A stretch of DNA of 64,000 nucleotides, from IMG/VR virus record IMGVR_UViG_3300036770_006434, positions 32,001 through 96,000 of that record; one strand, given 5' to 3'. Within the stretch, counting starts at the first letter, position 1. Each line of letters opens with the position of its first letter. The DNA comes from a virus. Position numbers and translations under genes: made by a program. This document shows positions 1 to 64,000 of this stretch, piece by piece. Below the pieces are notes generated by a model. The model saw nothing but the letters and a program-made list of their open reading frames with translations, had not been told where the DNA came from and made no database searches.

Positions 1-120
1 CGGAGGGAATGGATAAAATGCGTTTACCGTCCTCGGTATCAAAGGTGATGTCGTGATTCATGGAATGGGTAGGTGTTATCGTCCCGCCAAGGTAGCGTAA
101 CATGGGGATGGAGTCAAGAC

Positions 121-312
121 CTAATCCACCAGCATCTTGACCCCTACCGCAATAAGCCCGGTCAGCGCGATTGAAGCGGCCCACACCACGAGTGCGGTTG
201 TGAAGCCGGCCGCCCAGACAGTCCCGCAGAAAATGAAGCCAAAAACCAGCGCCAAGATGAGCCCTCCGATGATGCGACGAATCAGGTGATTAGAACGAGG
301 GTTCGTGTTCAT
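121..312 (-). CDS. small membrane protein (2 TM)
   Basis: MNTNPRS start overlaps the stop of the upstream ORF; two hydrophobic stretches. Confidence 0.6.
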   Translation of the reverse strand: MNTNPRSNHLIRRIIGGLILALVFGFIFCGTVWAAGFTTALVVWAASIALTGLIAVGVKMLVD

Positions 313-647
313 GTCTGTTTTGTCTCTTTCCATAACCCAAGGACCCTTAGAAAGGCTTCTGCACGCTGGGCGGCGGTTGCCGCGATGGTGTAGCCGCAGG
401 TTTGGGTGTTTCCACACGCGCAAACTATCTCATTGAGGCGAACACAGTAGGGACCCCATTGAGCCTCTGTCAGCATCTTTTCCGCCTCGTGTATCTGATT
501 GAGGTCCGACAGATAGTCGGGCAGCCATTCCGTTTGCCATTCCGCGTTGCCGGGGCGGACCCAGCAGGCGAATGCCTCCTTGAAAGCGGCGTTGCATTTC
601 CAGCCGTGTGCTTCGCCTATGGCGATACGTTGTTTTTCAGGTGTCAT
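309..647 (-). CDS. phage hypothetical protein
   Basis: 112-aa ORF, co-oriented, ATGA-type overlap. Confidence 0.65.
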   Translation of the reverse strand: MTPEKQRIAIGEAHGWKCNAAFKEAFACWVRPGNAEWQTEWLPDYLSDLNQIHEAEKMLTEAQWGPYCVRLNEIVCACGNTQTCGYTIAATAAQRAEAFLRVLGLWKETKQT

Positions 648-707
648 AAAACGATGGTTTGGTTACATTTATTGGCCGGCGACCTTGGCGGTAGCCGTTT
701 TTAAGGA

Positions 708-911
708 TCAAAACTGATGTCCATTCCTACGAATGCGAACTATGCCGCCGTCTTTCACTGTAAAAAGCCCGAAATCGTTGTCCAATTTGGAGATACGGGC
801 TTTTTTCATCGCTTTTTCTATGGTATCGGCGTATCCAATGTAAAGACCGAAAAGCCCCTGCTTTTGCGCCATGTATTTTGCCGGTTTCATAAAACGATAG
901 GTGTCAATCAC
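708..911 (-). CDS. hypothetical protein
   Basis: 67-aa ORF overlapping its neighbour by 4 nt. Confidence 0.55.
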   Translation of the reverse strand: MIDTYRFMKPAKYMAQKQGLFGLYIGYADTIEKAMKKARISKLDNDFGLFTVKDGGIVRIRRNGHQF

Positions 912-1183
912 CCCTCCCGGTTGTCATCCTCATCCGGGCGCAACAGTTCCGTCTGCGTCACAGTGAACAGGATATTCTCGTATGCGTCAAAACGGCCCTT
1001 ATTCTCCACACGCCACTCAGGGTCACGGTCCAATCTGTTCATCAACCGTTCGTTAAGGTCCCGGAAGTGCCGCAGATACTGGATCAGTTTGCCGGTATCA
1101 ATGGGGATGGACCGCTGGTAGTCGGTGACGACTTGATCGGTCCAAACACTGGGGTCGGTATAATCGTGGAGGGGATTTTTCAT
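908..1183 (-). CDS. hypothetical protein
   Basis: 91-aa ORF, co-oriented. Confidence 0.6.
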   Translation of the reverse strand: MKNPLHDYTDPSVWTDQVVTDYQRSIPIDTGKLIQYLRHFRDLNERLMNRLDRDPEWRVENKGRFDAYENILFTVTQTELLRPDEDDNREG

Positions 1184-1219
1184 GATGGTAGCTACCCTAA
1201 CACAATACCTCCCGGGGTG

Positions 1220-1552
1220 TCAAGCCCCATTCGGGGCTACCTGTCTGCGGCGCACATTGGAAAACGGCTTAACCCCAAGATGGTCACACAGAAGCAGATG
1301 CCCACTGACCTTACGGTCTATGCGCTCGGCAAGCTGTTGACGCGAAGAGCCTTGAACACAAAGGTCGAACTCAACGCAGTGGGCAACGAGGATAGTTTGG
1401 TTGCCGGCCTTCGCGGCTTCGGCGGCATGTTGCTCTGTTTCCCCATGAGTGACAACGTGTTGCGCGCCGTCATAGTCAATGGCGAAGATGACGAGATGGG
1501 TGACGCCGAGGTCTTCGCGGATTGCCTTGGCTTTAGAGATGGGAATGGACAT
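1220..1552 (-). CDS. hypothetical protein, C-terminal half HicB-like
   Basis: VAHCVEFDLCVQG...G..PF resembles the HicB N-terminal fold pattern. Confidence 0.45.
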   Translation of the reverse strand: MSIPISKAKAIREDLGVTHLVIFAIDYDGAQHVVTHGETEQHAAEAAKAGNQTILVAHCVEFDLCVQGSSRQQLAERIDRKVSGHLLLCDHLGVKPFSNVRRRQVAPNGA

Positions 1553-1567
1553 AGATGGTGCGAGAGG

Positions 1568-1828
1568 TTAATGCCCGGCGGTGCGTGAAGCGCCACACCG
1601 AAGGAAAGCCTCTGTTGATACGGCTATTGGATCGCTAGCTCCCCCGGGACCGGTCCCGCCTTCAAGAATCCGCAATGCGATATCTTTCGCGTGCGGCGAG
1701 AATTTACCCTCATACTCCTCAAACACTTCGCGGGCTTCAGGGTGGTCAGGCTCCTGAGCTAAGAGGATCAACACTTGGACTTCCCAGCGCTTGAGCTGAA
1801 GTGGGCTTTGAGAAATGAGGGCGGACAT
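1568..1828 (-). CDS. hypothetical protein
   Basis: 86-aa ORF, co-oriented. Confidence 0.5.
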   Translation of the reverse strand: MSALISQSPLQLKRWEVQVLILLAQEPDHPEAREVFEEYEGKFSPHAKDIALRILEGGTGPGGASDPIAVSTEAFLRCGASRTAGH

Positions 1829-1831
1829 GGA

Positions 1832-2122
1832 TCAGTCGGACTTTTCTTTGCGGGCCATTCTCTCCTCCATAACAGAACGGTCGTAGGCGCCACACAGGTA
1901 GACGGAGCCAAAGATCAGAAACATAATCCCCGCACCGCCAAGTGCTGTGGCCCACCCCTTTTGGGCTCCAACCGCCGCGCCCAATAGGGTGCAACAGAAA
2001 AGCGGTATCATGCCGGGGTGTTCTCCGCAGTGTGGAAGCGTCCCACAGCCGCGCACAATGTGCTTGAAGAGGCCGATTTTCTGCGGAGCAGGAGCTTTTG
2101 AAGGAGTAGATTCAGTGGACAT
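1832..2122 (-). CDS. membrane protein
   Basis: MSTEST start; two hydrophobic segments. Confidence 0.55.
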   Translation of the reverse strand: MSTESTPSKAPAPQKIGLFKHIVRGCGTLPHCGEHPGMIPLFCCTLLGAAVGAQKGWATALGGAGIMFLIFGSVYLCGAYDRSVMEERMARKEKSD

Positions 2123-2199
2123 AAGCGAAAAGGTGCCGTTACCAGAGAGACATCCTCTCATATCGCGCGCCGGATGTCAAGCGCCTAGTTTGGCAAACG

Positions 2200-2682
2200 T
2201 CACCGATGCGAATAGTGAAAAGACGCAAACCTCGTTTCTCCATCGTGTTTACGGAAAATAATCAATGCTAGAGGTTGAGGCAACCCATGTTTCGCATCCC
2301 CAAAGCGAGGTCTTCCACAAACGAAACGAACCTCGGCCGCTTTCATGCAGTATTGATGCCACCAACGCGTATTTGTTCTGGCGGGAATAAATACGACTAC
2401 AGTCAAATCCTCTCTGGTCTGAGTCTCTTGCCACGCCCGTTTGATCCAGTCCACCATTTTAGACGTTTTATCACCAAATGGAGGGTTCAGCCAACACGCA
2501 CCGTTCCAAGGCTGAATCAGTCCGTTATCCTCTTTTGTGTAAAACTGCTGGCACAACGCGTTATCTTGACTGGCCGCAAGATCGGTAGTAAACGAAAACT
2601 CGGCGTTTAGCTCGTCAAAGAAGTGCTTTGGAGTAGTCCAGTCCTGTTTTGTAGACTCAAATTTCTTTTGGAATGATGACAT
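2200..2682 (-). CDS. phage DNA N6-adenine methyltransferase (Dam-like)
   Basis: WTTP..FF..L..EF.FT.DLAAS, WLNPPF motif, VVFIPART.T.WW. Confidence 0.9.
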   Translation of the reverse strand: MSSFQKKFESTKQDWTTPKHFFDELNAEFSFTTDLAASQDNALCQQFYTKEDNGLIQPWNGACWLNPPFGDKTSKMVDWIKRAWQETQTREDLTVVVFIPARTNTRWWHQYCMKAAEVRFVCGRPRFGDAKHGLPQPLALIIFRKHDGETRFASFHYSHR

Positions 2683-2703
2683 AAAATATTTAACGAAAAA
2701 GGG

Positions 2704-2904
2704 TCAGCGCAAATCCCCCAGATACCAAGGTTCGGTGCGGCAAAACCCCAGTGGAGGCAACGGTAGGTAGCCCGACTGGTAGGCTTCCTCAAGCATCAAG
2801 GTAACCATCGGAGCGATGGCGTGCTCCTGAAATTCGCGCCTGATATCGGCAAGCGCCAAGTCAAACGCCCTATGCTCGCTCTCTGCCGCGACAATTGTGC
2901 TCAT
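2704..2904 (-). CDS. hypothetical protein
   Basis: MSTIVAA start with GGAG RBS; ATGA overlap. Confidence 0.5.
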   Translation of the reverse strand: MSTIVAAESEHRAFDLALADIRREFQEHAIAPMVTLMLEEAYQSGYLPLPPLGFCRTEPWYLGDLR

Positions 2905-3167
2905 GTCTCCTCCCTGCATAAAGGCGGGTATCCCTCCGGCCAATCATCAAACGGGTCGGCCTCAGGGGCGTAACGACCGGCCTCGTTTACCATATCTCCA
3001 ATGTGCCGAAGCGCGCTATCATAAAGTGCGCCAAAAGCGATTTCTCCGCGCCGGTATTCGTCAAGCCTGAGAGGATCGCCAAAGTAGCCTTGAAACCGCT
3101 TTATCCACGCCTCGCGCGCGGCGTCGCGTCGAAGCATCCAACGCTCGGGACTTGAAGGGGTTTTCAT
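2901..3167 (-). CDS. hypothetical protein
   Basis: 88-aa ORF, co-oriented. Confidence 0.55.
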   Translation of the reverse strand: MKTPSSPERWMLRRDAAREAWIKRFQGYFGDPLRLDEYRRGEIAFGALYDSALRHIGDMVNEAGRYAPEADPFDDWPEGYPPLCREET

Positions 3168-3181
3168 GGTAAAGGAGCAGT

Positions 3182-3460
3182 CTACACCGAGGTTGAGTCA
3201 CCCAGCGCGTCCTTCACCAAGGGGTGACACTCATCGCGCAGCTCCAAGGGAAGGTCCTCAATGGAATAGCCCAGTTCCCCGAAGACGCCGCGCAGAGCAG
3301 GCACAGACAGGACGGCTCCACCGCTACCGTCAAAGGGCCATGCACCCAAAAGACGGAGGTCGCCATCAAACAGGGCTTGGGTCCGGGTGAGGGATGAGGA
3401 GTAAAGGTATAGAATGGATTCCGAAGACTTGATTTTTGGTCGGATAGGCATAGACTTCAA
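3182..3460 (-). CDS. hypothetical protein
   Basis: 92-aa ORF filling the gap between neighbours. Confidence 0.45.
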   Translation of the reverse strand: MKSMPIRPKIKSSESILYLYSSSLTRTQALFDGDLRLLGAWPFDGSGGAVLSVPALRGVFGELGYSIEDLPLELRDECHPLVKDALGDSTSV

Positions 3461-3487
3461 TGAGTTGGGTGTTTTTGAAAGAAGGGA

Positions 3488-3706
3488 TCAGCGCGATCCA
3501 GATGATCCAATGATTTTCGTGATATTCAGCCCCCAGTGAATCAGAACAAGGGCGGCGGCGATTTGCCAGTTCACGGAAATGATCCAAAACAAACCGACGA
3601 GACACAGGAATACCGCGAAGACCCGAAGGAGGAATGTGGCCTTGAGAGAAGCCTCTAGCGCGGAAATGACGTTGACGGGTTGACTATCGTTTTCGATGGG
3701 ATTCAT
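3488..3706 (-). CDS. small membrane protein (2 TM)
   Basis: two hydrophobic helices; ATGA overlap. Confidence 0.6.
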   Translation of the reverse strand: MNPIENDSQPVNVISALEASLKATFLLRVFAVFLCLVGLFWIISVNWQIAAALVLIHWGLNITKIIGSSGSR

Positions 3707-3873
3707 TGGGCGAAATGGGTGACTGACTTTTGCTTGGGTTCAGACTCAATGGCGGCCAGCCGCGCTTCCAGTCCTGCGATTTTACGTTCAATCTCCCCGA
3801 TTCGGGCGACTTCCCGGGCGGTTTTGGCGGCGGATGGGCGGATGAGACGGGATTTGGTCTTTGATTTAGTCAT
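3703..3873 (-). CDS. small coiled-coil protein
   Basis: IGEIERKIAGLEARLAAIE heptad pattern. Confidence 0.5.
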   Translation of the reverse strand: MTKSKTKSRLIRPSAAKTAREVARIGEIERKIAGLEARLAAIESEPKQKSVTHFAQ

Positions 3874-3904
3874 GGAATGGATGGTTAAACGGATTGGAGA
3901 TGGA

Positions 3905-4105
3905 TCAATCCCCATAGTATGGAACCTTTACCCCTCCAGTGCCCATGTCGTCTTCCAGCGCCTCTTCTGGCGTCAGTCCGGCGTCAAAGTAGGCACCCCA
4001 GAAACCGGCGTATTTAGCGGGGCCGATGTCCCATTTTTTGCCGGCGGCAAGGGAGACAAGTTCGGTATACCATTGACCGAAGTCTTCAGGAGATGGTTTT
4101 TTCAT
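3905..4105 (-). CDS. hypothetical protein
   Basis: 66-aa ORF abutting its neighbour. Confidence 0.55.
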   Translation of the reverse strand: MKKPSPEDFGQWYTELVSLAAGKKWDIGPAKYAGFWGAYFDAGLTPEEALEDDMGTGGVKVPYYGD

Positions 4106-4428
4106 TACGGGGCAGATTCTACGCTGTCTTGCGGGGTTTTGTCAAGGGCATATTCCAGCCGATACTCGGAATTGGCGGTTTCAAAGTGGACGACACCCCT
4201 TTCGGACCAGTGGGCAGTCGCCGTTACCGGGGAGGTTTGGAAGACTCCGTTCACCTTGACTCCATTGCGCTCGGACCGCGCGATGATCAGGGGGTGTCCA
4301 GCTTCCGGGAGCCCGTTCAAGGTAACGCCCTTGATCGTATATCCTTGAAAGATAGCGTGTTCGGGGATCGTCCCCTTGTCGGCGACCTTGGTGAGAGTGA
4401 TGGCGTAATCAGCGCGTGATTGGTTCAT
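4105..4428 (-). CDS. hypothetical protein
   Basis: 107-aa ORF, overlapping junctions. Confidence 0.6.
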   Translation of the reverse strand: MNQSRADYAITLTKVADKGTIPEHAIFQGYTIKGVTLNGLPEAGHPLIIARSERNGVKVNGVFQTSPVTATAHWSERGVVHFETANSEYRLEYALDKTPQDSVESAP

Positions 4429-4709
4429 ACGGTATTATCTGGTGTTTGCGAGCGCGTATCAAACTGCCGCGCGATATGGTTGGCGCGATCACGGTAAAAT
4501 CCCCACGGCAGCATTGCCAGTGCCGTCTCGCGCTCGTTGAGCATCCGCACTTGATGCGTTGCCGCGAGGTAAAACGTATTGGCGACCATCTGTCGGACGC
4601 TTCCGCGATCAGCAGTCTCCACTTCCTTGAGAAGCAGCTTTTCTTGTGAGCGCCAAAATTCGGCGTAAATCGGATGCAAAGTAAGAGTTGAATTTGTTGG
4701 CATTGTCAA
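4425..4709 (-). CDS. hypothetical protein
   Basis: 94-aa ORF, ATGA overlaps. Confidence 0.55.
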   Translation of the reverse strand: MTMPTNSTLTLHPIYAEFWRSQEKLLLKEVETADRGSVRQMVANTFYLAATHQVRMLNERETALAMLPWGFYRDRANHIARQFDTRSQTPDNTV

Positions 4710-4933
4710 TGTTGTTTGTCTGGCTGGCCAAGCACGGGAATCTCATAGGTATCGCCTTCGGTGGAGACCACGTATTCGGCGAGCCTAATCATGTGGTCCG
4801 GTCCGGTATCGCGCTTTACCATGGCCACGTCTCCGTTGGGTAATGTGTAATCGTAGTCCAGTCCCATGACGCTCTTGGCGCGCTCGTAGGCTTGGGCTTG
4901 TGCGGGAGTGCGGAAGGGGAAGTGGTCTAGCAT
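4706..4933 (-). CDS. hypothetical protein
   Basis: MLDHFPF start just after the rfaE2 stop, with GGAG RBS. Confidence 0.55.
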   Translation of the reverse strand: MLDHFPFRTPAQAQAYERAKSVMGLDYDYTLPNGDVAMVKRDTGPDHMIRLAEYVVSTEGDTYEIPVLGQPDKQH

Positions 4934-4937
4934 ATGT

Positions 4938-5489
4938 TTACACTTCTCCAGCCGCCTTAATCCGCGCGATGAGCTGCGTCGTAGAGAAGCCCGGCAGAAA
5001 CGGCAGAAACTCGATGCGCGCGCCCACGTCCTCCAGCGCCGCACGCTCGCCGGGATCGAGTTTCCCGACCGTGTAGTCACCGGCCTTGCAATACACGTCG
5101 GGGCTCAGCGCACGGACCTCCGCGTCGAGCCGCGGCGTGCGGAAAATCACCACGCCCGTCACGAACCACAGCGCGGCGAGCGCGTAGGCGCGCTGCTCTT
5201 CCGTCTGCACGGGACGCGCCGGGCCTTTGAGCGCGCGCACGCTGGCGTCGGCATTCAGCGCGATGAAGAGCGCGTCGCCGAGGCGCCGCGCTTCTTTCAG
5301 ATAATACAGATGCCCCGTGTGCAGCAGATCGAAGACGCCGTTGGTCAGCACCAACTTCTTGCCCTGCGCGCGGAGTTTGTCGCGCACGGTCACGGCGTCC
5401 TCCAGCGTCAACAGTTTGGGATTTTTGAGTTTCACGCTCCCGCCGGCAGGATGGTAGTGAGAACCGCAGAACAGGGAGTATCGCTTCAT
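4938..5489 (-). CDS. rfaE2: D-glycero-beta-D-manno-heptose 1-phosphate adenylyltransferase (RfaE domain II type), with phage-like N-terminal extension
   Basis: TNGVFDLLHTGH (HxGH), LN.DASVRALKGP.RP, K.GDY and GFSTT.LI motifs. Confidence 0.9.
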   Translation of the reverse strand: MKRYSLFCGSHYHPAGGSVKLKNPKLLTLEDAVTVRDKLRAQGKKLVLTNGVFDLLHTGHLYYLKEARRLGDALFIALNADASVRALKGPARPVQTEEQRAYALAALWFVTGVVIFRTPRLDAEVRALSPDVYCKAGDYTVGKLDPGERAALEDVGARIEFLPFLPGFSTTQLIARIKAAGEV

Positions 5490-5740
5490 GACACAGCTTC
5501 CCGGTCTTCCCCGCCTCCGGCAGCGGTAATCAGTTCCTCAATATCCGAGATACATTGCTCCAGTCCGTCGGCCCCGAAGTCAATGGCCGCCGCAAGGACG
5601 CCCTGACCGTGGATCAGAGCGGATTCATGTTTGTCTCGGTTCATCTCCGCGATAGCGCGCCAAAGGGCGAGGCGTTCCTCTAAATCGGCGGACGAGATGA
5701 GGACGGGCGGATGATAGGCGGCTGGGTGGGTGGATTCCAT
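5486..5740 (-). CDS. hypothetical protein
   Basis: 84-aa ORF, ATGA overlap. Confidence 0.5.
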   Translation of the reverse strand: MESTHPAAYHPPVLISSADLEERLALWRAIAEMNRDKHESALIHGQGVLAAAIDFGADGLEQCISDIEELITAAGGGEDREAVS

Positions 5741-5769
5741 GGAAAGGCAAGGATAATGATTGGGCGGGG

Positions 5770-6360
5770 TCAGAGAGTGTATAACGTGCTGTCCGTCAGA
5801 TTGTAGTGAAAGGCTTTGAGATCAGGCCGGGTCTTGCGGCGGCGCAGGAAGGTTGCCATCGTGTCTGAGCTACCGCCCCGTTTCAGCGCAGGTGAATTTG
5901 GTTCCCCGAACGTGAATGCCAACAGAATGTCCGCACTGGCCGCTACCTTGGCGTTGCGGGCGAACATGGAAGAGTAACTTTCGATTGGGCCGTCCTCTAT
6001 GGTAACCTCGGCTCCACGATTCAATGCTTCCACAATGTCGTCAAGAGAGTCGCGCCCTGTCTTTTCCTTAAAAAGAAAATGATAGTGATTGCAAACGCGC
6101 CCCGCTCTATGGGTCTCGTGATAGAAGCCACCTGTAAATGGCGCTGGGAGGTGCAATAACAGGCCCTTCACCTGACCGCGCAGAAACAGGTGGACAGCAA
6201 GGTGATCGGCGTAGGCTGACCCGCCCGACACCAGTTTGGTAGCCCCCAAGGTGATAGCGGCTGTCTGGGCAACTGCTCCCATGCGCGCCAAAACGATGGG
6301 AGTCAGCTTGGCTGCGTCCTCATTCCGGCCGGCTGTTCCGATGATGCCTAGACAGGTCAT
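5770..6360 (-). CDS. SLOG-superfamily (YspA/DprA-like) nucleotide-binding protein
   Basis: LGIIGTAGR, LVSGGSAYADHLAV, RN..VA..AD.LLAF, GG+.DT. Confidence 0.6.
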   Translation of the reverse strand: MTCLGIIGTAGRNEDAAKLTPIVLARMGAVAQTAAITLGATKLVSGGSAYADHLAVHLFLRGQVKGLLLHLPAPFTGGFYHETHRAGRVCNHYHFLFKEKTGRDSLDDIVEALNRGAEVTIEDGPIESYSSMFARNAKVAASADILLAFTFGEPNSPALKRGGSSDTMATFLRRRKTRPDLKAFHYNLTDSTLYTL

Positions 6361-6596
6361 AGCACGGATTGATCGGTGTCCTTAAACCACGCGCCAACGT
6401 ATTTGCGCAACGTCCTCAGATTGCACTCCTGCGGCGTGTGCCCCGCAGTCAAGGCGATTAGTGAGCGACCGCGCTTGATGACACGTGCCTTCACGGCTAC
6501 CGGCGGGATTCCGTAAATGAACCTTACAGTGTCCCCGGCGCTGGTCGGGCGAAAGTCGTCGTCCAGAAGGACGAGGCGTGAACGTTTGGTGGCCAT
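6357..6596 (-). CDS. hypothetical protein
   Basis: 79-aa ORF, ATGA overlap. Confidence 0.5.
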   Translation of the reverse strand: MATKRSRLVLLDDDFRPTSAGDTVRFIYGIPPVAVKARVIKRGRSLIALTAGHTPQECNLRTLRKYVGAWFKDTDQSVL

Positions 6597-6604
6597 GGTA
6601 GGGT

Positions 6605-6910
6605 CTATTCCCCAGACTTTAGCCCAACTAGGGCGCTGAAGTCAAGCACATCCGAACAGAGAGCGCGCATTTCTTCGGTGCTGAGCCAGCCGTCAAGGCC
6701 GTCTCCGTGGTTTATGTCCTTGAGCGTCTTTGACTTGGAGTAATCTGCCCAGAACTCCTCCTCCGAATGGCCGATCTCTACGGTGAGCCCACCCCAACGG
6801 TAGCGTATATACACATAGCCGCCACCTTCCAACCCACCCTCCCACTGGCTAGGACAGGCGGTGCAGGTTTGCTCTAGGGTGATGACGCGGGGCAGTGGAA
6901 TGGCACTCAT
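6605..6910 (-). CDS. phage hypothetical protein
   Basis: QTC.ACPSQWEG...YIRYRWG motif. Confidence 0.65.
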   Translation of the reverse strand: MSAIPLPRVITLEQTCTACPSQWEGGLEGGGYVYIRYRWGGLTVEIGHSEEEFWADYSKSKTLKDINHGDGLDGWLSTEEMRALCSDVLDFSALVGLKSGE

Positions 6911-6917
6911 GATCAGT

Positions 6918-7406
6918 TTACTCCTGAAACATCTCTCTGACAGTGTTTTGCATGATCTGCGCCAGCTGCGGAGACAGCGAGTAGCGCGCAGTGTTCTTCT
7001 CAATGGATGTGCGAATATTCCCGTTCTTATTGCGCTCGGTCGCGGCTTTCCAGTCGCACAGCATCTCAACCATATCGCACAACGTCATGTCCTCGACGCC
7101 GCGAGCCCAGTGCTCTGGGTGGTGTCTATTCTTGGCGTAGTGGTGCTCAATGGCTGGCTTAACCTTTTCAAGCAAAGCCTTATACTCCGGGGAGTCATAT
7201 TCTACCTTGGCCAATTCGGGCGTCCACTCGCCAAAGACCTCGGCCTCGGGCGACACCAGTTTAGACTGGTCATGTTCCCGCGCCCGCCGGTCCAGCTCCT
7301 CGATCATGAGGTAGAGGAAGTGGCGGACGCGCTGGATGTGCTTGATGGTTTCCATCTTGCCGAGAACGGTCTTGTCTGTGTCGTGGGTGCTCATATAGAT
7401 ATGCAA
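6918..7406 (-). CDS. DUF5662-like HD-type protein
   Basis: H...V...HDQSKL...HHY..NRHHPEH...E.LCDW.AA. Confidence 0.8.
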   Translation of the reverse strand: MHIYMSTHDTDKTVLGKMETIKHIQRVRHFLYLMIEELDRRAREHDQSKLVSPEAEVFGEWTPELAKVEYDSPEYKALLEKVKPAIEHHYAKNRHHPEHWARGVEDMTLCDMVEMLCDWKAATERNKNGNIRTSIEKNTARYSLSPQLAQIMQNTVREMFQE

Positions 7407-7414
7407 CCCAACGT

Positions 7415-8059
7415 TCAGAGCGGCACCGGGGTGAACTCATGGAACACCACTCGGACGACGCCGCCCTCATTGCCGGCCGCCGGGCGCTGGACGTTACAGA
7501 TTGGCAGGGTATTGACCTGATCCGGCTGCTGCCCCACGCAATCGGGCGGGTTATCGGATGAAACACAATTGTCACAACCGTAGGGATAGACTCCCACCAA
7601 CCCGGTGTTCTGGAATCGGGTAGCGTTCGCGATAACCTGAACCGGGATAGCCCCGCCATTCGAGGTCCAGTCTTCGGCGCTCAACTCGAAACCGAGAAAC
7701 GCGTTGGCCCCGCACACACAGGAAATGTCCACCGTCTCTTGGCCGCCGGGTTGGAACCCATTATTGATGATAAACTCGGCGAGGCACACGCCCTCGGGCC
7801 ACTCCGGGCATGGGCAATTCAGCGGCGGGGTCCCGAAGGAGAAGTTCCCATTGAGACCGAGACCCTCCGGCGCGATCATCCGCGTAGTCGTGCGCGCGGG
7901 CACGACGAAAGTGCCCATCAGCGGGAACAGGGGGTTGATAACGAGGCCGTCACTCAGGGTGAGCAGCCCCACGTCTTGGACGCATCCCGGGGTGGCCCCA
8001 AGGGTAATGTAGGTCAGGACGGAGTGATACGAGCGGTTGCTGATTTCTAGGTGGGTCAT
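7415..8059 (-). CDS. Cys-rich thaumatin-like (PR-5/GH64-TLP superfamily) protein
   Basis: LAEF...G.ETVDIS.V.G.N matches the thaumatin core pattern LAEF...G.D.YD(V/I)S.VDG.N; 11 Cys. Confidence 0.5.
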   Translation of the reverse strand: MTHLEISNRSYHSVLTYITLGATPGCVQDVGLLTLSDGLVINPLFPLMGTFVVPARTTTRMIAPEGLGLNGNFSFGTPPLNCPCPEWPEGVCLAEFIINNGFQPGGQETVDISCVCGANAFLGFELSAEDWTSNGGAIPVQVIANATRFQNTGLVGVYPYGCDNCVSSDNPPDCVGQQPDQVNTLPICNVQRPAAGNEGGVVRVVFHEFTPVPL

Positions 8060-8087
8060 AAAATAGATTGGGTAAACGAAAGCGTCC

Positions 8088-8801
8088 TTACTGCTCTCCC
8101 TCAGGAACCTTGAGGAGCACCGCAATACTGCGGTCCTCATGATAGCTCACGACATCGGCGTTGGCCTTCTCGAATGCCTCAAGCGCGGCGCGCAGTTGGG
8201 GAATACCATTCAGGTCGAACAGGTCCATGTCCTCCCACCCCCAAGCGTCCAGACAGTGCTCTACGACGCTCTCTGCGTCCAGCCCCTGAATGACCCGCTG
8301 TTTGCGCGTGGCCCAACAGTAGGTGGGATAATCCTCACGAGCAACCCCATCGCACGCCAAGCGGTCGTGCAGGTCCTCTACCGAGGGAAAGTAGTCATCA
8401 CCGTAGCACACCCAGCCGTCCCACTCCTCTTCGGCCACCTTCTGCGCGCGATCAAAGGCTCTGGCCTCGTTTGTGGCGCGCTGGGCGGTAAAGGCGTTGT
8501 CGTTCAGTAGCTTACGTTCGTCCTCAGTAAGGAGCGCGGTCATGATCTGCCCCTTGGCGTAAGCCCACTCTTCCGCGCCAGTCTCGTGGTCCATTTTTGG
8601 ATAGAGGAAACGGCCATAGGGCGAAAGGTCTGCGCAACGGGTGTTCAGAATGACCCGCCCTTCGCTGTCAAACACATTGGTCAGTCGGCGGCTAATTTCG
8701 GCATCAATCTCGGCGAGACGTTCGGCGGACAATAGCCCTGAGTCGCGGACCTGTTGGAGGCTTAGATAAAAACAAGGGATTTTTAGAGTGGTATCGGGCA
8801 T
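8088..8801 (-). CDS. phage hypothetical protein
   Basis: about 237-aa ORF; TTGAC-type promoter upstream. Confidence 0.65.
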   Translation of the reverse strand: MPDTTLKIPCFYLSLQQVRDSGLLSAERLAEIDAEISRRLTNVFDSEGRVILNTRCADLSPYGRFLYPKMDHETGAEEWAYAKGQIMTALLTEDERKLLNDNAFTAQRATNEARAFDRAQKVAEEEWDGWVCYGDDYFPSVEDLHDRLACDGVAREDYPTYCWATRKQRVIQGLDAESVVEHCLDAWGWEDMDLFDLNGIPQLRAALEAFEKANADVVSYHEDRSIAVLLKVPEGEQ

Positions 8802-8836
8802 GGTGCGGGATAGAATGGACCAAAATGGTCGAAAAG

Positions 8837-9139
8837 TCAATCACTTTTCTCTGGCCGCAAGACTTGAACGGTGACAAAAGTCCCGTCATCCGGGTTCCAT
8901 ATCTCTAGTCCTACAGGCTCTCCATCGCAAATGGAAAACATCCAGCGTTTATCGTTTTTCGGGCTAACCCCCAGTCCCACCAGTATTTTATGGGCGCGGG
9001 CCACGGTGTCAAGTCCGAGACCGCAGTCACGCATCAGCTCTCTAAGTCTGGCCGCGCGGCCGGGTGAAAAGTGTCGGTCTAGGGCGGCGTCTGTGAGGGC
9101 GGGTAAATCAATGGGAGTTGGTCCTTTCATGTGGACCAC
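8837..9139 (-). CDS. hypothetical protein
   Basis: ORF directly downstream of the promoter at 9140-9167. Confidence 0.55.
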   Translation of the reverse strand: MVHMKGPTPIDLPALTDAALDRHFSPGRAARLRELMRDCGLGLDTVARAHKILVGLGVSPKNDKRWMFSICDGEPVGLEIWNPDDGTFVTVQVLRPEKSD

Positions 9140-9167
9140 ATCCTACCCTCATACGGATGTAAGTCAA
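9140..9167 (-). promoter_or_regulatory. sigma70-like promoter TTGACT-N16-TAGGAT
   Basis: read directly from sequence; same 16-bp spacing as five other sites. Confidence 0.6.
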
Positions 9168-9185
9168 GCGGATTTTGCGGCAACG

Positions 9186-9719
9186 CTACAGATCAGACGC
9201 TTTCACCCAAGTCTTGTCCCGCCATTTGGCCCGCCTCCGACCAAGTGGCAGCAATCCCTTTTTCTTCCTTTTCCTGTTCTCCTTGTCCCTCTTTTTCTTA
9301 GGCATCGGACGCACCCAGACCGCGATCCAGTTCTTGCCTGATTTCTTCTCTGGCTCCCATTCGTCATCCGGTTTTGCCATCAACTTGCGGTTATACTTTT
9401 CTGCCTTCTTCAGTCTTTCCCAATCCTTAGCGGTCACCCGACGGCCAGTAGAGTCCAACCATTTTGCGATCTCATAGAATCTTGTCCCTGTTTTTTGACA
9501 GAACTCGTGGAATTCATGATGCAAATCGGTGGCAAGTGGGATTACGTCCAGCCATATAACCTCACGGCCCAATCTACGATAGTTCAGGTGATGAAGATCA
9601 AACACGGGATTTCCCGTTACAACACAACGTCCAAATTGTAACCTCGCGGAAGAACGAAAAGAAAGCCAATGAGGTGATTCAAGATAGTCTGAATACTTTT
9701 CAAAACGACGAATAGACAT
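9186..9719 (-). CDS. HNH-type endonuclease-like protein with basic C-terminal tail
   Basis: Y..YL.S..W...R, C.V.G....LHHLNY.RLG.E. Confidence 0.6.
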   Translation of the reverse strand: MSIRRFEKYSDYLESPHWLSFRSSARLQFGRCVVTGNPVFDLHHLNYRRLGREVIWLDVIPLATDLHHEFHEFCQKTGTRFYEIAKWLDSTGRRVTAKDWERLKKAEKYNRKLMAKPDDEWEPEKKSGKNWIAVWVRPMPKKKRDKENRKRKKKGLLPLGRRRAKWRDKTWVKASDL

Positions 9720-9850
9720 GGAGTAAAATACGTTACACAGTATATCTATCTATAATGTATATGTATCTAATGTCAACCCTATTCTAATGCCAAAACCCAA
9801 TTAAAGGGGCTTAACAGCGATGGGTGAACACAGTTGTCCTACACTTTTTA

Positions 9851-10025
9851 GCCGCACCTTCACCGCTTTCGCGCTGTCGCTGCGACCCATTGCCGGGCCG
9901 CAAACGTCCTCCAAGGGCTGCCGCATCTTCACCGCTTTCGCGAAGTCGCTGCGACGCCTCGTCTAAACTGACAAGGTTCCGTTGCGTTAGCCGCACTTTC
10001 ACCGCTTTCGCGAAGTCGCAGCGAC
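9851..10025 (-). CRISPR. mini CRISPR array: 3 x 36-bp repeats, 2 spacers (33 and 34 bp)
   Basis: Repeats at 9851-9886, 9920-9955 and 9990-10025 (minus consensus GTCGCAGCGACTTCGCGAAAGCGGTGAAGGTGCGGC; 1-2 mismatches each to the consensus); unique spacers at 9887-9919 and 9956-9989; 14 bp from the stop of the RuvC gene. Confidence 0.85.
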
Positions 10026-10039
10026 TTCGTTGTCACAAC

Positions 10040-10390
10040 TCACTTCGCTTCAGCATGTTCCATCCCATTCCGCGAGCGCCACTCGTTTCCGAGGTGCAGG
10101 ACTGGCTCCGCTTGGAGGATCGGTTTCCCAACCCATTCTACGGCAGATACCTGTGTGGCGCGAGCGCCTACGGGCAACTGTTCCTGCATTGCCGCGCTCG
10201 CGGCAGATGAAACACTGTTTTCACAATGAATAGACTGAGTCGCCTCAATCCGTTTCTGGTTCACGGGGACACCGCGTGACGAAAGATTTGATTCTTTCGT
10301 CACACACCTGCGTTTGCGGCCTCTCGTGAGTTTCCCCACGACAGACGTTGAACCAGACTTGCTGACCGGGTGCGTCCCGGCCGTTTCCTT
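10040..10390 (-). ncRNA. putative omegaRNA/tracr-like scaffold overlapping the 3' tail of the RuvC gene
   Basis: perfect 11-bp hairpin at 10276-10303; complementary GCCGCGAGCGC/GCGCTCGCGG segments; the ORF tail here is low-complexity and lies beyond RuvC-III. Confidence 0.45.
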
Positions 10391-11866
10391 ATCCGTTTTG
10401 GCGGATTCCGAAATTTGTCGCTCAGTTTTTTGAGCAATTGCCTGCGCGGCCATGTAGTCGCGACCCCAAACGGACCCGCAGCAGGAGCACGTCCACTCTC
10501 GGACCGATGTATCCTTGGGGCCAGTTACGTTCTCGCACTTGATACAGGTGCGGGTCGTATAGGCTTCGTTTACTTGGACCACTGACTTTGGCGTAACACT
10601 GCGTTTGGCAAAATCCTTGAGAATACCCTCGAAGTTGGACACCGCGTTGTCGGCGTCCTTCCTGCGGGCTGCCGCGATTTCGCGCGCAGTCTTTCCGTCG
10701 CGATTCTTTTCGTGTATGGCCGCAAGTTCGCGCCCCTTGCAGTGACCGATTCCAACCGTATCAAACTGGGAAAGGATGCTCCGCGCGGACAGACGGTAAT
10801 GTTCCGTCCTGACGTTGGTCAGCCGACGGGTCATGTCGTTCATTTTACGTCGGGTCTCAATCATGCCCTTCGTCTTTTTCCAGATCAGTTTGACGCCGCG
10901 TTTGATAGACCCTTTTTCGTCGTAATTGGCGGGGTTGTTCTGCCGCATCTGTCGATCCAATTTGCGCTGTAACCGCGCTTGGCGGCGCATAAAGGCGGCG
11001 TTCCTGCAAATCGGTGGCGTCACATTGCCCTGAATCTCGCCGTCTGCCGAGCTGATGGTGATGGCGCTCGTCCGTCCGGGGTCTATGCCGGCGACCGCAC
11101 CGTTGGCGGAAGCGAAATTCTTTTGAGCCACCTCTTCCGGAACGTCCAAAAACAGGGATACGTGATAAACATCGTCCTGAACCGTGACGCCGACCTGCTT
11201 GACAACGGCTTCCTTGGGAACTTCTCGGTGCAATTTGATATCAACTCGGGAGCATGAATCTCCGAACAGGGCCGACAGATTCACTTTGTCCCCACGGATC
11301 AAGTCCAAAGCGTCCAGTCGATTGGCGGCCTGAAGGGTGCAAGAATCGCCAAAACGCTTGAATCGCGGCGCGCCCTTTTTGTTGGATGGATATTGGTCGG
11401 TAGAATCTGCAAACTTCGCCAAGATGGACTGCAAAAACGCGGACCCACCCGAAAAATCTCCCCGTTTGATACCGTTGGAAACCGTCTCCTTGGCATATGT
11501 GAGAGCCAGAGTGCGGATGGAGGCCCGCTTAGCCTTGGTCCCGTCCTTGCGCAAAATGGTATCGGCCTTTTTAAGAATCTTGCCGTTTAATTCCAGAATC
11601 GCTTCTTGGCGACTCTTGCCGGCGGCCAACATGTCGTTCAATATCTTGGCGCGGGCACCGGTATTTTTCTTCTCGGCCAGAATGGATTCAAGGTTTTTGA
11701 CGACTTCGGCCTTGCGACCGTGCGAGCATTCGGATTCCACCCATTTCATTGCGCCGACCAAAGCGTTCCAGACCTTGCGGGATTGGCGCTGGGCATCTCT
11801 GATAGCCGGAATTTGCCCATCATTTGGGTAAATCCTGTATTTGTAGATCAGCGTGGTAAGAGTCAC
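10040..11866 (-). CDS. TnpB/Cas12f-like RNA-guided RuvC nuclease (608 aa) with rearranged RuvC-II
   Basis: N-terminal YKYRIYP; GAPRFK; RuvC-I AGIDPG; bridge helix QRKLDRQ.RQNNP.NY; RuvC-II VGIGH (E absent); VNEAYTTRTC; CxxC...CxxC; RuvC-III RDYMAA.AI. Confidence 0.9.
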   Translation of the reverse strand: MTLTTLIYKYRIYPNDGQIPAIRDAQRQSRKVWNALVGAMKWVESECSHGRKAEVVKNLESILAEKKNTGARAKILNDMLAAGKSRQEAILELNGKILKKADTILRKDGTKAKRASIRTLALTYAKETVSNGIKRGDFSGGSAFLQSILAKFADSTDQYPSNKKGAPRFKRFGDSCTLQAANRLDALDLIRGDKVNLSALFGDSCSRVDIKLHREVPKEAVVKQVGVTVQDDVYHVSLFLDVPEEVAQKNFASANGAVAGIDPGRTSAITISSADGEIQGNVTPPICRNAAFMRRQARLQRKLDRQMRQNNPANYDEKGSIKRGVKLIWKKTKGMIETRRKMNDMTRRLTNVRTEHYRLSARSILSQFDTVGIGHCKGRELAAIHEKNRDGKTAREIAAARRKDADNAVSNFEGILKDFAKRSVTPKSVVQVNEAYTTRTCIKCENVTGPKDTSVREWTCSCCGSVWGRDYMAAQAIAQKTERQISESAKTDKETAGTHPVSKSGSTSVVGKLTRGRKRRCVTKESNLSSRGVPVNQKRIEATQSIHCENSVSSAASAAMQEQLPVGARATQVSAVEWVGKPILQAEPVLHLGNEWRSRNGMEHAEAK

Positions 11867-11874
11867 TTCCCACC

Positions 11875-11902
11875 ATTATACAAGAATTGTCCTTGGCGTC
11901 AA
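11875..11902 (-). promoter_or_regulatory. sigma70-like promoter TTGACG-N16-TATAAT for the RuvC gene (near-leaderless)
   Basis: perfect -10 box ends 8 nt before the GTG start at 11866. Confidence 0.75.
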
Positions 11903-11991
11903 GGGGTTTTTAAGCAGACTCAGGTCACTTTGGTCGGCTCACTTTGGAGTCGCGCCGCCTGCCAGAGCGCAAAATGATGGTGTGTAAACCC

Positions 11992-12126
11992 TTAAAACAG
12001 GAACCCGCCAATGACGAGACCCGCCAGTCCAACTGCCAACACGATCTTGCCGGAATACGACTTGCCAAGAAACGCTTGGAAATGGGAGAAAGCGGCGGTA
12101 AGGAAGGATTTCAGTTTTTCGTTCAT
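11992..12126 (-). CDS. 44-aa membrane peptide (not in the ORF track)
   Basis: MNEKLKSFLTAAFSHFQAFLGKSYSGKIVLAVGLAGLVIGGFLF; C-terminal TM helix. Confidence 0.55.
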   Translation of the reverse strand: MNEKLKSFLTAAFSHFQAFLGKSYSGKIVLAVGLAGLVIGGFLF

Positions 12127-12189
12127 GGTATCCTGAGTTACACAGAAATCCCATTGGTTTCAGCCACTATTAGCTGATCTAATGGTATG

Positions 12190-12798
12190 TTACACCAACA
12201 GGAATGGCCGCCAGTCAGGGTGTCTAACCTCCCGAATGGTGACGGAGGCCGGCAGAGCCGGAGGCGCGACTGGTTTGCGAATAAGGGCGAGGCCGACTTC
12301 GTGGTTTAACCTGTTACTCTTCATGGAGTTCAGCTTTTTGTCCGCTACCACCATGTTGCTCCATTCATCCTTGCCGCCTCGGTCCTTGGGAATGACATGG
12401 TCAATATTCAACTGGTGACGCGGCAGTTTACGGCCGGTATACTGACATACGGAATTATCCCGTGCAAATATGGCCCCGGCTGACAGGCGCGGCCTTTTCA
12501 TAGGCATTTCCCCGTAGTTTTTGCTCACGACCACGGTCGGCACCCTGATCATTCTGGTCGCAGTCCTGACGTGAAGGTCTCCCGCGCGGACCGGGAGTTC
12601 GATCCACTCATCCCAACCCACGGGATTCGCGTAAATCAATTCGCCGTTTTCCATCTGGATGTCCAGCGCCAAAACCGGGGGCTCGCCGCCGGACTCGGAG
12701 CACAGAGAGGTGATGGCGGATTTCACGGTTTTTACGGAAATCGGCTGCCACTTGGAGTTCAGGCAGAGGGTTAGATGGGAGTCTAGGATGTGTGACAC
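12190..12798 (-). CDS. HNH endonuclease (McrA-like)
   Basis: IFARD...CQYTG....NIDHVIPK.RGG...W.N.V....LN..K. Confidence 0.9.
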   Translation of the reverse strand: MSHILDSHLTLCLNSKWQPISVKTVKSAITSLCSESGGEPPVLALDIQMENGELIYANPVGWDEWIELPVRAGDLHVRTATRMIRVPTVVVSKNYGEMPMKRPRLSAGAIFARDNSVCQYTGRKLPRHQLNIDHVIPKDRGGKDEWSNMVVADKKLNSMKSNRLNHEVGLALIRKPVAPPALPASVTIREVRHPDWRPFLLV

Positions 12799-12816
12799 GG
12801 TCTATGATTTTGCGGT

Positions 12817-12844
12817 ATTCTATGGAATCGGGGTAAGAGGTCAA
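12817..12844 (-). promoter_or_regulatory. sigma70-like promoter TTGACC-N16-TAGAAT
   Basis: directly upstream of the HNH gene. Confidence 0.6.
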
Positions 12845-12859
12845 GCAGAAAAGAGAATG

Positions 12860-12949
12860 CGGTGAGCTAAGGTATCGCGCCCTAGGGCCAGAGTTACTGT
12901 CCCCCACGAAGGTTCAAACTTCGGTCAATGCTTCATTGATTAACTCACC
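12860..12949 (-). tRNA. tRNA-Ser(TGA)-like
   Basis: GGTGAGT/GCTCACC acceptor; CGAAG-TTTGAAC-CTTCG anticodon arm; long V arm; atypical T loop; no CCA. Confidence 0.6.
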
Positions 12950-12955
12950 ATAAAA

Positions 12956-13035
12956 TGGCGCAAGCGAGAGGGAATGATCCTCCATGTATCCAGTTACCCT
13001 TTCTGCGGTTTAGGAAACCGAGGGGATACGCCTGC
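12956..13035 (-). tRNA. aberrant tRNA-Arg(CCT)-like RNA lacking a normal D arm
   Basis: GCAGGCG/CGCTTGC-G-CCA acceptor; CGGT-TTCCTAA-ACCG; GTATCC/GGATAC pairing flanks the anticodon arm. Confidence 0.5.
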
Positions 13036-13045
13036 GTAAGATTGT

Positions 13046-13546
13046 CTACCGATGTGCCGCGAACCAAGCATCTCTCTCCGGCGCTCGTCGCCCGGTTTCG
13101 GCGCTCACGAAGGTTTCCATCTCCCCGTCGCGCCCCATGATGGCGTCTGCATGTTTGATCATCAGCTGGTTGGGGCACACGAACGGGCCGCGCACAGAGA
13201 CGATTAACTGATAGGCATCGGCATACGATATACCATGCCAAACTAGCCAGATAAAGGCGGCGGCGCTGGAGCGGGAAACGCCGGCAAAGCAATGGAAGAG
13301 GATACGATGATTGAGCGCAGTCTGGGCGTAGATTCCCAGTAGCCGGCGCATGGTATCCTCCGTGACCGCCTGTTTATTCGCGGGGTCTCCGGTATCGTCA
13401 AATACGAAGCTGTGCAAAGCGAAGTCCCCTTTGAAAGCGCGAATATCCGGCGCGGGCTGCCGAGAGTCGCGGATAGAGATGATGTGGTCTAGGGGAGTGG
13501 CAGCGAAGGATGGGACCTCGTGGACGCCGCAGATGAAAAGGGGCAT
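13046..13546 (-). CDS. PTP/dual-specificity-type phosphatase
   Basis: HCFAGVSRS (Cx5R) P-loop; FDD general-acid loop. Confidence 0.85.
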   Translation of the reverse strand: MPLFICGVHEVPSFAATPLDHIISIRDSRQPAPDIRAFKGDFALHSFVFDDTGDPANKQAVTEDTMRRLLGIYAQTALNHRILFHCFAGVSRSSAAAFIWLVWHGISYADAYQLIVSVRGPFVCPNQLMIKHADAIMGRDGEMETFVSAETGRRAPERDAWFAAHR

Positions 13547-13549
13547 GTT

Positions 13550-13774
13550 TTAAGGCTTTTTCTTGCGAAAAGGTCTCCAACCAAAACTTATACCAAAGTT
13601 GCGATATTGACGGCCAAAAATGTCATATTTGCTTCTGACAAAAGAAAATTCGGGTTTATACCAAAGAAAATATAGCCATTTTTGTCTAACCCAATCAGAA
13701 AATTGGCGTTTATATCCGGGTGGATAGACCGAAAGCCAAATTTGAATACGTGTTTTTAACGATAATTTTTTCAT
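13550..13774 (-). CDS. hypothetical basic protein
   Basis: 74-aa AT-rich ORF. Confidence 0.5.
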   Translation of the reverse strand: MKKLSLKTRIQIWLSVYPPGYKRQFSDWVRQKWLYFLWYKPEFSFVRSKYDIFGRQYRNFGISFGWRPFRKKKP

Positions 13775-13779
13775 AAAAT

Positions 13780-13867
13780 TGGCACGAGCGGAGGGATGTG
13801 CGCCCCCGAGGCAGCTTACGCTGCGGCACGTTAGAACCGTGGTTGGCCTTCTGACGCCGACGCTCGC
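13780..13867 (-). tRNA. tRNA-like RNA, TCT (Arg) anticodon, long variable arm, G73
   Basis: GCGAGCG/CGCTCGT-G-CCA; CACG-GTTCTAA-CGTG; V arm GCAGC-GTAA-GCTGC. Confidence 0.6.
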
Positions 13868-13872
13868 AAAAA

Positions 13873-13952
13873 TGGCACGCCCGGGAGGACTCGGACCTCC
13901 GACCTTCTGATCCGTATTCAGACGCTCTGGAATCCAACTGAGCTACGGGCGC
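13873..13952 (-). tRNA. tRNA-Arg(ACG)
   Basis: TAGCTCAG D arm; TCTGA-ATACGGA-TCAGA; CCA end. Confidence 0.9.
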
Positions 13953-14058
13953 GTAAAGTGAAAATTTCCAACGAGATACCAGAGCCAACGCCGGGACGGC
14001 GCGGCTCATCATAACTGATCGGCAAAACCTCCAAACCCAAGAAGGAGAGGAGGTCTTC

Positions 14059-14433
14059 ATGTCTACGCCGCCCGGTATGGAATACGTAAAACTGTGGATG
14101 CAGCAGAGTGCGCTATTCTGGTCTCGGCTTCAAAGTGCCACACTACTGCATACGGGGGTTCTCGCCGCGTGGTATCAAATGGGGCCGACTCACCCGCAAT
14201 TGCGTCTTGGTGTGCTATGCATGGGTGTCGCCATATCGGGGCTTCTCATAGCTATTATGGTTCGTGACGGGCAATATATGGATGCTATGAGAGATAAGGC
14301 TACCTCGGACCATTTCCCCGCGACCGGAAAGGACGCTCCGAGTGGCAGGATGTGCGGATATTTTATCGTGGCGATACCGATGTTGGCCGAGATGACGCTG
14401 GCTTTTAATCAGGTTTGCACATGTCTGAAATGA
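14059..14433 (+). CDS. multi-pass membrane protein on the opposite strand
   Basis: AGGAGG RBS; three hydrophobic segments; LFWSR motif. Confidence 0.65.
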   Translation: MSTPPGMEYVKLWMQQSALFWSRLQSATLLHTGVLAAWYQMGPTHPQLRLGVLCMGVAISGLLIAIMVRDGQYMDAMRDKATSDHFPATGKDAPSGRMCGYFIVAIPMLAEMTLAFNQVCTCLK

Positions 14434-14668
14434 TACCCCTCCATCCAGACGGTGGTCCAAAAGCTATTCGTGTCAGAAGAAGCGATCCCGCCACGAACAG
14501 CATAAGAAAAGAAAAGCAGCCGATCCAGCCGCCAGAGCCAACGCTGGGATTTGCCGTTTTCGCGACTTCACAGGCACAGGTGACGGGTTCGGCAATTTGC
14601 CCAGCGTGGCTCATCTGGGACGTTGTGAGAAAGCAGAAAAGAGCTGCGAAGATAATGGTTTTGATCAT
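14405..14668 (-). CDS. small secreted/membrane protein
   Basis: signal-like N-terminus and C-terminal TM; convergent overlap with the + gene. Confidence 0.5.
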   Translation of the reverse strand: MIKTIIFAALFCFLTTSQMSHAGQIAEPVTCACEVAKTANPSVGSGGWIGCFSFLMLFVAGSLLLTRIAFGPPSGWRGIISDMCKPD

Positions 14669-14978
14669 GAGAAGCAGTATGGTCAGGTTTGCCCACTTTG
14701 TCAAGCGCAAATCAAAGGTGCAGCTACACATCAAAGCTGCACCTAAAGTCTTCGGCCGGTGTGGAGATTCTGCGCCAAAAAGAGTCTATTCCCATTTAGC
14801 TGCACACTCCGTTTGAGGCCCATTACCCTCCCCGCGTCCCGCTGCGGTCTGCTCCTGCCGAAAGTGGAGCCACCGACAGGGGTTAACCCTGTCTCGCAAG
14901 AACACGCGACGGTGTCTGGACGAGGATTCGAGAAACGTGAGACACAAACGAGGTGTCGGGTTTTTCAGTGGCATAAAG

Positions 14979-15142
14979 TGGAGCCCCTAGGTCGGATTCG
15001 GCACCGACGACCTCGCTTGTCGCGCGTCTTCATCGCAGACCCTCAATTGATGAGTCCACTAAGAGACGCACGCTTGGGTGACCAACTGAGAAGCGCGCTC
15101 TCCTGATGACCGATATTTGGTAGGTCCTGAGCTACTGGGGGC
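14979..15142 (-). ncRNA. tRNA-Thr-like RNA with enlarged D loop and about 75-nt insert replacing the anticodon loop
   Basis: GCCCC..TAGCTCAG 5' end; GAGC; CGCTT...AAGCG stem; GAGGTCGTCGG-TGCCGAAT-CCGAC T arm; GGGGCTCCA 3' end. Confidence 0.5.
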
Positions 15143-15148
15143 GTAAAG

Positions 15149-15344
15149 TGGATGTCAGCTCTAGGCGTGCCCCTGATGGCCAGTTATTCCCCGACTTGGG
15201 CCATTCCGCGCGACCGGATTGGAGCCGGTTTCGGTGTTCACCTCTTCAGGTGCAGAACGATATAGTGTCGGGCAAGATGTCTACTGCACAGGGCACAAGG
15301 TTGGATTTCTCCGTCCAGTTGTAGACCCACGCATAGAGCTGACA
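15149..15344 (-). ncRNA. about 196-nt stem-closed RNA ending in CCA
   Basis: 11-bp perfect terminal IR TGTCAGCTCTA/TAGAGCTGACA plus GCGTG/CACGC; 3' TCCA. Confidence 0.45.
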
Positions 15345-15347
15345 AAA

Positions 15348-15423
15348 TGGAGGTCCGTGTCGGATTTTAACCGACGAATAACGCATTACAAAGGCGTTCC
15401 TGTAAACACTGAGGCAACGGACC
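15348..15423 (-). tRNA. tRNA-Thr(TGT)
   Basis: ACGCC-TTTGTAA-TGCGT; GGTCCGT/ACGGACC-T-CCA. Confidence 0.8.
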
Positions 15424-15429
15424 GAAAAC

Positions 15430-15503
15430 TGGCAGGCCCGTTCACTTGCCAGACACTTTGGAGGTGCCGGCGTCACTGTTTCGCTTCTAGTCGCACACGG
15501 GCC
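15430..15503 (-). tRNA. degenerate tRNA-Trp(CCA)-like
   Basis: GGCCCGT/ACGGGCC; GGCAC-CTCCAAA-GTGTC; T arm not recognisable. Confidence 0.45.
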
Positions 15504-15861
15504 AAGGTGCGTGGCGATTGACAGTAATCTTACATTTAATCTTTACAATGAGACGGCTCAGGTGGTGCCTGCCTTATCAATGCAGTCCATTCCAGCTTTC
15601 ACGCTGGGCAATCCCTTGTCGGGGCCTTGTGCGTGCGTCTCAAATTGGTGGGGCCTGCCGCACCGGTAGGGTGCAACTATCGGAGGGTCCCACTCCGTGA
15701 TGCTGTTTCAGGTCGCTTATCCATTCCCTAACGATGGCCTAGCCAAAACTATACTTCGCTATCTCGGCTCTGGTTCAGGATACCCTCAATGACAGTAAAA
15801 GTGAATAAAGCGGAACTGCACGGTAAATGCGCGCTGTGTATCGTGCTTGACGTGTGTAGAA

Positions 15862-15939
15862 TGGTGCCCACGGTGTTGGTTGCAAACACACTGTGCGGAT
15901 TTTGAATCGTCGCCGCCTCTCCTCTTGGGCTACGTGGGC
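15862..15939 (-). tRNA. tRNA-Leu(CAA), short V arm
   Basis: GCCCACG/CGTGGGC-A-CCA; TTCAAAA loop with weak stem. Confidence 0.6.
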
Positions 15940-15944
15940 AAAAA

Positions 15945-16018
15945 TCGCGATGAGGGTGGTTGCAACCCTACTGACAGAATGTTTAAGATTCCGGCCTCTA
16001 CTCTTGGGCTACATCGCG
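15945..16018 (-). tRNA. tRNA-Leu(TAA), short V arm
   Basis: GGAAT-CTTAAAC-ATTCT; CGCGATG acceptor; no CCA. Confidence 0.7.
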
Positions 16019-16025
16019 GAAAGAT

Positions 16026-16099
16026 TGCCCTCGGCTGTGGTTGCAACAGCACTGTTATCCTCCTAAGGGATACGTCTCCTACTCTTGGACTACGAGGGC
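16026..16099 (-). tRNA. tRNA-Leu(TAG), short V arm
   Basis: TATCC-CTTAGGA-GGATA; GCCCTCG/CGAGGGC; no CCA. Confidence 0.75.
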
Positions 16100-16104
16100 G
16101 AAAT

Positions 16105-16180
16105 TGGGGGCTCAGGCGGGATTTTCACCCGCAACCTTCTCCGTATGATGGAGCCGCGCTGGACATTGCGCCACTGAGCC
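16105..16180 (-). tRNA. tRNA-Met(CAT)
   Basis: CTCC-ATCATAC-GGAG; GGCTCAG acceptor; CCA. Confidence 0.7.
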
Positions 16181-16198
16181 GTGAAAGGAAATTGTCCT

Positions 16199-16438
16199 TC
16201 AATTATATAGCCACACATGGTCCTTAACCTCCCGTGGCATGGGCGCGCTGTCCGGGTCCTCCACCACTGCGCCCAGAGCCCGACGGACCTTGGCTTTGCG
16301 CCCCTTAGAGAGATACTCTTTGGCCGCGCGGCTGGGTTTGTGGTGGGGTTTGCCGTCCATGCGCGCTTCTTGCACCTCTTTGGCGGTTGGCTTGTAGCGA
16401 GAGACATCGAGAGGATCGCGGCGGCGGGTGTTGCTCAT
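16199..16438 (-). CDS. basic hypothetical protein
   Basis: 79-aa ORF with GGAG-type RBS. Confidence 0.6.
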   Translation of the reverse strand: MSNTRRRDPLDVSRYKPTAKEVQEARMDGKPHHKPSRAAKEYLSKGRKAKVRRALGAVVEDPDSAPMPREVKDHVWLYN

Positions 16439-16475
16439 AGGAGTGGGTGATAGGTTTCGGTTAGAGTATAGAGCG

Positions 16476-16751
16476 CTAAAACCTGTTTAGTGCGGCCATC
16501 ATTCTCTGGCGCCCCACCGGGTTAGCCGAATGCACGGTAACGCGCGGCGGCGCAAAACCCCTTGTGAGCACCGCTTCCTCCAACCACAGGACAACATCAT
16601 AACCGTCTCCATTACATTCGTCGCCCAGATCGTGGTCGAGGCTCAGGTCGGTAACCTCACCGGTTTGCAACAGGGCGATGGTCTGCTCTGGGGTGTAGGT
16701 TCGGGTCCAGCCGGAAGGGGTGGGGCGGAGGTCATCTAGGTAGACTTTCAT
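16476..16751 (-). CDS. cyclic-phosphate-processing receiver-domain protein
   Basis: KVYLDD.RPTP.GW, SLDHDLG, G.GYD, VHSANPVGR..M. Confidence 0.85.
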   Translation of the reverse strand: MKVYLDDLRPTPSGWTRTYTPEQTIALLQTGEVTDLSLDHDLGDECNGDGYDVVLWLEEAVLTRGFAPPRVTVHSANPVGRQRMMAALNRF

Positions 16752-16841
16752 TGAGGTGGAGTAGGTTAAAGGCTGGCCGCGCCAGTGTGTCAAGCACTGA
16801 CGGGGCCGAAAACTCACTGTGCGCGTGGAACAGGAGCTAAG

Positions 16842-16928
16842 TGGCTGGGGCGGCAGGATTTTAACCTGCAAGTCTTTTCAGACGGTAGGTTCAAAGCCTA
16901 CTGCGTTTAACGGTTCCGCCACGCCCCA
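16842..16928 (-). tRNA. tRNA-Gln(TTG) with extended V arm
   Basis: TGGGGCG/CGCCCCA-G-CCA; GTAGG-CTTTGAA-CCTAC. Confidence 0.8.
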
Positions 16929-17161
16929 GTGAATTTACCACAAATCCCTTTAGCTCGGTTTCGCACTTGGACGCGAGACTAGACCGACTCGCCCTTACGC
17001 GCCACGGGAGGGGATCAACATAGCGGGGTTAGCCGCTGTGGTAAAGATGGCCAAGGCCCAGTCCATCAGTATTGCGCTATGCGCGAGCGGGAGTCGAACC
17101 CGTCCGCTAGGGGACTTGCACCCCGCTGCATGATGGAACGAGACCGTCTCGTCCTTGAAAT

Positions 17162-17254
17162 TGGCTGCTCCGGCAGGGAACGATCCTGCAATATCCTTGT
17201 AAGGGTCTTCTGCTTAACGGGCAGTGGCTTTACGCAGTTTTAAGCTACAGAGCA
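17162..17254 (-). tRNA. tRNA-Asn(GTT) with extended V arm
   Basis: CTGC-CCGTTAA-GCAG; TGCTCTG/CGGAGCA-G-CCA. Confidence 0.7.
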
Positions 17255-17260
17255 ATGAAA

Positions 17261-17338
17261 TGGTGCGCGCTAGAGGACTCGAACCTCTGATGATGCCGAC
17301 GTGTAGGGTCGGAGCAGTCGCCGCTGTGCCAAGCGCGC
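17261..17338 (-). tRNA. tRNA-Val(TAC)
   Basis: CCGAC-CCTACAC-GTCGG; canonical GGTTCGAGTCC; CCA. Confidence 0.8.
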
Positions 17339-17387
17339 AAATGAGATTGATTCCGTATCAGGGAGAATCGGCTGTCGTTCTACAAAG

Positions 17388-17468
17388 TGGCGATTACGAC
17401 GGGGCTCGCACCCGCTACATAACGCACGCGTGACAGGCGTGGGCCTCGGCTTCTTCGGCTTCGTAATC
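17388..17468 (-). tRNA. tRNA-Asp(GTC)
   Basis: CACGC-CTGTCAC-GCGTG; GATTACG/CGTAATC-G-CCA. Confidence 0.8.
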
Positions 17469-17531
17469 GTGAAAATAAACAGGCGTCCTATCCGTTATGC
17501 CAACGGCCCCAGCTTGCCGTCCCACATGTAG

Positions 17532-17579
17532 GGTGGCGCGCCTTAATGATGGACTCTGACTGGACTGAGCTAACGCGCC
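17532..17579 (-). ncRNA. truncated tRNA (acceptor stem plus D arm only)
   Basis: GGCGCGT-TAGCTCAG...AGAGT-short linker-GCGCGCC-ACC; no anticodon or T arm. Confidence 0.45.
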
Positions 17580-17591
17580 GGAAAACCAAAT

Positions 17592-17822
17592 TTAGCGCCA
17601 ACTCAGTTTGCGCTTTCCGTTTAGCGACGTGATATACAATCGTCCGAACAATCGAACTACCCAACATTCACCTTCTCTGATGTATATCCAATTTTTTAGC
17701 CCCCGTATTACGACCGAATCTCCATCTCGAAGACAGAGCCAGTGACTGAAAAGCATAACAAGGAGGGTATCGTTTTGGGTAAGCCAACAATGGCCGCGTG
17801 GGATGGGAGTATGTATAGACAT
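17592..17822 (-). CDS. hypothetical protein
   Basis: 76-aa AT-rich ORF between tRNAs. Confidence 0.5.
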   Translation of the reverse strand: MSIHTPIPRGHCWLTQNDTLLVMLFSHWLCLRDGDSVVIRGLKNWIYIREGECWVVRLFGRLYITSLNGKRKLSWR

Positions 17823-17847
17823 AAAATAAATGTGTATTATATTAAGA

Positions 17848-17923
17848 TGGTCAGTCCGGCTGGTATCGCGCCAGCTTAAATCCTAGTCCCAAACTAGGTG
17901 CCTCACTTTTCGGCCACGGACTG
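17848..17923 (-). tRNA. tRNA-Pro(TGG)
   Basis: CCTAG-TTTGGGA-CTAGG; CAGTCCG/CGGACTG-A-CCA. Confidence 0.85.
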
Positions 17924-18047
17924 TAAAGATTGCCCACCCCGTTGCGCGCGAGGTGGGCTTCTCAAACGCCGCCCAAGGACGAGGAAACAAGATCGTCCTA
18001 CATGGGTTTGTCTCTTGATGACTGGGTGCGTTATATCGAAAGATTGC

Positions 18048-18118
18048 AAGCAGGTTGTGGTATCGCGCCACACGAGCCGCGACCTTATGAGAGTCCGGCG
18101 CACCTTGTGCTACCTGCC
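18048..18118 (-). tRNA. tRNA-Met/Ile2(CAT)
   Basis: GACT-CTCATAA-GGTC; GGCAGGT/ACCTGCT; GCGCGATA-type T loop; no CCA. Confidence 0.6.
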
Positions 18119-18403
18119 ATGTAAATTTAGAGGGGAGAGCAGCCCTCGGCATCCCGCGTCCGGTCCGCGCGCCGCTCTCCCCGTTATTGTCTATCTGATG
18201 TTACCGATCCTTGCGGTAGTCATTGTCGAAAATCACGACAATTCCTAGGCAAGCGAACAGGGCTACGAATGCGAGCATTGGTAAGCGCCTTTCTGTCCTT
18301 CGTCTGCGGTCCCGTGGGAGCGCGCAGGGGTTTGCTATATTCCTGATTCCGCACGCTTCAACGGGTGAAACCACCGGCCAAAGTGAGTGTGGGAGGAAAT
18401 GGA

Positions 18404-18529
18404 TTTGAGCGGGCTGGGCGCTAAACCAGCTGGGCAGGCCCCACATGCATGGCGACATCGTCTAATGCTGCCGGTTCGATTCGTTCGCCACGCTTCAGGA
18501 CTGTGTGTCTGCTTTCCACACCGCCGCTC
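18404..18529 (-). ncRNA. tRNA-like RNA with expanded central domain
   Basis: GAGCGG/CCGCTC acceptor; GGTGTGGAAAGCAGACAC D-like arm; GCTGG..CCAGC T-like arm; about 70-nt middle. Confidence 0.4.
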
Positions 18530-18538
18530 AAATTGATC

Positions 18539-19078
18539 CCGGGTTCGTTCGGAGGTTAGAAGACCGTGTTAGCGAAGTTTTTTAACTCTTTCTGTAGCTC
18601 AAGGGACAGAGGATAGTGAGTTAAAGAACAGACTGACTGGTCGGCCGGGGTCGTAACCCGTTTTTATCGCCGACCATTTACCTACGAACGAACCCGGAAA
18701 AATGTTTTGCCAACCGGGCGGATTGTAGCACTCGGGCACTAGACCCCGGGCCACCTTGAACCGCCTAGTCTATTCGGATCGCGGCCTGATCAGGACTGCC
18801 ACGGCTTCGGGCCGAAGCATCGGACCCACGGAGACTTACTAACGTTGCCAAATGGGGCGTGCCACTGTTGGCGGCACACCTTGTAGCCGGCTGTTATCCC
18901 ACCCGGCGGCGGTTGACAAAAGGTTTTGAGCGGTCCCTAAGTTCGGCAAGGGGTCTATGGGTAAGCCCCAGACTTCGACTCCGGTTTGCTACATCCTGCG
19001 TCTTGTGGCCACGCCACGCAGTGTCTCGCCTCTCGGTGGGAATCCTCGGCCGGTCGCTGTGAAAAGCGCCGCTCAAAA
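18539..19078. ncRNA. three consecutive stem-closed structured elements (18539-18697, about 18705-18921, about 18924-19078)
   Basis: terminal IRs CCGGGTTCGTTCG/CGAACGAACCCGG, TTTTGCCAACCG/CGGTTGACAAAA and TTTTGAGCGG/CCGCTCAAAA; no credible ORF. Confidence 0.45.
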
Positions 19079-19139
19079 TGGTGCCCCCTTTTCTCCCTAG
19101 TAACGAGCAGCTGTTCTCGCTGGGAAGAGGGCAAAAATA

Positions 19140-19229
19140 TGGCTAGGACGGTGGGTATCGCGCCCACATCGCGGGTTGCCCCGCTTGCCGGATTTGGAGT
19201 TCGGTGCATTTCTTGTCTGCCACGTCCTA
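19140..19229 (-). tRNA. tRNA with CCA (Trp) anticodon, long V arm and G73
   Basis: TAGGACG/CGTCCTA-G-CCA; CTCCAAA loop; V arm GCGGG-GCAA-CCCGC. Confidence 0.7.
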
Positions 19230-19398
19230 ATGAAAATTGATCCCCGCAGCAAGTGTCGCCCAACGGGCTATCCTGCACCGAAGATATCCTACTTTGCAAA
19301 CCTCGGATAAATGGGAGGTTGATTTCGGGCCGTCTTACAGGGAACGGCTGGCTTTGTGTCCGGCATCGTCCTGTAAACGCGCCGTAGTTTGTCCAAGA

Positions 19399-19473
19399 TG
19401 GTGGTCCCAGCAGGATTTTCGCCTGCAACCTGACAGAAATCAACTGTCTACTCTGGATTTGAGCTATGGGACC
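19399..19473 (-). tRNA. tRNA-Ile(GAT)
   Basis: GACAG-TTGATTT-CTGTC; TAGCTCA D arm; CCA. Confidence 0.7.
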
Positions 19474-19543
19474 GTAAATGGCTGGATGGTTCTTTATTCC
19501 TTACGCCTTCCAGTGTGCGGTCCATTTGGAGTAATGGACAAAG

Positions 19544-19630
19544 TGGTGGGCTAGACAGGACTCGCACCTGTGGAGGACCGAAGTCCGGGGCGTTTACAGC
19601 GCCCTGCAATAGCTGCTATGCGACTAACCC
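19544..19630 (-). tRNA. tRNA-Tyr(GTA)
   Basis: GGGCG-CTGTAAA-CGCCC; V arm GGAC-TTCG-GTCC; CCA. Confidence 0.9.
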
Positions 19631-19635
19631 GAAGA

Positions 19636-19710
19636 TGGAGCAGTGCAAGGGGGTCGAACCCTCGTGATTCTGATTGGAAATCAGATGCATAACCGTTCTG
19701 CCAACACTGC
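19636..19710 (-). tRNA. tRNA-Gly(TCC)
   Basis: TCTGA-TTTCCAA-TCAGA; GGTTCGAC; CCA. Confidence 0.9.
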
Positions 19711-19715
19711 GAAAT

Positions 19716-19789
19716 TGGTGGACCGCCACGGTTACTCTCCGTGGACTGTGAGATGCAAACTCACCGTGATGATATTTCACCAGCGGCCC
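19716..19789 (-). tRNA. tRNA-Ala(TGC)
   Basis: GTGAG-TTTGCAT-CTCAC; G3:U70 pair; CCA. Confidence 0.8.
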
Positions 19790-19940
19790 AAAATGGCACC
19801 GAGTAGGGTTCTTAACCCGTTCAGCCATGTGCTTTAGACTGTTAGGACTCGGTTTCCTCACGTCCCTTGCGCTTTGCCTTGTCGGCACGCTACCCCGATA
19901 GACGCCTGCTGAGGCACTAAAATCCGGGAGGGGGAAAGGA

Positions 19941-20015
19941 TGGAGACGCGTAGAGGATTTTCGCCTCTGTGGAACAGGATTGCAATCTGTCGCTTAGATA
20001 CTCAGCCAACGCGTC
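19941..20015 (-). tRNA. tRNA-Cys(GCA)
   Basis: ACAGA-TTGCAAT-CCTGT; U73; CCA. Confidence 0.8.
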
Positions 20016-20021
20016 GTAAAG

Positions 20022-20096
20022 TGGTAGTCCCGTCGGGTATCCAGCCCGCTTCATCGGCTTAAAAGGCCGCTGCTCATGCGCTAAAGCTTCGGGACT
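20022..20096 (-). tRNA. tRNA-Lys(TTT)
   Basis: CGGC-CTTTTAA-GCCG; AGTCCCG/CGGGACT-A-CCA. Confidence 0.75.
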
Positions 20097-20205
20097 ATAG
20101 AATGGCGGCTGTGACTCTCCAGCGTTGTCAAGCCTACCCTCCCCAGTTGGAACCGGTTGCGGACTTCAATCCGAGAGCGACTCGGCGTGCGGGCTTTCGC
20201 AAAAA

Positions 20206-20280
20206 TGGTAGCCTAGGAGGGTGCTACCCCCTCTACTGAAACTTGAAAGGTTTCCGAGATAGTTGATTCTCCACTAGGCC
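20206..20280 (-). tRNA. tRNA-Glu(TTC)
   Basis: GAAAC-CTTTCAA-GTTTC; GGCCTAG/CTAGGCT-A-CCA. Confidence 0.75.
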
Positions 20281-20908
20281 GTAAAATGAAAGCTGGAAAC
20301 CGGGAATATCTTATACCCCACGGATTTCCAGCCGTTTTTCTTACCCCGATGCCTCACCGCGTGTCCCAGCGGCCTATTGGCTGTTGCGTCCGTTCGGGTA
20401 AACGGGCTTTTAATGATTCAATGATCGTGTTCAAGAAACTGGCCGCCGGGTCGGCGGGAAACGCCCTTAACCGGAGGCTTAATCTCTTGGAAATCTGGTA
20501 ATGAACGAACTGACCTGATCCTTATCTGCTGCCTATCTTACTCCTTTTGCGGCCCCAGTCAATGACTTTCTTCAAAAAACTGAACCCCGGTGCTTTTTAC
20601 GGCTTCCGGGGTTCTTGGGGGAGACTTTGCTATCCTATCTCTGTCGGTTGAATTTCTATGGCTTCTGCTCTTTTGCTCCCCCTACTAACCCCGATACCCG
20701 TCTTCCGGGCGATTACCGGGAAACGAATTGGCGCATGCCCACAATGGACTTGTGGTAATACGCTCTCTTTTGGACTGTTGTGATTTGAGGGGCACTTGGA
20801 AATGGTGTCTGCAAATATGCGTTACACAGGAATCTGGGTGAGTTATGAAAATATTTTCAGAATCCCGCCGCATTCACGGATTCAAAGCATTGGGCGCACA
20901 TGTTTCTA

Positions 20909-21331
20909 TCATGCCATGGTCAATTCCGGGTTTTCATGGATATTGCCGATAACCTCGGTGGTTTCTTTTGTGGAGTAGTCTCCCCCGACGCGAAAACCGG
21001 ATACGCCGCCAAATCCGTCAAAACTCTGTTCCCATTCAACGGCCATCGTGTCGTAATGCGCTTCTCCCAATCCCGGAGTTTCTCTGGGATAGCGGACGAT
21101 ATCCCCTTCATACACTTCAACTCCGTTCTTATCCAGAACGCCGGTAAACTGTTCCACCACATACTTGGATTCAGGCGAGTATATGGCAACCATCAGGAAT
21201 GGCACATACGGCGGCTGGCCCGGAATCATTTCTTGCGAAAGGCCGACCACGGACCACATCACGGTGGGCTCCAGATATTTTGCGGCTTGGGTATCCCAAA
21301 CGCGGAATTTGATAGGTCTTTTCGTGTTCAT
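20909..21331 (-). CDS. YopX family protein
   Basis: IKFRVWD, QFTG.LDKNG.E.YEGDIV, EVIGNIHENPEL. Confidence 0.9.
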   Translation of the reverse strand: MNTKRPIKFRVWDTQAAKYLEPTVMWSVVGLSQEMIPGQPPYVPFLMVAIYSPESKYVVEQFTGVLDKNGVEVYEGDIVRYPRETPGLGEAHYDTMAVEWEQSFDGFGGVSGFRVGGDYSTKETTEVIGNIHENPELTMA

Positions 21332-21831
21332 GTGTTATTCATCGGTTCCCAACTCTGCCCCTTTGTAAAAGAAGCGTCTCGCGGCAAAACACGGTCTATC
21401 GTGATAAGTTTTCCTCTTTCATCCCGAAAAGACAAAGATACGGTGGGCTTATCCGAGTCCAGATGCCACGGATTATCTGGAACATCCGTGATTGTGGCGG
21501 CATATTTTTTACACGAATGCGAGTAATACAGGACATCTTCGCCTATCCAGTTGGACGACCCCTTCTTGTTGATCGGTTTGTCGCCTTTGTAATTCAAAGC
21601 CCTGTCTATGGCGGAGATAGCGGACATCAGGAATCCCTCCCGCTCGTTTACCTCAAAGGAACCGTCTCCATGCGGTCTGGCCTCATACACGGTTTTGCCG
21701 CCAAACGGGGTTTCGGCTGTAAAACGACCGTGGCGTAGGCGCAAATAGCCCACCTCCTTATCGCCCAGATACACGTTATACTGCTCCGGGCATGAGCCGC
21801 CGCCTTCCAGTCTGTAGTTACCGATTTGCAT
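21328..21831 (-). CDS. phage hypothetical protein
   Basis: 167-aa ORF; CPEQY.V...VGYLRLRHG motif. Confidence 0.7.
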   Translation of the reverse strand: MQIGNYRLEGGGSCPEQYNVYLGDKEVGYLRLRHGRFTAETPFGGKTVYEARPHGDGSFEVNEREGFLMSAISAIDRALNYKGDKPINKKGSSNWIGEDVLYYSHSCKKYAATITDVPDNPWHLDSDKPTVSLSFRDERGKLITIDRVLPRDASFTKGQSWEPMNNT

Positions 21832-21842
21832 GAAATGGAATC

Positions 21843-22166
21843 TTAAAACCCCGCAGCCTTCAAGTCCATCACTGCTTCCGGCAATCTCTCAATCGGCAGG
21901 TCCACAATGACTTGCGCATCTTCCTTGAATGGATACCAGCTCAAGGTAAAAGTCTTTTTGTCTGCCGGCACAATGATCATCGCACAATAACGGGCAATCT
22001 TCGGGTCATTGACCAAGGATTTGACGTAGCCCGGCTTGCTGGCTATCTTGATAAACCAGTAAACCGTAGAAAGGTCGGTCTGGATAATCTTCTCGGGCGT
22101 CAGTTTGGCTAGAGCGGCGGTCGGCGTAATAGCCGTGGGGGCGGCTTGGACTAGAGACTCGGTCAT
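21843..22166 (-). CDS. hypothetical protein
   Basis: 107-aa ORF, ATGA overlap. Confidence 0.6.
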   Translation of the reverse strand: MTESLVQAAPTAITPTAALAKLTPEKIIQTDLSTVYWFIKIASKPGYVKSLVNDPKIARYCAMIIVPADKKTFTLSWYPFKEDAQVIVDLPIERLPEAVMDLKAAGF

Positions 22167-22555
22167 TTTAGTTTTGCGATCCTAGCCACTAGCTCGTCCT
22201 GCATAAGTTTTCCTTCTGGGTCCCCAGCGGCAACTCGAATTTCGGCCAAAAGGGAAAGGAGGGAGAAAACAGTATCCTGCTCTTCCTTCAGTTCCTTCTC
22301 CAGTTCCTCGGCTCTATCCTGCCAAGTCTCGGCACAGCCGCCGTGGTCCCAGCCATCGTCCCGTCGCCAGACTAGGCGATTGATGGACAATGGTGCTTCC
22401 GGTCCCGTGTATATGATGCCGGCCGCAGCGCAGGCGTATCTCTCGATTTCGATACGAATTTTCTCTTCCAACTCTGGCCCGACAAACTCGGGGTTACGTG
22501 CAAATCCCACCAGTTCAGCGGCGACGGCGGCGGAGGTGTGCGGGTAAATAGGCAT
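22163..22555 (-). CDS. hypothetical protein
   Basis: 130-aa ORF with a coiled-coil segment. Confidence 0.6.
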   Translation of the reverse strand: MPIYPHTSAAVAAELVGFARNPEFVGPELEEKIRIEIERYACAAAGIIYTGPEAPLSINRLVWRRDDGWDHGGCAETWQDRAEELEKELKEEQDTVFSLLSLLAEIRVAAGDPEGKLMQDELVARIAKLK

Positions 22556-22563
22556 AGCAGCAG

Positions 22564-22938
22564 TTACGCTTCAATCCCTCTCTCCTTGGATACAATCTTG
22601 CGCACTTCCCCGTTCAAAAACATGACCATGAGTTCGGCACTGTCCGGGCTCCAAAAACACTTGGAGTCATCCTCCGAGACATCTTCCCGTTCGTCGTGAT
22701 TGCCACGGACCGGATCGTAGGCAGCGTAGCCGACAGAGTTCTGTTCCCGATTCCAGCCGATAATGCCGAAATTCTCGTAGCCCTGAGAGTCCTTGGAGAA
22801 AACAAAAAAGGCGTCGGGGTTTTGATCATCCTGCTCGATAGCGTGCATAACCCCTTGGGAGTCAAGGCTATCCTCGATATACCGGATGACGTTCTGGACC
22901 TCTTCGCGGCAGGGGAGGTAATTCCATTCCCGGCTCAT
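22564..22938 (-). CDS. hypothetical acidic protein
   Basis: 124-aa ORF, ATGA overlap. Confidence 0.6.
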   Translation of the reverse strand: MSREWNYLPCREEVQNVIRYIEDSLDSQGVMHAIEQDDQNPDAFFVFSKDSQGYENFGIIGWNREQNSVGYAAYDPVRGNHDEREDVSEDDSKCFWSPDSAELMVMFLNGEVRKIVSKERGIEA

Positions 22939-23177
22939 TTGGACTGCCCTCCGATTGACTCGGCTTTGAGGGACGCCAGAATATTGGCCTGCAAGTTCGC
23001 GCCGAACTCCCCGGCCCGATGCCAGAACACTTCCTTGACCACGTCTTTGGTGACCGCGTCTACGAGTTGGACTGATTTTGAGGTAAACCTCGCGCCGTAA
23101 GGGCCGGACTGGTCGGCTTTATCCAAGAGTTCGGCGACATCGGCTGGAATTTGCAGGTCTTCGGTTGATTGTGTCAT
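22935..23177 (-). CDS. hypothetical protein
   Basis: MTQSTED start just downstream of dnaE. Confidence 0.55.
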   Translation of the reverse strand: MTQSTEDLQIPADVAELLDKADQSGPYGARFTSKSVQLVDAVTKDVVKEVFWHRAGEFGANLQANILASLKAESIGGQSK

Positions 23178-23190
23178 ATTTTGCGGTGGT

Positions 23191-26100
23191 TCAGATTGTA
23201 GCGGTTTTACCCGATTGGTCAAGTGTTTTTGCTTCCTTCTCCTCTTTTTCTTTGGCGTCCTTCAGTTCGGACAGCTTCATAAATATCTTGGCGGATTGGA
23301 TGCCAAGTCCCACTCCATCATAACCGGACTGAATGAAGACCATGTCCGAGGACATTTTCTTGCCGTTCACGACCACTAGGTCACCCTCAATCGGGTCGCG
23401 GCCATTCTGCTCTTTGATCAGGTCGATATTGTCGTTAAACGCTTTGATCGTGAGACTTCCGGTCTCATCGGATACCGTGAACTTCAGGGAGTTATTCCCC
23501 TTCTTGGTCTTGCTCTTATACGGCTCATCCGAAATGAACCCGATAATGCGACAGAAGGAATTGTCAGACATCTGTTTGACATTTGACACGGTGGTCAGGC
23601 CGTCCACGTATTCGGAGAAGATATCGGAAATGGTCTCGGAATAGGAGTAGCCTAGGATATGGCGCTCATACCAGTAATTGGCCAGTCTCTCGTTTTGGCT
23701 GTTCTTCGTGTAGATTTCCTTGAAGGACTCATACTTCTTTTTGATGGTATTGAAGCGGCGCTCCGGGATAACGGGCTTGCCCTTCTCCGTTTTCGCGACT
23801 TCCGCCAGATGCTTGACGGCCCGTAGAACGTCCCAGCCGATTTCCGGCGAACCGCCGATTCCCAGACAGTGCCCCTTTTCAACGTCCGTCAAGAGATTCC
23901 ATGTGCAGACTTCAAGGACCAGCCGGCTGCGGGAGTGATAGAGTTCACCGTTTGGCCGCCGATATTGGTCATAGCCGGACAGGCAGCCGGCTTGGATCAG
24001 TGCGGAGACCAGACCGATGTGCAACCCGGCGTTTTTCGCGGCTTGGAAGACCTCGAATTTGGTGGCGGCAGATTCCGCTTTGGTGCGGAAGGTATCCAGT
24101 TTCTCGGCGTTTTTCTCGGAGATACCGCGAATGATACCGAGGGCGAAGCGGATGGAGTTGTCTCCTTCCATCTCGAAGTCTAGCCGGCTCTTGATGAAAT
24201 GCGGCGGCAACAGGGAGAAATTCTTCAATCTCATCTCCTGCTCGATTTGGCGGATAACCTCGTGGGGCGCGGACTCGTGGCGGGCCATGCGGAGGAGGGA
24301 GAGGTAGAATTGGAGGGGGTGGTTGGCCTTGAGGTATAGTGTCCACGCCGTGATCATGGCGTAGCTGGAACTGTGACTGTTGGATACCACGACGCCGCCA
24401 GCGTAAAAATTGTGGTCAGGGTGGGATACTTCCAAATCAACGGTGGGTTGCACGCCCTGCTCGGAAATTGACTCAATATAGAGAACCCCCTCCTCCGTTT
24501 GAACGCCAAGTTTTCTGTCCCAGACTTGAGAAAGTTTTCTCATCCACCCCTCTTCGGTTAGCAGTTTGTGCTCCAACGAGCAGGTTAGCTCCAGTTTTGA
24601 ACCGACGAATTGAACGCGATACAGGTTGGCCTCACTCCAGTGGACGCCTTTAACCTCTACATAGTGGTCTGATTTACTGTCCACATCGTATGCACGGACA
24701 CAGTCGCCAACCCTTACGTCTCCGACCATGCAGAGCGGATCACGCTTGGTATCGACAGTGGTGCAGGGGTCAAGACACTTGTTAAACGAATATCCACCGC
24801 TATCTTCCGCGATTTTCAACAAAAGATCAGCCACATTGGTCGGGTGGTTATTAGCTTTGCACCGCTCCACAATCTGTGCTTTGACAATCGGCACCTCTTC
24901 AATCTTTTTCTTACCCAGCACCCTTCTGGCGTTCTCGGCCTCCTCGTCCGACAGCCCCACGCGTTTAAGCATGGAGAGATAGGTTTCTTGGAACAAGCAG
25001 AGCCCCCCGGTTGGCTTCAGGATATCGTCAACCAGCGGGTGAACCGATGTGAATTTACCGTCATTCAGATAATCGCAATACTGTTGCAAATAGTCAATAG
25101 CGCCCGGTCGCGCGATAGCCAGAACTGCGCTGAGTTGCTCGAAATTCTTGGGCTTCACTTTGGCGGCGGCATTGCCTTGTGCAAAGGTTTCCAGCTGGAA
25201 TATGCCGTAGCGTGAAGAGAAGTTCTGGAGATAGGCGTAAATTGAGGGGTGATGGATATCAATGTCTCCCCGCTTGATTCCAAGCAGCTTGCAGCATTCC
25301 TGCACCACATCCGTGGTCCTCAGGCCCAAGATGTCCATTTTGAGGCTCAGTTCCTGCGCCGACTGCATGTCGAAGCCGGAGACAGGCTCTTTGTCCGAAG
25401 ACAGTTGAATGGGCATCAGTTTTTGAATATTCTTGTGCGCAATCAGAACAGCGGAAGCGTGCTGCCCCTCCCCTCGATTCAGGTCGGCCAAGGACATGGC
25501 GATTTTTACCGTTTCTTCGTGGGCTTGCGCCCATTTGGCGAACCTTTCATTCGGTGGGCGCCCCTTTTCCTTGTCTCCATCCCGCCACTTTTTGTCGCCG
25601 AAAGCCGCGATTTCAATGTCCTCCGGGATGCCGGCCTCTTTTTCGATCATGGACGACACTTCATTGGCCTCCTCCTCGGAACCACCCTCATATACTTTGA
25701 GGACATCCTTGATCAGAATCTTGGAACTGAAAGTGGTGGTGGTCAACAACTTGGAAGTCTGACCGGGATAACGACGATTGATATAGTCAATAATCTCCCC
25801 GCGCCGGTAGAAGGAGAAGTCCAGATCAATGTCCGGCACAAGGGAACCTTCAATATACCGGATTCCGTTCACTGTCTTGGACTTGGCGCGAGCCTTGGAA
25901 AGGAATCGGGTAAAGAACAGAGAATGTTCAATGGGGTCAATCTCCGTAATGCCGACGAGATATGCGACCAGACAGCCGCCGACCGAGCCGCGACCGGGGC
26001 CGCGAGGTATTCCCTGTTGGTCCGCGAACCAGCAAATGTCCCAGACTGCCAGAATGTAGTCTACGAAACCGAGTTCCGAAATGACGGCCAACTCCTCCTT

Positions 26101-26316
26101 GACTCGGTCCGCATACAGCTTGTGGTTCTCCTTTTTGACCCGCTTCGCGACCCGCTCTCGGAATCCATTGCGGCAAAGCTGGGTGATGAACTCCAGATTG
26201 TTACAATCGTCTTTTGCGCCGGCCGCTTTCCTCTGTTCATCCGTGATGACGAGGACCGGCATGATAACGCCATTATATGGGAGCGCAGAATAAGGTTTAA
26301 TTTCGCGTAGATTCAT
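23191..26316 (-). CDS. dnaE: DNA polymerase III alpha-type polymerase core (no PHP domain), intein-containing
   Basis: GPGRGSVGG, PDIDLDF, QHASAVL, K.DILGL, GIFQLE, FNK/SHS..Y, C-terminal OB fold. Confidence 0.95.
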   Translation of the reverse strand: MNLREIKPYSALPYNGVIMPVLVITDEQRKAAGAKDDCNNLEFITQLCRNGFRERVAKRVKKENHKLYADRVKEELAVISELGFVDYILAVWDICWFADQQGIPRGPGRGSVGGCLVAYLVGITEIDPIEHSLFFTRFLSKARAKSKTVNGIRYIEGSLVPDIDLDFSFYRRGEIIDYINRRYPGQTSKLLTTTTFSSKILIKDVLKVYEGGSEEEANEVSSMIEKEAGIPEDIEIAAFGDKKWRDGDKEKGRPPNERFAKWAQAHEETVKIAMSLADLNRGEGQHASAVLIAHKNIQKLMPIQLSSDKEPVSGFDMQSAQELSLKMDILGLRTTDVVQECCKLLGIKRGDIDIHHPSIYAYLQNFSSRYGIFQLETFAQGNAAAKVKPKNFEQLSAVLAIARPGAIDYLQQYCDYLNDGKFTSVHPLVDDILKPTGGLCLFQETYLSMLKRVGLSDEEAENARRVLGKKKIEEVPIVKAQIVERCKANNHPTNVADLLLKIAEDSGGYSFNKCLDPCTTVDTKRDPLCMVGDVRVGDCVRAYDVDSKSDHYVEVKGVHWSEANLYRVQFVGSKLELTCSLEHKLLTEEGWMRKLSQVWDRKLGVQTEEGVLYIESISEQGVQPTVDLEVSHPDHNFYAGGVVVSNSHSSSYAMITAWTLYLKANHPLQFYLSLLRMARHESAPHEVIRQIEQEMRLKNFSLLPPHFIKSRLDFEMEGDNSIRFALGIIRGISEKNAEKLDTFRTKAESAATKFEVFQAAKNAGLHIGLVSALIQAGCLSGYDQYRRPNGELYHSRSRLVLEVCTWNLLTDVEKGHCLGIGGSPEIGWDVLRAVKHLAEVAKTEKGKPVIPERRFNTIKKKYESFKEIYTKNSQNERLANYWYERHILGYSYSETISDIFSEYVDGLTTVSNVKQMSDNSFCRIIGFISDEPYKSKTKKGNNSLKFTVSDETGSLTIKAFNDNIDLIKEQNGRDPIEGDLVVVNGKKMSSDMVFIQSGYDGVGLGIQSAKIFMKLSELKDAKEKEEKEAKTLDQSGKTATI
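24379..24777 (-). mobile_element. 133-aa mini-intein in DnaE
   Basis: C1 (CLDP) after SFNK; CSLEHK block B; VDLEV..HNF block F; ends SN followed by +1 Ser (SHSSSY); no endonuclease domain. Confidence 0.9.
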
Positions 26317-26317
26317 A

Positions 26318-26962
26318 TCAGATTTCCATCAGATTGACCAGCTTCCAGTAGACCTGCAAATTGATGTATAGATCGTAAGCGGCGGAATGGGTCTTTGTCT
26401 CGTCCACTTCCACTCCAAGGTCTTTGCACATCTGGGTCAGATTCGTTTTAACCCCTTTTACCGGGGTGTTTTGCACGGAATACTGCCAAGCCAGAAAGGC
26501 TTCGGGGCTGGACCTGTCCGGCTTCCAGTTCATTTTGTAAGCCCTTGCCAAGACGTTGGTGTCTATGATTCGCGGCAGGAACTCCCAAGTGACCGGCCGC
26601 CCGACGGCTTTGCGCCAAAGATTCCAGATATAGGAATCGAAGCCGAGAATGGAGTGACCGACCAGCAAAACGTCCGGCTTCAGCGCGTATCCCTCCCATG
26701 CGTCCAGCACGAATTCGGGGTCATGTCCGTTTTCTACCCAAGACTGTTGGAAGCGGGTAATCCTCGCGGCATCCGGGCTCATCTTGAAATCCGGCCAGCG
26801 CAGGTAGTATTGGTGGGTATTGATGACCTTGTTCTTGACCGCTTCCATAAACGCCCATTCAAACGGGAGGTTGTCACGCAAGAGATTGAGACGCTGGGTC
26901 TCCGCGTCGAATAAGAGCAGCTTATGGTCGGAGAAACGGAGGAGGTTGGAACCGATGCTCAT
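26318..26962 (-). CDS. DnaQ-like DEDDh 3'-5' exonuclease
   Basis: FDAET (ExoI), HS..GFD (ExoII), HSAAYD (ExoIII). Confidence 0.85.
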   Translation of the reverse strand: MSIGSNLLRFSDHKLLLFDAETQRLNLLRDNLPFEWAFMEAVKNKVINTHQYYLRWPDFKMSPDAARITRFQQSWVENGHDPEFVLDAWEGYALKPDVLLVGHSILGFDSYIWNLWRKAVGRPVTWEFLPRIIDTNVLARAYKMNWKPDRSSPEAFLAWQYSVQNTPVKGVKTNLTQMCKDLGVEVDETKTHSAAYDLYINLQVYWKLVNLMEI

Positions 26963-26967
26963 AGAAT

Positions 26968-27198
26968 CTAGCTGACGATAGCCCTCTTCGGTATCTTGTC
27001 AAGCCTCTCGGGCAAGGAAAGCACCTTTTCGCCCAGCCATTGGCGCGATACGTCCTTCCGCTCATACTCAAGGCCAAGGGCTTCAGCCAAATTGTAAGGA
27101 CGAATAAAGTGATCCTCACAGAAGAGGGCCCCGTCAATGTAGAGTCCCTCCCAGTCGTCGCCGTTGGAGACTATTGTGATTTTGGGTGTCGGGTTCAT
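26968..27198 (-). CDS. hypothetical protein
   Basis: 76-aa ORF; DDWEGLYIDG. Confidence 0.6.
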   Translation of the reverse strand: MNPTPKITIVSNGDDWEGLYIDGALFCEDHFIRPYNLAEALGLEYERKDVSRQWLGEKVLSLPERLDKIPKRAIVS

Positions 27199-27542
27199 GG
27201 GGTTTCGTCAAAAACAATTTCTCTGGCCTTCCACTTCATGACCTGAATCTTTTGCTCCAGTCTATGGATTTCGGAAAGCGCGGTTTCCAAGATGTCAATA
27301 GCCGCCGCGTTGTCAATCAAAAGCGGTTTACGGATACCTTGAAGGCTGTGGTCAATATTTGAAAACGCAATTACATTGCACTTTGGGTTCAGCGTTTTGA
27401 TGAAATCTGCTCCCACTTGATTGTTGGCCAAGACAATGCAGTCAGATTCATTGGCACCGTTCATCATGGCGGTAGTATGCCCGGATTGACGACTGTCTCT
27501 GAAGTAGCGGTCAAGGATCAGCAGTTTTTGTGTCGGCGTCAT
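27195..27542 (-). CDS. hypothetical protein, degenerate P-loop-like
   Basis: RQSGHTT and LLIDN resemble Walker A/B remnants. Confidence 0.5.
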   Translation of the reverse strand: MTPTQKLLILDRYFRDSRQSGHTTAMMNGANESDCIVLANNQVGADFIKTLNPKCNVIAFSNIDHSLQGIRKPLLIDNAAAIDILETALSEIHRLEQKIQVMKWKAREIVFDETP

Positions 27543-27829
27543 TTGTCTTGATGGTAGATATCCAGATAGGTTACGTGATCGCACTTGTGTGAATAGACAT
27601 AACCAGAGTTATTGCTGTTTGCCCAAGAGTGGGGCTCATGTCGTATATTCTCATCATTACTGTAAACGATATGCTTGTAGACTTTTTGGGATAGATTCTC
27701 CGGACGCTCGGACCACTCAACGATAACATCCATGGTGGATGCGCTGTCTTGCCAAAACGGGATGCCCGTATGCCCCACGCAAGCAGTGGTATCCTTGATG
27801 CGGTGCAGTTCAATGGTGGTTTTTTTCAT
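27539..27829 (-). CDS. hypothetical protein
   Basis: MKKTT start; ATGA overlap. Confidence 0.55.
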   Translation of the reverse strand: MKKTTIELHRIKDTTACVGHTGIPFWQDSASTMDVIVEWSERPENLSQKVYKHIVYSNDENIRHEPHSWANSNNSGYVYSHKCDHVTYLDIYHQDK

Positions 27830-27848
27830 TGTATGATAAAGGTCTGCC

Positions 27849-28343
27849 CTAAATCTGACTTGGTTCTTTGGCGCGTTTTGCCTCACATTCCTCCAAATAC
27901 TTGGAGAACTCTTCCCTCTCCATAAAGCCCAGTTCCTTGGCGGCGGCGGGATTCAGTGTGCGGACCCAGCCGGCGGGGCTACAGTAGGGCCGCCCCCAGT
28001 CACCGGTCACCTCACAGGTGTCCAGAGAGTCTTGTTCCGCTTTCGAGATGATGGCGTCAATGATGCCGCCCCATACCTCATCTGCGCCGTTCAAGTCAAT
28101 GACGCCGCGATATGCTCTAAGCCCCCCGAACTTTGATTTTATTTGCTGGAAAGTAAAGTCCAAGCCGGGCAGGACCCGTTGAATGGCGTCAATTCTGGCG
28201 CACATGGCGTCGATCAGGTTAAACCAGCCGTCACCCTGAACGTCTATGCCATAGCACATGAGAGTTTGGGTATTGGGAAGCATCCGCTCTCGGAAGAGTG
28301 CGGGGTAACGGTCAAAGAGGATTTGCTGTTTTTCAGGTGACAT
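27849..28343 (-). CDS. conserved phage protein
   Basis: GDGWF.LI, QIKSKFGGLR.Y, CEVTG..G. Confidence 0.75.
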   Translation of the reverse strand: MSPEKQQILFDRYPALFRERMLPNTQTLMCYGIDVQGDGWFNLIDAMCARIDAIQRVLPGLDFTFQQIKSKFGGLRAYRGVIDLNGADEVWGGIIDAIISKAEQDSLDTCEVTGDWGRPYCSPAGWVRTLNPAAAKELGFMEREEFSKYLEECEAKRAKEPSQI

Positions 28344-28389
28344 AGAATGGAAGATATACCAATTTCGGGCGATTAGTCAATTCCCTTTT

Positions 28390-29574
28390 TCAACTCTTTC
28401 CCACCGGCATCCCGAATCCCATGGTCTTGACCGGCGGCGGGACGTATCCCGTGTTGTCATCGGCGTTGTAAATGTCTGCCAGAGAAGCGGGTTCCGTGAT
28501 GGCCTCGGGGTCGCCCCTGCCCAAGTGACGGGCCAGACGTTTGGCGTCCGGGACAGAGAGCTTGCCGAACGTGTAATCGAAGGAGAGGCGGCCCTTGCGC
28601 AGCAGAGCCTTGTCAATCGTTTGTTTGTCGGAATTATAAGAACAAATAATACTAATCTGGAGGACCGATCCAAGCAAACCATCTGACAAATTAAGAAGCG
28701 TGGCCACGGTTGAGCTGTTATGGTGATCGGCTTCGCGGGAGGTCAGCGCCTGTTCGGCATCCTCCAACACAAGGACAGCGTTCTTATGCCCGAGTAGCAG
28801 GGAGAGAAAATCGGGAGACGCCAGTTCCCCGGCAAGCCCCACCGGGACAAAGATAAATTCTCGTTTTACCAAAGTGGTTAAGTGCTTGATGAATGTAGTT
28901 TTGCCTACCCCTGCTGTGCCATGAAACATCATAAGCCCCGCTCGCGGCTCCTTCAGTTTGTCCACAATCTGCGCGCTGATTTTGGAGAACCCAGTCCCAT
29001 AGCTCATGTCAAGATCGTCAATAACCGGCGGCGCGAAGTCCACGCTTTGGGTGGCAAGACCGTAATCGGTTTTGAGAAGGATGGACACTTCGGCCTCGCT
29101 CTTGGCGATAAGGTGGGGGAGAAGCAGCGGGTGGATGGATTCATAGGACGGGGCATTCTCGTCATATTGCGCGTCCTTGTTGGTGCGCGCCGGCCAGTGA
29201 AGAGACACCCTGCACTTTGCGCCGTCTGACGCTATGGATAGGGTGACAAAATTGTGCTTGCAGAAGAAGGTTTTGGTCGCGTTTGAAGCGCCGGCAAACA
29301 TTGGTTCGGGATTGCTCGTGGGATAGCCGGACGGGCGGCGGTCAACGTATTTGGTAGCCGAATCAATGATTTGCGCCCCATTTTTCACCAAGACCTCCAT
29401 AACCTTGTCAGTATCGTAGTATCGCTCGTCATCTATGGAGTGAGACGCGCAGCCGTAGAGTCTGTGAATGAACAGCGCGGGGTTAACCGAACTGTCCCAG
29501 ACGGAATACAGCTCGGAATTGGAGAACATACTGGCCGCCGTAGTGCCGATAAAGTGTGGAATTTTTTTGTCCAT
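28390..29574 (-). CDS. AAA+ ATPase
   Basis: Walker A GTAGVGKTT, Walker B LVLEDAE, LLN..DG, ALLRKGR finger. Confidence 0.9.
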   Translation of the reverse strand: MDKKIPHFIGTTAASMFSNSELYSVWDSSVNPALFIHRLYGCASHSIDDERYYDTDKVMEVLVKNGAQIIDSATKYVDRRPSGYPTSNPEPMFAGASNATKTFFCKHNFVTLSIASDGAKCRVSLHWPARTNKDAQYDENAPSYESIHPLLLPHLIAKSEAEVSILLKTDYGLATQSVDFAPPVIDDLDMSYGTGFSKISAQIVDKLKEPRAGLMMFHGTAGVGKTTFIKHLTTLVKREFIFVPVGLAGELASPDFLSLLLGHKNAVLVLEDAEQALTSREADHHNSSTVATLLNLSDGLLGSVLQISIICSYNSDKQTIDKALLRKGRLSFDYTFGKLSVPDAKRLARHLGRGDPEAITEPASLADIYNADDNTGYVPPPVKTMGFGMPVGKS

Positions 29575-29588
29575 TGTCAGAATGTTTT

Positions 29589-30371
29589 TCAAGATTTGAC
29601 CGCTTCCTTGTAAGCCTCCCAGCAGAACTCCTCGGAACACATCCCATCATTGGGTTTGTCAAAGGTTTTGTGGTCCAAAATGCAGCGTAAAATCTGGAAC
29701 TGACGGGAATCTTTACGGTCCTTGTAGTAAATGCTTTTCACGTCTTGGGCGGGGCACGGATTCCTCTCCGTATACCGGGAAATCGCCCCGTTTATCAGTC
29801 CGTCAAACGGCATCAGATTCCCGACTTCCCGCAGGATGATGGGAGCGACAGGAAGAGAGGGGACAATAGAGCCCATATTCAGTGTGTTTTTGGCGATAAA
29901 CGAGGAATAGAACGGCAGGGACAGCAGGAAATCCGGCTGCCACAGATCGCAGAGTCGCTTCCAGTCGATTCTCGGCACGTAATAGAAGCCGTCCTGCGCG
30001 GCCAGACTGTAGATGTTGATGATTCCTTCATAGTCCGTGCTGCCGTCGCCGGCCATCCAGATGATTACGTTGGACTGGTTTTTGAGACTGGCCTCGGATT
30101 TGTCCTCCATTTTGTCGCAAACCGCCAACTTGAGGCCGAACACCATCTGGCACCCGACATCTTTCAGGTTTTTCTGCGCGGTCATGAAATCCGCGAACTT
30201 GGAAGCGACGAAATGGAGTTGGGTCAATCCCTCGGATTTGGCCAAATCACAGAGAGAGACGGAGCCGTAGTCCTTGCCGGATTTCGCGGCAGCGCCTGCC
30301 TTGTCAAAGGTGAAGATGCCGCCCTCTTTCAGGGAGCTGGATGAGTAGAAAAGGGGGAGGATATCCTTCAT
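29589..30371 (-). CDS. stand-alone degenerate PHP-domain (N-terminal) part of DnaE
   Basis: PLF.SS.S, GLKL.VC, II..Y..A..DGFYYVPRID pattern of DnaE N-termini; metal-binding His residues not seen. Confidence 0.75.
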   Translation of the reverse strand: MKDILPLFYSSSSLKEGGIFTFDKAGAAAKSGKDYGSVSLCDLAKSEGLTQLHFVASKFADFMTAQKNLKDVGCQMVFGLKLAVCDKMEDKSEASLKNQSNVIIWMAGDGSTDYEGIINIYSLAAQDGFYYVPRIDWKRLCDLWQPDFLLSLPFYSSFIAKNTLNMGSIVPSLPVAPIILREVGNLMPFDGLINGAISRYTERNPCPAQDVKSIYYKDRKDSRQFQILRCILDHKTFDKPNDGMCSEEFCWEAYKEAVKS

Positions 30372-30532
30372 GTAAGTGCTTAAATCCATAGTTTACCGCC
30401 GGTCCAACATATTCGGATTCGTTCCATATGTCCGGGCCAGCGGCACGTATACCATGCTGTCGCATCCAAATACTTCAAGATATTCCTCAATCGGTCTATA
30501 ACTACCTTCCGTTCATGTGTAACCCCCACAAC

Positions 30533-31465
30533 ATGAGACGTGTATTCACCACAGAAATGACGGAATGGTTTGTAGTTAACTACCCTCACCTTGGTTCTGC
30601 CAGATGTGCCAAGCATCTTGGTATAACGATGAGACAGGCCAAGTCGAAGGCAAGAGAAATGAAACTTCAAATGACAGAGGACGGCAAACGACTGGCTGCC
30701 TCTGACGGGTGGAAGGGCCGCGTCCGTAATTATCGCGTGGCCCCCGAGCAGTTTCTCTGCGTCAGCACGCCTGAAGTCGCTTATCTCTTGGGTTTCCTTT
30801 GGGCTGACGGGTATTTGTCGCGCTCTTGCGCTCATCCAATTGGCTTTGAGATAGCTACGGTGGACTTTGAGGAGATATGGCCCATTTTTCTCCGCACCGG
30901 CTCGTGGTGTCGGCATGATCGCACACGAGAGGGGCGTGGCCGTCAATCCATGGGGAGAACCAACAATCGCCCTATCTATGAGTTTCTCATTGGAAAAGGG
31001 TATGCGGCTAAGTCGAGTGTCTCGGCTTGCGCCATTGTGGAGCACGTGCCTGCTCACTTGCGCCGATATTGGTTTCGCGGTCTTGTTGACGGTGATGGGC
31101 ACATTGCGAAGAGCACGGTTGAAATTGCCTCCTCTTACAAACAAGATTGGACGTATATGATCGCTATATGCAACGAGTTTAATTTGGCCTATCGAATTCG
31201 ACATTACATCTCTAAAAAAGGCCACAAAGGGTCTACCTTCACTATCAGTCGAAAAGCTGGCGCTCGTATTTTCCTTGATTGGATATATGAAGGATTTGAA
31301 ACAGACAGGATTGGATTTAGTCGTAAACATTTAGCGTATAAGGTCTTATGTGAGGTAAAAACTACGGGAAGGTGGCAGTTACCGGCGGGGTATCATCCCG
31401 CACCGGCGCAGCCACCGGTTCCCAATGCCATTTTCCCGAAGAGTTTAGTTGTTGCAAAGACTTAA
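30533..31465 (+). CDS. free-standing LAGLIDADG homing endonuclease with N-terminal HTH-like region
   Basis: AYLLGFLWADG and YWFRGLVDGDG motifs. Confidence 0.85.
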   Translation: MRRVFTTEMTEWFVVNYPHLGSARCAKHLGITMRQAKSKAREMKLQMTEDGKRLAASDGWKGRVRNYRVAPEQFLCVSTPEVAYLLGFLWADGYLSRSCAHPIGFEIATVDFEEIWPIFLRTGSWCRHDRTREGRGRQSMGRTNNRPIYEFLIGKGYAAKSSVSACAIVEHVPAHLRRYWFRGLVDGDGHIAKSTVEIASSYKQDWTYMIAICNEFNLAYRIRHYISKKGHKGSTFTISRKAGARIFLDWIYEGFETDRIGFSRKHLAYKVLCEVKTTGRWQLPAGYHPAPAQPPVPNAIFPKSLVVAKT

Positions 31466-32210
31466 TCTGTATCGAGCCTTTTTGTTCAAGAAGCGCATAC
31501 GTTGTTCCGGTGTCTATACAGTAAGACCTGCCCTTTCGACGCGGTAATTCGTCGCTCGAATGGCCGACGATTTGTGGATACGGCAGATTATCCTCGAATT
31601 CTGTGTCCCAGTCAAGCCATAAAGGGCCACCGTTATCGTAGGAGCCGCCCCGCGAGAAACCAACTGCAAAAAGGTGGTCCGGGCGATACGGTGCCATTTC
31701 CAGCGCGGCTTCCGCTTTCTGGTTCAGGTTCGCCAAATTTTCCACGTCCGTCAAATGGTTCCACCAGTAATTCTCCCTGATTCCGGCGTGGGACAGAAGC
31801 CACCCATTGGCAAGCACAAATAACCGGACTTTTTGCCAGATGACCCACTCCATCTCCTTCGCGATTTCCAGAGACTTGCCGTTGGAATAACCTGCACAGG
31901 AATTTAGCAGCGGGATTTTTTTCTTGAACTGCTTGCTGCTGAAATGGGATTCAAGGTATGGGAGTTCGTGATTCCCGGCCAGCACCGTAACATCCTTGCG
32001 CTCAATCAGTTTGCGATACCAGCGCGCGGTCTCTCGGATTCCTGTAACAGCCGGGGGCTCGTCAAAAGAGTCAAACACGTCCCCGAGGAATACGATGTGG
32101 TCGTAATTCCCGGCCTCTTTCTCAAGAACGGCGTCCGCCCAGTTTGTTCTCTGGTGAATGTCGGAGATGACTAGGATGCGGTCAGCGGAAATGGAGAATG
32201 AGTCTGACAT
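31362..32210 (-). CDS. calcineurin-like metallophosphoesterase
   Basis: SDIH, GDVFD, GNHE, SHAG, IVGHS. Confidence 0.9.
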   Translation of the reverse strand: MSDSFSISADRILVISDIHQRTNWADAVLEKEAGNYDHIVFLGDVFDSFDEPPAVTGIRETARWYRKLIERKDVTVLAGNHELPYLESHFSSKQFKKKIPLLNSCAGYSNGKSLEIAKEMEWVIWQKVRLFVLANGWLLSHAGIRENYWWNHLTDVENLANLNQKAEAALEMAPYRPDHLFAVGFSRGGSYDNGGPLWLDWDTEFEDNLPYPQIVGHSSDELPRRKGRSYCIDTGTTYALLEQKGSIQIKSLQQLNSSGKWHWEPVAAPVRDDTPPVTATFP

Positions 32211-32219
32211 TGGGAGCGG

Positions 32220-32247
32220 ACTGTAACGGGATTTCCCCGCAAGTCAA
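32220..32247 (-). promoter_or_regulatory. promoter TTGACT-N16-TACAGT with GGGAAATCCC in the spacer
   Basis: 9 nt upstream of the ATG. Confidence 0.6.
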
Positions 32248-32250
32248 GGC

Positions 32251-33264
32251 TCAATTGAAGTTCCGGGCTCTTCCGTCTTTGCTGAAAAACGCGGTGCAGC
32301 CGGGATAGTGGCGAGGCTCAATCTTGTGTCCCTCTTTCAATTTGGGCTTCAGCTCCTCCTTAGTAAATCCGCTCGCGGTAATTTCTCCGTTTTGGTCCAG
32401 CGCCACGAAGTAGTCCAGCGGCTTCCGCGCGGAACACATCCACATGGGGTTACCGTCCTTCTTGATACCTTCCCGACCGCACAGCCATTTGACATCCTCT
32501 TTGAATAGCGCGAGGTTATCGGCCACATTGGCTTCCGTAAAGTTGTCCACGCCAGCCTGTAGGCCAGTCAGGTAATACTCGAATCCCGTCAGTTCATCGT
32601 CCGTCATAGACGGCTGGTCCTGCCATGGGTTCTTGGGGAATTTGAGAAAAAGGAAGCGGAAGCGGCGGTTCTTGATGTCGGGATACAGGTGCTTGGCCGC
32701 GAGTTCGTAGATGATCTTCTGGATATTGAACGTCTCTTTTTCGCCTTTGAAAAAATCCTTGCTCGTTTTGAAATCCCTTAGTTCCAACAAGATACAATTC
32801 TCGCCCCTTACCTTGAATACCTGATCTATGAACCCCTTTACCCGGTATTTGCGCCCATCCGATGAGTCTACGGAAATCTCAAAAGCCTTTTCTGCTTCGG
32901 CCTCAAAAGTCCCTTTCGGTCCATGGAATTCGTTCATCAGGGCAACTAACATGAATCCGTCAATCGTTTCCATGTTCTTCGGGTCATTCACCCCCTTTTT
33001 CTTGGCATAGATATTGAGGAGACGCCATACAGCAGGAACCTCCCGGCAGGTCTGGTGCTGAATGATTTTATCGTATAGCCCCCGATGCTTCGGTTTAAGG
33101 AGCAGTTCCAGAGTATCATGCACTACCGTCCCGCGCGAGGACCCTTGGTTGCCGGGGTCCGGGATTTTCCACAGATACTTGGCGGCATACAGCTGGGAAC
33201 AGGTTTGAAAGGTATCTATCCGACTGGCGGAAAGGTAGACAGGCTTCTTGGTTGGCTCGCTCAT
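32251..33264 (-). CDS. PD-(D/E)XK exonuclease (RecB/Cas4-like)
   Basis: LSASRI..F.TC, G..VH, E, GFID, DFKTSK, terminal Cys residues. Confidence 0.85.
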   Translation of the reverse strand: MSEPTKKPVYLSASRIDTFQTCSQLYAAKYLWKIPDPGNQGSSRGTVVHDTLELLLKPKHRGLYDKIIQHQTCREVPAVWRLLNIYAKKKGVNDPKNMETIDGFMLVALMNEFHGPKGTFEAEAEKAFEISVDSSDGRKYRVKGFIDQVFKVRGENCILLELRDFKTSKDFFKGEKETFNIQKIIYELAAKHLYPDIKNRRFRFLFLKFPKNPWQDQPSMTDDELTGFEYYLTGLQAGVDNFTEANVADNLALFKEDVKWLCGREGIKKDGNPMWMCSARKPLDYFVALDQNGEITASGFTKEELKPKLKEGHKIEPRHYPGCTAFFSKDGRARNFN

Positions 33265-33533
33265 TTCCCAGCCTTCTCTTTGGTCTCGGTCTTTTTGGTG
33301 GCAGGCCCCTGCAATCTCTTCATTTCAATGTCGCGGACCGTCCGCTGGCGGTTTGACCAGAAGACCTTGGAATCCTCCCAGCAAAGGGAGTCCTCTTCCT
33401 CGATGCAGCGGGCCGCCGGGCAGTCCTCTATGTGGATTTCCTTTACCACCTTTTCGCGGTCCAACCAGACTTTGATGGCTAGGACGCCGGGTTGGATTTG
33501 AAAAGCGTCTGATATTACGGTGCCGCAGGTCAT
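33261..33533 (-). CDS. hypothetical protein
   Basis: 90-aa ORF, ATGA overlaps. Confidence 0.55.
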   Translation of the reverse strand: MTCGTVISDAFQIQPGVLAIKVWLDREKVVKEIHIEDCPAARCIEEEDSLCWEDSKVFWSNRQRTVRDIEMKRLQGPATKKTETKEKAGK

Positions 33534-34021
33534 GAGATAGCCTTCATAATGGAGTGGAACCAGCCGTTTTTCTCGGTATCCTCTTTGGACATGCAGGCAA
33601 GGATTTCAGCCGCTTTGCAAACTTTACCCTTCCAATGGGAAATGGAGTCATACTCCAAAACCTTAAACCCCTTGAACACGTCCGGCCGCTCTGCCAGCCA
33701 CTGCGCGCAGACCTTTTCCACTTGACTTGCTGATTTGCTGTCGGGAGTGGAAATGATGTAAACGAACTCACTGGCCATTACAATGTCTCGGGTGGACAGC
33801 GGCAGGCCGCGCCCGGCGGTAATTGGGTATACCGTGTAGGGAATCCCGTGTTCCAGAGCAAAGGAGGTAACCAGAGGATTCGCGCCGTTCGTGTAAATGT
33901 GGGAGATCACATCGGTCTTGTCGCCCAAGAGGTCGGGCAGGAACCCGGGATCGTCCAAGGACTTGGATGCTATCACACCGAGTTTGAATGTTTTGACGGG
34001 CTTGGGGTCGGATAGGCTCAT
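33530..34021 (-). CDS. SLOG/YspA-like protein
   Basis: KLGVIASK, IYTNGA, FALEHGIPY, DIV..SE pattern. Confidence 0.5.
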   Translation of the reverse strand: MSLSDPKPVKTFKLGVIASKSLDDPGFLPDLLGDKTDVISHIYTNGANPLVTSFALEHGIPYTVYPITAGRGLPLSTRDIVMASEFVYIISTPDSKSASQVEKVCAQWLAERPDVFKGFKVLEYDSISHWKGKVCKAAEILACMSKEDTEKNGWFHSIMKAIS

Positions 34022-34031
34022 GTTGGAAGGG

Positions 34032-34059
34032 ATTCTAGGTGATTTGCGGGGCAAGTCAA
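34032..34059 (-). promoter_or_regulatory. promoter TTGACT-N16-TAGAAT
   Basis: 10 nt upstream of the ATG at 34021. Confidence 0.6.
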
Positions 34060-34071
34060 GGATTTTTGGGT

Positions 34072-34593
34072 TCATCCAACGTATGGAATTTTTATCACGC
34101 CGAAACCGGCAAACTCTCTGGCAAAAACAGATATATCTATGCCAAAATAAGTTACAACACTGCCCTTAGTAACTCCCTTTTTCAAAGAACCATCCGGCAA
34201 ATAGTAATTCGTTCTGGGCGAAAGATAACACTGGGGGCGGCGCAAAAGAGGTTGAAACCACTGTTCTGATGTTGCCGCAAATGTAATGCAACACCCACAA
34301 ATAGCGCGGCCACTGTCATATTCCGCTTCGGCTTTGCGAACACACGGTCCATTCGTTTTTCTTCCAAACGGATGGTTCATCCAAAAGGCGGGCGTATTCC
34401 ATGGTTGATTCAATCCATCGTCTTCCAACGCAAAATAACGAGACGCTTTGACTCTGGTATTTGCCACAGCGGAAGAAAATGGGTCCAGCTCTATTTGTCC
34501 CATAACCCTGCGGGCGGCCTCCACGATTTCCTGTGGGGTATAATATTCCACATCGCCGCTGTCTGAATTGATTCTTTGATGATTTTCGTTCAT
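34072..34593 (-). CDS. phage DNA adenine methyltransferase (NHPF variant of the NPPF motif)
   Basis: EYYTP..IV..AR.VMG.I.LDP.S, DDGL.Q.W, WMNHPFG. Confidence 0.8.
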   Translation of the reverse strand: MNENHQRINSDSGDVEYYTPQEIVEAARRVMGQIELDPFSSAVANTRVKASRYFALEDDGLNQPWNTPAFWMNHPFGRKTNGPCVRKAEAEYDSGRAICGCCITFAATSEQWFQPLLRRPQCYLSPRTNYYLPDGSLKKGVTKGSVVTYFGIDISVFAREFAGFGVIKIPYVG

Positions 34594-34595
34594 AC

Positions 34596-35495
34596 TCAAG
34601 TCGTTTCTGTGATACGATTCAGTTGATTTTCCCACTCCACCCACTGCTCCTCGTTTTCAATGTCCAAAAAGTCCTTGGCCGGCGGCAGGATGACTCTGGC
34701 TACTTCCGGGAGAAAGAAATTGCTCAAAACCTCTTTGACCTTGGCGGCGGCTTTCTGGCCGGCGGCATGAGTTTTTCTGTCGTTGTTCAGGGCGATCACA
34801 ATGTCTGTGGGGTCCAGTTCTATCAGCTTTCCAAGAACGGCTTCCGACATATTGATGCCGAACAGAATGAGGGCTTGGGTATGGCCACGGGTAGCGAGCG
34901 CGAGCGAACAGCCAATGCCCTCTACGAGAATGGCCCGGCGCGTGGAGCGAATCTCCTCGGTATCTGCGCACACCCATTTGTCCACGGCACCTAAGTGCTT
35001 GTATTTCGGGCGCTTGAACTGTTTGCGCTCGGCTTCCGTCATGGTCATGACACAGCGACCGGAGAAGCCGTGAATCTCACCGTCCTCATTGAAAATCGGG
35101 AAGACATAGCGGTTCTTCATCTGCCCCTCGGTTGCGATACCTCCTTGGAAAGAGGCTATCACGGACTCGGGGATACCGCGCTTGACCCAGTAGGAGTGGT
35201 CTTTGATCAATTTATCCAACAGACTCTTGGGCCAAATCCTCTCGATGTCCGGCGGCGGGTCCTGTCTTGGGGTGAAATCGGGTAGACCACTAGAACCTTC
35301 GCCTGCTAACCGCCAAATCTCGCGCGAGTGCTCGGGACTCCTATCTACCGCGCAGCCGTAACGGCCATCTGCGGCTATGAACAAATGGTTTTTTCCATTG
35401 ATATCAGACCCCTGCTCAAAGCACTTGGGACAACGCCCGACCCAGTTTGACCCAACTTTCTTTAGTCCCTCTATTTTGTCCAGATTTAACGGCAT
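34596..35495 (-). CDS. DNA primase (Zn finger plus TOPRIM)
   Basis: CPKC, RYVFPI....G.I.GFSGR, PKYKH, LVEG, LNND. Confidence 0.85.
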   Translation of the reverse strand: MPLNLDKIEGLKKVGSNWVGRCPKCFEQGSDINGKNHLFIAADGRYGCAVDRSPEHSREIWRLAGEGSSGLPDFTPRQDPPPDIERIWPKSLLDKLIKDHSYWVKRGIPESVIASFQGGIATEGQMKNRYVFPIFNEDGEIHGFSGRCVMTMTEAERKQFKRPKYKHLGAVDKWVCADTEEIRSTRRAILVEGIGCSLALATRGHTQALILFGINMSEAVLGKLIELDPTDIVIALNNDRKTHAAGQKAAAKVKEVLSNFFLPEVARVILPPAKDFLDIENEEQWVEWENQLNRITETT

Positions 35496-35506
35496 ATTAG
35501 ATAGAC

Positions 35507-37039
35507 TTATAGCAGAGGTCCGCCGCCACTCGGGTCCGGCTGTGCTACGGGAATGCCCATAATCCTATTGCGTTCGACCAAATCGTAGAATGTCGGTGCC
35601 TGCTCACACTCATGGACATTGAAGGTGTCGAAATTGAACAGGAGGTAATTGTCGCAGAACCTGTCCTTCTTGCCGCCTTCTTCCCGGTATTTCACGAGGC
35701 GGTTCTTGTTCATGTCATCCGGCCCAAGGACACGGGTGACCAGCGGGAGGAGTCGGTGCGTGAATTTTACCCGCAAATCCGGGCACATCCTCATTCGATC
35801 CTCTGGCGACATCCTTTCCAAGAGATACACGTTTGAGGCGAACTGCGCGATCATGTCGGAACCACCGATGGCGGCGGTATTCTGGATGCGGGCACCGCCC
35901 TTGGTGTCCTCGTTTTCGCGGTTGGCCTGACAGAAGGTGAGGACTGGCAGATTGAGTTCCTTGGATAGATTCTTGAACGCCTCAATCTTTGCTCCAATCG
36001 ACAGGAATAGCGGGTTCTTGCTCGCGAAATCCGCAGTTCCGCTAAGTTTAATATAGTCAAGCACGATCAACCCCTTCTTCCCCTCTTTCAACGTTTTGAA
36101 GGCCCAGCGGCGGGCGACCGAAATCATGTGTTCAAGACTCTTGCCGCCGACGAAAACGTGGGAGACCCGGCCGGCGAGCGGAGCCAGCGCGGCTTCGGCC
36201 ATCTCCACTTTGCGGCGCATCTCGGGATTGTTCTTATACTTCTTGTATCGAATCAGATACTCCTTGACCCCGGACGCGGCGGCCAACGCGCGCGACTGGT
36301 TCTCCTCCTTGGTCAGCTCCGTGTCCAGAACGAGAGCGCGGAAATTGTCATCCTTGTCCTGCGCGGACAGTTGCCGCAGGGTGGACAGCCAAAACGTGGA
36401 TTTGCCCACCTTCATGCGGGAACACACCACTGTAACGCCCAAGTCCAAGGCTCCATACAGGTCATTCATGACCGGGAACGGCAGGGTTATGGCGCGCTTA
36501 TCGTATACCGTCTCCTGATTGAGAAAATCCCCGACCGTGCCGAACAGGTCGGACGGCTCATCCTCGTCCCGGCCCGACAGCAGATTGATCTTTTTATTGA
36601 AGATTTCCGTCGCCCGTGCCAGCAGTTCTGTAGACTTCAGCGGCTCACTCTCGCCATTGGGCACGTCTTTCCCGGTGAGATTCGCGATTTCCACGGCGGC
36701 TCCATGGATTTCGCGGCGGTTCGCGATCCGACGGAGTTCCCGCGCGATGGATAGAGTGGCCTTCTCGCTGACCGAGAGACCTTCAAGAGATTTGATATAG
36801 ACTCCCGGCTCGATAGAATCCGCTATCTTGATGCCGAGACTACTGAGGCGGTCGGAGAGGAGGTGAACGCTGAACTGGCCGCCGGAGGCCAGACAAGAGT
36901 CTATGCCAGACAATACAACGCGGTTCGTGACCGACAGGTCTTCGGGCCTTACGTGGGTGGTCTCAGCCCTTGTTTCCGGGTGCAGAATGGTGCCGGATAG
37001 GAATTTCTTTTCAAGGTCAATGTTGTAGAGATCGGCCAT
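35507..37039 (-). CDS. dnaB: replicative DNA helicase (DnaB family)
   Basis: R.KVGKST, LDTEL, IVLDYIK, Q.NR, GSD.I.Q.AS. Confidence 0.9.
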   Translation of the reverse strand: MADLYNIDLEKKFLSGTILHPETRAETTHVRPEDLSVTNRVVLSGIDSCLASGGQFSVHLLSDRLSSLGIKIADSIEPGVYIKSLEGLSVSEKATLSIARELRRIANRREIHGAAVEIANLTGKDVPNGESEPLKSTELLARATEIFNKKINLLSGRDEDEPSDLFGTVGDFLNQETVYDKRAITLPFPVMNDLYGALDLGVTVVCSRMKVGKSTFWLSTLRQLSAQDKDDNFRALVLDTELTKEENQSRALAAASGVKEYLIRYKKYKNNPEMRRKVEMAEAALAPLAGRVSHVFVGGKSLEHMISVARRWAFKTLKEGKKGLIVLDYIKLSGTADFASKNPLFLSIGAKIEAFKNLSKELNLPVLTFCQANRENEDTKGGARIQNTAAIGGSDMIAQFASNVYLLERMSPEDRMRMCPDLRVKFTHRLLPLVTRVLGPDDMNKNRLVKYREEGGKKDRFCDNYLLFNFDTFNVHECEQAPTFYDLVERNRIMGIPVAQPDPSGGGPLL

Positions 37040-37053
37040 TAAATCGGTTTGTT

Positions 37054-37875
37054 TCAGGCGGGATTCAGTATACCGCCGGCAGAGATTGTAAACTGTTGGG
37101 TGACAGTGGTTTCGTCATAGACCTGAGTGATCACACTCTTGGAGGGCCAGACAAAGGCGGAGAGCACCCCGTAACCGCGCTTAACGTAAGCTGCCCCGGT
37201 GTCTATCATGGCGTAACTGGGGGTTATTGCAACCTCTTTCTCGGGGGTATGGCCGAAAACGCGGAATAGGCCGTCATCTCGCTCATTTCCTGTAGCTGGA
37301 TCGCGGGAAAACGGGCCATCACCTGACCGATGACGACCCCACAGAGTCTGGAACCATTCCTCATGATCGGCGTTGAGGCCGTATCCGGTATGGCTTACCA
37401 TCAAGCGGCGGCCATTTTCGTCCAATTGATTGGAGGGATACAGGTAAGGTGGAAGTCCCTCCATCCAGTCCAGCACATCTTCCGGCGCCCTGCCGCCAAG
37501 GTGCCTGTCTCGTTCGCGCTCAATGCGTTTCGTCGGTGAGTCCAGATGCCTCTTGTCGATAATGGGCCAGTTACGCACTGCTTCGTCGCCGCCGTTGTCA
37601 AGCCAAACGCCATGAGCATACATCTCCGCACATTTGGCATCCCGGTTGTAGAACGCTAAGGCAAGCGATTCATGGTTGCCCATAACTGTGGGGATACCGT
37701 GCTTCATGGCCAACTCCACGACCGCGCGCGAATTGGGTCCACGGTCAATCAGATCGCCGCCAAAAACGATTTGGCTCTGAACCCTGATCTTGCCCAACAG
37801 ACGAATCAGGGTATTGATGCATCCGTGAATGTCGCTGATGCAAATTACTGGCAGATCGGTGTGCAAAGTGGTCAT
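37054..37875 (-). CDS. Ser/Thr-phosphatase-type metallophosphoesterase
   Basis: SDIHGC, GDLIDRGP.S, GNHE, SHTG, FGHTP, IDTGA. Confidence 0.9.
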   Translation of the reverse strand: MTTLHTDLPVICISDIHGCINTLIRLLGKIRVQSQIVFGGDLIDRGPNSRAVVELAMKHGIPTVMGNHESLALAFYNRDAKCAEMYAHGVWLDNGGDEAVRNWPIIDKRHLDSPTKRIERERDRHLGGRAPEDVLDWMEGLPPYLYPSNQLDENGRRLMVSHTGYGLNADHEEWFQTLWGRHRSGDGPFSRDPATGNERDDGLFRVFGHTPEKEVAITPSYAMIDTGAAYVKRGYGVLSAFVWPSKSVITQVYDETTVTQQFTISAGGILNPA

Positions 37876-38603
37876 GTAACTGCGTTGATTCCTTCCACCC
37901 TCTGTTGCGCTATGCGGAAGTAGGCTTCGTCCTGTTCGATGCCGATGTAGCGACGCCCCGTGTTCTTGGCGGCCAAACAGGTGGTGCCGGAGCCCATGGT
38001 GTTGTCTAGGACGACCTCTCCCTCGTTGGTGTAAGTGCGAATGAGGTATTCCATGAGGGCGACGGGCTTTTGAGTTGGGTGGACCTTATCTGCATCGTAA
38101 TCAAAGCTCAGCGTTAGGCGCGGGTAGTTTGTGAACTCCTGCATATTACTGTTGCCCGATTTACCAAAATTCCCTCCATTATGCCCTCGGCGAGTGACCT
38201 TGCCATAGGGGACAAGTCCTTGAGGATTATAGGTCGGCTGTTTACGGTAGAATACAAGGATGTCCTCGTAATTCTTCATCGGCATCCGCTTAGCGTTTAG
38301 GTGCCCTGTAGCGTTGCCCTTAATCCAAACCCAACTGTAGCGTAGGTTTGACGCGTTGGACGCTCCAAGGATACTGGTAAACGGTTGAGAGGCGGTAAAC
38401 ACCATCGCGCCATTCTGCTTGACGATACGATTGTATTGAGCCCAAAGAGGTTCAAGAGTGATTATGCTATCCCAAGTATTCTGGGTAGAACCATATGGGA
38501 GGTCACAGATAACCGCATCCACCGATCCATCAGGTATCCTCTTCATCATCTCCAAGCAATCACCCAAACACAGGGTATTTGGCAATATAGGATTATCAAT
38601 CAT
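37872..38603 (-). CDS. N6/N4 DNA methyltransferase (beta class)
   Basis: GDCLE, CDLPYG, HPTQKP..L, VLDNTMGSGTT. Confidence 0.92.
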   Translation of the reverse strand: MIDNPILPNTLCLGDCLEMMKRIPDGSVDAVICDLPYGSTQNTWDSIITLEPLWAQYNRIVKQNGAMVFTASQPFTSILGASNASNLRYSWVWIKGNATGHLNAKRMPMKNYEDILVFYRKQPTYNPQGLVPYGKVTRRGHNGGNFGKSGNSNMQEFTNYPRLTLSFDYDADKVHPTQKPVALMEYLIRTYTNEGEVVLDNTMGSGTTCLAAKNTGRRYIGIEQDEAYFRIAQQRVEGINAVT

Positions 38604-38616
38604 AGTAGACACGCTT

Positions 38617-39183
38617 TTACTTCCCCGTGCTCCCAAACCCGCCGCCACCTCTCGGGGTAGTGCCAATCTCATCGACCTCCGAGAAATTGATGTCATCCTG
38701 CAATTCTACCGGCACGATTTGTCCGATCCTTTCACCGGAATGGTAGATTTTCGCCATGTTCACGGCTCCGACCAGACCCCCGTCTACTACCGAGTAATCT
38801 TCCGGCTGCCAGATATACTTGAACCTAAGCAGGATTTCGCCGGAATAGGAGTGGTCTATCACCCCTACAGAATTGGCCAGCGCCAGATTGTATTTGGACA
38901 CGGAGGAGCGCGGGAATAACAGGGTCCAATACTTGCGGTAATACTTCATGCAAACGCCAATCGCTTGCCCCGGCACTTGGATGTAGGACATCATTTCGGG
39001 CCTATCCAGTCGGATTCCCGTCGAATACTCGATGTAATCCAACCTCTTCCAGCCGCCATTCGGGTAAGCCTCTCCCACGAATTTCGGCTCCTTCAGTGCG
39101 ACCAGATCGTAGCCGGAATCGTCGGGATTGGATTTGGCCGGGAGAATGGCGGCGGGTTCTTTTTTGAAACGGTATTGGGTCAT
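38617..39183 (-). CDS. dut: trimeric dUTPase
   Basis: DSGYDL, PRSSVSK, NSVGVIDHSYSGEI, RIGQ, RG.GGFGSTG. Confidence 0.92.
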   Translation of the reverse strand: MTQYRFKKEPAAILPAKSNPDDSGYDLVALKEPKFVGEAYPNGGWKRLDYIEYSTGIRLDRPEMMSYIQVPGQAIGVCMKYYRKYWTLLFPRSSVSKYNLALANSVGVIDHSYSGEILLRFKYIWQPEDYSVVDGGLVGAVNMAKIYHSGERIGQIVPVELQDDINFSEVDEIGTTPRGGGGFGSTGK

Positions 39184-39291
39184 AGAAAAATGTGGGGGTA
39201 TTATGGTTTTCGGGATATGGCAAAGCCGGGGTCAGACTGGACACCGTTTTTGCGGAATCAAGTCTAGTGACTTACCTCGGACAGTGTCGGG

Positions 39292-39319
39292 AGTATAGGG
39301 GATTTCCCGTTGCCGTCAA
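39292..39319 (-). promoter_or_regulatory. promoter TTGACG-N16-TATACT with GGGAAATCCC in the spacer
   Basis: intergenic, upstream of dut. Confidence 0.6.
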
Positions 39320-39352
39320 GTCAATTCTGTGACCGACTGACAGCGAATCCAT

Positions 39353-40591
39353 TCACTTCTTGGCGTAGTGGTAAAGGTGCGCCAGCAATCCGTCTTCCTT
39401 GTGGAAGAGGAATCCTTCCGCTGCCTTGATGTTGCCCACGTATCCTTGGCCAAAATGCCAGTAATCGTTGCCGGAAAGAGATGCAATAGTGCGTATTTTC
39501 ACGCCCTTTTCCTCAATGCAGGCTTCTCCGTGTCTGTGCCCCAGATGCCACTCGCGAAAAAGACACTGACCCCAGTCGCCGGGCCGCTCGGTCGCGCCCA
39601 AGAGTGGGAGGTCCTTCAACTTCTCCTTGTCGCCGTGAGTAAAGCCGATAATGACATTCCCATAGCGATAATATTTGCGCAGTGCGGGGGAGTTGTCTAC
39701 CGTGACCAGCGGATCAGCGTGAAACCAACATTCAAGCGCGTCTCCGAGGTGGAACATGGAATTTGAGTCGTGATTGCCCGGGCAGACAACGACATCGACC
39801 GGCGCAATGGTCTTGAGATATTCAACAGTCTCAACCAGTAACTTACGGCCATCGCGGAAGATACGCGAGAAACGGCTGTCGGCGTCTTGGCGGGTTCCGA
39901 GGGTCGTGGTCTGCTCTCCTGTGTCAATGTGCAGGTAATCGTTGCCGGCTGGAAACAGAATACGATTGATCTTCCCTTGGCGTTGGGCCTTGGCGACTAG
40001 TGAACGGATAGCTGTAGTATACCGGGCGGCGGCAATCTTACTGTCGTAGTTCTCACCGCAGTCCTCATCCCAGCCGAGTTTGCCGAAGTGAAGGTCCATG
40101 GCGGCAATCTCTAAGAGAATGTCGCCCTTATTGTCTTCCGGCAAAGCCTTGGACTGAAGCGGTTTTACAAACGCCTTGAACTCGGCCTTGAACTCCTCAA
40201 TCTCGGCCTTGGCCGAAACGGCGATGGGCTTACGAGAGAACCGCGCATTCCAACCAAACCCTTTGGCCCCGCGTCGGATAGAGAAGCCCCTGCTCTCGTA
40301 TTGCTCCGTGTCCACCCCGCACAACGCGATCACCTCGTCAAGGGTCGCGGCCTTGGAAGTCTCTACTTCGGCGTTGAATTCGTCTTCGGAACCGCCGCTG
40401 GTAATACCCCACTGGGATTCTCCCGCCTTCCAAAAGCCGTGGCGACGGTTCATTCTGGTCACGTTATCGGGATGCACATCCAAGCGTTTGACGAGCAATG
40501 CTTTGGCCTCCTCCCAAGTCTGGCAATCGGCCACCAATTCGCGTAATTCGGAAACAAGTTCTGGGGTATATACAGGTGATGCTTTGGACAT
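39353..40591 (-). CDS. metallophosphoesterase-fold protein with N-terminal HTH-like region
   Basis: DLHFG, GND..H.D, PGNHD, THGD, GHRH. Confidence 0.8.
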   Translation of the reverse strand: MSKASPVYTPELVSELRELVADCQTWEEAKALLVKRLDVHPDNVTRMNRRHGFWKAGESQWGITSGGSEDEFNAEVETSKAATLDEVIALCGVDTEQYESRGFSIRRGAKGFGWNARFSRKPIAVSAKAEIEEFKAEFKAFVKPLQSKALPEDNKGDILLEIAAMDLHFGKLGWDEDCGENYDSKIAAARYTTAIRSLVAKAQRQGKINRILFPAGNDYLHIDTGEQTTTLGTRQDADSRFSRIFRDGRKLLVETVEYLKTIAPVDVVVCPGNHDSNSMFHLGDALECWFHADPLVTVDNSPALRKYYRYGNVIIGFTHGDKEKLKDLPLLGATERPGDWGQCLFREWHLGHRHGEACIEEKGVKIRTIASLSGNDYWHFGQGYVGNIKAAEGFLFHKEDGLLAHLYHYAKK

Positions 40592-40710
40592 AATTTTTAA
40601 CAAGTATTGAGTATTGACTTACAACCGATGCGGCACGACGACGGTTACCGTAATGTTACACGTCGGAACCGACGGTTTCCCGTCGTCTCCTTGGTATAAG
40701 GATACCTGAT

Positions 40711-41130
40711 TCAAAGTGTGATCCCGTAGGTTTCCTCAAACCATTTCGGTGACATCAGGTCTATATCCTTCTCATTCAATTCCACGTAAGTGAAGCCTAT
40801 CATCTTGCACCATTCCTCTTTTTTCAAGTCCCGGTGGACGGCGGCGCTGAAACGGATACGATCCTTGTGAAAGAATTGATTGAAGGAATGGCTGGAAACC
40901 GGACTGACTTCCACCGCGATTTGGCGGGTCCAGTTGATGAGGTCCACTCTGAGCGGGCGCTTCCCGCAGCCGGGGATAGCGAACTCCTCGGACAGGACGT
41001 GGGACACCCAGTAGGGGCGCAGGAAGTCTTTGACTCTTTTCTGGGGTTTGGACACTTTTCGGTTCCAGTCCAGAGCGTAATCCGTCAGACAGACGGGGTA
41101 TTGGCGGCCGTTCAGACCGAGGACCTTCAT
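40711..41130 (-). CDS. restriction-like (Vsr/DUF559-type) endonuclease
   Basis: E.....LRVD......AVEV...H....FFH...RD..K..WC. Confidence 0.65.
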   Translation of the reverse strand: MKVLGLNGRQYPVCLTDYALDWNRKVSKPQKRVKDFLRPYWVSHVLSEEFAIPGCGKRPLRVDLINWTRQIAVEVSPVSSHSFNQFFHKDRIRFSAAVHRDLKKEEWCKMIGFTYVELNEKDIDLMSPKWFEETYGITL

Positions 41131-42275
41131 GTTTTGTCCGTGACCAGCTTGAGGAATTTGCCGAACAGGTAGCTAGACAGGGTCTTGTCGTCTTCCAGTA
41201 GTTTATAGAGATTGTCCACGCCCTGAATCTTTTCCGGCACTTCTACGCCGGTTTTCTCCAAGATTTCGGCGCGAATCTCTTCTGTGAAGCGAAACCACCC
41301 CCCAGTGCGCTGGACCATCTCCCACCCCATCATCAAATCAACAATTTCACGCTCCACCCAAACCGACGACGCGTTCTTGCGGTTATACTTGATGGGATAA
41401 CGGATTTCTGTCCCATACTTCTCGTTATTGCTCTTTACGATCTTGGCGCGACAGTAGTGGCCGATCACCTTGCCGGACTTTTCGCCGCCTTCCCGGATGA
41501 TGTCATCGTTGAATCGCGGCAGGAACTCCAGAACCCAGTCGCCGGCATGTTCCACGGCGTGACCACCGGAGGCACCGCCTTGTCGCGGCGGGGTCTTTTC
41601 ATATGGATTCAGCTTAATAGACTCGCGGACTTGGGAAATGAACCAACAGATGTGACCGCGCTTGGCCAAGGCCGCGCTGGTTTTCTTGAGGAAGACACTG
41701 GTCAAAAGAGACCCGCCAGCCACTTGCCCGGCCTGCTCCAAAGGTTTGGCCAAATCATCGCGTTTCGCCATCATGTCCAAGGAGTCGAGAATAAAGAAAT
41801 AGCGGGTGTTCTGGGGGTTGTTGCGGATCAATTCGCCCATGAGCCCGAAAACAGCCTCATACACATTGGACTCGAACACGAAACAGGTTCCGTCCACCCA
41901 CTTCTCGGAATCGGTGACAAATGTCACACCGGAACGCTCTTTGACCTCCTTGGACAAGCGGCCCTCGGCCTTGACGTAAAGACCCCTGTAACCATCGCCG
42001 TTTTGGAGGAAATGATGCATGAGGTCCAGAGTAAAACTGGTCTTGCCGCCGGCCGTGATCCCAGTGGCGCGGTGGGCGCCCGGGGTAATGCCGCCGTCCA
42101 TGTGAGCGGTAACCGTCAGGCTAGAGGCGCGGACGCGGTAATCATTGTCGTCTTCAAAGTTGTAGTGATCCGTTTTATTGGCCTTGAGAAAGGATGTTAC
42201 CTGCTGCTGGGGAGTGACTCCGTTTTCGGACGGATCAGTGTCATCAGCTTTATTCTTATTTGTGGTTTTTGCCAT
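41127..42275 (-). CDS. RecA/UvsX-like recombinase
   Basis: Walker A GITAGGKTS, ILDSL, ISQVR, GG.A..H, KIVK. Confidence 0.88.
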   Translation of the reverse strand: MAKTTNKNKADDTDPSENGVTPQQQVTSFLKANKTDHYNFEDDNDYRVRASSLTVTAHMDGGITPGAHRATGITAGGKTSFTLDLMHHFLQNGDGYRGLYVKAEGRLSKEVKERSGVTFVTDSEKWVDGTCFVFESNVYEAVFGLMGELIRNNPQNTRYFFILDSLDMMAKRDDLAKPLEQAGQVAGGSLLTSVFLKKTSAALAKRGHICWFISQVRESIKLNPYEKTPPRQGGASGGHAVEHAGDWVLEFLPRFNDDIIREGGEKSGKVIGHYCRAKIVKSNNEKYGTEIRYPIKYNRKNASSVWVEREIVDLMMGWEMVQRTGGWFRFTEEIRAEILEKTGVEVPEKIQGVDNLYKLLEDDKTLSSYLFGKFLKLVTDKT

Positions 42276-42284
42276 AGTGTAAAA

Positions 42285-43997
42285 TTATTTGGAAATCAGT
42301 CTTTTATAGAGTGTTGCAAATGCTTTTGCGGCGACATCTGGGTCAACACCGTTTCCGAGGAGTCGCAGCTCGTCAGTGCGGGAGAATCCGTGGTTGGTTG
42401 CTTCGTTATAGGCCCGGAGCGTCCACGTCTCTTCGTTAAATTGGGATCGCCATACTTCTTGAATCGCTGGTGGTGTTTCTGACAGAACCCATTGCGCCGC
42501 GCCGGACTCCCGCACGCTTTGCACAGAGAGCGTTCCTTCCACGGGCGCTTCCCCTCTTTCCAGTGCAATTTTGTATGACAGGACGCACAAAGTGTAAGCA
42601 AGTTCTCGGGCGAGTTGTTCGCGGGATTCCTGTCCTCGTGATGAATCCCTAGATTGTCCTCGGAGCCACATTGATGGCAGACCGAATCCTTTAACTGGGT
42701 CGCCCGCTTGTATAGCCCAGACAGCGAAACAGACTCTTTGAGGGAATGCTGTGAACTGCAATCCAGATTGCAGAACTGTCTCCGCAAGAACACCGCCCGG
42801 TCCTCCAGTCGGCCATTGTATCTCTTGCGTTGCATTTCTTTCCCACAATGAGAGCAGTGCTTGATAAGCACGGAGTGTTTGGCTTTCATAGGTTACGGAC
42901 GAACCCACCCTATTGGAAGCCCCATGAGAGAACAAACCCAATCCGGGTTCAACTTGCCCGATTTCGTCGCTCCCGCCCCCTCCGTCTGAGCTGGCAGATC
43001 CTTGGCTTCTCCCTTGTATGCTCGCCCTTGCTGCCCCTTCCAGTCGCGCGTTTGAGGGGTATTCCACTGATTGTGAACCTGCTCCTCCAACCGAAACTTG
43101 CCCGTGTCCATTGTGTTCCCGCCCATCTGAGACCGAGGGGTGCCCCACTGGGCTTGGCCCACTTGTGTCTCCAGATTGGGGAATCGGTCCTGATTCCAGA
43201 CTGACTCGGGAGTGATCGTTGCTGCCATTGCACTGCATGAGCGCGGAGTTGCCCACTGACTTGTGGATGACTCGGGTTGGCTCCCACCACCATTGATCTC
43301 GTCCGGGAGGCTTTGGTCGTAGATAAACGTTCCGTTGTGGTGAACCCATTCCCTCAGATTCCCGCAACCACCCTTGGTTCGCGCGCGATCCAGAGCAGTT
43401 TGACCCTTGGGCGGCACCGTGTCCATCGTGCATGGGGTCGGCCAATTGGGCAAGGATGAAAACCCGCTTCCGTTGATGGCTCGCCCCGATTTCAGCCGAA
43501 CTGAATACTCCTGCCGTTGCTCGGTAACCCACTCGCTCCAGCTCTCTAAGGACATGGAGCAGAACGGGCGTTCCTGCGGGGTCTCGCCAGTCGGTTCCGG
43601 CGAGCTTGGCGCTGATGATTCCCTCGACATTCTCAAGGAAGACGAGTTGGGGCTGGCACTCGGTGATACCTCTGAGGATGTGAGGAAACAGGTGTCTAGG
43701 GTCTTCGTCTCCTCCACGCTTCCCTGCTGCGCTGAAGGGCTGACAAGGGAAGCCTCCAGAGAGGATGCCCACTTTGCCGCGAAAGTCGGCCCAAGGGAAG
43801 GTCTTAACATCCGTCCAGATAGGTGCTGCGTCCAAGAGTCCCGCTTCCATTTTAGCGACCAAGTTCGCACAGGGGAAGGCTTCGATCTCACTAAAAGCGA
43901 CTGTGCGCAGATTGGGGATAACTCGGCTGAGTCCGATATCAATGCCGCCGTATCCGGCACAAAGGCTGATGTGTGTAAAGGCTTTGGTAGAATCCAT
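42285..43997 (-). CDS. DNA cytosine-5 methyltransferase, alpha-type subunit
   Basis: motif I SLCAGYGG, IV GGFPCQPFS, VI ENVEG, VIII HQRKRVF, X LGNGV; motif IX not seen. Confidence 0.9.
   Translation of the reverse strand: MDSTKAFTHISLCAGYGGIDIGLSRVIPNLRTVAFSEIEAFPCANLVAKMEAGLLDAAPIWTDVKTFPWADFRGKVGILSGGFPCQPFSAAGKRGGDEDPRHLFPHILRGITECQPQLVFLENVEGIISAKLAGTDWRDPAGTPVLLHVLRELERVGYRATAGVFSSAEIGASHQRKRVFILAQLADPMHDGHGAAQGSNCSGSRANQGWLRESEGMGSPQRNVYLRPKPPGRDQWWWEPTRVIHKSVGNSALMQCNGSNDHSRVSLESGPIPQSGDTSGPSPVGHPSVSDGREHNGHGQVSVGGAGSQSVEYPSNARLEGAARASIQGRSQGSASSDGGGGSDEIGQVEPGLGLFSHGASNRVGSSVTYESQTLRAYQALLSLWERNATQEIQWPTGGPGGVLAETVLQSGLQFTAFPQRVCFAVWAIQAGDPVKGFGLPSMWLRGQSRDSSRGQESREQLARELAYTLCVLSYKIALERGEAPVEGTLSVQSVRESGAAQWVLSETPPAIQEVWRSQFNEETWTLRAYNEATNHGFSRTDELRLLGNGVDPDVAAKAFATLYKRLISK
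42296..42889 (-). CDS. HNH endonuclease overprinted inside the C5 MTase gene
   Basis: CxxC knuckles; IHHEDRNPANN..ENL.TLC..CH..H. Confidence 0.75.
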   Translation of the reverse strand: MKAKHSVLIKHCSHCGKEMQRKRYNGRLEDRAVFLRRQFCNLDCSSQHSLKESVSLSGLYKRATQLKDSVCHQCGSEDNLGIHHEDRNPANNSPENLLTLCASCHTKLHWKEGKRPWKERSLCKACGSPARRNGFCQKHHQRFKKYGDPNLTKRRGRSGPITKQPTTDSPALTSCDSSETVLTQMSPQKHLQHSIKD

Positions 43998-44002
43998 GTC
44001 AT
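42893..44002 (-). CDS. overprinted beta-type subunit of the C5 MTase (motif IX-like)
   Basis: starts 5 nt before the alpha ATG in another frame; four W-x-T-P repeats; LNPDWVCSLMGLPIGW. Confidence 0.7.
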   Translation of the reverse strand: MTWILPKPLHTSAFVPDTAALISDSAELSPICAQSLLVRSKPSPVRTWSLKWKRDSWTQHLSGRMLRPSLGPTFAAKWASSLEASLVSPSAQQGSVEETKTLDTCFLTSSEVSPSASPNSSSLRMSRESSAPSSPEPTGETPQERPFCSMSLESWSEWVTEQRQEYSVRLKSGRAINGSGFSSLPNWPTPCTMDTVPPKGQTALDRARTKGGCGNLREWVHHNGTFIYDQSLPDEINGGGSQPESSTSQWATPRSCSAMAATITPESVWNQDRFPNLETQVGQAQWGTPRSQMGGNTMDTGKFRLEEQVHNQWNTPQTRDWKGQQGRAYKGEAKDLPAQTEGAGATKSGKLNPDWVCSLMGLPIGWVRP

Positions 44003-44013
44003 GTGTTTATATT

Positions 44014-44418
44014 TTACTCTTTGTCCGCCCATTCCGCCATACTCAGCTTCTTGGGCTTAACCTCTGTCTTGGGGGCTTCCCCACTATCCGTCAAACTATC
44101 CAGTATGCCGCATTTGTCAACCCATTTCAGCAAATCCTCTTTCTCCAACTGGTGGGTAACCCAGAACTCGCGGAGGGCGGCCTGACCGTTTTCTGTCAGA
44201 AGATAGGACAGGCTTTCCAGCTTTTCGTGGGGGCGGAGATTGAGCCAAAACACTTCGTCGGGATACGATTTGCGGAGTTTGGACAGGATTTTGAGTTCTC
44301 GGCCCCAGACCCCCGGCTGTCTCAGGGCTTCCGGCTTCAAGAGCCGCGCGAGGATGGAGCAGGAGATTCCGGCGGGGGATAGGGGGTCTATGGGTTTGCG
44401 GAATTTCTTCCAAGTCAT
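44014..44418 (-). CDS. hypothetical protein
   Basis: 134-aa ORF, ATGA overlap. Confidence 0.6.
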   Translation of the reverse strand: MTWKKFRKPIDPLSPAGISCSILARLLKPEALRQPGVWGRELKILSKLRKSYPDEVFWLNLRPHEKLESLSYLLTENGQAALREFWVTHQLEKEDLLKWVDKCGILDSLTDSGEAPKTEVKPKKLSMAEWADKE

Positions 44419-46166
44419 AGATTAAAAGCGGCGATAGTGTGCTTGAACGGGTTGCCCTCAATCTCTTTAACAAGTCTCAGCATTTCGGCGACAACCATCT
44501 GCGTTTCCTTTTGGGCATCGGGTTTCAGCCGCAGGTTGCAGAGATGGACGAAAGCGAGAAAACTGCCGGTCCAAATAAAAGTTGTTTCGAGACAGAGAGG
44601 AAGAATGACCCGGCATTGCTCCTTAGCGACACCGAAATCTTCCATTTCCCGGTATAGCTTTTGGGCGGCGTCCACCAGTTCCTGCATTTTAAGCCGGAAG
44701 TTTTGGTTGTCAGACGCTTCAAGATCGCCGGCACTTCCCTGCTTGCTGGACTTGGACTGATAGCGGAGTTGCTCCGGAATATCGTAGGAATCGGAAAAGT
44801 CCACGTATCTGCCCGAAATGGAATTTGCAGAATTGTGAACGACCATGCCATTTGCAACAAAATTTTTCCATTTTCCATCAATTTCAATGTCGTATGTTTC
44901 CTCTGTCCCAATTTTTAAAATTGACACGATTTTTGAAAAACCAACTTTTAAACGAGCCTTAGAGCGGTCTCCAATTCTTTTTTTATAAATGAATGGAACA
45001 AAATCTTTGGAAGAAACTTTTTCTGCAAATTCAATTTCATTTTCCAAGCTAAAATGGATTTTTTTGTGACAATCTTCGCAAACAGTTATTAGATTGTCAA
45101 AATCCATACCTTTTGACGGATTTTGAGCTACTGGAATAATGTGGTGAGCGTGTAATTTGCCACTGCTTTCTCCACATTTTTGACAGGTAAAATTGTATTT
45201 TTTGTGAACATTATGCGCGTTCCGCGTTGACCAAACGGCTATCAAATCCCGATTTTCAGTTATGCCACCTCGCCAAAAATGACTATTCTCTCCCTTTCTT
45301 GCATTATTTTTTGCATGTAATACCTTGTTTTTATAACTCTCTTCTGTAAAATTTAGGGAATAACCTTTTACGTTTTCATTCCAAGGTCTGTTGCCGGGCT
45401 TAAAACAAGTTTCCTCTTTTGAAAAACAAAGATTATGTATTTTAAGCCATTTTCTAATAGTATGATAAGACACTTTGCAATCACATGCCATTTCTTCAAC
45501 AGACATTTTTTTATCTCTGCACAGTTTCAAATAATTATAATCTCTATAGTTTCCATTACCCGCTACGGAAAGCCCATTTGTTGCAATGAAGTCAGCCAGA
45601 CCCAAACCGTCGGTGATAGTTTTCCAACCATCTTTTGTAAAAATCTTATGATCTTTTGAACACTTTAGACTCTTTCCGTCTTGCAGGGTGATTTCATATA
45701 TTTCTTTTACCCCGGATTTGAAGACATTTTTGATATTTGACGTTTCAAAAAAACCATTATCCTCGTTTAAAACCCTTATTTTTCTGCCGCTAATTCTTCT
45801 TTGTTGATATTCTTTGTCTTTGGGCGTGTTCTGGTGGGGGCGACCATTTTCCCATTTTTCATATAAGTCTTTTATCTTTATCTTTTGGATTTTACCAGAA
45901 GCCTGTTTGAAATAGATTTCCGAATCGCCTGACAAACACCAGCCGATTTGGTGCTTAAACAGTTGTCTCTCAACGAAGATCGCGCATTTTACTCGGAACT
46001 GCAACTGGGAATGGCGGAAGGGCGACGTATGATTGTGGGCGACAAGGTATTTCAGAAGTTTTTCGTCCTTTTCGTCAAACGCTTCCTTGGTCTTCCCGTA
46101 GCTAACGCGGGCCACGTTCGCGGCCATCAAATCGCCGCCAAAATAGTCTAGGAGTTCGGCCTTCAC
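44415..46166 (-). CDS. thyX: FAD-dependent thymidylate synthase, intein-containing
   Basis: AANVARVSY, HTSPF.H, KHQIGW/SANSISGRY, E..R.ILP, LRL...AQ.E. Confidence 0.92.
   Translation of the reverse strand: MKAELLDYFGGDLMAANVARVSYGKTKEAFDEKDEKLLKYLVAHNHTSPFRHSQLQFRVKCAIFVERQLFKHQIGWCLSGDSEIYFKQASGKIQKIKIKDLYEKWENGRPHQNTPKDKEYQQRRISGRKIRVLNEDNGFFETSNIKNVFKSGVKEIYEITLQDGKSLKCSKDHKIFTKDGWKTITDGLGLADFIATNGLSVAGNGNYRDYNYLKLCRDKKMSVEEMACDCKVSYHTIRKWLKIHNLCFSKEETCFKPGNRPWNENVKGYSLNFTEESYKNKVLHAKNNARKGENSHFWRGGITENRDLIAVWSTRNAHNVHKKYNFTCQKCGESSGKLHAHHIIPVAQNPSKGMDFDNLITVCEDCHKKIHFSLENEIEFAEKVSSKDFVPFIYKKRIGDRSKARLKVGFSKIVSILKIGTEETYDIEIDGKWKNFVANGMVVHNSANSISGRYVDFSDSYDIPEQLRYQSKSSKQGSAGDLEASDNQNFRLKMQELVDAAQKLYREMEDFGVAKEQCRVILPLCLETTFIWTGSFLAFVHLCNLRLKPDAQKETQMVVAEMLRLVKEIEGNPFKHTIAAFNL
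44832..45938 (-). mobile_element. 369-aa intein with HNH homing endonuclease in thyX
   Basis: CLSGDS start; SKDHKI block B; TYDIEI..NF.ANG.VVHN end, +1 Ser; CxxC...HAHHI...NL...CxxCH; markedly AT-rich. Confidence 0.92.
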
Positions 46167-46438
46167 GATTCATCCTCCCCCAGATGCTTCAACGGATTCA
46201 ATCCCGTGGAGCCCACGATTTCCTCGAATTTCGCGATAAAGTCCTGATCCTCGGAAATCACTTCAAAGTCGTCTTCCGAGAGGATTCCTACAATGTGGCT
46301 GTGTTTTCCGAGGGATTCCCCGAAGTCTGCCTCGGACCCAATTACCGCTTTGATAATCTCGGGCTCGGCGGCGAACACGCTTTCAATGTCGCCCCAAGAA
46401 TAGGACCACTGGAATTTGTATAGTAGTTTTTTGCTCAT
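46163..46438 (-). CDS. hypothetical acidic protein
   Basis: 91-aa ORF, ATGA overlap. Confidence 0.6.
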   Translation of the reverse strand: MSKKLLYKFQWSYSWGDIESVFAAEPEIIKAVIGSEADFGESLGKHSHIVGILSEDDFEVISEDQDFIAKFEEIVGSTGLNPLKHLGEDES

Positions 46439-46450
46439 ATAATATGTAAA

Positions 46451-46765
46451 TTACTTCCCCGCCTTACGCGCTTTGCCCTTCTTCTTGAATTCCAACAGCT
46501 TATAGAAAGGCACCTCCACGGGTTTAGGCACACTCTGCTCCTGATACAGGACATGGTCGCCGGACAGGAACTTGAGAGTTCCCACATCGGGCCTTTCCGA
46601 TTCCGGCACAATTGAAAGTGGCAATACCCATTGGTTTACGGCACCGTTGGGTTCCTTTACATCCGCGATCACATGAGACTTGCCCATGAAATATTTGACG
46701 TGGATTTCTGCGGGCAGGTTGCCGGCGGGTTTGGCCGGCTTGCGGCGTTTGGCGGGGGTCTTCAT
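46451..46765 (-). CDS. hypothetical protein
   Basis: 104-aa ORF, ATGA overlap. Confidence 0.6.
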   Translation of the reverse strand: MKTPAKRRKPAKPAGNLPAEIHVKYFMGKSHVIADVKEPNGAVNQWVLPLSIVPESERPDVGTLKFLSGDHVLYQEQSVPKPVEVPFYKLLEFKKKGKARKAGK

Positions 46766-47916
46766 GTGGTGACTCTCGCTTCCTTCAGGTCGTTTTCCAC
46801 CATTCGGCGGACCAGTTCGTCAAAGGTAACCTTGGGCCGCCAGCCGAGTTCGGTTCTAGCGCGGGTGGAATCTCCTGTTAGGGTTTCTACATCGGCAGGG
46901 CGATAGAAGGCGGGGTTGATTCGGACAAGAGTCCGAAATGCGCCCAGTCTCGTCGTCTCGTCCACGCAAAAATGGTTGACGTAAACCTCGTCTTTTGGAT
47001 CGTTGGGCTTGCTGCCCCAAAGCCCGGAAATGCCAGCCACTGTAAACGCTTTCTCCACGAATTCCCGGACGGTATGGGTTTCACCGGAGGACAGGACGTA
47101 TTCATTCAGTGCGGCGGCGGCTCGTTTGCGGGACAATTCCATGTCCGCACAGGCTCCGACAGGGAAATTCGGATTGTATCGCTCCTGATTCAACATCCGC
47201 CAGACGCCATCCACAAAGTCTGACGCGTGACTCCAATCGCGGCAAACATCAAGCGCACCTAACTCCAGCGGTTCAAACGACTTGCCATCCTGTATAGCCT
47301 TGGCGATTCTGGCGACACCCTTGGTAATCTTGCGCGTAACAAATTCCTGCCCTCTGCGCTCCGACTCATAGTTGAGACACCAACACTGAATGGCGTAGAG
47401 CCCATAACTCTCACGGTAAACTTTGACCAGTTGTCTGGCCGCGATCTTTGAAGCGCCATACGGGCTGCGGGCGCGCGGCGGGTGTCTCTCGTCCTGCGGC
47501 GAATAAAGGACATCACCCCATTCTTCCGAGCTGCCGAAATTGATGTAACGAGTGGTCGGGCTAAACTTGCGAATGGCCTCCAACTGGCGCAAGACTCCAA
47601 GAGCGTTATACTCCATATGCTGCTCCGGGTAGGTCCAACTAGAGCCTACAAAACTGTTTGCCGCACAGTTAAAAAAATAGTCGGGTTTTATCGCTTGGAT
47701 CAGACTGCTGATAGAATGGGAGTCACCTAAGTCCATAGGTGCGATAGAGAAAAGCGGGCTATGGATGTGAGCAATATTCTTGTCATTCGGCACGGACAGG
47801 CGGCGGACGGCGCCGACAACCTTGATGTCGCGCTCCAATAGGAAGTCGGCGATATAGGACCCCATCTGGCCCGTGACGCCCGTAACAATAGCTGTTTTAT
47901 TCGTAGATTCGTTCAT
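46762..47916 (-). CDS. gmd: GDP-mannose 4,6-dehydratase
   Basis: TGVTGQ.GSY, AA.SFV..S, SSE, PRSPYGASK, N.ES.RRG.EFVTRKIT, RDW.HA.D, RP.DV..L.GD. Confidence 0.93.
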   Translation of the reverse strand: MNESTNKTAIVTGVTGQMGSYIADFLLERDIKVVGAVRRLSVPNDKNIAHIHSPLFSIAPMDLGDSHSISSLIQAIKPDYFFNCAANSFVGSSWTYPEQHMEYNALGVLRQLEAIRKFSPTTRYINFGSSEEWGDVLYSPQDERHPPRARSPYGASKIAARQLVKVYRESYGLYAIQCWCLNYESERRGQEFVTRKITKGVARIAKAIQDGKSFEPLELGALDVCRDWSHASDFVDGVWRMLNQERYNPNFPVGACADMELSRKRAAAALNEYVLSSGETHTVREFVEKAFTVAGISGLWGSKPNDPKDEVYVNHFCVDETTRLGAFRTLVRINPAFYRPADVETLTGDSTRARTELGWRPKVTFDELVRRMVENDLKEARVTT

Positions 47917-48182
47917 TTCGCAATAGATTCTTTGGTTACCGCCGGCAAATCCCGCCACTCCTCCTTGATCGGAACCCAGTGAAACTTGAGTCCCGGCACG
48001 TTCTCCCACTTCCTGTCCTCGGGCGGCGGAGTGTAAAGCGCGTTCCCGATTTCGCCGTCCTGCACAATGTATTTGCGCTGAACCCCGACGACCACGTTAT
48101 AAGCCTGACACGGCTCTGTGTAAACACATTGGGTCACGGCCCTCATCTCATCTGTCGGTCTTTCAAAAGGTTTGGTAGACAT
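47913..48182 (-). CDS. hypothetical protein
   Basis: 89-aa ORF, overlapping junction. Confidence 0.55.
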   Translation of the reverse strand: MSTKPFERPTDEMRAVTQCVYTEPCQAYNVVVGVQRKYIVQDGEIGNALYTPPPEDRKWENVPGLKFHWVPIKEEWRDLPAVTKESIAK

Positions 48183-48185
48183 AGT

Positions 48186-48773
48186 TTAGTCGCAATTCTC
48201 ACCGATTACCCAGAACCCGAATCTGTTGATACAACCGAGCGCCCGGCTCCAGCCGTCCTTCCATTCGATCAGGTCATCCAAGTCCTTGGGCAGGTCGTCC
48301 GCGACCATGTCTTTGACGTATTCCACGTCAATAGGGTAAATACCCTCTTCAAAACAGCGATGGGACTGGTTGCAGTCCGCCCCGAAGAGGTGGCGGAGGT
48401 CCGCGCTGTAATCGTTCAGGCTCTTCAGTCCTACGCCGAACGCCCCGACATTGGAGTCCAGCCACTTCTCCTGTAGGGCAGTCATGCCATAGCGGACCTT
48501 TTCACTGACTGGCGTCAAAACAGTGGCATGGATATAATGCTGATGACACCCGATTCCCGCCGTCTGGTGCGCCAGATTCACCCAAGTCCGGCCGGGCTTG
48601 AAATTGTATACCCGCTGCATATCGGGCTTCTCAAACTCCCACGGCTTGACTTCTATGCCCAAGATCAGGGAGGGCAAAGGAATATTCAGCTGATCCGCAT
48701 ACTTGAATTTTTCAACCGTCAAAGGGGCGGCTATCTCGCCGCGCCGGGATTTGGATTTAACGAGTCTTGGCAT
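48186..48773 (-). CDS. hypothetical protein
   Basis: 195-aa ORF, co-oriented. Confidence 0.65.
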   Translation of the reverse strand: MPRLVKSKSRRGEIAAPLTVEKFKYADQLNIPLPSLILGIEVKPWEFEKPDMQRVYNFKPGRTWVNLAHQTAGIGCHQHYIHATVLTPVSEKVRYGMTALQEKWLDSNVGAFGVGLKSLNDYSADLRHLFGADCNQSHRCFEEGIYPIDVEYVKDMVADDLPKDLDDLIEWKDGWSRALGCINRFGFWVIGENCD

Positions 48774-48841
48774 ATTATGGTCTGGGGCTATTCACCCCGC
48801 CATCATATCCGTTATGAATCCCCTGTCAAGGGGTTTTTGTA

Positions 48842-49306
48842 TCAAGCGGCCGAAAACGGCGGCCGACCACCATTGAATGAAGCACAGGTCAAATACGGCT
48901 TTATGGAGTCCAAATTGCTGAATGCAAATCTCTTGCCACCGTTCTTTTTGATCCTTTTGTGTTTTTGGTGTGCGGATTCCAGTTTTTGGCAAATGCCGGA
49001 TTTGGAGATATTCGTTTTTCGGATATAGTCCAAAACCCCCAAGTCCATAGCCTCTTTCATAGATGCGTCCGTCGGGTCTCCGGTCAGAACAACTATGGGT
49101 ATATCGTATTCCAGAACGCTTTCTATTGAATTCAAACCGCTGGAATCCGGCAACTCAAGGTCAAGCAGGATTGCATCATATCCCCCCGAGTCAAGCATTG
49201 CGCGGGCTTCGCGAATTGTTTCTGCCTGATCGAAAGAGATATTTGGGCAACTCGCTTTGATACAGGAAAAAATTGAATCCAAGTCTTCAATGTGGAGGAC
49301 TTTCAT
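48842..49306 (-). CDS. stand-alone response-regulator receiver protein
   Basis: VLHIED, LLDL.LPD.SG (phospho-Asp), VVLTG, DYIRK. Confidence 0.88.
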   Translation of the reverse strand: MKVLHIEDLDSIFSCIKASCPNISFDQAETIREARAMLDSGGYDAILLDLELPDSSGLNSIESVLEYDIPIVVLTGDPTDASMKEAMDLGVLDYIRKTNISKSGICQKLESAHQKHKRIKKNGGKRFAFSNLDSIKPYLTCASFNGGRPPFSAA

Positions 49307-49314
49307 CGGGGGGG

Positions 49315-49659
49315 TTACTTTGGTGAAAAAAATTGGAGAATAGAAAAAATAGTCGCCAATCCACCAAGAATAGAGAGAATCACACCGCCGAGCGCCCACC
49401 ATGAAGAGAACATGTTCTTCCAACCTTCCAGCCGCTTGACCCGGCCATTGGTCTTGCGGGCCTCAAGATTGGAGGATACCAGAATGGGGGCCGCCCATTC
49501 TGCGAAAGCGGCCATCTTGCTGACTTCATTCAGGATGAACTGCTCTTCCTCCGGCTTGCCGGCAAGCAGGGACGGAGGGATACGGCTTTTGAACCCCTCT
49601 TTGGGTAACTCCAAAACGGGAATGTCGCTGCTTTCTTCGGGTTTTGTTATTTCTGACAT
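49315..49659 (-). CDS. membrane-anchored protein
   Basis: KTNGRV.RLE coiled coil plus C-terminal TM. Confidence 0.6.
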   Translation of the reverse strand: MSEITKPEESSDIPVLELPKEGFKSRIPPSLLAGKPEEEQFILNEVSKMAAFAEWAAPILVSSNLEARKTNGRVKRLEGWKNMFSSWWALGGVILSILGGLATIFSILQFFSPK

Positions 49660-49748
49660 GGCTCATAGAAGTTACACGCCAAAACGAGGTGTTTTTGGCC
49701 GCTTCTGGTAGTTTTTGCCAGAAATGCAAATGATTGGATTAAAGGGAT

Positions 49749-50552
49749 TTAAGTATCACTGAAAAGCGCCGATTCAGAGAAGTCAGAGTTTCTCATGGGT
49801 ATATACCTATTTTCCACTATCGTATCGTTAAGAATGTCTTCTTGAGGTTTGTCCCAGCGTTCAAAAGACGCGCGCCTAGTGTTGTGAATGTCGCGACACA
49901 TAAAATAAAACCAACTCTCCTTATTGTCTATCTTGCAGCGATTTACGGCAGAGTGAAGAATTTGAATGTTGTCTTTGGTGTATCCTTTTGAAGAGTCAAT
50001 GCGATCTACAGATGCGGTTGTTTTGCCCTTTAGACGAAAGGTTACTTTCCACCCGGTGAGAGCGCATCGCTTGCCCTGTTTGATATATTGATCCCAAACA
50101 TCTTTCTCTGTAATTTCAAAGGCCAAACCACGCGCAAGCGCCCCTCTCAATACGCTTTTCCATCTGGAATTAGGTATCGTTTTATATGGCTTTTTATGGA
50201 TGCCCTTTTTGGCGGCTCCAATACCATAGGCTCTGGAAACTACTGCCGATATGGTTTTGCCCAATTTTTCGGCGCAATATCGAGAACCATGCTCTTGATA
50301 ATTTTGAAGAACAAAAGAATCCTGCTCTTCTGTCCAAGTCTTTTGCGATTCGTCGTAACATTTTCTGCATCCATGTCCACCCCAAAGGTCGGAGGCGACA
50401 ACCTTGAACTCTCCATGTGTGGGGCAATTCACGAAAACGCTTTGACCACTTCCGGCATACACAGATTTTGAATAATCGTATTTGTCTCCGTGAACCTCTT
50501 TTGCGCGATTTACAAAATCCTCCTGAGTTAACTTTAATTTTGGCTTATCCAT
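49749..50552 (-). CDS. homing endonuclease-like protein downstream of nrdB
   Basis: F..RA.EVHGDKYDYS...C..HG.F...GC.KC module; SVDRIDSSKGY..DN His-Me-like core. Confidence 0.75.
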   Translation of the reverse strand: MDKPKLKLTQEDFVNRAKEVHGDKYDYSKSVYAGSGQSVFVNCPTHGEFKVVASDLWGGHGCRKCYDESQKTWTEEQDSFVLQNYQEHGSRYCAEKLGKTISAVVSRAYGIGAAKKGIHKKPYKTIPNSRWKSVLRGALARGLAFEITEKDVWDQYIKQGKRCALTGWKVTFRLKGKTTASVDRIDSSKGYTKDNIQILHSAVNRCKIDNKESWFYFMCRDIHNTRRASFERWDKPQEDILNDTIVENRYIPMRNSDFSESALFSDT

Positions 50553-51607
50553 TAGAGTTTGAATCCTTCAAAAGTAGAATCGGTCACATCATTTGTAACG
50601 CCCTTGACGTAAGCAGCGCCTTCCGTCTCTTGTGGGGCCACCTGAATCTTGGTAGAATCATAAAACCCGTCCAACCAGCCTGAAAGCGGGTTATGCTTGG
50701 TATCATACAGTTTTTTGTAACCCAGTGACATGAGACGGTTGTTGGCCAGCCATTCAATGTATTTCTTCAGAGAATCCGGGGTGAGCCCCACAAGGCTGCC
50801 ATGCGAAAACAGGTAGTCAGCCCATTCTTTTTCGGCTTCAACCGCCGCGCGGTAGAATTCATAGACCTTGTCTTCGTTCTGTTTTACAATGGTCTGAAAC
50901 CCTTCGTCGGGATTTTCCTCCCAATTCTTCATGATATTCTGCGTGATGGCGACGTGAAGGTTTTCGTCTCGGGAAATGAGCCCGATGATCTTACCGTTGC
51001 CTTCCATCTTCTTGCGGTAGCGGAAGTAGAAAGAGCAGGCGAAAGACACGTAAAACGTAAGACCTTCAACGATTTGCGTAGACAAAACCGCGTCGAATAT
51101 CTGCTGCCGGGGATCGTCAGAAGGCGTGATCAGCGAATCGTATTTATTGGCAATAAATTCCGCTCGCTTGACGATTTCTTTGTCCCCCAAAATGGAGTCG
51201 AAGAATTTCGTGGCGTCAGGATATACGTTTTCAAGGATATACGTGTAGCTATTGGAATGAATCGTCTCAAAGAAACTCCACGTATTCATGCAGATTTCCA
51301 GCTCGGAATTGGTGCAGAAATCCAACAGTTTGCCGATAGACCGACTCAGCATGGAGTCCGTCATGGTCTGAAAGCGGATGTTGGAATCAAAGACAAAACG
51401 CTCTTCGTCAGAAAGCATTTTGTAGTCGCCAATGTCTTTAATCAGTGAAATCTCCTGCGGACGCCAGTAGTAGTTAAGTTGCTGATTATAAAGATCATAG
51501 AACTTCGGGTATTTCTTGATGTCATACCGCTGAAGCGCCAAGTCTTCGCCCAAGAACATTGGGTTGCGCAATAGGTCAATGTTTTGCTTATTGAGAACTG
51601 TTTTCAT
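50552..51607 (-). CDS. nrdB: class Ia ribonucleotide reductase beta subunit
   Basis: W.P.E, ETIHS.SY, EG..FY.SF, I.RDE.LH, APQETE. Confidence 0.95.
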   Translation of the reverse strand: MKTVLNKQNIDLLRNPMFLGEDLALQRYDIKKYPKFYDLYNQQLNYYWRPQEISLIKDIGDYKMLSDEERFVFDSNIRFQTMTDSMLSRSIGKLLDFCTNSELEICMNTWSFFETIHSNSYTYILENVYPDATKFFDSILGDKEIVKRAEFIANKYDSLITPSDDPRQQIFDAVLSTQIVEGLTFYVSFACSFYFRYRKKMEGNGKIIGLISRDENLHVAITQNIMKNWEENPDEGFQTIVKQNEDKVYEFYRAAVEAEKEWADYLFSHGSLVGLTPDSLKKYIEWLANNRLMSLGYKKLYDTKHNPLSGWLDGFYDSTKIQVAPQETEGAAYVKGVTNDVTDSTFEGFKL

Positions 51608-51621
51608 GTAATTTTAGAGAG

Positions 51622-53910
51622 TTAGATTGCACAGGCACCGGATTCACAAGATTGACCGCGATCAACAGTCTCTGGAATTTTGTGCTTCGTTTCTGACGCC
51701 GTCTGGCGGTCCCCGTCATCCGTGTTAGCGTAATAGAGGGATTTGAGACCATATTTGTAGGAAAGAAGGATGGTATGGATGATCTCGGAAAGCGGCGTCT
51801 TATTGTCCTTGTGCTTGCTTGGAACGTGATAGGTGTTGGTGGAAATAGCCATATCCGTGAACTTTTGCGCAGCAGCCGAAACCTTTAGCACCCCCTCGTT
51901 TGAGGGCATGTCAAAGGCCATGGTATAATTCTCCTTCCATTTCTCAATGCCCGGCACGACCACCGGGATACTGCCACCCTTAGAGGTCTTGATGGAAATC
52001 AACTGGCGAACGGGCTCAATACCATTGGTGGAAGACTGAACGACACTGCTGGACTCGGCTGGCATGATTGCGGTAAGAGTGGAGTTTCGGATGCCGGTTG
52101 CAAGCAATTTTTTGCGAAGCGCTTCCCAGTCACAGTGGAGGGGCTCTGTGACGAATTCGTCAATATTCTTGCAATACGTGTCGATAGGCAGGATTCCTTG
52201 AGTGAACTTGCTATCAGCCGCTTTTTCGCAGGGTCCAAACTCCTTGGACAGTTCAGCGGAGGCGTCAATCAGGTAGTAGCTGGTCTTTTCCATCCAGCGG
52301 GCCACAATATTGGGCGCTTCGGGGTCATAGTATTTCACGCCCTCTTTCGCAAGTAGCGCAGCCACATTGGTAATTCCCACCCCGAGGCTTCGGCGCTTCT
52401 TGGCAAAATTCTCCATCGCCGGCAGTTTGTATACCTGATGGTCGATAAGAGAATCCAACATGCGAACGATAACGTCACAGACCGACTTCATATCGTTATC
52501 ATCCCGGATTTCCAGCCAGTTCACAGCGGCCAAGACACAGACGCCAATTTCTCCATTGGGGTCTTTTAGGTCTTCAATAGGCTTCAATGGGTGGGAGACC
52601 TCCAGACAGAGGTTCAGGGTATCAACATGCAGGTTCCATGATCCATGGTCATTTACGTGATCTACTGCCATAGTGTAGATACGCGTCGTTTCGCTTCTCT
52701 GTTTGGCGAGAAGGTTCATCAGGTCACGGGCTGGCACCTTCTTCTTGAATTTGATCGTCTTGTTCTTTTCCGCCTTCTCGTAAACATCTTTGAAGCTCGG
52801 CAGGCCGAAGTTATCCCACACCTCTGGAACCTCATGATAGGAAAATAGCGTGACATCCTGATTGTTCAGGAATCGCTCCAAAAACAGTCGGTCAATGCCG
52901 ATGACGTAGTCCAGTTTGCGAACTCGGTTATCGTCCGTTCCCGAATTGTCTTTGAGCACCAAAACCTCTTGAATGTCGTGGTGGAACCAAGCGATATTGA
53001 CCGTGCCGCCGCCGCCGCGAATCCCGTTTTGCTGACAGGACTTTACCGTGGACTCATACATCTTGAGATAGGGGACCACGCCGGTATGGGTCAGCGTGCC
53101 GTTTTTGACCGGGGCATTGATAGCGCGTATGCGTGAAACGTTAAGGCCGATACCGTAGCGGTCGGCGGTGGCGAATCCAATGGCAGAATTGTTGGCAAAA
53201 ATGGATGGTAGCGTATCGTCAATGGCAAAAAGAGCGCAAGAAGCGTAGCTCTTCAGGTTTGATCGGACGCCCGCCATAATCGGGGTGGGCAGGTTGATCT
53301 TGTGTTTGCTGAAGTAGTTGTAAGCCTTTTTGACGTATTCCATGCGGTTGTCACCGTAGTCTTGGAAAAAGACCATGGCGACAAGGATATACATGAACTG
53401 TGGAGTTTCGTAAATCTTTCCAGTAGAACGGTTTTGGAGGAGATACTTGTCGCACAGCTGCCGGATTCCGGCGTAGGCGAAGTTCAGGTCGCGCTCGTGC
53501 TTGATGTATTCGTTAATCTTCCCGATTTCCCGCTCGGAATACTTCTCAAGAATTTGGGCGTCATAAACCCCGTGCTTGATGTTATCCTTGATGACGTGAA
53601 GCAGCGTAGGCGCGTCCTTGCCGCCCCAAACCTCTTTTCGGAGATGGTAATTGACCAGTCGGCCTGCGACAAACTGATAATTCGGCTTTTCCTCGGAAAT
53701 CAGTCCGGCGGCAGCCTCGATCAACAGCGTGTGGACCGATTTGGACTCGATCCCATCGAAAAACGTAAGATGAGCATTCATAGCCACTTCCTCAAAGGAA
53801 ACGTCCTTGATTCCGTCAACGGCCCATTCAAGGACCTTGTTGATTTTTTCAGCCGAAAACTTCTCCAGTTTTCCGCTCCGTTTTTTGACCAGAATGTCTT
53901 TTTTGCTCAT
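51622..53910 (-). CDS. nrdA: class Ia ribonucleotide reductase alpha subunit with ATP cone
   Basis: VKKRSG..E.F cone, TPQ, PTP, SC, NLC.E, GVCVL, MPAESSS, KSLYY, C-terminal CESGAC. Confidence 0.97.
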   Translation of the reverse strand: MSKKDILVKKRSGKLEKFSAEKINKVLEWAVDGIKDVSFEEVAMNAHLTFFDGIESKSVHTLLIEAAAGLISEEKPNYQFVAGRLVNYHLRKEVWGGKDAPTLLHVIKDNIKHGVYDAQILEKYSEREIGKINEYIKHERDLNFAYAGIRQLCDKYLLQNRSTGKIYETPQFMYILVAMVFFQDYGDNRMEYVKKAYNYFSKHKINLPTPIMAGVRSNLKSYASCALFAIDDTLPSIFANNSAIGFATADRYGIGLNVSRIRAINAPVKNGTLTHTGVVPYLKMYESTVKSCQQNGIRGGGGTVNIAWFHHDIQEVLVLKDNSGTDDNRVRKLDYVIGIDRLFLERFLNNQDVTLFSYHEVPEVWDNFGLPSFKDVYEKAEKNKTIKFKKKVPARDLMNLLAKQRSETTRIYTMAVDHVNDHGSWNLHVDTLNLCLEVSHPLKPIEDLKDPNGEIGVCVLAAVNWLEIRDDNDMKSVCDVIVRMLDSLIDHQVYKLPAMENFAKKRRSLGVGITNVAALLAKEGVKYYDPEAPNIVARWMEKTSYYLIDASAELSKEFGPCEKAADSKFTQGILPIDTYCKNIDEFVTEPLHCDWEALRKKLLATGIRNSTLTAIMPAESSSVVQSSTNGIEPVRQLISIKTSKGGSIPVVVPGIEKWKENYTMAFDMPSNEGVLKVSAAAQKFTDMAISTNTYHVPSKHKDNKTPLSEIIHTILLSYKYGLKSLYYANTDDGDRQTASETKHKIPETVDRGQSCESGACAI

Positions 53911-54040
53911 GAAAATAATAGTTTAATTTGACCCCAGCATTCAGGGGCGAAGGAATGTTACACAGACCCCACCGGGACTCCACGAAACATTGAAAACTCT
54001 AATCCTTTTTCCGGTAAAGTCCAGAAAAAAGTGTAGTCCG

Positions 54041-54826
54041 TTACTCGGAAATCCGCCTGACCTCCGGCAAAGGGAGCCCGCGCTTTTGGTAGTAATCCTC
54101 GTTGAAGGAAAGCCCACCCTTGGACTCGTCCCAGACAAAGGAGGAGTGGCCCCAGCGGCGGTTTTGGTATAAAATCTTGAGGCGACTCCTCTCGTTGTTG
54201 AGCCAAGTAAAATGAAGAGGCGCAGCCACTGACTGGGGGATGGTAACGGACGGGAAATCCAAGTCCCTCTTGATGTCTCGGGTAATAGTCCCGTGATAGG
54301 CGACGTTATTGTCATCCCAGAAGGAGCGGGCTTCGTATTTGTGGCCTGCCGGCCGCAGGCGGTGAATGCGTGGCGGGGTAAACGGGTCGGCCAAACATTG
54401 CGAGCGGGTGAATACGAGATTCCTATAAGATATGCGGAACCAAGGAATTTGAGGCCGTTTTTCCACGAAGTCTAGGATTCTGGCGATCTCCTCTGGCGAA
54501 AAGACCTCGTCTCCATCTACCTGCATGACGATATCACAACCGGCGTCTGACAAATAGGTAAGGGCCGCGCCACGGGCGGCGACTTCTGTGACGGGCTCTT
54601 TCCCTGTTATTAGATGGTCTAATAGACCAGAATCCCTGATGGCCGCCAGTCTTTCCGTGGTTCCGTCCTCGGGTGGTAGGTCAAACCCTATGAATGACAG
54701 AGAAACGGCACAAATCACGATAGAATGGCCGTTAACCCCTGTTTTTCTGGCTTCAAGCCATGGCGAAAGGGAAGCGGCCAAATACTCGGCTGTCCGATAA
54801 GAGGTGTAGATCAACCCCAGCTTCAT
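54041..54826 (-). CDS. GT-A fold glycosyltransferase
   Basis: E..ARG.AL, QVDGDE (DxD), H..W. Confidence 0.7.
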   Translation of the reverse strand: MKLGLIYTSYRTAEYLAASLSPWLEARKTGVNGHSIVICAVSLSFIGFDLPPEDGTTERLAAIRDSGLLDHLITGKEPVTEVAARGAALTYLSDAGCDIVMQVDGDEVFSPEEIARILDFVEKRPQIPWFRISYRNLVFTRSQCLADPFTPPRIHRLRPAGHKYEARSFWDDNNVAYHGTITRDIKRDLDFPSVTIPQSVAAPLHFTWLNNERSRLKILYQNRRWGHSSFVWDESKGGLSFNEDYYQKRGLPLPEVRRISE

Positions 54827-55014
54827 CGCCGATTTGGGTCTGTCAGGTGAATGGCGGCACCCATGGCGCGGAGACATTCATCAAACTCCTGTTCCTCGGT
54901 TTTCTTGGCTTCCGGCTTTTTGCGCCAGTCAATCTCATCCCAGTTTCGGGAGAACTTTTCCCGGTTTACGGGGCGGGGTTTGTCGCCTTTGCCGGCAGAA
55001 TGGGGGCCACTCAT
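54823..55014 (-). CDS. small phage protein
   Basis: GKGDKPRPV.REKF..NWDEI.W. Confidence 0.65.
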   Translation of the reverse strand: MSGPHSAGKGDKPRPVNREKFSRNWDEIDWRKKPEAKKTEEQEFDECLRAMGAAIHLTDPNRR

Positions 55015-55424
55015 TGGGAAATCTTCATGTTCTCCGGAATTTTGCATCCATACTCCCCGTGGTTACCCATATATGTGAAAGCCTGCGGAATAGCTGTCTC
55101 TCCAGAGGGTGTCTTGATATAGGCGACCGAATCCACGACTTCCTCCCAGTAATGGACTTCCTCATTCAAAACGGGCCACTGTTCAAGTGCCCAAATCGGG
55201 AAAAAGTCTTTCTTGAAGTGTTGCCACCAGTTAATGGGATAACTCACGCAGCGGGCGACCTTTGTGGTGCGGATCGGTTCATTGAGACCGACCAGTTGAC
55301 CGATTGTCGGGGTGGGGTCAGATGTAATCGTAATCTTTCCGATATCTACGCTGGACATAGTGTATACGCCGGATTCCTTCTTGCTCTTGCGCGGGTTACG
55401 CGTCTTTTTCTTCTGTTTTTTCAT
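55011..55424 (-). CDS. hypothetical protein
   Basis: 137-aa ORF, ATGA overlap. Confidence 0.55.
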   Translation of the reverse strand: MKKQKKKTRNPRKSKKESGVYTMSSVDIGKITITSDPTPTIGQLVGLNEPIRTTKVARCVSYPINWWQHFKKDFFPIWALEQWPVLNEEVHYWEEVVDSVAYIKTPSGETAIPQAFTYMGNHGEYGCKIPENMKISQ

Positions 55425-55430
55425 GGCTTT

Positions 55431-55913
55431 TCAATTCTCCCTAGTCGTGTAAACCGCTATTACCTTGCCGCGATACGTTTTCTCGGTCACCCGCCAAGAC
55501 GCCTCGGTCCTCGCGTTATTGTCACCGGTCAGAATCCACCCGTAGGAGTCCTTGGAAACCAGTCGGTGACAGGTCACCGGAGAACCAACCGGGAGCCAGT
55601 CCGCGACATAGATGATGATTTGCCCCGGCTTCAGGTCTTCATACGGGAATTTTTGGCTGACCACGATACAGTCATAGTCATTGATAAATGGGCGCATGGA
55701 CCCGGTGGGTTGAACCAGATAATGCTGACCCCCGCCGCCGGGCAGGTCCCGCGCGTGGAGTCGGGCCGCCTCGCCAGCCGCCGCGACAGAGGTGTAACCG
55801 TAATATACCGGGGGATTGTCATCGGGGGGGTAACCACAGCCAGAAAGAGCGAAGGCGCAGATTCCGGCGACAACGGCGAATGTGATAAAACTGAAAAGAT
55901 GCGCGCGTTTCAT
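55431..55913 (-). CDS. S26 signal-peptidase-like lipoprotein
   Basis: lipobox ALSGC; TGSM.P, HR, GDNN. Confidence 0.75.
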   Translation of the reverse strand: MKRAHLFSFITFAVVAGICAFALSGCGYPPDDNPPVYYGYTSVAAAGEAARLHARDLPGGGGQHYLVQPTGSMRPFINDYDCIVVSQKFPYEDLKPGQIIIYVADWLPVGSPVTCHRLVSKDSYGWILTGDNNARTEASWRVTEKTYRGKVIAVYTTREN

Positions 55914-56101
55914 GTGGCTTTCTCCTTGAGCGTAACTGCATCCCAGTTGTTGAACATGGCAAGAAACTTTTTGCCCTCCGGAGTGGGGCGTGAAAACAAC
56001 AAGGTTCCATTCTTGCGCTCTTCAAGCTCGCAATCTTCGATGGTTAACTGGAATTCTTTTGTTATCACGATATAATCGTATGTTTTTGTATCGGTTTCCA
56101 T
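55910..56101 (-). CDS. hypothetical protein
   Basis: 63-aa ORF, overlapping junction. Confidence 0.5.
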   Translation of the reverse strand: METDTKTYDYIVITKEFQLTIEDCELEERKNGTLLFSRPTPEGKKFLAMFNNWDAVTLKEKAT

Positions 56102-56110
56102 AGTGTTTTA

Positions 56111-56587
56111 TCAGCGTTTTAGATTCAAGTAAGAGGGTTTTTCGTTATACAACCACTGCTCCGTCACTTCCGGCAGTTCTGCCACGGTTTCGGGCCAAAA
56201 CGAGATGATCCTTGGGAATATCGAGACAATCTCTCTGTCGTCATAGGCGTGGTGAGTCATGCCGTCTTCCGAGTAGTCCCCGCCGCGACCGCCGCCCAAC
56301 AGCTTGACCGGAATACCCTCATGGTCGATGTAGTTGCGGTGCCACTCAAACGGTCGCCCCAATAGGAACGGGGTAATGGAAAAGCAGACGGGAATCTTGC
56401 CGGCAAGAGCTAAGCCAACGCCAGCGCCGACCAGTAGCTGCTCCGATGCTCCGACATTGTGAAACCGTTCCGGGAACTCGGCGGAAATCGCGTTGAACAT
56501 GCCGTAGCCAAGGTCCCCGGTCAAAACATGGATTCGGGGGTCTTGCCGCATGTGCTGCAACAGAATGGGGTGAAATTCTCGTCTCAT
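56111..56587 (-). CDS. transketolase-like pyrimidine-binding subunit (no C-terminal domain)
   Basis: LTGDLG, FPER..NVG.SEQ...G.G.GLA, G.THHA..D. Confidence 0.9.
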   Translation of the reverse strand: MRREFHPILLQHMRQDPRIHVLTGDLGYGMFNAISAEFPERFHNVGASEQLLVGAGVGLALAGKIPVCFSITPFLLGRPFEWHRNYIDHEGIPVKLLGGGRGGDYSEDGMTHHAYDDREIVSIFPRIISFWPETVAELPEVTEQWLYNEKPSYLNLKR

Positions 56588-56588
56588 A

Positions 56589-57221
56589 TTATACGACCTC
56601 CTGATCTTGGACCCAAGCCCAGTCGGCGTCCGTCATTTTGCAGTAATGGGCGTTGAGACCGGAAAGAAAGGGGATTTCCGCGAAATCAGTGTGCCAGACA
56701 TCCACTTTGTCGTTCCAGACATGGATAGCTTTTTCCAGCTGGTCTACGTCAACTTCCCGGTAGGCACCATACCCATTGGCGTTTACAAACCAGTTGAGAT
56801 TCGGGATTTTGCCCCTAGCCGAAAACATGAGCGTCTCCCAGCAGGAGCCCTCGGCCATCCCGCCGTCCGAGGAAATCAGCCAGACTCGGCGATTGGGGTG
56901 GGCCAGCGCCAGCCCCGCCGCTACCGTTTCTACTTGCCCCAAAGACCCGGAACTGACGTATACCCCGTTAGCCTCGTCTCTGGTAGCGTGAATCCCGTGC
57001 TTGGCCAACATCATCTCAGGGTCGATCCCGAGATATTTCTCCAAAACCACGTAAAGCGCCAGTCCCGCGTGACCTGCGCCGAGACAAACGGGTTCACTGG
57101 GTTTACGAAAGGAGTAGACGTGATCCAGTATCCCGACAATGGAGATACAAGACCCGATATGGGTCAATCCGTGGCGGTATGAAAGTTCAAGGATTCTTTT
57201 CTGTGGTCGGGTCAAAGCCAT
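56589..57221 (-). CDS. transketolase-like TPP-binding N-terminal subunit
   Basis: THIGS, GHAG.A.Y, SGSLGQ, SDG...EG..WE...N.N. Confidence 0.9.
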   Translation of the reverse strand: MALTRPQKRILELSYRHGLTHIGSCISIVGILDHVYSFRKPSEPVCLGAGHAGLALYVVLEKYLGIDPEMMLAKHGIHATRDEANGVYVSSGSLGQVETVAAGLALAHPNRRVWLISSDGGMAEGSCWETLMFSARGKIPNLNWFVNANGYGAYREVDVDQLEKAIHVWNDKVDVWHTDFAEIPFLSGLNAHYCKMTDADWAWVQDQEVV

Positions 57222-58086
57222 GTTCGCGGAGGTAGTCGTTTAGAGTCCGAAGTATAGCCGACTTGGAATCCATGTCAAGGGACAAGTTGAAGTGGGAGCG
57301 GATTCGGGTGAGATCGGCGGAATAGGTGTCTACCCCGGCATTGGATGGAAACGCTGAGTTGGCCACTTCCACGATTCGGTCTGAAATCAGTAGCGCCGCC
57401 TCCCGAACAGTGATAACGTCATCGGAACCAACGTCATACGGCCTATTATCTCCGTGGATCATAACGTGGAGACACTGTGTTACCAAATCGGAGATATGGA
57501 CGAAAGACCGGCGGATTTCGTTTTGGGACACAATCAGGGGGTGCCCGGCCAGCCGCGCTCTCAAAAAGGCGGACACGGCAAACGGTTTGTTCAGCCCCAT
57601 ACCGTGGCCCACAGTCGCGAACGGGCGGACGATCTGGGTTTTGCCGCCAAGGGCCAGAAGACCGTTTTCGGTAAACTGTTTGTTGATTCCGTATGGAGTC
57701 AAAGCGTTTTGGGCTGCGCCGCTGCTGAAATGAAGCAGGGTCACGTCTTCATCCAGCTTTTTGCGCAATTCCAGAGGGCCGTCCATGTGAGGATACATCT
57801 CTACGTTGGTTTTGGGTGTAGAGCTGCCGGCACAATTTATCACATACCCCCGAATGCCCCCCATATTTTCGGGTAGATTGCAGATATCGAATCCGCTGGC
57901 ACGGGAGAGGCCGCGAATACGGATGTCGAGTCCGCCCTTTTCATTCGCGTATTCCAGTGTTTTCTTGAACCATGAGCCGTAGAAGCCGGTGTCTCCCAGA
58001 ATGGTGACGGATTTGCCGGCGAGGTGGTCTAGTGGTTCAGAAGAGCGGACAAAGGTGGAGTGTAAATATTGGTGGTTGGCAGTCAT
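57187..58086 (-). CDS. NAD-dependent epimerase/dehydratase
   Basis: LGDTGFYGS, SSGA, YG..K, R.F, RSF.HI.D. Confidence 0.88.
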   Translation of the reverse strand: MTANHQYLHSTFVRSSEPLDHLAGKSVTILGDTGFYGSWFKKTLEYANEKGGLDIRIRGLSRASGFDICNLPENMGGIRGYVINCAGSSTPKTNVEMYPHMDGPLELRKKLDEDVTLLHFSSGAAQNALTPYGINKQFTENGLLALGGKTQIVRPFATVGHGMGLNKPFAVSAFLRARLAGHPLIVSQNEIRRSFVHISDLVTQCLHVMIHGDNRPYDVGSDDVITVREAALLISDRIVEVANSAFPSNAGVDTYSADLTRIRSHFNLSLDMDSKSAILRTLNDYLREHGFDPTTEKNP

Positions 58087-58087
58087 G

Positions 58088-58930
58088 TTAATTGTCTATT
58101 TTGAAACCTGTTTCTGAAAAAAGGTGATAGTATACTCTCGGGGTTTGGTTTGATAACTCAAACATGTTTTTGGTGTAAATATAAGCTGGAAAGCAGTGGT
58201 TTTTGTAAAAACCGAAACTTGGTATGTATACGTGGCTTTGGCACCCCAAAGCGACTGCCATGTGCAATAACCCGTTTTCAACTCCAAAATGTCTTTTAGT
58301 TAACTCCATTACTGCGGCGATTTTGCCTACTGGAAATCCCTTAAGGGGCACTGTGAATGGCATTTCAACGTAGTTTCCGGCAGATGTGAAATACAAAATA
58401 TCCCGGCTTTCATGAATTTTTTCAAGAATCGGGCTCCAATATTTTGGAGGCAAAAACTTCCCACTGGCGGTGTGGTCGTTTTGATCCTGATATCCACCGG
58501 GCATCGGTGTAAAAACAATCGGGTCTCTGTATTGTTTTAGGAATTTATCGGCCCATTCCAACTCCCAAGGCGGCGATTTCGCGACGGGAATACACGGATT
58601 CAGCGGCAAACCGAAGAGACGAAGGTAGTTCCTTGTCGCGTGAAGTCCATTCCAACCCCTCGGACCGTCCGGACCTATGCCATATTTTGAAAAAGATTCG
58701 TTTTCAGAGATGGGGTTTTTTACAAAGTCTATCTCACAAACGCTGGAAAGAACAGACGAAATATCTGAGGCGCAAAACGTATCGCACGGGACTTCAAGAA
58801 TAGTTCGGCAAGAAGCAAAGGCAGGCGTGAGCAAAAATATATCGCCAACGCTAGTTCTATTTGCGTTTAGTCCAAATCTTATCGTTTTCACGGTAAAACA
58901 AGCCCAATTTCTGCTGTATTTATAAACCAA
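58088..58930 (-). CDS. GT9 (heptosyltransferase-like) glycosyltransferase
   Basis: VGD..LLTPA, G.ENG.LHMA.ALG. Confidence 0.7.
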   Translation of the reverse strand: MVYKYSRNWACFTVKTIRFGLNANRTSVGDIFLLTPAFASCRTILEVPCDTFCASDISSVLSSVCEIDFVKNPISENESFSKYGIGPDGPRGWNGLHATRNYLRLFGLPLNPCIPVAKSPPWELEWADKFLKQYRDPIVFTPMPGGYQDQNDHTASGKFLPPKYWSPILEKIHESRDILYFTSAGNYVEMPFTVPLKGFPVGKIAAVMELTKRHFGVENGLLHMAVALGCQSHVYIPSFGFYKNHCFPAYIYTKNMFELSNQTPRVYYHLFSETGFKIDN

Positions 58931-60519
58931 CGGGCATATTGGTTGTCTATCGGGTATTTTTCCAAAAACAGTTTGAGCGTTTTCAAATCACATTTGTGGA
59001 CATATCCGTTTTGGTCAGACAAATTTGATGTGTTTCCTTTGCAGAAATACTTGTATACCTGCCCCTCCCTGAAGTCTTGCTTTTGTATGTTCTTAAAATA
59101 CGGAGACATGGAATTGTCAAAAAACCTTTGGTCTATGATACTCTTTTTTATGTAGCAAACGGCCCCTTCGTGAATAGTTGAATTCCACGACTGAATTTCC
59201 TGTGTCACAAAATCTTTTCCATCAAAATCTTTTGAGACATCATATCCAACCAAAACGTCTGAGTCAAGAAAAAACAAATCCAAATCGTTAAAGTAGCACA
59301 TCCCAAGACAGTCAAGCGTGACTCTGGACGCGCCCTCCACATGTGGAAGGTGTAACAGATAGTTTTTTACGTGTATTTTGACCTTCGGATTTATGTAAGG
59401 CTCCTGTCTCTGATCCAGTATTTCGTAAGGCTCTCCGATCTTGTTCAAAACTGGAAAAATAGGAATTGAAGACCCCGAATTTACAATGTAAATATGGTGG
59501 TCTGGCCAAAACTTCCTCACATTCAAATACCAAAGGTAAAAAAACTCCTCGTATTTGCACGGGTTATTGGTCAAGTGATGGGGATTGGATTTTGAAACAT
59601 CCAATAAGGAAGCCGACGGATACCAAGATGTGCAGATGACCGGTTCTTCAAAACGCCTTTTGCGAGGCGCGGGTATTTTCGGCAAAGCGGGCTCTGACTT
59701 GATAAAAACGTCGGTCTCCTTCAAGATGTCGCCAATGTTTTTCACCCAATCCTTGTGACAATAATAGGTTACGCGAACTTTTTCTTGACCCCAACAGTTA
59801 TCGTGATACAGCAAGTTCCAGTATTTGTAACCCATTTGGTCCGAATGCTCTGGAATGAATGTAAGGCATCTTCCGCCTACTGCCAGCATCAGGTGATAAT
59901 CGCCTGTGCATCCACCGATATACTTGCCGACAACATGATAACAGGCCGCCAGTTCTCTTACGCTTAGTCCTTGTATGATTTTTGCTCCGGGAAGCGGTTG
60001 CAATATATTTTTGTAAAAAACCTCCTCTTTTGGCCCAAACTGAAGAACGTCATGTCCAAGTTCCTGTGCGTAAAAAGACAAAATTGAAATCAACCTTTCG
60101 GAAGGTCGTATGTAAGACGCAAGAATGTTTTTGGGATCGTGACAGCCACCGTTTTGATTGCAAAAAACTATTGGATTATTGAATTGGGACAAAAATTGTC
60201 TGGCCCATTGTATTTCCTCTGTTTTTAGCCGAACCTTGGGGATAGAACTGCAACCGCCAAATCCATAAGCCTCAATTATTCTTTGGGTTACATGTTTTTG
60301 AGATGATGACTGTAAATACAGGTTTTCTTCCGGTTTTTCAACAAATTTTACCTCGCATATACCATCAAAAATAGGAGCAGTCATCTCGGCTCTTTTGCAC
60401 CCTTTTCTAAGGTAAACAACCGAATTTGGAACCTTATCCAAGAGAGCGGTAAGATAAAGACAATCTCCAAGATTCGAGAACGGTTGGCCTAGAATGAGTT
60501 TTTCCGACAGTTTGTTCAT
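58888..60519 (-). CDS. two-domain glycosyltransferase: GT9-like plus GT-A-like
   Basis: LGDCL..TA, IG..TG.YH...AVG; second domain FFLDSD. Confidence 0.7.
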   Translation of the reverse strand: MNKLSEKLILGQPFSNLGDCLYLTALLDKVPNSVVYLRKGCKRAEMTAPIFDGICEVKFVEKPEENLYLQSSSQKHVTQRIIEAYGFGGCSSIPKVRLKTEEIQWARQFLSQFNNPIVFCNQNGGCHDPKNILASYIRPSERLISILSFYAQELGHDVLQFGPKEEVFYKNILQPLPGAKIIQGLSVRELAACYHVVGKYIGGCTGDYHLMLAVGGRCLTFIPEHSDQMGYKYWNLLYHDNCWGQEKVRVTYYCHKDWVKNIGDILKETDVFIKSEPALPKIPAPRKRRFEEPVICTSWYPSASLLDVSKSNPHHLTNNPCKYEEFFYLWYLNVRKFWPDHHIYIVNSGSSIPIFPVLNKIGEPYEILDQRQEPYINPKVKIHVKNYLLHLPHVEGASRVTLDCLGMCYFNDLDLFFLDSDVLVGYDVSKDFDGKDFVTQEIQSWNSTIHEGAVCYIKKSIIDQRFFDNSMSPYFKNIQKQDFREGQVYKYFCKGNTSNLSDQNGYVHKCDLKTLKLFLEKYPIDNQYARWFINTAEIGLVLP

Positions 60520-61607
60520 TATCGTTTTACCGCGCTCTGTATAAAACTGCTTTTCGCCAACACCATTCTTTGCGGCAAGTTCATTCCCGGCAAAGAAAGA
60601 ACAAGACTTCCCGGCTGCCACTGTCCCGGCGTGGAATCCGGCCAGTCATATTGCCGATAGTCATATGCGTTGATCGTTTCTTGTGGCAAAATCTTGATTT
60701 TATCGGAGAATCTGGCGTCTTTGTGATATTGGATTACCACCTGTTGCTCATGCCAGCAGTGATTGATTTTAGGAGACTCTTCCAGCAGGAATTCGAGCCA
60801 TTTCTTTGTCCATTCGCTTTTGCGCACAATGAAGCTACCCATGTTAATGTCATGGCAGTCCTTGGTGACGTAGAAATCGTGGGTATCGTCCAGATATTCC
60901 TCTATTCTTTGGGTGAAATTCGTTATAATTGACTGGATATTGAGGACCCACACGAAGTCCATATCGTTCTGCGTCTTAAACAAGTAGTCATATAGAATGT
61001 GAAGTCTTTGAATGGCATAATACAGATTTTGATCGTGGTATACCCCGCTTGCGACCAAATGCTTGTAACCATTTCGATTGCAGTATTCCTCTCGGTCCGG
61101 CACCGCGATCTTGGCGAGGTCACCGTAATTCTCCTGATGGGTGGGAAGAAAATGGGTGAGCAACGCGATATTGGGAGATGTGTCCTTAAACGTGTGTTCG
61201 GTGAAACTGGCGGGCCATTTCTGTTTGGCCCATTCCGGCAGTTTGGAGTCCTTAAAATGGTCCCACCAAGTGGAATAGGTCTTGAACGTTTTTATGACTG
61301 GCGGCGAAATACGCTTCGGCGCATTATAAACGCTAAGAGCCGGATACTGTATGATGATAGGTGACGGAGGCGGAGGGGGAAGAGGCGGGGGTTGCGGCTC
61401 TGGCGGCGGAATGGGCGCGGGGATTTCCGCGACCTTTACCTTTTCAAAAGCGGGGTCAGTTACCGCGCTCGGCGTTTCTTTGACAACGGGTTCTGGCAAC
61501 GGTTTGCGGGCTTCTTCAATGGCCGGAAGCGTTTCGATCACTGGAGTCGGTGCTGTCTTGACCGCTCGTTTCGTCGGTTTTCTGGCCTTCTTTTTTGTAG
61601 CGCTCAT
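60519..61607 (-). CDS. GT34-like glycosyltransferase with Pro-rich N-terminus
   Basis: Y...GY, IN.GSFIVR.SEW, W.EQ, .N.Y...W.PG...LPG. Confidence 0.75.
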   Translation of the reverse strand: MSATKKKARKPTKRAVKTAPTPVIETLPAIEEARKPLPEPVVKETPSAVTDPAFEKVKVAEIPAPIPPPEPQPPPLPPPPPSPIIIQYPALSVYNAPKRISPPVIKTFKTYSTWWDHFKDSKLPEWAKQKWPASFTEHTFKDTSPNIALLTHFLPTHQENYGDLAKIAVPDREEYCNRNGYKHLVASGVYHDQNLYYAIQRLHILYDYLFKTQNDMDFVWVLNIQSIITNFTQRIEEYLDDTHDFYVTKDCHDINMGSFIVRKSEWTKKWLEFLLEESPKINHCWHEQQVVIQYHKDARFSDKIKILPQETINAYDYRQYDWPDSTPGQWQPGSLVLSLPGMNLPQRMVLAKSSFIQSAVKR

Positions 61608-62485
61608 GTGATTGCCTCAAGTTTTTTTACGCCCATAGTTACCCGCTCTACTCCGACCCGCAAATCTTTGTATCCGGCTTTATTCAAAAACACCAACCTT
61701 GAGACGGAAATCCTCAGGTAGTAAACCCAGAATCTGTTCTGCCAGTCTGTGTCGGAGACAATTTGCGCTGCCTGTTCTCCGTAGTAAAACGGCAAAATAC
61801 AATCCCAATTCCCGATCCAGCCGGGCCTAGTGAAAGCCGCCCAAGACACCAAGTCAAATACGGGGTCGCCGACCAGTGCGTCTTCCCAGTCTATGATAGC
61901 GGAGATTTCTCCGTTATGGAAAAAGACGTTCCTGTCATTCAGGTCGCCGTGAAGCAGGAATAGCGGGCGGTTTACGGTGGACTCTTGTTTGCAAAACGAC
62001 CGAATTGCAGAAAGGATTGCGTCGCCGCCCTCTTTGACGACCAGAGAGTTATCAACCAGATAGCTGATATTCTCTAAAACGTTGCTGATCAGGTATTCGG
62101 ACCATTTTTCGTGTCCACCTTTTATGGGTTCTGTCCCGTCTACTAACCCAGCGCCATCACCGGGAATAGCGTGGACCTTGGCCAGCAGGGCACCCAATTT
62201 TCTATATGCCATCGAACGCTGTTCCTGATCCAGTTTATCCAGACTCACGCCCTTGGCGCGATCCCAGACCTGATGCCCCAAATCCCCGTATTTGACGAAG
62301 ACTCCGTTCGGGACCGGAACCCCGGCTTCACGGAGTTTTGCGGCAATCTGTATTTCCCGCTTTAGGCCCGCATAGTTTTGGGTCAAAGTCCGTCGGTAGA
62401 AAAGACCGTAGCGTTCTTCCGTTTTGTTGCGGCAGACAGCGGGACCATCCGTTTTCAGGTGAAACAGCTGGCGATCAGTCTTCAT
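61604..62485 (-). CDS. APH/choline-kinase-family phosphotransferase
   Basis: E...G.PVP, LLHGDL...N, IIDWE.A..GDP..DL. Confidence 0.85.
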   Translation of the reverse strand: MKTDRQLFHLKTDGPAVCRNKTEERYGLFYRRTLTQNYAGLKREIQIAAKLREAGVPVPNGVFVKYGDLGHQVWDRAKGVSLDKLDQEQRSMAYRKLGALLAKVHAIPGDGAGLVDGTEPIKGGHEKWSEYLISNVLENISYLVDNSLVVKEGGDAILSAIRSFCKQESTVNRPLFLLHGDLNDRNVFFHNGEISAIIDWEDALVGDPVFDLVSWAAFTRPGWIGNWDCILPFYYGEQAAQIVSDTDWQNRFWVYYLRISVSRLVFLNKAGYKDLRVGVERVTMGVKKLEAIT

Positions 62486-63419
62486 GGGGATTCAGCCCAA
62501 AATCAGCCGCTTCATACCCCCATTCGACAAGTTGAAAATAGCACTCGGTTTCGATGGCTTTAGCCTGAATTAGTGATAGCTCTTGGGCGGTGGCGATATT
62601 AGCCTCTCTGGTCGCGCTCTTGATCGTGCCCCAAGGGTAGACTTGCGTAAGCGGAGTCCGATTGAAGGACGGCGCGGGGGTTTCGGCGAATCGGTCGAGG
62701 CCAATGTTCTCCATGACTCGGTTCAGTGTGCCGGCCGGACTTCTGACCAAGTCCTCATATCGAATCACATGGAAGCGGCCATGATACTTGATCTGGCAAA
62801 TCTTGGCGTGACTCTGAAACACGTTCCAGAGTTGACAATACTTCTCAAGCGACCAAGGGAACGGGCGCTTGATAGTATCTGAAAATCCAGACCACGGGTT
62901 ACGAGATACATAAATCATGTGCCCATCCGGGAAGTCTTGGAAGAACTTGTCAGCATCCATGTGAATGGCGGGGAGGTAGCCAACATAATGGGTCTCGCGA
63001 CCAGTCCGGGCGAAGTTCTTCCACGCTTCAAAGGTTGAGCGGAAGTAGGCTTCCACGTATCCGCGCCGTTGATAGGGGGCTTGGGCAGTATTGATAAAAG
63101 CCCGAATCCGATCCTTCTCATCCATCTCCATCCCGCAATCCTTGAACTTCGACCGATAGCGCGTGCGCAAGAACGTCTTGACCTCCTCGTCATAGAACAA
63201 ATGATAAGCCTGCTCCGGCGTTACTTCGGAATCAAACGACGGCCAAGCGTAGCGAAACGGGACTGCCGGCGTCAGGATATTCGCGGAATTCGGTGTGCCA
63301 AGCATGGATTCTGTTGGATACACCATGAGTTGAGGGTGGGAGTCGAGGTGGCGATGGGTGGTATTCCCGCCAGCTTCAAAAGTTGCCGACAACATGATAA
63401 GATTGAATTTATTTGACAT
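62475..63419 (-). CDS. sulfotransferase-family protein
   Basis: GG.TT..HLDSHP, I...RNPW...S, RYEDLV..P..TL. Confidence 0.75.
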   Translation of the reverse strand: MSNKFNLIMLSATFEAGGNTTHRHLDSHPQLMVYPTESMLGTPNSANILTPAVPFRYAWPSFDSEVTPEQAYHLFYDEEVKTFLRTRYRSKFKDCGMEMDEKDRIRAFINTAQAPYQRRGYVEAYFRSTFEAWKNFARTGRETHYVGYLPAIHMDADKFFQDFPDGHMIYVSRNPWSGFSDTIKRPFPWSLEKYCQLWNVFQSHAKICQIKYHGRFHVIRYEDLVRSPAGTLNRVMENIGLDRFAETPAPSFNRTPLTQVYPWGTIKSATREANIATAQELSLIQAKAIETECYFQLVEWGYEAADFGLNPHED

Positions 63420-64000
63420 AAATAGGTGATGGTGAATTATCTTTGAAATTGAGCTTTCTGTTTAGATTGTTTGATATGCAATAATTGTCATATGCTTTGG
63501 CCGCGTCTTCTTCTGTGTCAAACCGTCCTAAATAAATATTTCTGTCGTTTACTCTTATGCAGCCATTCCAAGTATTTCTACGCTTGTCAAGTTGAACGCC
63601 TACGAATTTACTGGAACTTTTCCTTGTTTTGGCCGTTGACAACGCCTTTTTCGCGCTTTCAATCTCTTCTGGGGATGCGTCTTGTATATTTAAGACCACA
63701 ACTTCGTTGGGATACAAAACCGACATGTATAAATCTCTAATTAAAGCAGCCTCTCTTGCTGAATCTGTGTAGCAAATCGTTTTTGGTTTATTGTTTATGG
63801 AGACACGCGCAATATAGCGTGTTTTGCCTTCAAATCTTTTGTCTATTGACACCCCAATGTAACCGGTTGTATTTTTGTCTGTTTTGCCTTTGTTCAAGGC
63901 GTTTTGCAACGCGTTTACCTTTCTTAAATTGGTGATTTTGTTATTTAGCCTGTTTCTGTCAATGTGATCTATGAAACCAGACTCAATCGGGCCATAAACC
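63409..64000 (-). CDS. HNH-AP2 homing endonuclease (5' end outside the window)
   Basis: the frame continues to the window edge with IDHIDRNRLNN.I.NLR; followed by two AP2-like repeats. Confidence 0.85.
   Translation of the reverse strand, partial: VYGPIESGFIDHIDRNRLNNKITNLRKVNALQNALNKGKTDKNTTGYIGVSIDKRFEGKTRYIARVSINNKPKTICYTDSAREAALIRDLYMSVLYPNEVVVLNIQDASPEEIESAKKALSTAKTRKSSSKFVGVQLDKRRNTWNGCIRVNDRNIYLGRFDTEEDAAKAYDNYCISNNLNRKLNFKDNSPSPIYVK

Follow-up and report, generated by a model that had tools for sequence, protein, structure and literature searches.

The phage locus probably encodes a TnpB-derived, CRISPR-like module for RNA-guided DNA targeting. It is of the V-U*/TranC kind, is built like Cas12n and is present as a single copy in a 190-kb phage. 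A sequence-only reading of the window, the 64,000-nt stretch of DNA that was analyzed, had described a TnpB-family nuclease coupled to a mini CRISPR-like array in a phage. This description is supported, with neither adaptation genes nor a transposase at hand. The listed parts were all recovered: a 608-aa RuvC/zinc-ribbon protein, a TTGACG-N16-TATAAT promoter match, and three 36-nt repeats with unique 34- and 33-nt spacers, starting 14 nt past the stop codon. The reported lack of a Y1 or serine transposase and of cas1/cas2 extends to the complete phage. Two features were overlooked, the replacement of the canonical RuvC-II glutamate and a guide scaffold encoded within the 3′ tail of the gene. 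The claim of a candidate new type V-like system was overstated, because independent TnpB-to-Cas12 transitions with small arrays and without cas1/cas2 have already been published; PMC10691335 counts 40 V-U* groups and about 50 events. Also on record are a phage-borne example of a TnpB-to-Cas12 transition (preprint 10.64898/2026.03.27.714800) and TranC clades (Jin et al., 2025, Cell, as cited in PMC13565253). The locus is read as a well-preserved case of these published transposon-to-CRISPR intermediates, not as a new kind of system.

The nuclease gene, P0001, occupies positions 10040..11866 on the minus strand and begins with a GTG start codon. A sigma-70-like promoter match (11902-11875, minus strand) is located 5′ of the gene, with 11 of 12 consensus positions and a 16-nt spacer. 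It is the one match in the region, and this count is not above the shuffled expectation (mean 1.5). Only 8 nt separate the end of the -10 box from the GTG codon, so the mRNA would be nearly leaderless if the promoter is used. P0001 is a member of the TnpB superfamily by domains, curated family model and fold. An N-terminal WED/HTH region is followed by an enlarged helical REC insert, the RuvC domain, a zinc ribbon (TNB) and a disordered C-terminal tail. P0001 reaches 101.4 bits with the NCBIfam model guided_TnpB (cut-off 100), spanning residues 8-480 and the whole profile, and the model is matched by 42 of 42 family members. The Pfam TNB (Cas12f1-like_TNB, 4e-11) and HTH domains are both above cut-off. 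PADLOC profiles for Cas12u2, Cas12f and Cas12u4 match with E-values of 1e-21 to 4e-17. The AlphaFold2 model has a pLDDT of 81 and is confident for residues 1-497, while the last 111 residues (498-608) are predicted to be disordered (pLDDT <50). The best Foldseek folds are ISDra2 TnpB, ISFba1 TnpB, Cas12f, Cas12p, Cas12m2 and Fanzor2; Cas12m proteins are the top single-sequence matches in the PDB. Scores for the curated Cas12 subtypes in NCBIfam remain below cut-off, with 52.5 bits against a cut-off of 350 for C2c8 (V-U2) and 14 bits against 450 for Cas12f2. None of the 42 members approaches these cut-offs.

The RuvC active site deviates from the canonical form. Asp262 (codon 11081..11083, minus strand), the catalytic aspartate of RuvC-I, is Asp in 39 of 42 members and invariant in the close family. 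The canonical position of the RuvC-II glutamate is taken by Gly374 (10745..10747, minus strand) in all 42 members; profile alignments match this glycine to the catalytic Glu residues of LaTranC and a TnpB-like nuclease. Glu434 (10565..10567, minus strand), conserved in 42 of 42, is the candidate for a relocated catalytic glutamate and lies 7 residues ahead of the first zinc-ribbon cysteine. The four cysteines of the ribbon, Cys441, 444, 460 and 463 (10478..10546, minus strand), are each present in 40-41 of 42 members. Asp470 (10457..10459, minus strand), the RuvC-III catalytic aspartate, is Asp in 38 members and preceded by Arg in 41. This arrangement matches, at the level of aligned residues, the published "rearranged" RuvC-II pattern of TnpB. 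TnpBs of this type have been described and were judged likely active by the authors; in the rearranged clades, models place an alternative glutamate within the active site, and activity is presumed to persist (PMC10691335). A corresponding activity of the site in P0001 may be inferred from its sequence.

The array follows the gene on the minus strand. A 14-nt gap separates the stop codon (10042-10040) from repeat 1 (9990..10025), which is followed by spacer 1 (9956..9989), repeat 2 (9920..9955), spacer 2 (9887..9919) and repeat 3 (9851..9886). The three repeats are 85-90% identical across a 39-nt register, and each spacer is unique both in the window and in the complete phage genome. Together with its flank, repeat 1 makes up an almost perfect palindrome; a T-tract terminator signature is absent at the repeats. 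If a guide follows each repeat as in omega RNA, the roughly 30 nt after repeat 3, to about position 9817, may provide one more guide. Chance does not account for the repeats, since comparable arrays occur at the same position in divergent homologues. The repeat pattern was not found elsewhere in IMG/VR, and no Rfam family matched positions 9000-12500. The locus was found in DNA contigs of one subsurface study only and in no RNA run. The array was identical in the four runs of this study that contain it, and turnover was thus not seen.

The tail-coding DNA is at the same time the template of an RNA scaffold of about 250 nt that is conserved and structured. This omega-RNA/tracrRNA-like element (10026..10300, minus strand) covers tail codons and the 14-nt gap, overlapping the codons of the disordered residues (10043-10375). 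Its nucleotide blocks are strongly conserved over 10 loci, though the proteins are only 32-46% identical, and RNAalifold places a long-range 9-bp helix with compensatory changes. The scaffold folds with a minimum free energy (MFE) of -126.5 kcal/mol (z -4.8); none of 100 shuffles was equally stable. An anti-repeat (10032..10048, minus strand) spans the stop codon and is predicted to pair with the 5′ half of each repeat. In MFE and centroid folds, it forms a terminal hairpin with repeat 1 across a 6-nt loop. Cofolding with repeat 2 gave -31.5 compared to -19.6 for shuffled sequences (z -5.6); outside the window, anti-repeat cofolds reached z -1 to -1.8. The layout is the same in lineages L003, L005 and L013. 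In the alignment, 62.7% of cells are paired versus 29-50% in slid controls, and the covariation score of the model was reached by 14 of 500 shuffles. Such comparisons of sequences lend moderate support to the anti-repeat model. The repeat ends are mutually complementary, and in a competing fold each repeat forms a closed hairpin of its own. A conserved 8-nt motif about 60 nt before repeat 1 had also been considered as anti-repeat and was rejected; RNAalifold pairs it with an upstream scaffold segment.

The family of the nuclease is small, with about 41 clusters at 50% identity worldwide. The sequence-only reading had proposed a check for repeats in close homologs, and arrays were indeed present: at least eight divergent lineages (32-46% identity) carry two to five repeats at the 3′ end of the gene, with differing repeat sequences. 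Their spacing is 69-76 nt. Relative to the end of the stop codon, array starts range from 18 nt upstream to 14 nt downstream. Two repeats were counted in L003, L005, L013, L026/L028 and L043, three in the window and in L029, and four to five in L030. The closest homologue, L002 (46% identity), is encoded in a 219-kb phage and has one omega-RNA-like unit that aligns with repeat 1. In L004, repeats are located upstream of the gene and yielded a z of about -2 against the scaffold at its own 3′ end. Three further loci of the family have gene-free gaps of 245-381 nt 3′ of the gene, and several homologues are frameshifted. Lineages L015-18, L022-25 and L031 showed no array; the linkage of gene and array is therefore frequent, not universal. 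The V-U* groups were defined by at least two clusters linked to CRISPR, and the conserved effector-array association agrees with this definition.

The source phage, whose habitat is a poorly sampled subsurface metagenome, is represented by a complete record of 190,671 bp. Neither Cas1 nor Cas2 was found in it, and neither Y1 TnpA (PF01797) nor a serine recombinase (PF00239) gave a match, while control genomes were positive. No transposase was seen beside the scanned homologues. The nuclease gene is single-copy in the phage, and two Chthoniobacterales MAGs of roughly 5 Mb harbor one copy each. The locus is not an ordinary mobile IS, because the whole phage lacks TnpA of either type and the gene is single-copy. 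Among the characters of IS200/IS605 and IS607 elements, the scaffold over the tnpB 3′ end was found; a transposase link, multiple copies and recent transposition were not. In the related 219-kb phage, the nuclease is placed differently relative to shared genes, which is compatible with old movement or rearrangement.

Targets of the spacers were searched in several collections, and none was identified. Spacers 1 and 2 yielded only chance matches of 19-20 nt among GenBank phages and none as exact 24-mers in IMG/VR. The best alignments to the phage's own genome had 12-14 mismatches, and no match was obtained in the related 219-kb phage. In 401 Verrucomicrobiota genomes, matches were limited to 25 nt or less, which is chance level.

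Other explanations were considered for the locus. It is unlikely to be an ordinary selfish TnpB/omega-RNA element, or an immobilized remnant, in which the first unit alone works in homing or retention and the other repeats are non-functional duplications of the right end. The missing TnpA and the single gene copy in the phage and in both MAGs argue against such an element, although P0001 passes only the generic TnpB model and the scaffold, like an omega RNA, reaches over the 3′ end of the ORF. The single unit of the closest homologue, the differing position of the nuclease with respect to genes shared with the related phage, and the many frameshifted homologues, a frequent state of decaying selfish elements, would also agree with it. 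However, regular 69-76 nt units with unique, spacer-sized inserts were found again in at least eight lineages whose repeats differ in sequence, which argues for selection on the form of the array. Moreover, repeats 2 and 3 retain complementarity to the anti-repeat.

A programmable DNA binder or repressor, similar to Cas12m, Cas12c or TldR and not a cutter, would use the array to silence transcription of host or rival genes. Its appeal derives from the change of the canonical RuvC-II Glu to Gly in all members, from Cas12m proteins as best single-sequence PDB matches, and from the documented gradual RuvC inactivation in V-M and the domesticated nuclease-dead TnpBs. This function is nevertheless improbable: Asp262, Glu434 and Asp470 are conserved exactly as in RuvC-II-rearranged TnpB clades, while truly dead lineages usually lose several catalytic residues. 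Very improbable is an interpretation of the repeats as structured intergenic elements, i.e. terminators, attenuators or protein-binding palindromes, instead of guide-RNA modules. Each repeat is able to fold as a stand-alone hairpin, and repeat 1 with its flank is nearly palindromic, but divergent homologues share the location and period of the units, their unique spacer-sized inserts and the unbroken transition from a conserved TnpB-type scaffold. The repeats also lack the T-tract of a terminator.

For the preferred reading, an RNA-guided module with a CRISPR-like array, the following course is proposed. A single transcript from the gene promoter would include mRNA, scaffold and array. Its scaffold segment, joined to repeat 1 and spacer 1, would form a natural single-guide, omega-like RNA. 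Repeats 2 and 3 may be liberated together with the spacers downstream of them and then pair in trans with the anti-repeat of the scaffold, in the manner of crRNA and tracrRNA. The loaded protein would then bind, and probably cut, spacer-matching DNA beside a PAM/TAM. A likely use would be the competition with other mobile elements or an action on the host. New units probably arise via duplication or recombination, or by a host adaptation module, the latter being proposed because the phage has no adaptation module of its own.

The small family may also represent a TnpB-to-CRISPR transition that is independent, previously uncatalogued and marked by a relocated RuvC-II glutamate, with all stages side by side; this is a possible rather than a probable interpretation. 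If it is true, the 219-kb phage would hold the first stage, a single-guide omega RNA. The second stage, a scaffold fused to the first of two to five repeats, would be found in this phage, in soil elements and in the Chthoniobacterales MAGs. L004, with repeats moved upstream of the gene, would be a possible third stage, the fully split form. How a CRISPR array originates and grows in the absence of Cas1-Cas2 could then be tested directly. Standard array finders and published screens discard loci of just this type, with only two to three imperfect repeats and a non-DED triad. Relatives with 32-46% identity have 1, 2, 3 and 4-5 units at one and the same junction. They exemplify how duplication of the terminal omega-RNA stem may yield an array that then separates into tracrRNA and crRNA, as has been proposed for how type V systems arose. 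If active, the system would provide an effector of roughly 500 aa, the tail taken as dispensable, and its natural single-guide RNA design would make it easy to test as a compact editor. Activity would also indicate that a rearranged RuvC site is able to serve a CRISPR-linked nuclease. For phage biology, the locus would add another large phage with a guide-programmed nuclease and without adaptation genes.

Among known systems, Cas12f has a canonical DED triad and acts as a dimer, whereas P0001 lacks the canonical RuvC-II Glu and reaches only 60-70 bits on the PADLOC Cas12f profiles. The repeats of Cas12f1 (Cas14a) start and end with complementary motifs that seem similar to those of the phage repeats. 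The 3′ anti-repeat of the Cas12f1 tracrRNA pairs with the 5′ part of the repeat, and engineered sgRNAs copy this layout with a tetraloop. The likeness to Cas12f repeats noted in the sequence-only reading fits the paired repeat ends and the pairing of the anti-repeat with the repeat 5′ part, as a resemblance only.

TnpB of IS200/IS605 elements (ISDra2) shares with P0001 the fold, the scaffold over the ORF 3′ end and a guide at the 3′ end of the RNA. Its single-unit state is also present in the closest homologue of P0001. The IS-encoded TnpB has about 400 aa, compared to a core of about 500 aa in P0001. In contrast to these elements, P0001 is single-copy, has no TnpA and is followed by a terminal scaffold module repeated with unique spacers. 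The active site resembles that of RIIr TnpBs (e.g. RIIr-5 and the virus-enriched RIIr-4; Altae-Tran et al., 2023) and the rearranged sites of Fanzor type, with the exchange of Glu by Gly and an alternative Glu downstream. RIIr TnpBs also keep the zinc ribbon and the Arg-Asp motif of RuvC-III. These clades have been described mainly as TnpBs, often mobile, while P0001 is array-linked and single-copy.

The TranC clades and the groups V-U6 to V-U45 (Altae-Tran et al., 2023) comprise TnpB-like effectors with small arrays and without cas1/cas2, as at the phage locus. In these groups, the function of the omega RNA is divided between a tracrRNA and a crRNA. Such transitions took place on many occasions, and phages encode some of the representatives, e.g. 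CauTranC9. LaTranC, the only solved TranC, is remote from P0001 (E-value 6e-4 alone, and 3e-15 by profile over the C-terminal half). One published screen demanded the canonical DED triad, which the P0001 family lacks.

Cas12n (type V-N, formerly V-U4/c2c9) is only distantly related to P0001 in sequence, with 60 bits for the PADLOC profile Cas12u4 and a profile match of 7e-9 to PDB 9J09. The phage locus differs from it by the relocated RuvC-II Glu and the absent canonical DED triad, by the phage host, by one to five repeats, and by the fusion of the first repeat to the scaffold via a 6-nt loop near the stop codon. Both have a compact effector, with REC and WED domains larger than those of TnpB, and both are without adaptation genes. 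For Cas12n, the C-terminal tail is documented as disordered and dispensable, with the tracrRNA encoded in the DNA of this tail; the tail and scaffold of P0001 are laid out alike. In both, the anti-repeat directly precedes a small array, and the guide RNA consists of several stem-loops ending in the anti-repeat:repeat stem, which at the phage locus is predicted. By analogy, the phage locus would work like Cas12n while standing outside type V-N.

The nuclease gene (11866-10040, minus strand; 608 aa, GTG start) is located in an IMG/VR virus record of 190,671 bp, rated as complete and ending in direct terminal repeats, of which the window covers bases 32001-96000. Three direct 36-nt repeats follow on the same strand (10025-9990, 9955-9920 and 9886-9851). 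Repeat 1 begins 14 nt past the nuclease stop, and the spacers of 34 and 33 nt are both unique. All these elements are present as described in the sequence-only reading. That reading saw no cas1/cas2 in the window and no Y1 or serine transposase next to the gene; the whole phage, too, has no gene for Cas1, Cas2, a Y1 transposase or a serine recombinase. The array is identical across all four runs containing this DNA. The nuclease gene is single-copy in the phage, likewise in the two Chthoniobacterales MAGs with homologues. Directly upstream lies an HNH endonuclease gene (12190-12798; PHROG match, 3e-21), and beyond it at least nine tRNA genes are clustered (13873-19710, minus strand). Small neighbouring ORFs had no family matches. 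The gene had also been credited with its own promoter. A site matching 11 of 12 consensus positions exists (11902-11875, minus strand), its -10 element ending 8 nt short of the GTG start codon, but one such site in the region does not exceed chance expectation. If this sole strong match (within 11864-11902) is used, its position would leave the mRNA with little or no leader, which is uncommon where translation begins at GTG. In run X1 from the same sample, a 151-nt contig of depth 2 contains a 33-nt stretch resembling repeat 3 (9851-9883) with 3 mismatches; both its flanks are unrelated. The stretch may come from a second array in that community, one whose repeat is similar.

The protein just passes the cut-off of the generic NCBIfam TnpB model, covering the whole profile, and is a member of the TnpB superfamily. 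Scores against the NCBIfam models for IS200/IS605 TnpB, IS607 TnpB, C2c8 and Cas12f2 are far under the cut-offs, and the same outcome was obtained for the specific models in all 42 collected relatives. The PADLOC profiles Cas12 V-U2, Cas12f and V-U4 gave modest scores similar to one another. In an AlphaFold2 model based on an alignment of 42 sequences, residues 1-497 are predicted with confidence and residues 498-608 are disordered. In Foldseek, ISDra2 TnpB, ISFba1 TnpB, AsCas12f, Cas12p, Cas12m2 and Fanzor2 rank about equal, so that no Cas12 subtype stands out. In a profile alignment with solved structures, Gly374 occupies the position at which LaTranC and a TnpB-like nuclease have their catalytic RuvC-II glutamate. 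Gly374 and Glu434 occur in 42/42 members, Asp262 in 39/42 and Asp470 in 38/42, while each of the four zinc-ribbon cysteines is kept in 40-41 of 42. Such a residue pattern has been published for RuvC-II-rearranged TnpB clades. Models of those clades put an alternative glutamate in the active site, and they are believed to have kept their activity; some branches are virus-enriched (PMC10691335). Glu434 is inferred to lie spatially in the active site, as the candidate alternative glutamate.

The last 300 nt up to and including repeat 1 were aligned for ten loci. Long conserved nucleotide blocks appear where the proteins are poorly conserved, which fits selection on RNA rather than peptide over the tail codons and is consistent with a disordered tail. 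RNAalifold predicts a long-range helix of 9 bp that shows compensatory changes, and a tetraloop hairpin upstream also covaries, as judged by eye. The 301-nt stretch of the window folds at -126.5 kcal/mol (z -4.8; no shuffle equally stable). Its last element is a hairpin with a 6-nt loop, formed by 10048-10032 over the stop codon and the 5' half of repeat 1. The same upstream segment (45 nt) and repeat 2 cofold at -31.5 kcal/mol versus -19.6 shuffled (z -5.6). Three homologous loci (L003, L005, L013) have an analogous anti-repeat layout with different sequences. In the ungapped alignment 62.7% of cells are paired versus 29-50% in slid controls, and the anti-repeat covariation score was reached by 14/500 shuffles. 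These comparative pair counts give moderate backing to the anti-repeat pairing model. A competing fold in which the two ends of each repeat pair with one another is also possible and has some wobble covariation in its favour.

The family is small: in a set of 1.8 billion representatives, about 41 clusters (50% identity) reach E 1e-30. Its members derive from soil and subsurface samples, from a phage of 219 kb and from the two Chthoniobacterales MAGs. The 3' flanks were read at every locus with DNA. The check for arrays in homologues proposed in the sequence-only reading turned up repeat units at or overlapping the stop codon, with a 69-76 nt period, in at least eight lineages. The window has three repeats; L003, L005 and L013 have two each, L026/L028 two perfect 37-mers, L029 three, L030 (a MAG) four to five, and L043 two before the contig ends. 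The repeat sequences vary from lineage to lineage, which rules out a single recently spread element. The first L029 repeat is degenerate and followed by only a 17-nt insert (L029:924-979), near the guide length of TnpB omega RNA; spacers after the first are ~40 nt. No array was present in the 3' flanks read of L015-18, L022-25 and L031. Frameshifts interrupt many soil homologues (L016-L018, L021, L022-L025, L026, L028, L029) and are probably real because they recur in contigs of different samples; L026/L028 kept their perfect repeats despite them. In the closest homologue (L002, 46% identity) only one unit is present; it aligns with window repeat 1 and represents the omega-RNA state. Three further genes are common to the 219-kb phage of L002 and this phage (37-49% identity, including lysozyme; genome 17165-29679), and relative to them the nuclease gene is positioned differently. 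In L004 the scaffold is at the gene 3' end and two similar repeats precede the gene, possibly a form in which tracrRNA and array are fully split; a pairing test between scaffold and repeats gave z ~-2. These ~40-nt repeats (L004:1685-1797) lie ~540 nt upstream on the same strand and share their opening 9-nt motif with the window repeats. Downstream of a homologue with 33% identity (L009:2430-3240; also L008, L010-L012), one repeat-like unit precedes a long tandem array with a 95-97-nt period and two alternating sub-repeats of ~18-20 nt, a spacing not CRISPR-like. At three more family loci, the nuclease gene is followed by 245-381 nt that contain no gene. The flanking genes of homologues comprise no cas genes; those of L030 include DprA, Bro-N and SocA/Panacea genes.

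A plain selfish TnpB, its extra repeats being junk duplications of the right end, is an unlikely explanation, weakened by the lack of a transposase, the single-copy state and the recurring, regularly spaced arrays. A nuclease-dead repressor like Cas12m or TldR is less probable still, weakened by how strictly the alternative triad is conserved. Structural, non-guide repeats would leave the continuity with a TnpB-type scaffold unaccounted for, and this reading is very improbable.

On the favoured reading, which is fairly probable, scaffold, anti-repeat, loop, repeat 1 and spacer 1 would form a natural single-guide RNA, and two further crRNA units would use the same anti-repeat in trans. This would be the path proposed for TranC systems, in which "RNA splitting" turns an omega RNA into tracrRNA and crRNA. 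No protospacers of either spacer were found in GenBank phages, IMG/VR (exact 24-mers), the own genome, the 219-kb phage or 401 Verrucomicrobiota genomes.

The proposed candidate new type V-like system stands as a TnpB-derived nuclease with an array; its novelty as a type does not, since effectors of this origin with small arrays are already known. TnpB-to-Cas12 transitions are described as about 50 independent events, with 40 V-U* groups, mostly without adaptation modules (PMC10691335). One TranC clade is phage-borne (preprint 10.64898/2026.03.27.714800), and TnpB/Cas12f-like genes accompanied by compact arrays are known from huge phages (PMC11748809). It is plausible that published surveys overlooked this clade, because standard finders miss arrays of two to three imperfect repeats and only canonical DED triads were retained in at least one published screen. 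A tentative proposal, somewhat short of an even chance, is that the family forms an uncatalogued lineage in which every stage between single guide and array is preserved. Its layout is the same as in Cas12n: a disordered C-terminal tail and an ORF-overlapping tracrRNA with an anti-repeat ahead of a small array.

Follow-up and report, generated by a model that had tools for sequence, protein, structure and literature searches.

Whether the DNA encoding the C-terminal tail of a phage-borne TnpB-like nuclease serves mainly as coding sequence, or as the gene of a guide-RNA scaffold joined to a neighboring repeat array, is the question raised by this locus. TnpB omegaRNAs overlap the 3' end of tnpB, and here a nuclease gene of this family is followed directly by a short array of repeats and spacers. 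The window, that is, the whole 64,000-nucleotide stretch of DNA that was analyzed, corresponds to bases 32001-96000 of a complete 190,671-bp (190.7-kb) phage record (IMGVR_UViG_3300036770_006434) with direct terminal repeats; the effector gene is present as a single copy in that genome. The answer preferred here, to which a probability of roughly 0.7 is assigned, is that the DNA for the disordered tail (approximately 10026-10385, minus strand) primarily encodes a guide-RNA scaffold of ~360 nt, whose role would be homologous to that of the TnpB omegaRNA/reRNA. The sequence-only reading of this DNA had proposed an omegaRNA-like scaffold of ~350 nt acting as a built-in tracrRNA, and this proposal appears to hold in substance in view of covariation, the absence of protein-type constraint and a fixed distance to the repeats.

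The effector is a 608-aa RNA-guided nuclease of the TnpB family (10040..11866, minus strand) with a RuvC domain and a zinc-finger TNB domain, an assignment based on profile and fold matches. It matches NF040570, the NCBIfam TnpB profile, over residues 8-480 with 101.4 bits against a cut-off of 100, and its Cas12f1-like TNB zinc-finger domain is recognized by PF07282 (E 4e-11). The AF2 model of the effector body is confident, with a folded part that ends near residue 495 (a core of ~490 aa), and the closest solved folds retrieved by Foldseek are ISDra2 TnpB and ISFba1 TnpB (8h1j, 8iaz), followed by Cas12f, Cas12m, Cas12p and Fanzor2. By sequence, the closest solved chains are LaTranC (9jfq, E 3.3e-15), TnpB (5e-13) and, more weakly, RdCas12n (9j09, E 6.6e-9); the PDB search with the effector also returns Fanzor2 (9b0l, E 1.8e-7). 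The RuvC-I aspartate is found in a DPG context within a GIDPGR motif (approximately 11084-11098). Residues 495-608, which are rich in K, R and S, have an AF2 pLDDT of ~28 (<50) and are predicted to be disordered. This tail had previously been described as about 125 low-complexity codons past RuvC-III. The term low-complexity is imprecise; the segment is more aptly called poorly conserved and predicted to be disordered, and it lies beyond residue 480, where the NF040570 match ends.

Directly upstream of the effector start lies a predicted sigma-70-like promoter (11875..11902, minus strand), composed of TTGACG, a 16-nt spacer and TATAAT, with 11/12 consensus matches; it is the sole promoter-like site in a scan of 9600-12100. 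Among the 10 neighboring ORFs, no cas1, cas2, cas4 or transposase domain is detected, and neither a TnpA gene nor transposon ends are seen. The gene directly upstream of the effector encodes an HNH endonuclease (PF13395, PF01844; 12190-12798, minus strand), and past it a weak dual-specificity-phosphatase-like ORF, scoring below the Pfam cut-off, occupies 13046-13546 (minus strand).

Read as minus-strand RNA, the region 9990-10400 (411 nt) folds with a minimum free energy of -183.7 kcal/mol, compared with -143.3 +/- 5.6 kcal/mol for 100 dinucleotide shuffles (z = -7.2), none of which folds as well. No Rfam covariance model matches at E <= 1 within 8500-13000. The predicted structured scaffold, omegaRNA- or tracrRNA-like, spans ~360 nt (10026..10385, minus strand), is co-extensive with the coding DNA of residues ~495-608 and is delineated by the fold score, by covariation among homologs and by the order of its elements, all of which lie on the minus strand. 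The most 5' element in the RNA is hairpin P1 (CCGGG/CCCGG; 10366..10380), whose homologous hairpin covaries through CG<->GC and GC<->AU exchanges. It is followed by the 5' arm of the long-range helix P3 (RNA UCUGGUUCA; 10349..10357), which pairs at 9/9 positions with 10255-10263 and closes a junction holding P4 and P5. P4 (UCGUG...CACGA; 10324..10341) is a hairpin with a positional counterpart in each of the homolog folds, while P5 (10276..10303) has a perfect 11-bp stem (10276-10286 / 10293-10303) and corresponds in all homologs to an equivalently placed hairpin whose sequence differs. Between P4 and P5 lies the conserved junction motif CAAACGCAGG (10307..10316; CAAACGAAGG in homologs), whose columns are nearly invariant, and P5 is followed by a conserved GUCCCCGU motif and then the 3' arm of P3 (UGAACCAGA), together occupying 10255..10270 and recognized by conserved columns and by complementarity within P3.

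The remainder of the RNA is organized around a second long-range helix, H6. Its 5' arm (RNA CCGCGAGCGC; 10194..10203) has 94% of cells paired in the homolog alignment, and its 3' arm (RNA GCGCUCGCGG; 10070..10079) is likewise placed by that alignment, with repeat 1 starting 53 nt later. In between, a local self-folding hairpin, GGCGCUCGCGCC (10156..10167), contains the first of two GCGCTCGCG copies; the second copy pairs with GCGAGCGC. Several of these features had been noticed from the letters of the DNA alone and are present as described, namely the perfect 11-bp inverted repeat of P5, the CCGGG/CCCGG hairpin, a 19-nt palindrome at 10011-10029, and the complementarity of one sequence to two copies, in which GCGCTCGCGG (10194-10203) pairs with CCGCGAGCGC (10070-10079) at 10/10 positions and 10156-10167 at 11/12. 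The perfect 9-bp helix P3 was absent from that earlier account and is the best-covarying helix in homologs.

The effector belongs to a small family, with no more than 41 of 1.84 billion protein cluster representatives scoring at E <= 1e-30 and 659 at E <= 1e-3. In IMG/VR, a single-protein search returned no close relatives, and an alignment-based search returned only a 219-kb phage. DNA was compared for about a dozen non-redundant homologous loci with 32-46% protein identity, drawn from this 219-kb phage (L002), soil metagenome contigs and two Chthoniobacterales MAG contigs (L034, L035). The tail after RuvC-III measures 112-131 residues in most of these loci, the exceptions being L015 (183), L017-L020 (15), L028/L030 (41) and L031 (53). 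Alignment of the tail DNA reveals conserved nucleotide blocks separated by hairpins that keep their position and change their sequence. The order of elements in homologs is P1, P2, the 5' arm of P3, P4, CAAACGAAGG, P5, GUCCCCGU, the 3' arm of P3 and the second (3') domain, which is closed by the GCGAGCGC/GCGCUCGC helix H6 and encloses further helices. Hairpin P2 is missing from the window, whose P4 and P5 are longer than those of the homologs.

Covariation was counted in MAFFT alignments made without fitting to a structure. For the 5' domain, evaluated in 10 homologs with the window left out, the share of paired cells is 92.8%, compared with 71.9% in shuffled alignments and 25-57% when the 3' partners are slid, and the covariation value is 0.589 against 0.212 for shuffles. 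The corresponding figures for the 3' domain, with the window included, are 89.1%, 78.0% and 31-43% for paired cells and 0.356 against 0.173 for covariation. In neither domain does any shuffle reach the observed covariation (0/500 each), a positive outcome for both halves of the tail RNA across homologous loci; within P3, both sides have changed in 6/7 pairs among the homologs. A covariance model of the 5' domain (R1), trained on 10 loci without the window, matches all 10 training loci and two further copies in the soil contig L004, and scores 55.8 and 38.6 bits on two unseen Chthoniobacterales MAG loci. The window's own tail is missed by R1 with default filters and scores 11.1 bits with filters off (E 0.05 over 3.5 kb, with P3 misaligned). 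Because the model is weak on the window, the assignment of the window's RNA to this family relies on the shared element order and on an alignment that includes the window (A4).

The array begins 14 nt past the effector stop codon (10040-10042) and is composed, on the minus strand, of repeat 1 (36 nt; 9990..10025), spacer 1 (34 nt; 9956..9989), repeat 2 (36 nt; 9920..9955), spacer 2 (33 nt; 9887..9919) and repeat 3 (36 nt; 9851..9886), followed by unique sequence that may represent a third guide. The three repeats are 85-90% identical, and the spacers are unique. Neither spacer has a detectable target in the collections searched, since GenBank phages yield only 19-20-nt matches at E >= 0.3, IMG/VR contains no exact 20-mer, and the phage's own genome contains only the spacers themselves. 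Nucleotides 11-29 of spacer 1 (9961-9979) match, at 19/19 positions (E = 0.4), the gene for the large terminase in 117 records of phages of Escherichia and Campylobacter; this match is confined to the central part of the spacer and probably arose by chance. The repeat itself has no match in 185,579 species reference genomes or in IMG/VR.

The number of repeat units differs among homologs, with one in L002, two in L003, L005, L015, L028 and L031, three in the window and at least four in L034, and the array period is 69-76 nt across many diverged loci. In L034 (Chthoniobacterales MAG contig CAXTRS010000204.1), the repeats (4608-4868, at least four with a period of 72-73 nt) directly follow the family scaffold, and this MAG homolog hints that Chthoniobacterales fall within the host range of these phages. 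In L002, the closest phage homolog (219-kb phage IMGVR_UViG_3300045051_000720), one repeat-like terminal unit is located at 6707-6742 and resembles a classical single-guide omegaRNA; the would-be guide reaches into the beginning of the phage gene that follows. The next 600 nt of L002 contain no second unit, the best alignment score there being 8, compared with a shuffled mean of 8.5 and a score of 30 for the window control.

Scaffold and array are linked by a fixed geometry. Counted from the start of the 3' arm of H6, repeat 1 begins at 53 nt in the window, L002, L003 and L005, at 54 nt in L015, at 52 nt in L028 and at 51 nt in L034; L031 (66 nt) is the only one of the eight loci outside 51-54 nt. 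This constancy in 7/8 loci indicates that scaffold and array form one unit, and it suggests that the conserved RNA has repeat 1 as its terminal module, copied to make up the array. Repeat 1 is preceded by a 46-nt linker that folds back on it; within this linker, a candidate anti-repeat of ~36 nt (10031..10066, minus strand) pairs in cis with repeat 1, the 19-nt palindrome included, and is also able to form trans pairs with repeats 2 and 3. The predicted duplexes of positions 6-41 of the window linker (10066-10031) extend over the whole of repeat 2 (-31.5 kcal/mol) and the whole of repeat 3 (-26.0 kcal/mol).

In an own-versus-cross duplex test of seven loci, linkers pair with their own repeat at a mean of -29.3 kcal/mol, whereas cross pairs average -21.4 kcal/mol, and among all 5040 permutations the true assignment ranks first. 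Compensatory changes are seen between L005 and L034, where CACGCGC/GCGCGUG stands against CACGCAC/GUGCGUG. The hairpin formed by linker plus repeat has z values of -2.9 in the window, -4.1 in L002 and -3.5 in L005, and it is not significant in L003, L015, L028 and L031 (z -1.5 to +0.7). RNAalifold applied to the linker and repeat 1 yields only 7 consensus pairs, because bulges differ between lineages. The repeats can also self-fold through pairing of their ends, the L034 repeat forming a 17-bp self-hairpin. When RNAduplex is used to look for a classical anti-repeat anywhere in the scaffold, none emerges, as the duplex energies of the repeat are no better than those of shuffled repeats. A 6-nt anti-repeat match had been reported at 10315-10320; the TGCGGC in question is present, but it is not conserved in homologs and is expected by chance for a 6-mer in 350 nt, and it was dropped in favor of 10031-10066, the better candidate. 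On the pairing observed, the latter segment is likely, though not proven, to be the anti-repeat.

In the mechanism proposed here, the scaffold would be transcribed together with the effector from the predicted promoter at 11875-11902 and would fold as two covariation-supported domains, of which the 5' domain would comprise P1 and the P3-closed junction with P4 and P5, and the 3' domain would be closed by H6. It would end in the anti-repeat of ~36 nt (10031-10066), which would fold back on repeat 1, so that scaffold, repeat 1 and spacer 1 would constitute a natural single-guide RNA. Repeats 2 and 3 would be duplicates of the terminal module that borrow the same scaffold in trans, much as a crRNA does with a tracrRNA, while the protein tail would be a tolerated by-product of translation through the scaffold. 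Judging from the sequence, the RNA would thereby be co-transcribed, processed and bound by the effector, would direct DNA targeting and would take on a tracrRNA function.

The part played by the later repeats can also be understood differently. The RNA may be a real omegaRNA that serves the first guide in cis only, with repeats 2 and 3 as inert duplications of the 3' module and the array either in the making or in decay. Such a history would suit repeats that are merely 85-90% identical and a unit number that runs from one (L002) through two (L003, L005, L015, L028 and L031) to four (L034), and it would agree with the lack of adaptation genes among the 10 neighboring ORFs, of spacer targets in GenBank phages, IMG/VR (exact 20-mers) or the phage itself, and of the repeat in 185,579 reference genomes and IMG/VR. 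It is nonetheless considered unlikely, as no spacer is repeated and their length (33-34 nt) is CRISPR-like, repeats 2 and 3 retain full-length complementarity to the anti-repeat, and arrays with a 69-76-nt period recur in many diverged loci, which suggests maintenance.

The scaffold reading also entails that the tail DNA is shaped by RNA structure, and the pattern of substitution bears on this directly. Codon position 3 accounts for 50% of differences in the 220-codon stretch that precedes the tail versus 38% in the tail (10 pairs), and for 53% of body differences versus 35% of tail differences in the closest pair. The tail of L031 carries stops in all three frames, L017/L020 have a stop at tail codon 15, and the nucleotide blocks persist in each of them. 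By these patterns of sequence change, the tail DNA is constrained as RNA and not as protein. Conservation of the tail as protein rather than as RNA had been named beforehand as the finding that would speak against a scaffold, and the opposite is found, as the tail covaries, lacks a coding-type substitution pattern and is predicted to be disordered. L028/L030 were considered as proof of an untranslated tail and rejected, in that their frameshift leaves another frame open throughout and the body of the gene is disrupted as well.

Frame 0 of the tail is stop-free in 6/12 lineages while the other frames carry 1-8 stops, which suggests that translation through the scaffold is tolerated and possibly favored. 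The frame that is open across the tail in most lineages, with 1-8 stops in the other two, could also be taken as a sign that the tail is selected mainly as protein, for example as a disordered nucleic-acid-binding or regulatory extension, and that the RNA helices are secondary or serve only mRNA stability or translation; the K-, R- and S-rich composition and the short islands VPV, SAASA and GARA, which align across homologs, would fit this account. These islands, however, are the translation of helix arms and invariant RNA motifs, the compensatory double changes alter amino acids, and the position-3 bias is nearly lost in the tail, which moreover has a pLDDT of ~28 and is truncated in L031, L017 and L020, so that selection mainly as protein is regarded as very improbable. 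Scarcely credible is a reading of the array from the plus strand with the AT-rich stretch at 9720-9847 as leader, in which the array would converge on the effector and the crRNAs would be separate from the tail RNA, for although CRISPR array leaders are typically AT-rich and this region (GC 0.36-0.44) adjoins the far end of the array, it contains no plus-strand promoter-like site and could just as well be the promoter that serves the following minus-strand ORF (9186-9719), repeat 1 stands at a fixed distance from the scaffold in most loci, and TnpB/Cas12 guides are located 3' of the repeat or scaffold, an order compatible with the minus strand alone.

The layout favored here, with a scaffold encoded in the tail of the nuclease gene, is already known from TnpB, Cas12n and TranC, and in this locus it is found in a rare, unclassified lineage. 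The best profile and fold matches are to the TnpB-omegaRNA systems of IS200/IS605 elements (ISDra2, ISFba1), and, as in these systems, a structured RNA is predicted to extend over the 3' end of the ORF and to be followed by the guide; the L002 homolog resembles them further in its single guide unit. Unlike them, the window contains three repeat-spacer units and not one guide, and the combination typical of IS200/IS605 or IS607 elements, a single guide with TnpA or transposon ends, is not seen among the effector and its neighbors. In addition, the protein is ~200 aa longer than ISDra2 TnpB.

In Cas12n, the C-terminus is disordered and the tracrRNA overlaps the ORF (PMC12216341). The locus shares with Cas12n (V-U4) a compact TnpB-derived effector, a disordered C-terminus whose DNA carries a structured, covarying RNA and would, by prediction, double as tracrRNA, and an array without adaptation genes (PMC12216341). 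It differs from Cas12n in its distant sequence (9j09, E 6.6e-9), in its scaffold of ~360 nt, in an anti-repeat that abuts repeat 1 and would fuse the first guide in cis, and in arrays of 1-4 units.

TranC proteins, or transposon-CRISPR intermediates (Jin et al., Cell 2025, doi 10.1016/j.cell.2025.09.004), are described as TnpB-like nucleases with short arrays that derive from an reRNA split into tracrRNA and crRNA, some of them phage-borne, such as CauTranC9; for TranC clades 11 and 20, the tracrRNA is reported to be located outside the CTD coding region. The locus resembles TranC in being phage-borne and in having a TnpB-like nuclease that adjoins a short array, and its candidate anti-repeat (10031-10066), with significance that varies from locus to locus, may correspond to the split of the reRNA, while only the RuvC region of the effector matches LaTranC (9jfq, E 3.3e-15). 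Altae-Tran et al. 2023 (PMC10691335) propose that arrays arose from serial duplication of omegaRNA segments, and they include 40 unnamed V-U branches (V-U6 to V-U45) of TnpB with arrays and no other cas genes, some of them virus-specific with rearranged catalytic sites. The window is like these V-U* candidates in that a TnpB is linked to an array with no cas1, cas2 or cas4 among the 10 neighboring ORFs, and the text consulted contains no description of the window's scaffold RNA. Among type V features, direct repeats and unique spacers next to a RuvC effector are present, whereas spacer matches to mobile elements are lacking in the collections searched and adaptation genes are lacking among the 10 neighboring ORFs. 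The locus appears to work like these systems and belongs to no curated or solved family tested.

What is new here is the structure of the scaffold itself, together with the one-to-four-unit series. A covariation-backed secondary structure is a prerequisite for reconstituting this rare, compact, phage-borne nuclease, and members with one, two, three and four repeats on one scaffold provide a natural series in which an origin of arrays by duplication of the omegaRNA 3' module can be tested. As a tentative extension that may well prove wrong, the family, which occurs in phages and Verrucomicrobia, might preserve a transition from omegaRNA to CRISPR, with one scaffold inside the nuclease ORF and a 36-nt module present once (L002), twice, three times (window) or four times or more (L034). 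The first guide would then always be a single-guide RNA and later guides would reuse the scaffold in trans, and the open frame may couple translation to folding or release of the guide RNA. For annotation, a long, disordered and poorly conserved C-terminal tail on a TnpB- or Cas12-like protein may be an RNA gene.

Additional features were observed in individual homologous loci. In the L010-L014 group, a different repeated element lies downstream of the scaffold (L010:4820-5220), with units such as TTGTCATCTGAGACAGAAA at ~95-nt spacings that are unrelated to the family repeats. Four contigs (L024-L027; match 3001-4330) carry the same nuclease gene copy riddled with stops, and this lineage is pseudogenized. 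The soil contig L004 contains three diverged copies of the 5' domain (75-80% identity) at 1953-2135 (minus strand), 2882-3019 (plus strand) and 4182-4362 (plus strand); one belongs to a normal tail, one lies inside a 722-aa ORF beside a duplicated N-terminal piece of the body, and one is inverted upstream of the gene. These copies suggest nested insertions or recombination of related elements, and hence past mobility.

Follow-up and report, generated by a model that had tools for sequence, protein, structure and literature searches.

The question raised by the locus described here is whether a phage-encoded protein of the TnpB/Cas12 superfamily, in which the canonical RuvC-II glutamate is replaced and whose gene is followed directly by a small repeat array, is an active nuclease or an RNA-guided repressor. 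The initial annotation of the window (i.e. the whole stretch of 64,000 nucleotides that was analysed, positions 32,001 to 96,000 of virus record IMGVR_UViG_3300036770_006434) had left these two possibilities side by side. The alignment with Fanzor2, the conservation and the covariation described below favour the first, whereas we find no support in the sequence for the second. The record as a whole is a complete virus genome of 190,671 bp with direct terminal repeats, on which bacterial-type promoters and HNH genes are found.

The protein is encoded by a single open reading frame:

10040-11866, minus strand: ORF call of 608 amino acids with a GTG start, TnpB/Cas12 superfamily

Pfam recognises the Cas12f1-like_TNB domain (PF07282, 4e-11) and an N-terminal HTH_OrfB_IS605 domain in this ORF. 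An AlphaFold2 model, for which an alignment of 52 relatives served as input (mean pLDDT 82), consists of a folded core (residues 1-498) and a disordered tail (residues 499-608, pLDDT below 40). The top structural match of the model is ISDra2 TnpB (Z 23.9, rmsd 3.3 Å over 325 residues), further matches being TnpB 8iaz (Z 21.0) and the Fanzor2 of a mimivirus (Z 17.7), with Cas12f, LaTranC and Cas12m2 at Z 15-17. All three motifs (I, II and III) of a split RuvC domain with an RNase H fold can be recognised, and the zinc ribbon (TNB) is inserted between RuvC-II and RuvC-III. Given that the best structural matches are TnpB, Fanzor2 and Cas12 proteins, the protein is, as modelled, a TnpB-like core with added REC helices.

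The residues on which the question turns are located as follows:

11075-11089, minus strand: RuvC-I motif GIDPG (residues 260-264), D262 codon at 11081-11083, aligned with ApmFanzor2 D324
10742-10756, minus strand: canonical RuvC-II position, reading VGIGH (residues 371-375), Gly374 in place of Glu, G374 codon at 10745-10747
10544-10573, minus strand: VNEAYTTRTC with the alternative Glu434 (residues 432-441), E434 codon at 10565-10567, aligned with ApmFanzor2 E467
10478-10546, minus strand: zinc ribbon (TNB domain) with CxxC at 441-444 and CxxC at 460-463, located by Pfam, motif positions and conservation
10445-10462, minus strand: RuvC-III motif RDYMAA (residues 469-474), D470 codon at 10457-10459, aligned with ApmFanzor2 D501

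The elements that had been read from the sequence alone hold up, and all of them lie within 10440-11100. Both RuvC aspartates are intact (D262 and D470, each inside 10440-11100), the RuvC-II position does read VGIGH, and the glutamate noted about 60 residues later, before the zinc ribbon, lies exactly 60 residues after G374, with six residues between it and C441, the first zinc-ribbon cysteine. In a HMMER alignment with ApmFanzor2 (the Fanzor2 of Acanthamoeba polyphaga mimivirus, PDB 9b0l), D262, G374, E434 and D470 are paired with D324, the Gly of ICIGK, E467 and D501, respectively, so that glycine is aligned to glycine at the canonical position. The secondary structure of the AlphaFold2 model has G374 at the end of a strand (370-374), E434 just after a strand (428-432) and D470 at the start of a helix (469-496); the placement of E434 is that of beta5 (RuvX-like), the position described for the alternative glutamate in the RIIr clades (PMC10691335). 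The cryo-EM structure of ApmFanzor2 has D324, E467 and D501 as its Mg-binding triad, the glutamate being shifted some 50 residues off the canonical place (PMC11832414), and the mutations D324A and E467A abolish cleavage by Fanzor2 (PMC10530073). The archaeal TvTnpB, which has a rearranged site as well, is an active, TAM-dependent nuclease (PMC10530073). Rearranged sites have been characterised by a conserved alternative glutamate some 45-60 residues downstream and about six residues before the zinc finger (PMC10530073, PMC13565253). The catalytic triad of the phage protein is thus likely to be D262, E434 and D470, with Gly374 at the canonical beta4 Glu position, where the placement of E434 in the active site follows from homology and from its position in the predicted secondary structure.

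A rearrangement of this kind could in principle be an alignment artefact, in which case a canonical RuvC-II glutamate would be present near VGIGH and E434 would be irrelevant. The lone glutamate in that neighbourhood is E380, six residues past G374, but it is part of a loop with pLDDT below 50 and is absent from every homolog, whereas G374 and E434 are invariant and the columns of both covary with the division into canonical and rearranged proteins. The mis-registered canonical glutamate that the initial annotation had named as its own possible error was not found, and we regard an artefact as highly improbable.

The conservation of the layout was followed over the homologs recovered by an exhaustive search (659 related cluster representatives, 41 of which have E < 1e-30). 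The residues in the two glutamate columns were counted in 136 of the best 160 of these 659 homologs, i.e. those in which both columns are aligned:

Canonical Gly, alternative Glu: 77 of 136 homologs
Canonical Glu, alternative non-Glu: 53 of 136 homologs
Canonical Glu, alternative Glu: 2 of 136 homologs
Canonical Gly, alternative non-Glu: 1 of 136 homologs
Canonical other, alternative non-Glu: 3 of 136 homologs

The canonical and the alternative glutamate are therefore almost perfectly mutually exclusive. Within the alignment of the 52 relatives, where mean column identity is 17%, no variation is seen at D262, G264, G374, E434, C441, C444 and C460, and conservation reaches at least 90% at D470 and C463, which puts the D/G/E/D pattern far beyond chance. 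The spacing towards the zinc ribbon is kept too, the first cysteine being found 7 positions past the alternative glutamate in 65 of the 77 rearranged homologs. The RuvC-I motif follows the same division: DPG, present in our protein as GIDPG, occurs in 59 of 70 rearranged homologs and in 2 of 53 canonical ones. The DPG motif together with the alternative glutamate has been used to define the Fanzor/pro-Fanzor lineage (Yoon et al., PMC10711439).

A tree of 119 proteins, drawn without the published reference sequences, unites all 68 rearranged proteins in one clade (69 rows, SH-aLRT 95). Ordinary TnpBs of 351-402 amino acids, including an annotated InsQ/TnpB of Pseudomonas luteola, are found at the base of the clade, and the 608-aa protein is nested deep within it. 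A catalytic aspartate has been lost in several members (P0025, P0034, P0035, P0036 and P0052) and inactivation therefore does occur in the lineage; our protein does not show this loss. Being conserved, covarying and united in one clade, the D/G/E/D layout is, as judged from these alignments, an inherited and selected trait of a known lineage (of the TnpB2 / RIIr / pro-Fanzor-Fanzor type), which argues for an active enzyme. The above implies that the rearranged site reported for this gene is real, but that it is not particular to the gene, since it was inherited from a large lineage that has been described before (PMC10691335, PMC10711439).

The description of the effector as CRISPR-linked is borne out by what follows its stop codon:

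9848-10025, minus strand: mini CRISPR-like array of three 39-nt repeats (10025-9987, 9955-9917 and 9886-9848)
9986-9956 and 9916-9887, minus strand: the two spacers between the three repeats (31 nt and 30 nt)

The repeats are 85-100% identical and spaced by 69/70 nt, the first one starting 15 nt past the stop codon, and a check of the whole 190,671-bp phage genome revealed no other copy of the repeat. The element of nuclease and array is present once in this genome. Its gene neighbours encode an HNH endonuclease, a DUF5662 protein and a phosphatase-like protein; the neighbouring ORFs that were scanned yielded no match to any Cas family (cas1, cas2 and cas4 included), and no transposase or recombinase (tnpA, IS607 type) was matched in the seven neighbouring ORFs (6918-13546). 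An inverted repeat of 27 nt (70%) that links the ORF tail to repeat 2/spacer 2 was judged to be due to chance.

A comparison of related loci showed that such arrays are present in 10 of about 17 informative locus groups, with up to 13 repeats and a period of 69-76 nt throughout:

L003 (protein P0002): 2 repeats, array overlapping the stop codon
L011: 2 repeats
L024 / L026: 2 repeats
L027: 2-3 repeats
L033 (Chthoniobacterales MAG): 4 repeats, array overlapping the stop codon
L036 (protein P0071, 716 aa): 13 repeats
L039 (protein P0026): at least 2 repeats, up to the end of the contig
L040 (protein P0078): 4 + 4 repeats, on both sides of the gene, in a Mu-like phage context
L043 (protein P0018): at least 2 repeats, up to the end of the contig

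The arrays are mostly found on phage-like contigs, and the proteins that go with them belong to no fewer than three well-supported subclades within the rearranged clade. The relatives stem from soil metagenomes and Chthoniobacterales MAGs, and the gene contexts of the homologs include Phage_lysozyme and Phage_Mu_F. Among the related loci that were examined, no array was seen at L001, L013-16, L020-23, L034 and L038 or at the locus of the basal TnpB (L044). The scaffold at L001, the closest relative on a long contig (a phage of 219 kb), ends in a single repeat-like segment. The pairing of CRISPR with a rearranged site, which had been taken to be unusual, consequently recurs across the lineage with 2-13 repeats in at least three subclades.

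The way in which guide RNAs could be produced from the locus was approached via three further features:

11875-11902, minus strand: sigma-70-like promoter TTGACG-16-TATAAT, 11 of 12 consensus matches
10040-10372, minus strand: 3' tail of the ORF (residues 499-608), putative omegaRNA/tracr-like scaffold, proposed on the basis of disorder, complementary blocks and codon-position pattern
10031-10052, minus strand: putative anti-repeat that spans the stop codon and pairs with the 5' half of the repeat (z -3.4)

The -10 box ends 8 nt ahead of the GTG start, so that the mRNA of the nuclease is probably leaderless. The tail of the ORF contains conserved and mutually complementary nucleotide blocks, as seen upon comparison of related loci. 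Between L003 and L001, the core shows the usual excess of differences at third codon positions (0.35/0.23/0.62 for the three positions), which the tail does not show (0.37/0.31/0.36), and the nucleotide identity of the tail exceeds that of the core (0.65 versus 0.60) while its amino-acid identity is lower (0.47 versus 0.60). With no third-position excess, a higher nucleotide identity and a lower amino-acid identity, the tail appears to be constrained as RNA, in the way of an omegaRNA that overlaps tnpB, and is probably a guide scaffold through which the ORF reads. A search of Rfam gave no match at E <= 1. A pairing of the anti-repeat type upstream of the first repeat was also found at L033 (z -4.5), L003 (z -2.9) and L011 (z -2.1), where the sequences of the anti-repeats differ from one another and from that in the window but their arrangement is alike. 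The anti-repeat in the window pairs with the second and third repeats at least as well as with the first. From these points of RNA architecture, which derive from four to eight loci, we infer that the array has the appearance of an omegaRNA (one with an anti-repeat) whose 3' end was multiplied, i.e. a TranC-like intermediate state.

Taken together, the explanation that we prefer, and that we consider probable as a whole, is that of an active RNA-guided nuclease with a rearranged RuvC site and guides derived from the array. The gene would encode an RNA-guided DNA endonuclease of the TnpB superfamily and of the rearranged-RuvC lineage (TnpB2 / RIIr / pro-Fanzor-Fanzor type), in which D262 (end of beta1, DPG), E434 (after beta5) and D470 (start of the RuvC-III helix) would act as catalytic triad. 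By analogy to the characterised rearranged-site enzymes, it may be expected to cut guide-complementary dsDNA beside a TAM/PAM, collateral cleavage of ssDNA being slight or absent. A single transcript initiated at the leaderless promoter would be the source of the guides: the final ~330 nt of the ORF would provide the scaffold, the anti-repeat at the stop codon would base-pair with every 39-nt repeat over its 5' half, and a guide of ~30 nt would follow each repeat, which amounts to two spacers and possibly the flank past the last repeat. On a complete phage of 191 kb that carries it without cas1/2/4 or tnpA, the system is likely to be directed against rival phages or against other DNA present in the infected cell.

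Two other explanations have to be weighed against this one, and both start from the same locus. The protein might be a nuclease-dead, RNA-guided DNA binder like Cas12m or TldR, by which the phage silences genes of its host or its competitors and in which the acidic residues are kept only for RNA processing or for structure. Cas12m indeed provides the best PDB sequence matches by E-value, but this similarity is confined to residues ~300-490 and the layout of Cas12m is canonical. The array is tiny, adaptation genes are lacking, no targets were found for the spacers, and the five relatives that have lost a catalytic aspartate (P0025, P0034, P0035, P0036, P0052) could be seen as precedents; the protein itself, on the other hand, keeps the full D/E(alt)/D triad and the four zinc cysteines. 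Known dead TnpB derivatives have degenerate RuvC motifs. Since triad and cysteines are (nearly) invariant in the 52 diverged relatives, and since cleavage has been observed for the rearranged-site enzymes examined to date (PMC10530073), an active nuclease appears much more likely than a dead repressor, and we hold the latter to be quite improbable.

The nuclease might also be active and yet serve a selfish or homing element of the TnpB type, which would use one omegaRNA and have the flanking DNA as its guide; the additional repeats would then be a recent and non-functional duplication of the 3' end of that omegaRNA. Such a reading accommodates the single repeat-like scaffold end without an array at L001, the lack of arrays at L013-16, L020-23, L034, L038 and L044, the divergence of the repeats in the window from one another (to 85-90% identity), and the adjoining HNH endonuclease gene. 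It sits less well with the absence of tnpA, the single copy in the genome, and an anti-repeat that fits the second and third repeats no worse than the first. That arrays with 2-13 repeats keep a constant period of 69-76 nt and carry unique spacers in at least three well-separated subclades moreover argues for selection. We consider this reading unlikely, and retain the active nuclease with array-derived guides.

A search for protospacers gave no significant result for either spacer. Neither spacer has a second match in its own phage genome with up to 3 mismatches, an exact 22-23-mer match in IMG/VR, or anything beyond matches of 19-20 nt and longer but imperfect ones (all at E >= 0.2) among GenBank phages. 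Spacer 1 is absent from the related 219-kb phage record, the spacers and the related loci that were fetched show no cross-matches, and the 13-repeat array of L036 gave no hits among phages or plasmids either. Phage mini-arrays and phage-encoded type V systems offer an analogy for inter-phage competition (reviewed in PMC11656645); on that analogy, such competition would be the most likely use of the system, a role in homing being the main alternative.

As such, the rearranged site has been described before (PMC10530073, PMC10691335, PMC10711439, PMC11832414, PMC13565253). The shifted-Glu site has been presented as the mark of a branch distinct from that of the Cas12 CRISPR effectors (PMC11832414), the prokaryotic members of the DPG lineage have been given as a narrow cyanobacterial IS607 clade (PMC10711439), and the PNAS survey mentions an altered RuvC-II in "TnpB (or Cas12)" (PMC10691335). 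Because the structurally characterised CRISPR relatives differ at the site and the Fanzor2 study separates the branch from Cas12, a phage-borne radiation of the Fanzor-type-site branch that is linked to CRISPR arrays constitutes, as far as the literature covered extends, a new variant of moderate novelty; the group may already have been catalogued without characterisation. That a large and mostly phage-borne radiation with DPG and alternative glutamate has come to be guided by CRISPR arrays (of 2 to 13 repeats, or more), and hence represents an unrecognised type V-like group with a Fanzor-type active site, is a suggestion that we make tentatively and with some doubt. If true, it would contradict both the separation of the branch from Cas12 (PMC11832414) and the narrow cyanobacterial IS607 clade (PMC10711439).

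The shifted-Glu RuvC site separates Fanzors and their TnpB2 relatives from the canonical TnpBs and from those Cas12 relatives with solved structures that were included in this comparison. It has been linked to the absence of collateral ssDNA cleavage. Such a radiation, if real, would supply compact CRISPR-programmable nucleases possibly without collateral activity. If the lineage did give rise to array-guided effectors, mostly on phages, a further and very different branch would have made the transition from omegaRNA to CRISPR array, Fanzors would have a far broader range of prokaryotic relatives than thought, and nucleases with a core of ~500 amino acids would combine ordinary repeat-spacer guides with a Fanzor-type site. 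For the locus alone, the odd order of motifs represents a known and functional arrangement rather than a sign of inactivation.

Among the known systems, Fanzor2 (ApmFz2 / L79) shares with our protein the Asp of GIDPG, the Gly at the canonical Glu position, the Glu of VNE and the Asp of RD, an alternative glutamate six residues ahead of the zinc ribbon, a TnpB-like fold and residence on a large virus. It differs in that it belongs to a virus of eukaryotes, has an NLS and an N-terminal extension, is found in transposons and uses a single omegaRNA, whereas the 608-aa protein belongs to a bacteriophage, has a different REC insertion and a repeat-spacer array, and shows a structure-based identity of ~16%. 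With bacterial-type promoters at the locus and phage-type contexts of its homologs, it lacks the origin in eukaryotes or their viruses that defines a Fanzor. The rearranged TnpBs of prokaryotes, i.e. TnpB2 (e.g. TvTnpB), RIIr-3/-4/-5 and the cyanobacterial pro-Fanzors, likewise have Gly for the beta4 Glu and a downstream Glu, and our protein is monophyletic with rearranged TnpBs in our own tree; the RIIr-4 branch is reported as virus-specific (PMC10691335). These TnpBs have ~350-420 amino acids, an omegaRNA and a place in IS605/IS607 TnpA-linked transposons, in contrast to the core of ~500 amino acids, the mini array and the lack of a nearby transposase seen here. As a phage-borne protein without a recombinase in its seven neighbours, it also falls outside the pro-Fanzors sensu stricto, which have an IS607 serine-recombinase TnpA and a cyanobacterial host. 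ISDra2 TnpB is the best structural match and has a guide scaffold that overlaps the 3' end of the ORF (as is putatively the case in the window), but it is a 408-aa protein with the canonical RuvC-II Glu and no array, and is part of an IS200/IS605 transposon.

The CRISPR-related systems are alike in other respects. Cas12m and TldR are derived from TnpB, and Cas12m gives the best PDB E-values over the C-terminal part with RuvC and zinc ribbon; both are nevertheless repressors with degenerate catalytic sites, whereas the triad of the 608-aa protein is intact and conserved, and the alignment with Cas12m places the glutamate of the latter at the canonical position. Some Cas12m proteins do not cut DNA. 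CasPhi (Cas12j) and CasLambda of huge phages are type V systems in which the phage encodes a single effector next to a small array and lacks adaptation genes, but they have canonical RuvC sites and represent unrelated lineages of the superfamily (Z ~11). By the features of a type V effector, our system has an adjacent array with unique spacers that is conserved in relatives and has no adaptation module (cas1/cas2/cas4), which is missing in many type V subtypes. Cas12f and TranC (e.g. LaTranC), finally, are compact TnpB-derived effectors with short downstream arrays and an anti-repeat/tracr-like element (Z 16-17); they differ in the active site, since a Glu is missing from the alternative position in the aligned parts of LaTranC and Cas12f, which is consistent with a canonical layout. 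TranC works with a split tracr/crRNA pair as well as with a single reRNA, and the putative anti-repeat beside the first repeat of the phage array would be compatible with such a dual use of RNA.

On the minus strand of the window, the following features were recognized around the gene for the TnpB/Cas12-superfamily nuclease.

9186-9719, minus strand: ORF of 177 aa with a His-rich, HNH-like stretch, on one flank of the nuclease gene
11875-11902, minus strand: near-consensus sigma-70 promoter (TTGACG-16-TATAAT), upstream of the nuclease gene
12190-12798, minus strand: gene for an HNH endonuclease (Pfam families HNH_4, HNH and HNH_5), on the opposite flank

A Pfam search with the 177-aa ORF gave no match. 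Only 8 nt separate the end of the promoter's -10 box from the GTG codon at which the nuclease gene starts, which leaves no space for a Shine-Dalgarno sequence between the two; the unit is organized in a leaderless style, with an mRNA that probably has no leader.

Repeat arrays accompany the nuclease gene at several homolog loci on other contigs, of which the following are listed.

L036:4723-5651: regular CRISPR array of 13 repeats, downstream of the gene for homolog P0071
L040:1599-1857 and L040:4106-4368: two arrays with one shared 37-nt repeat, 4 copies each, on either side of the gene for homolog P0078
L009:5057-5777: tandem array of the ~96-nt-period type, downstream of the homolog

P0071 is a 716-aa protein with the rearranged site; its array has 38-nt repeats and spacers of 35-36 nt, the spacers matched nothing in GenBank phages or PLSDB plasmids, and the contig also carries genes for periplasmic binding proteins. 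P0078 (676 aa) is found in Mu-like phage surroundings. In the 4-repeat array of locus L033, spacer 2 (L033:4717-4752) is identical over its 3'-terminal 18 nt to a site 2 kb downstream on the same contig (L033:6711-6728); in GC-rich DNA such a match may be fortuitous, or the site may be a partial self-target.

At L006-L010, which represent one homolog subgroup, the CRISPR-like arrays are replaced by long tandem arrays whose period is ~96 nt and which contain sub-repeats; they lie some 300-900 nt beyond the homolog on its downstream side. At another locus (L039:392-2499), genes for DHFR, dCMP deaminase and a C5 DNA methylase directly precede the nuclease gene, which is a phage nucleotide-modification neighbourhood.

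Within the rearranged clade, the catalytic Asp residues are substituted in P0025, P0034, P0035, P0036 and P0052, by Asn in RuvC-I and by Lys, Glu or Gly in RuvC-III. These five proteins are candidate nuclease-dead derivatives, similar to TldR and Cas12m, inside a Fanzor-type lineage.
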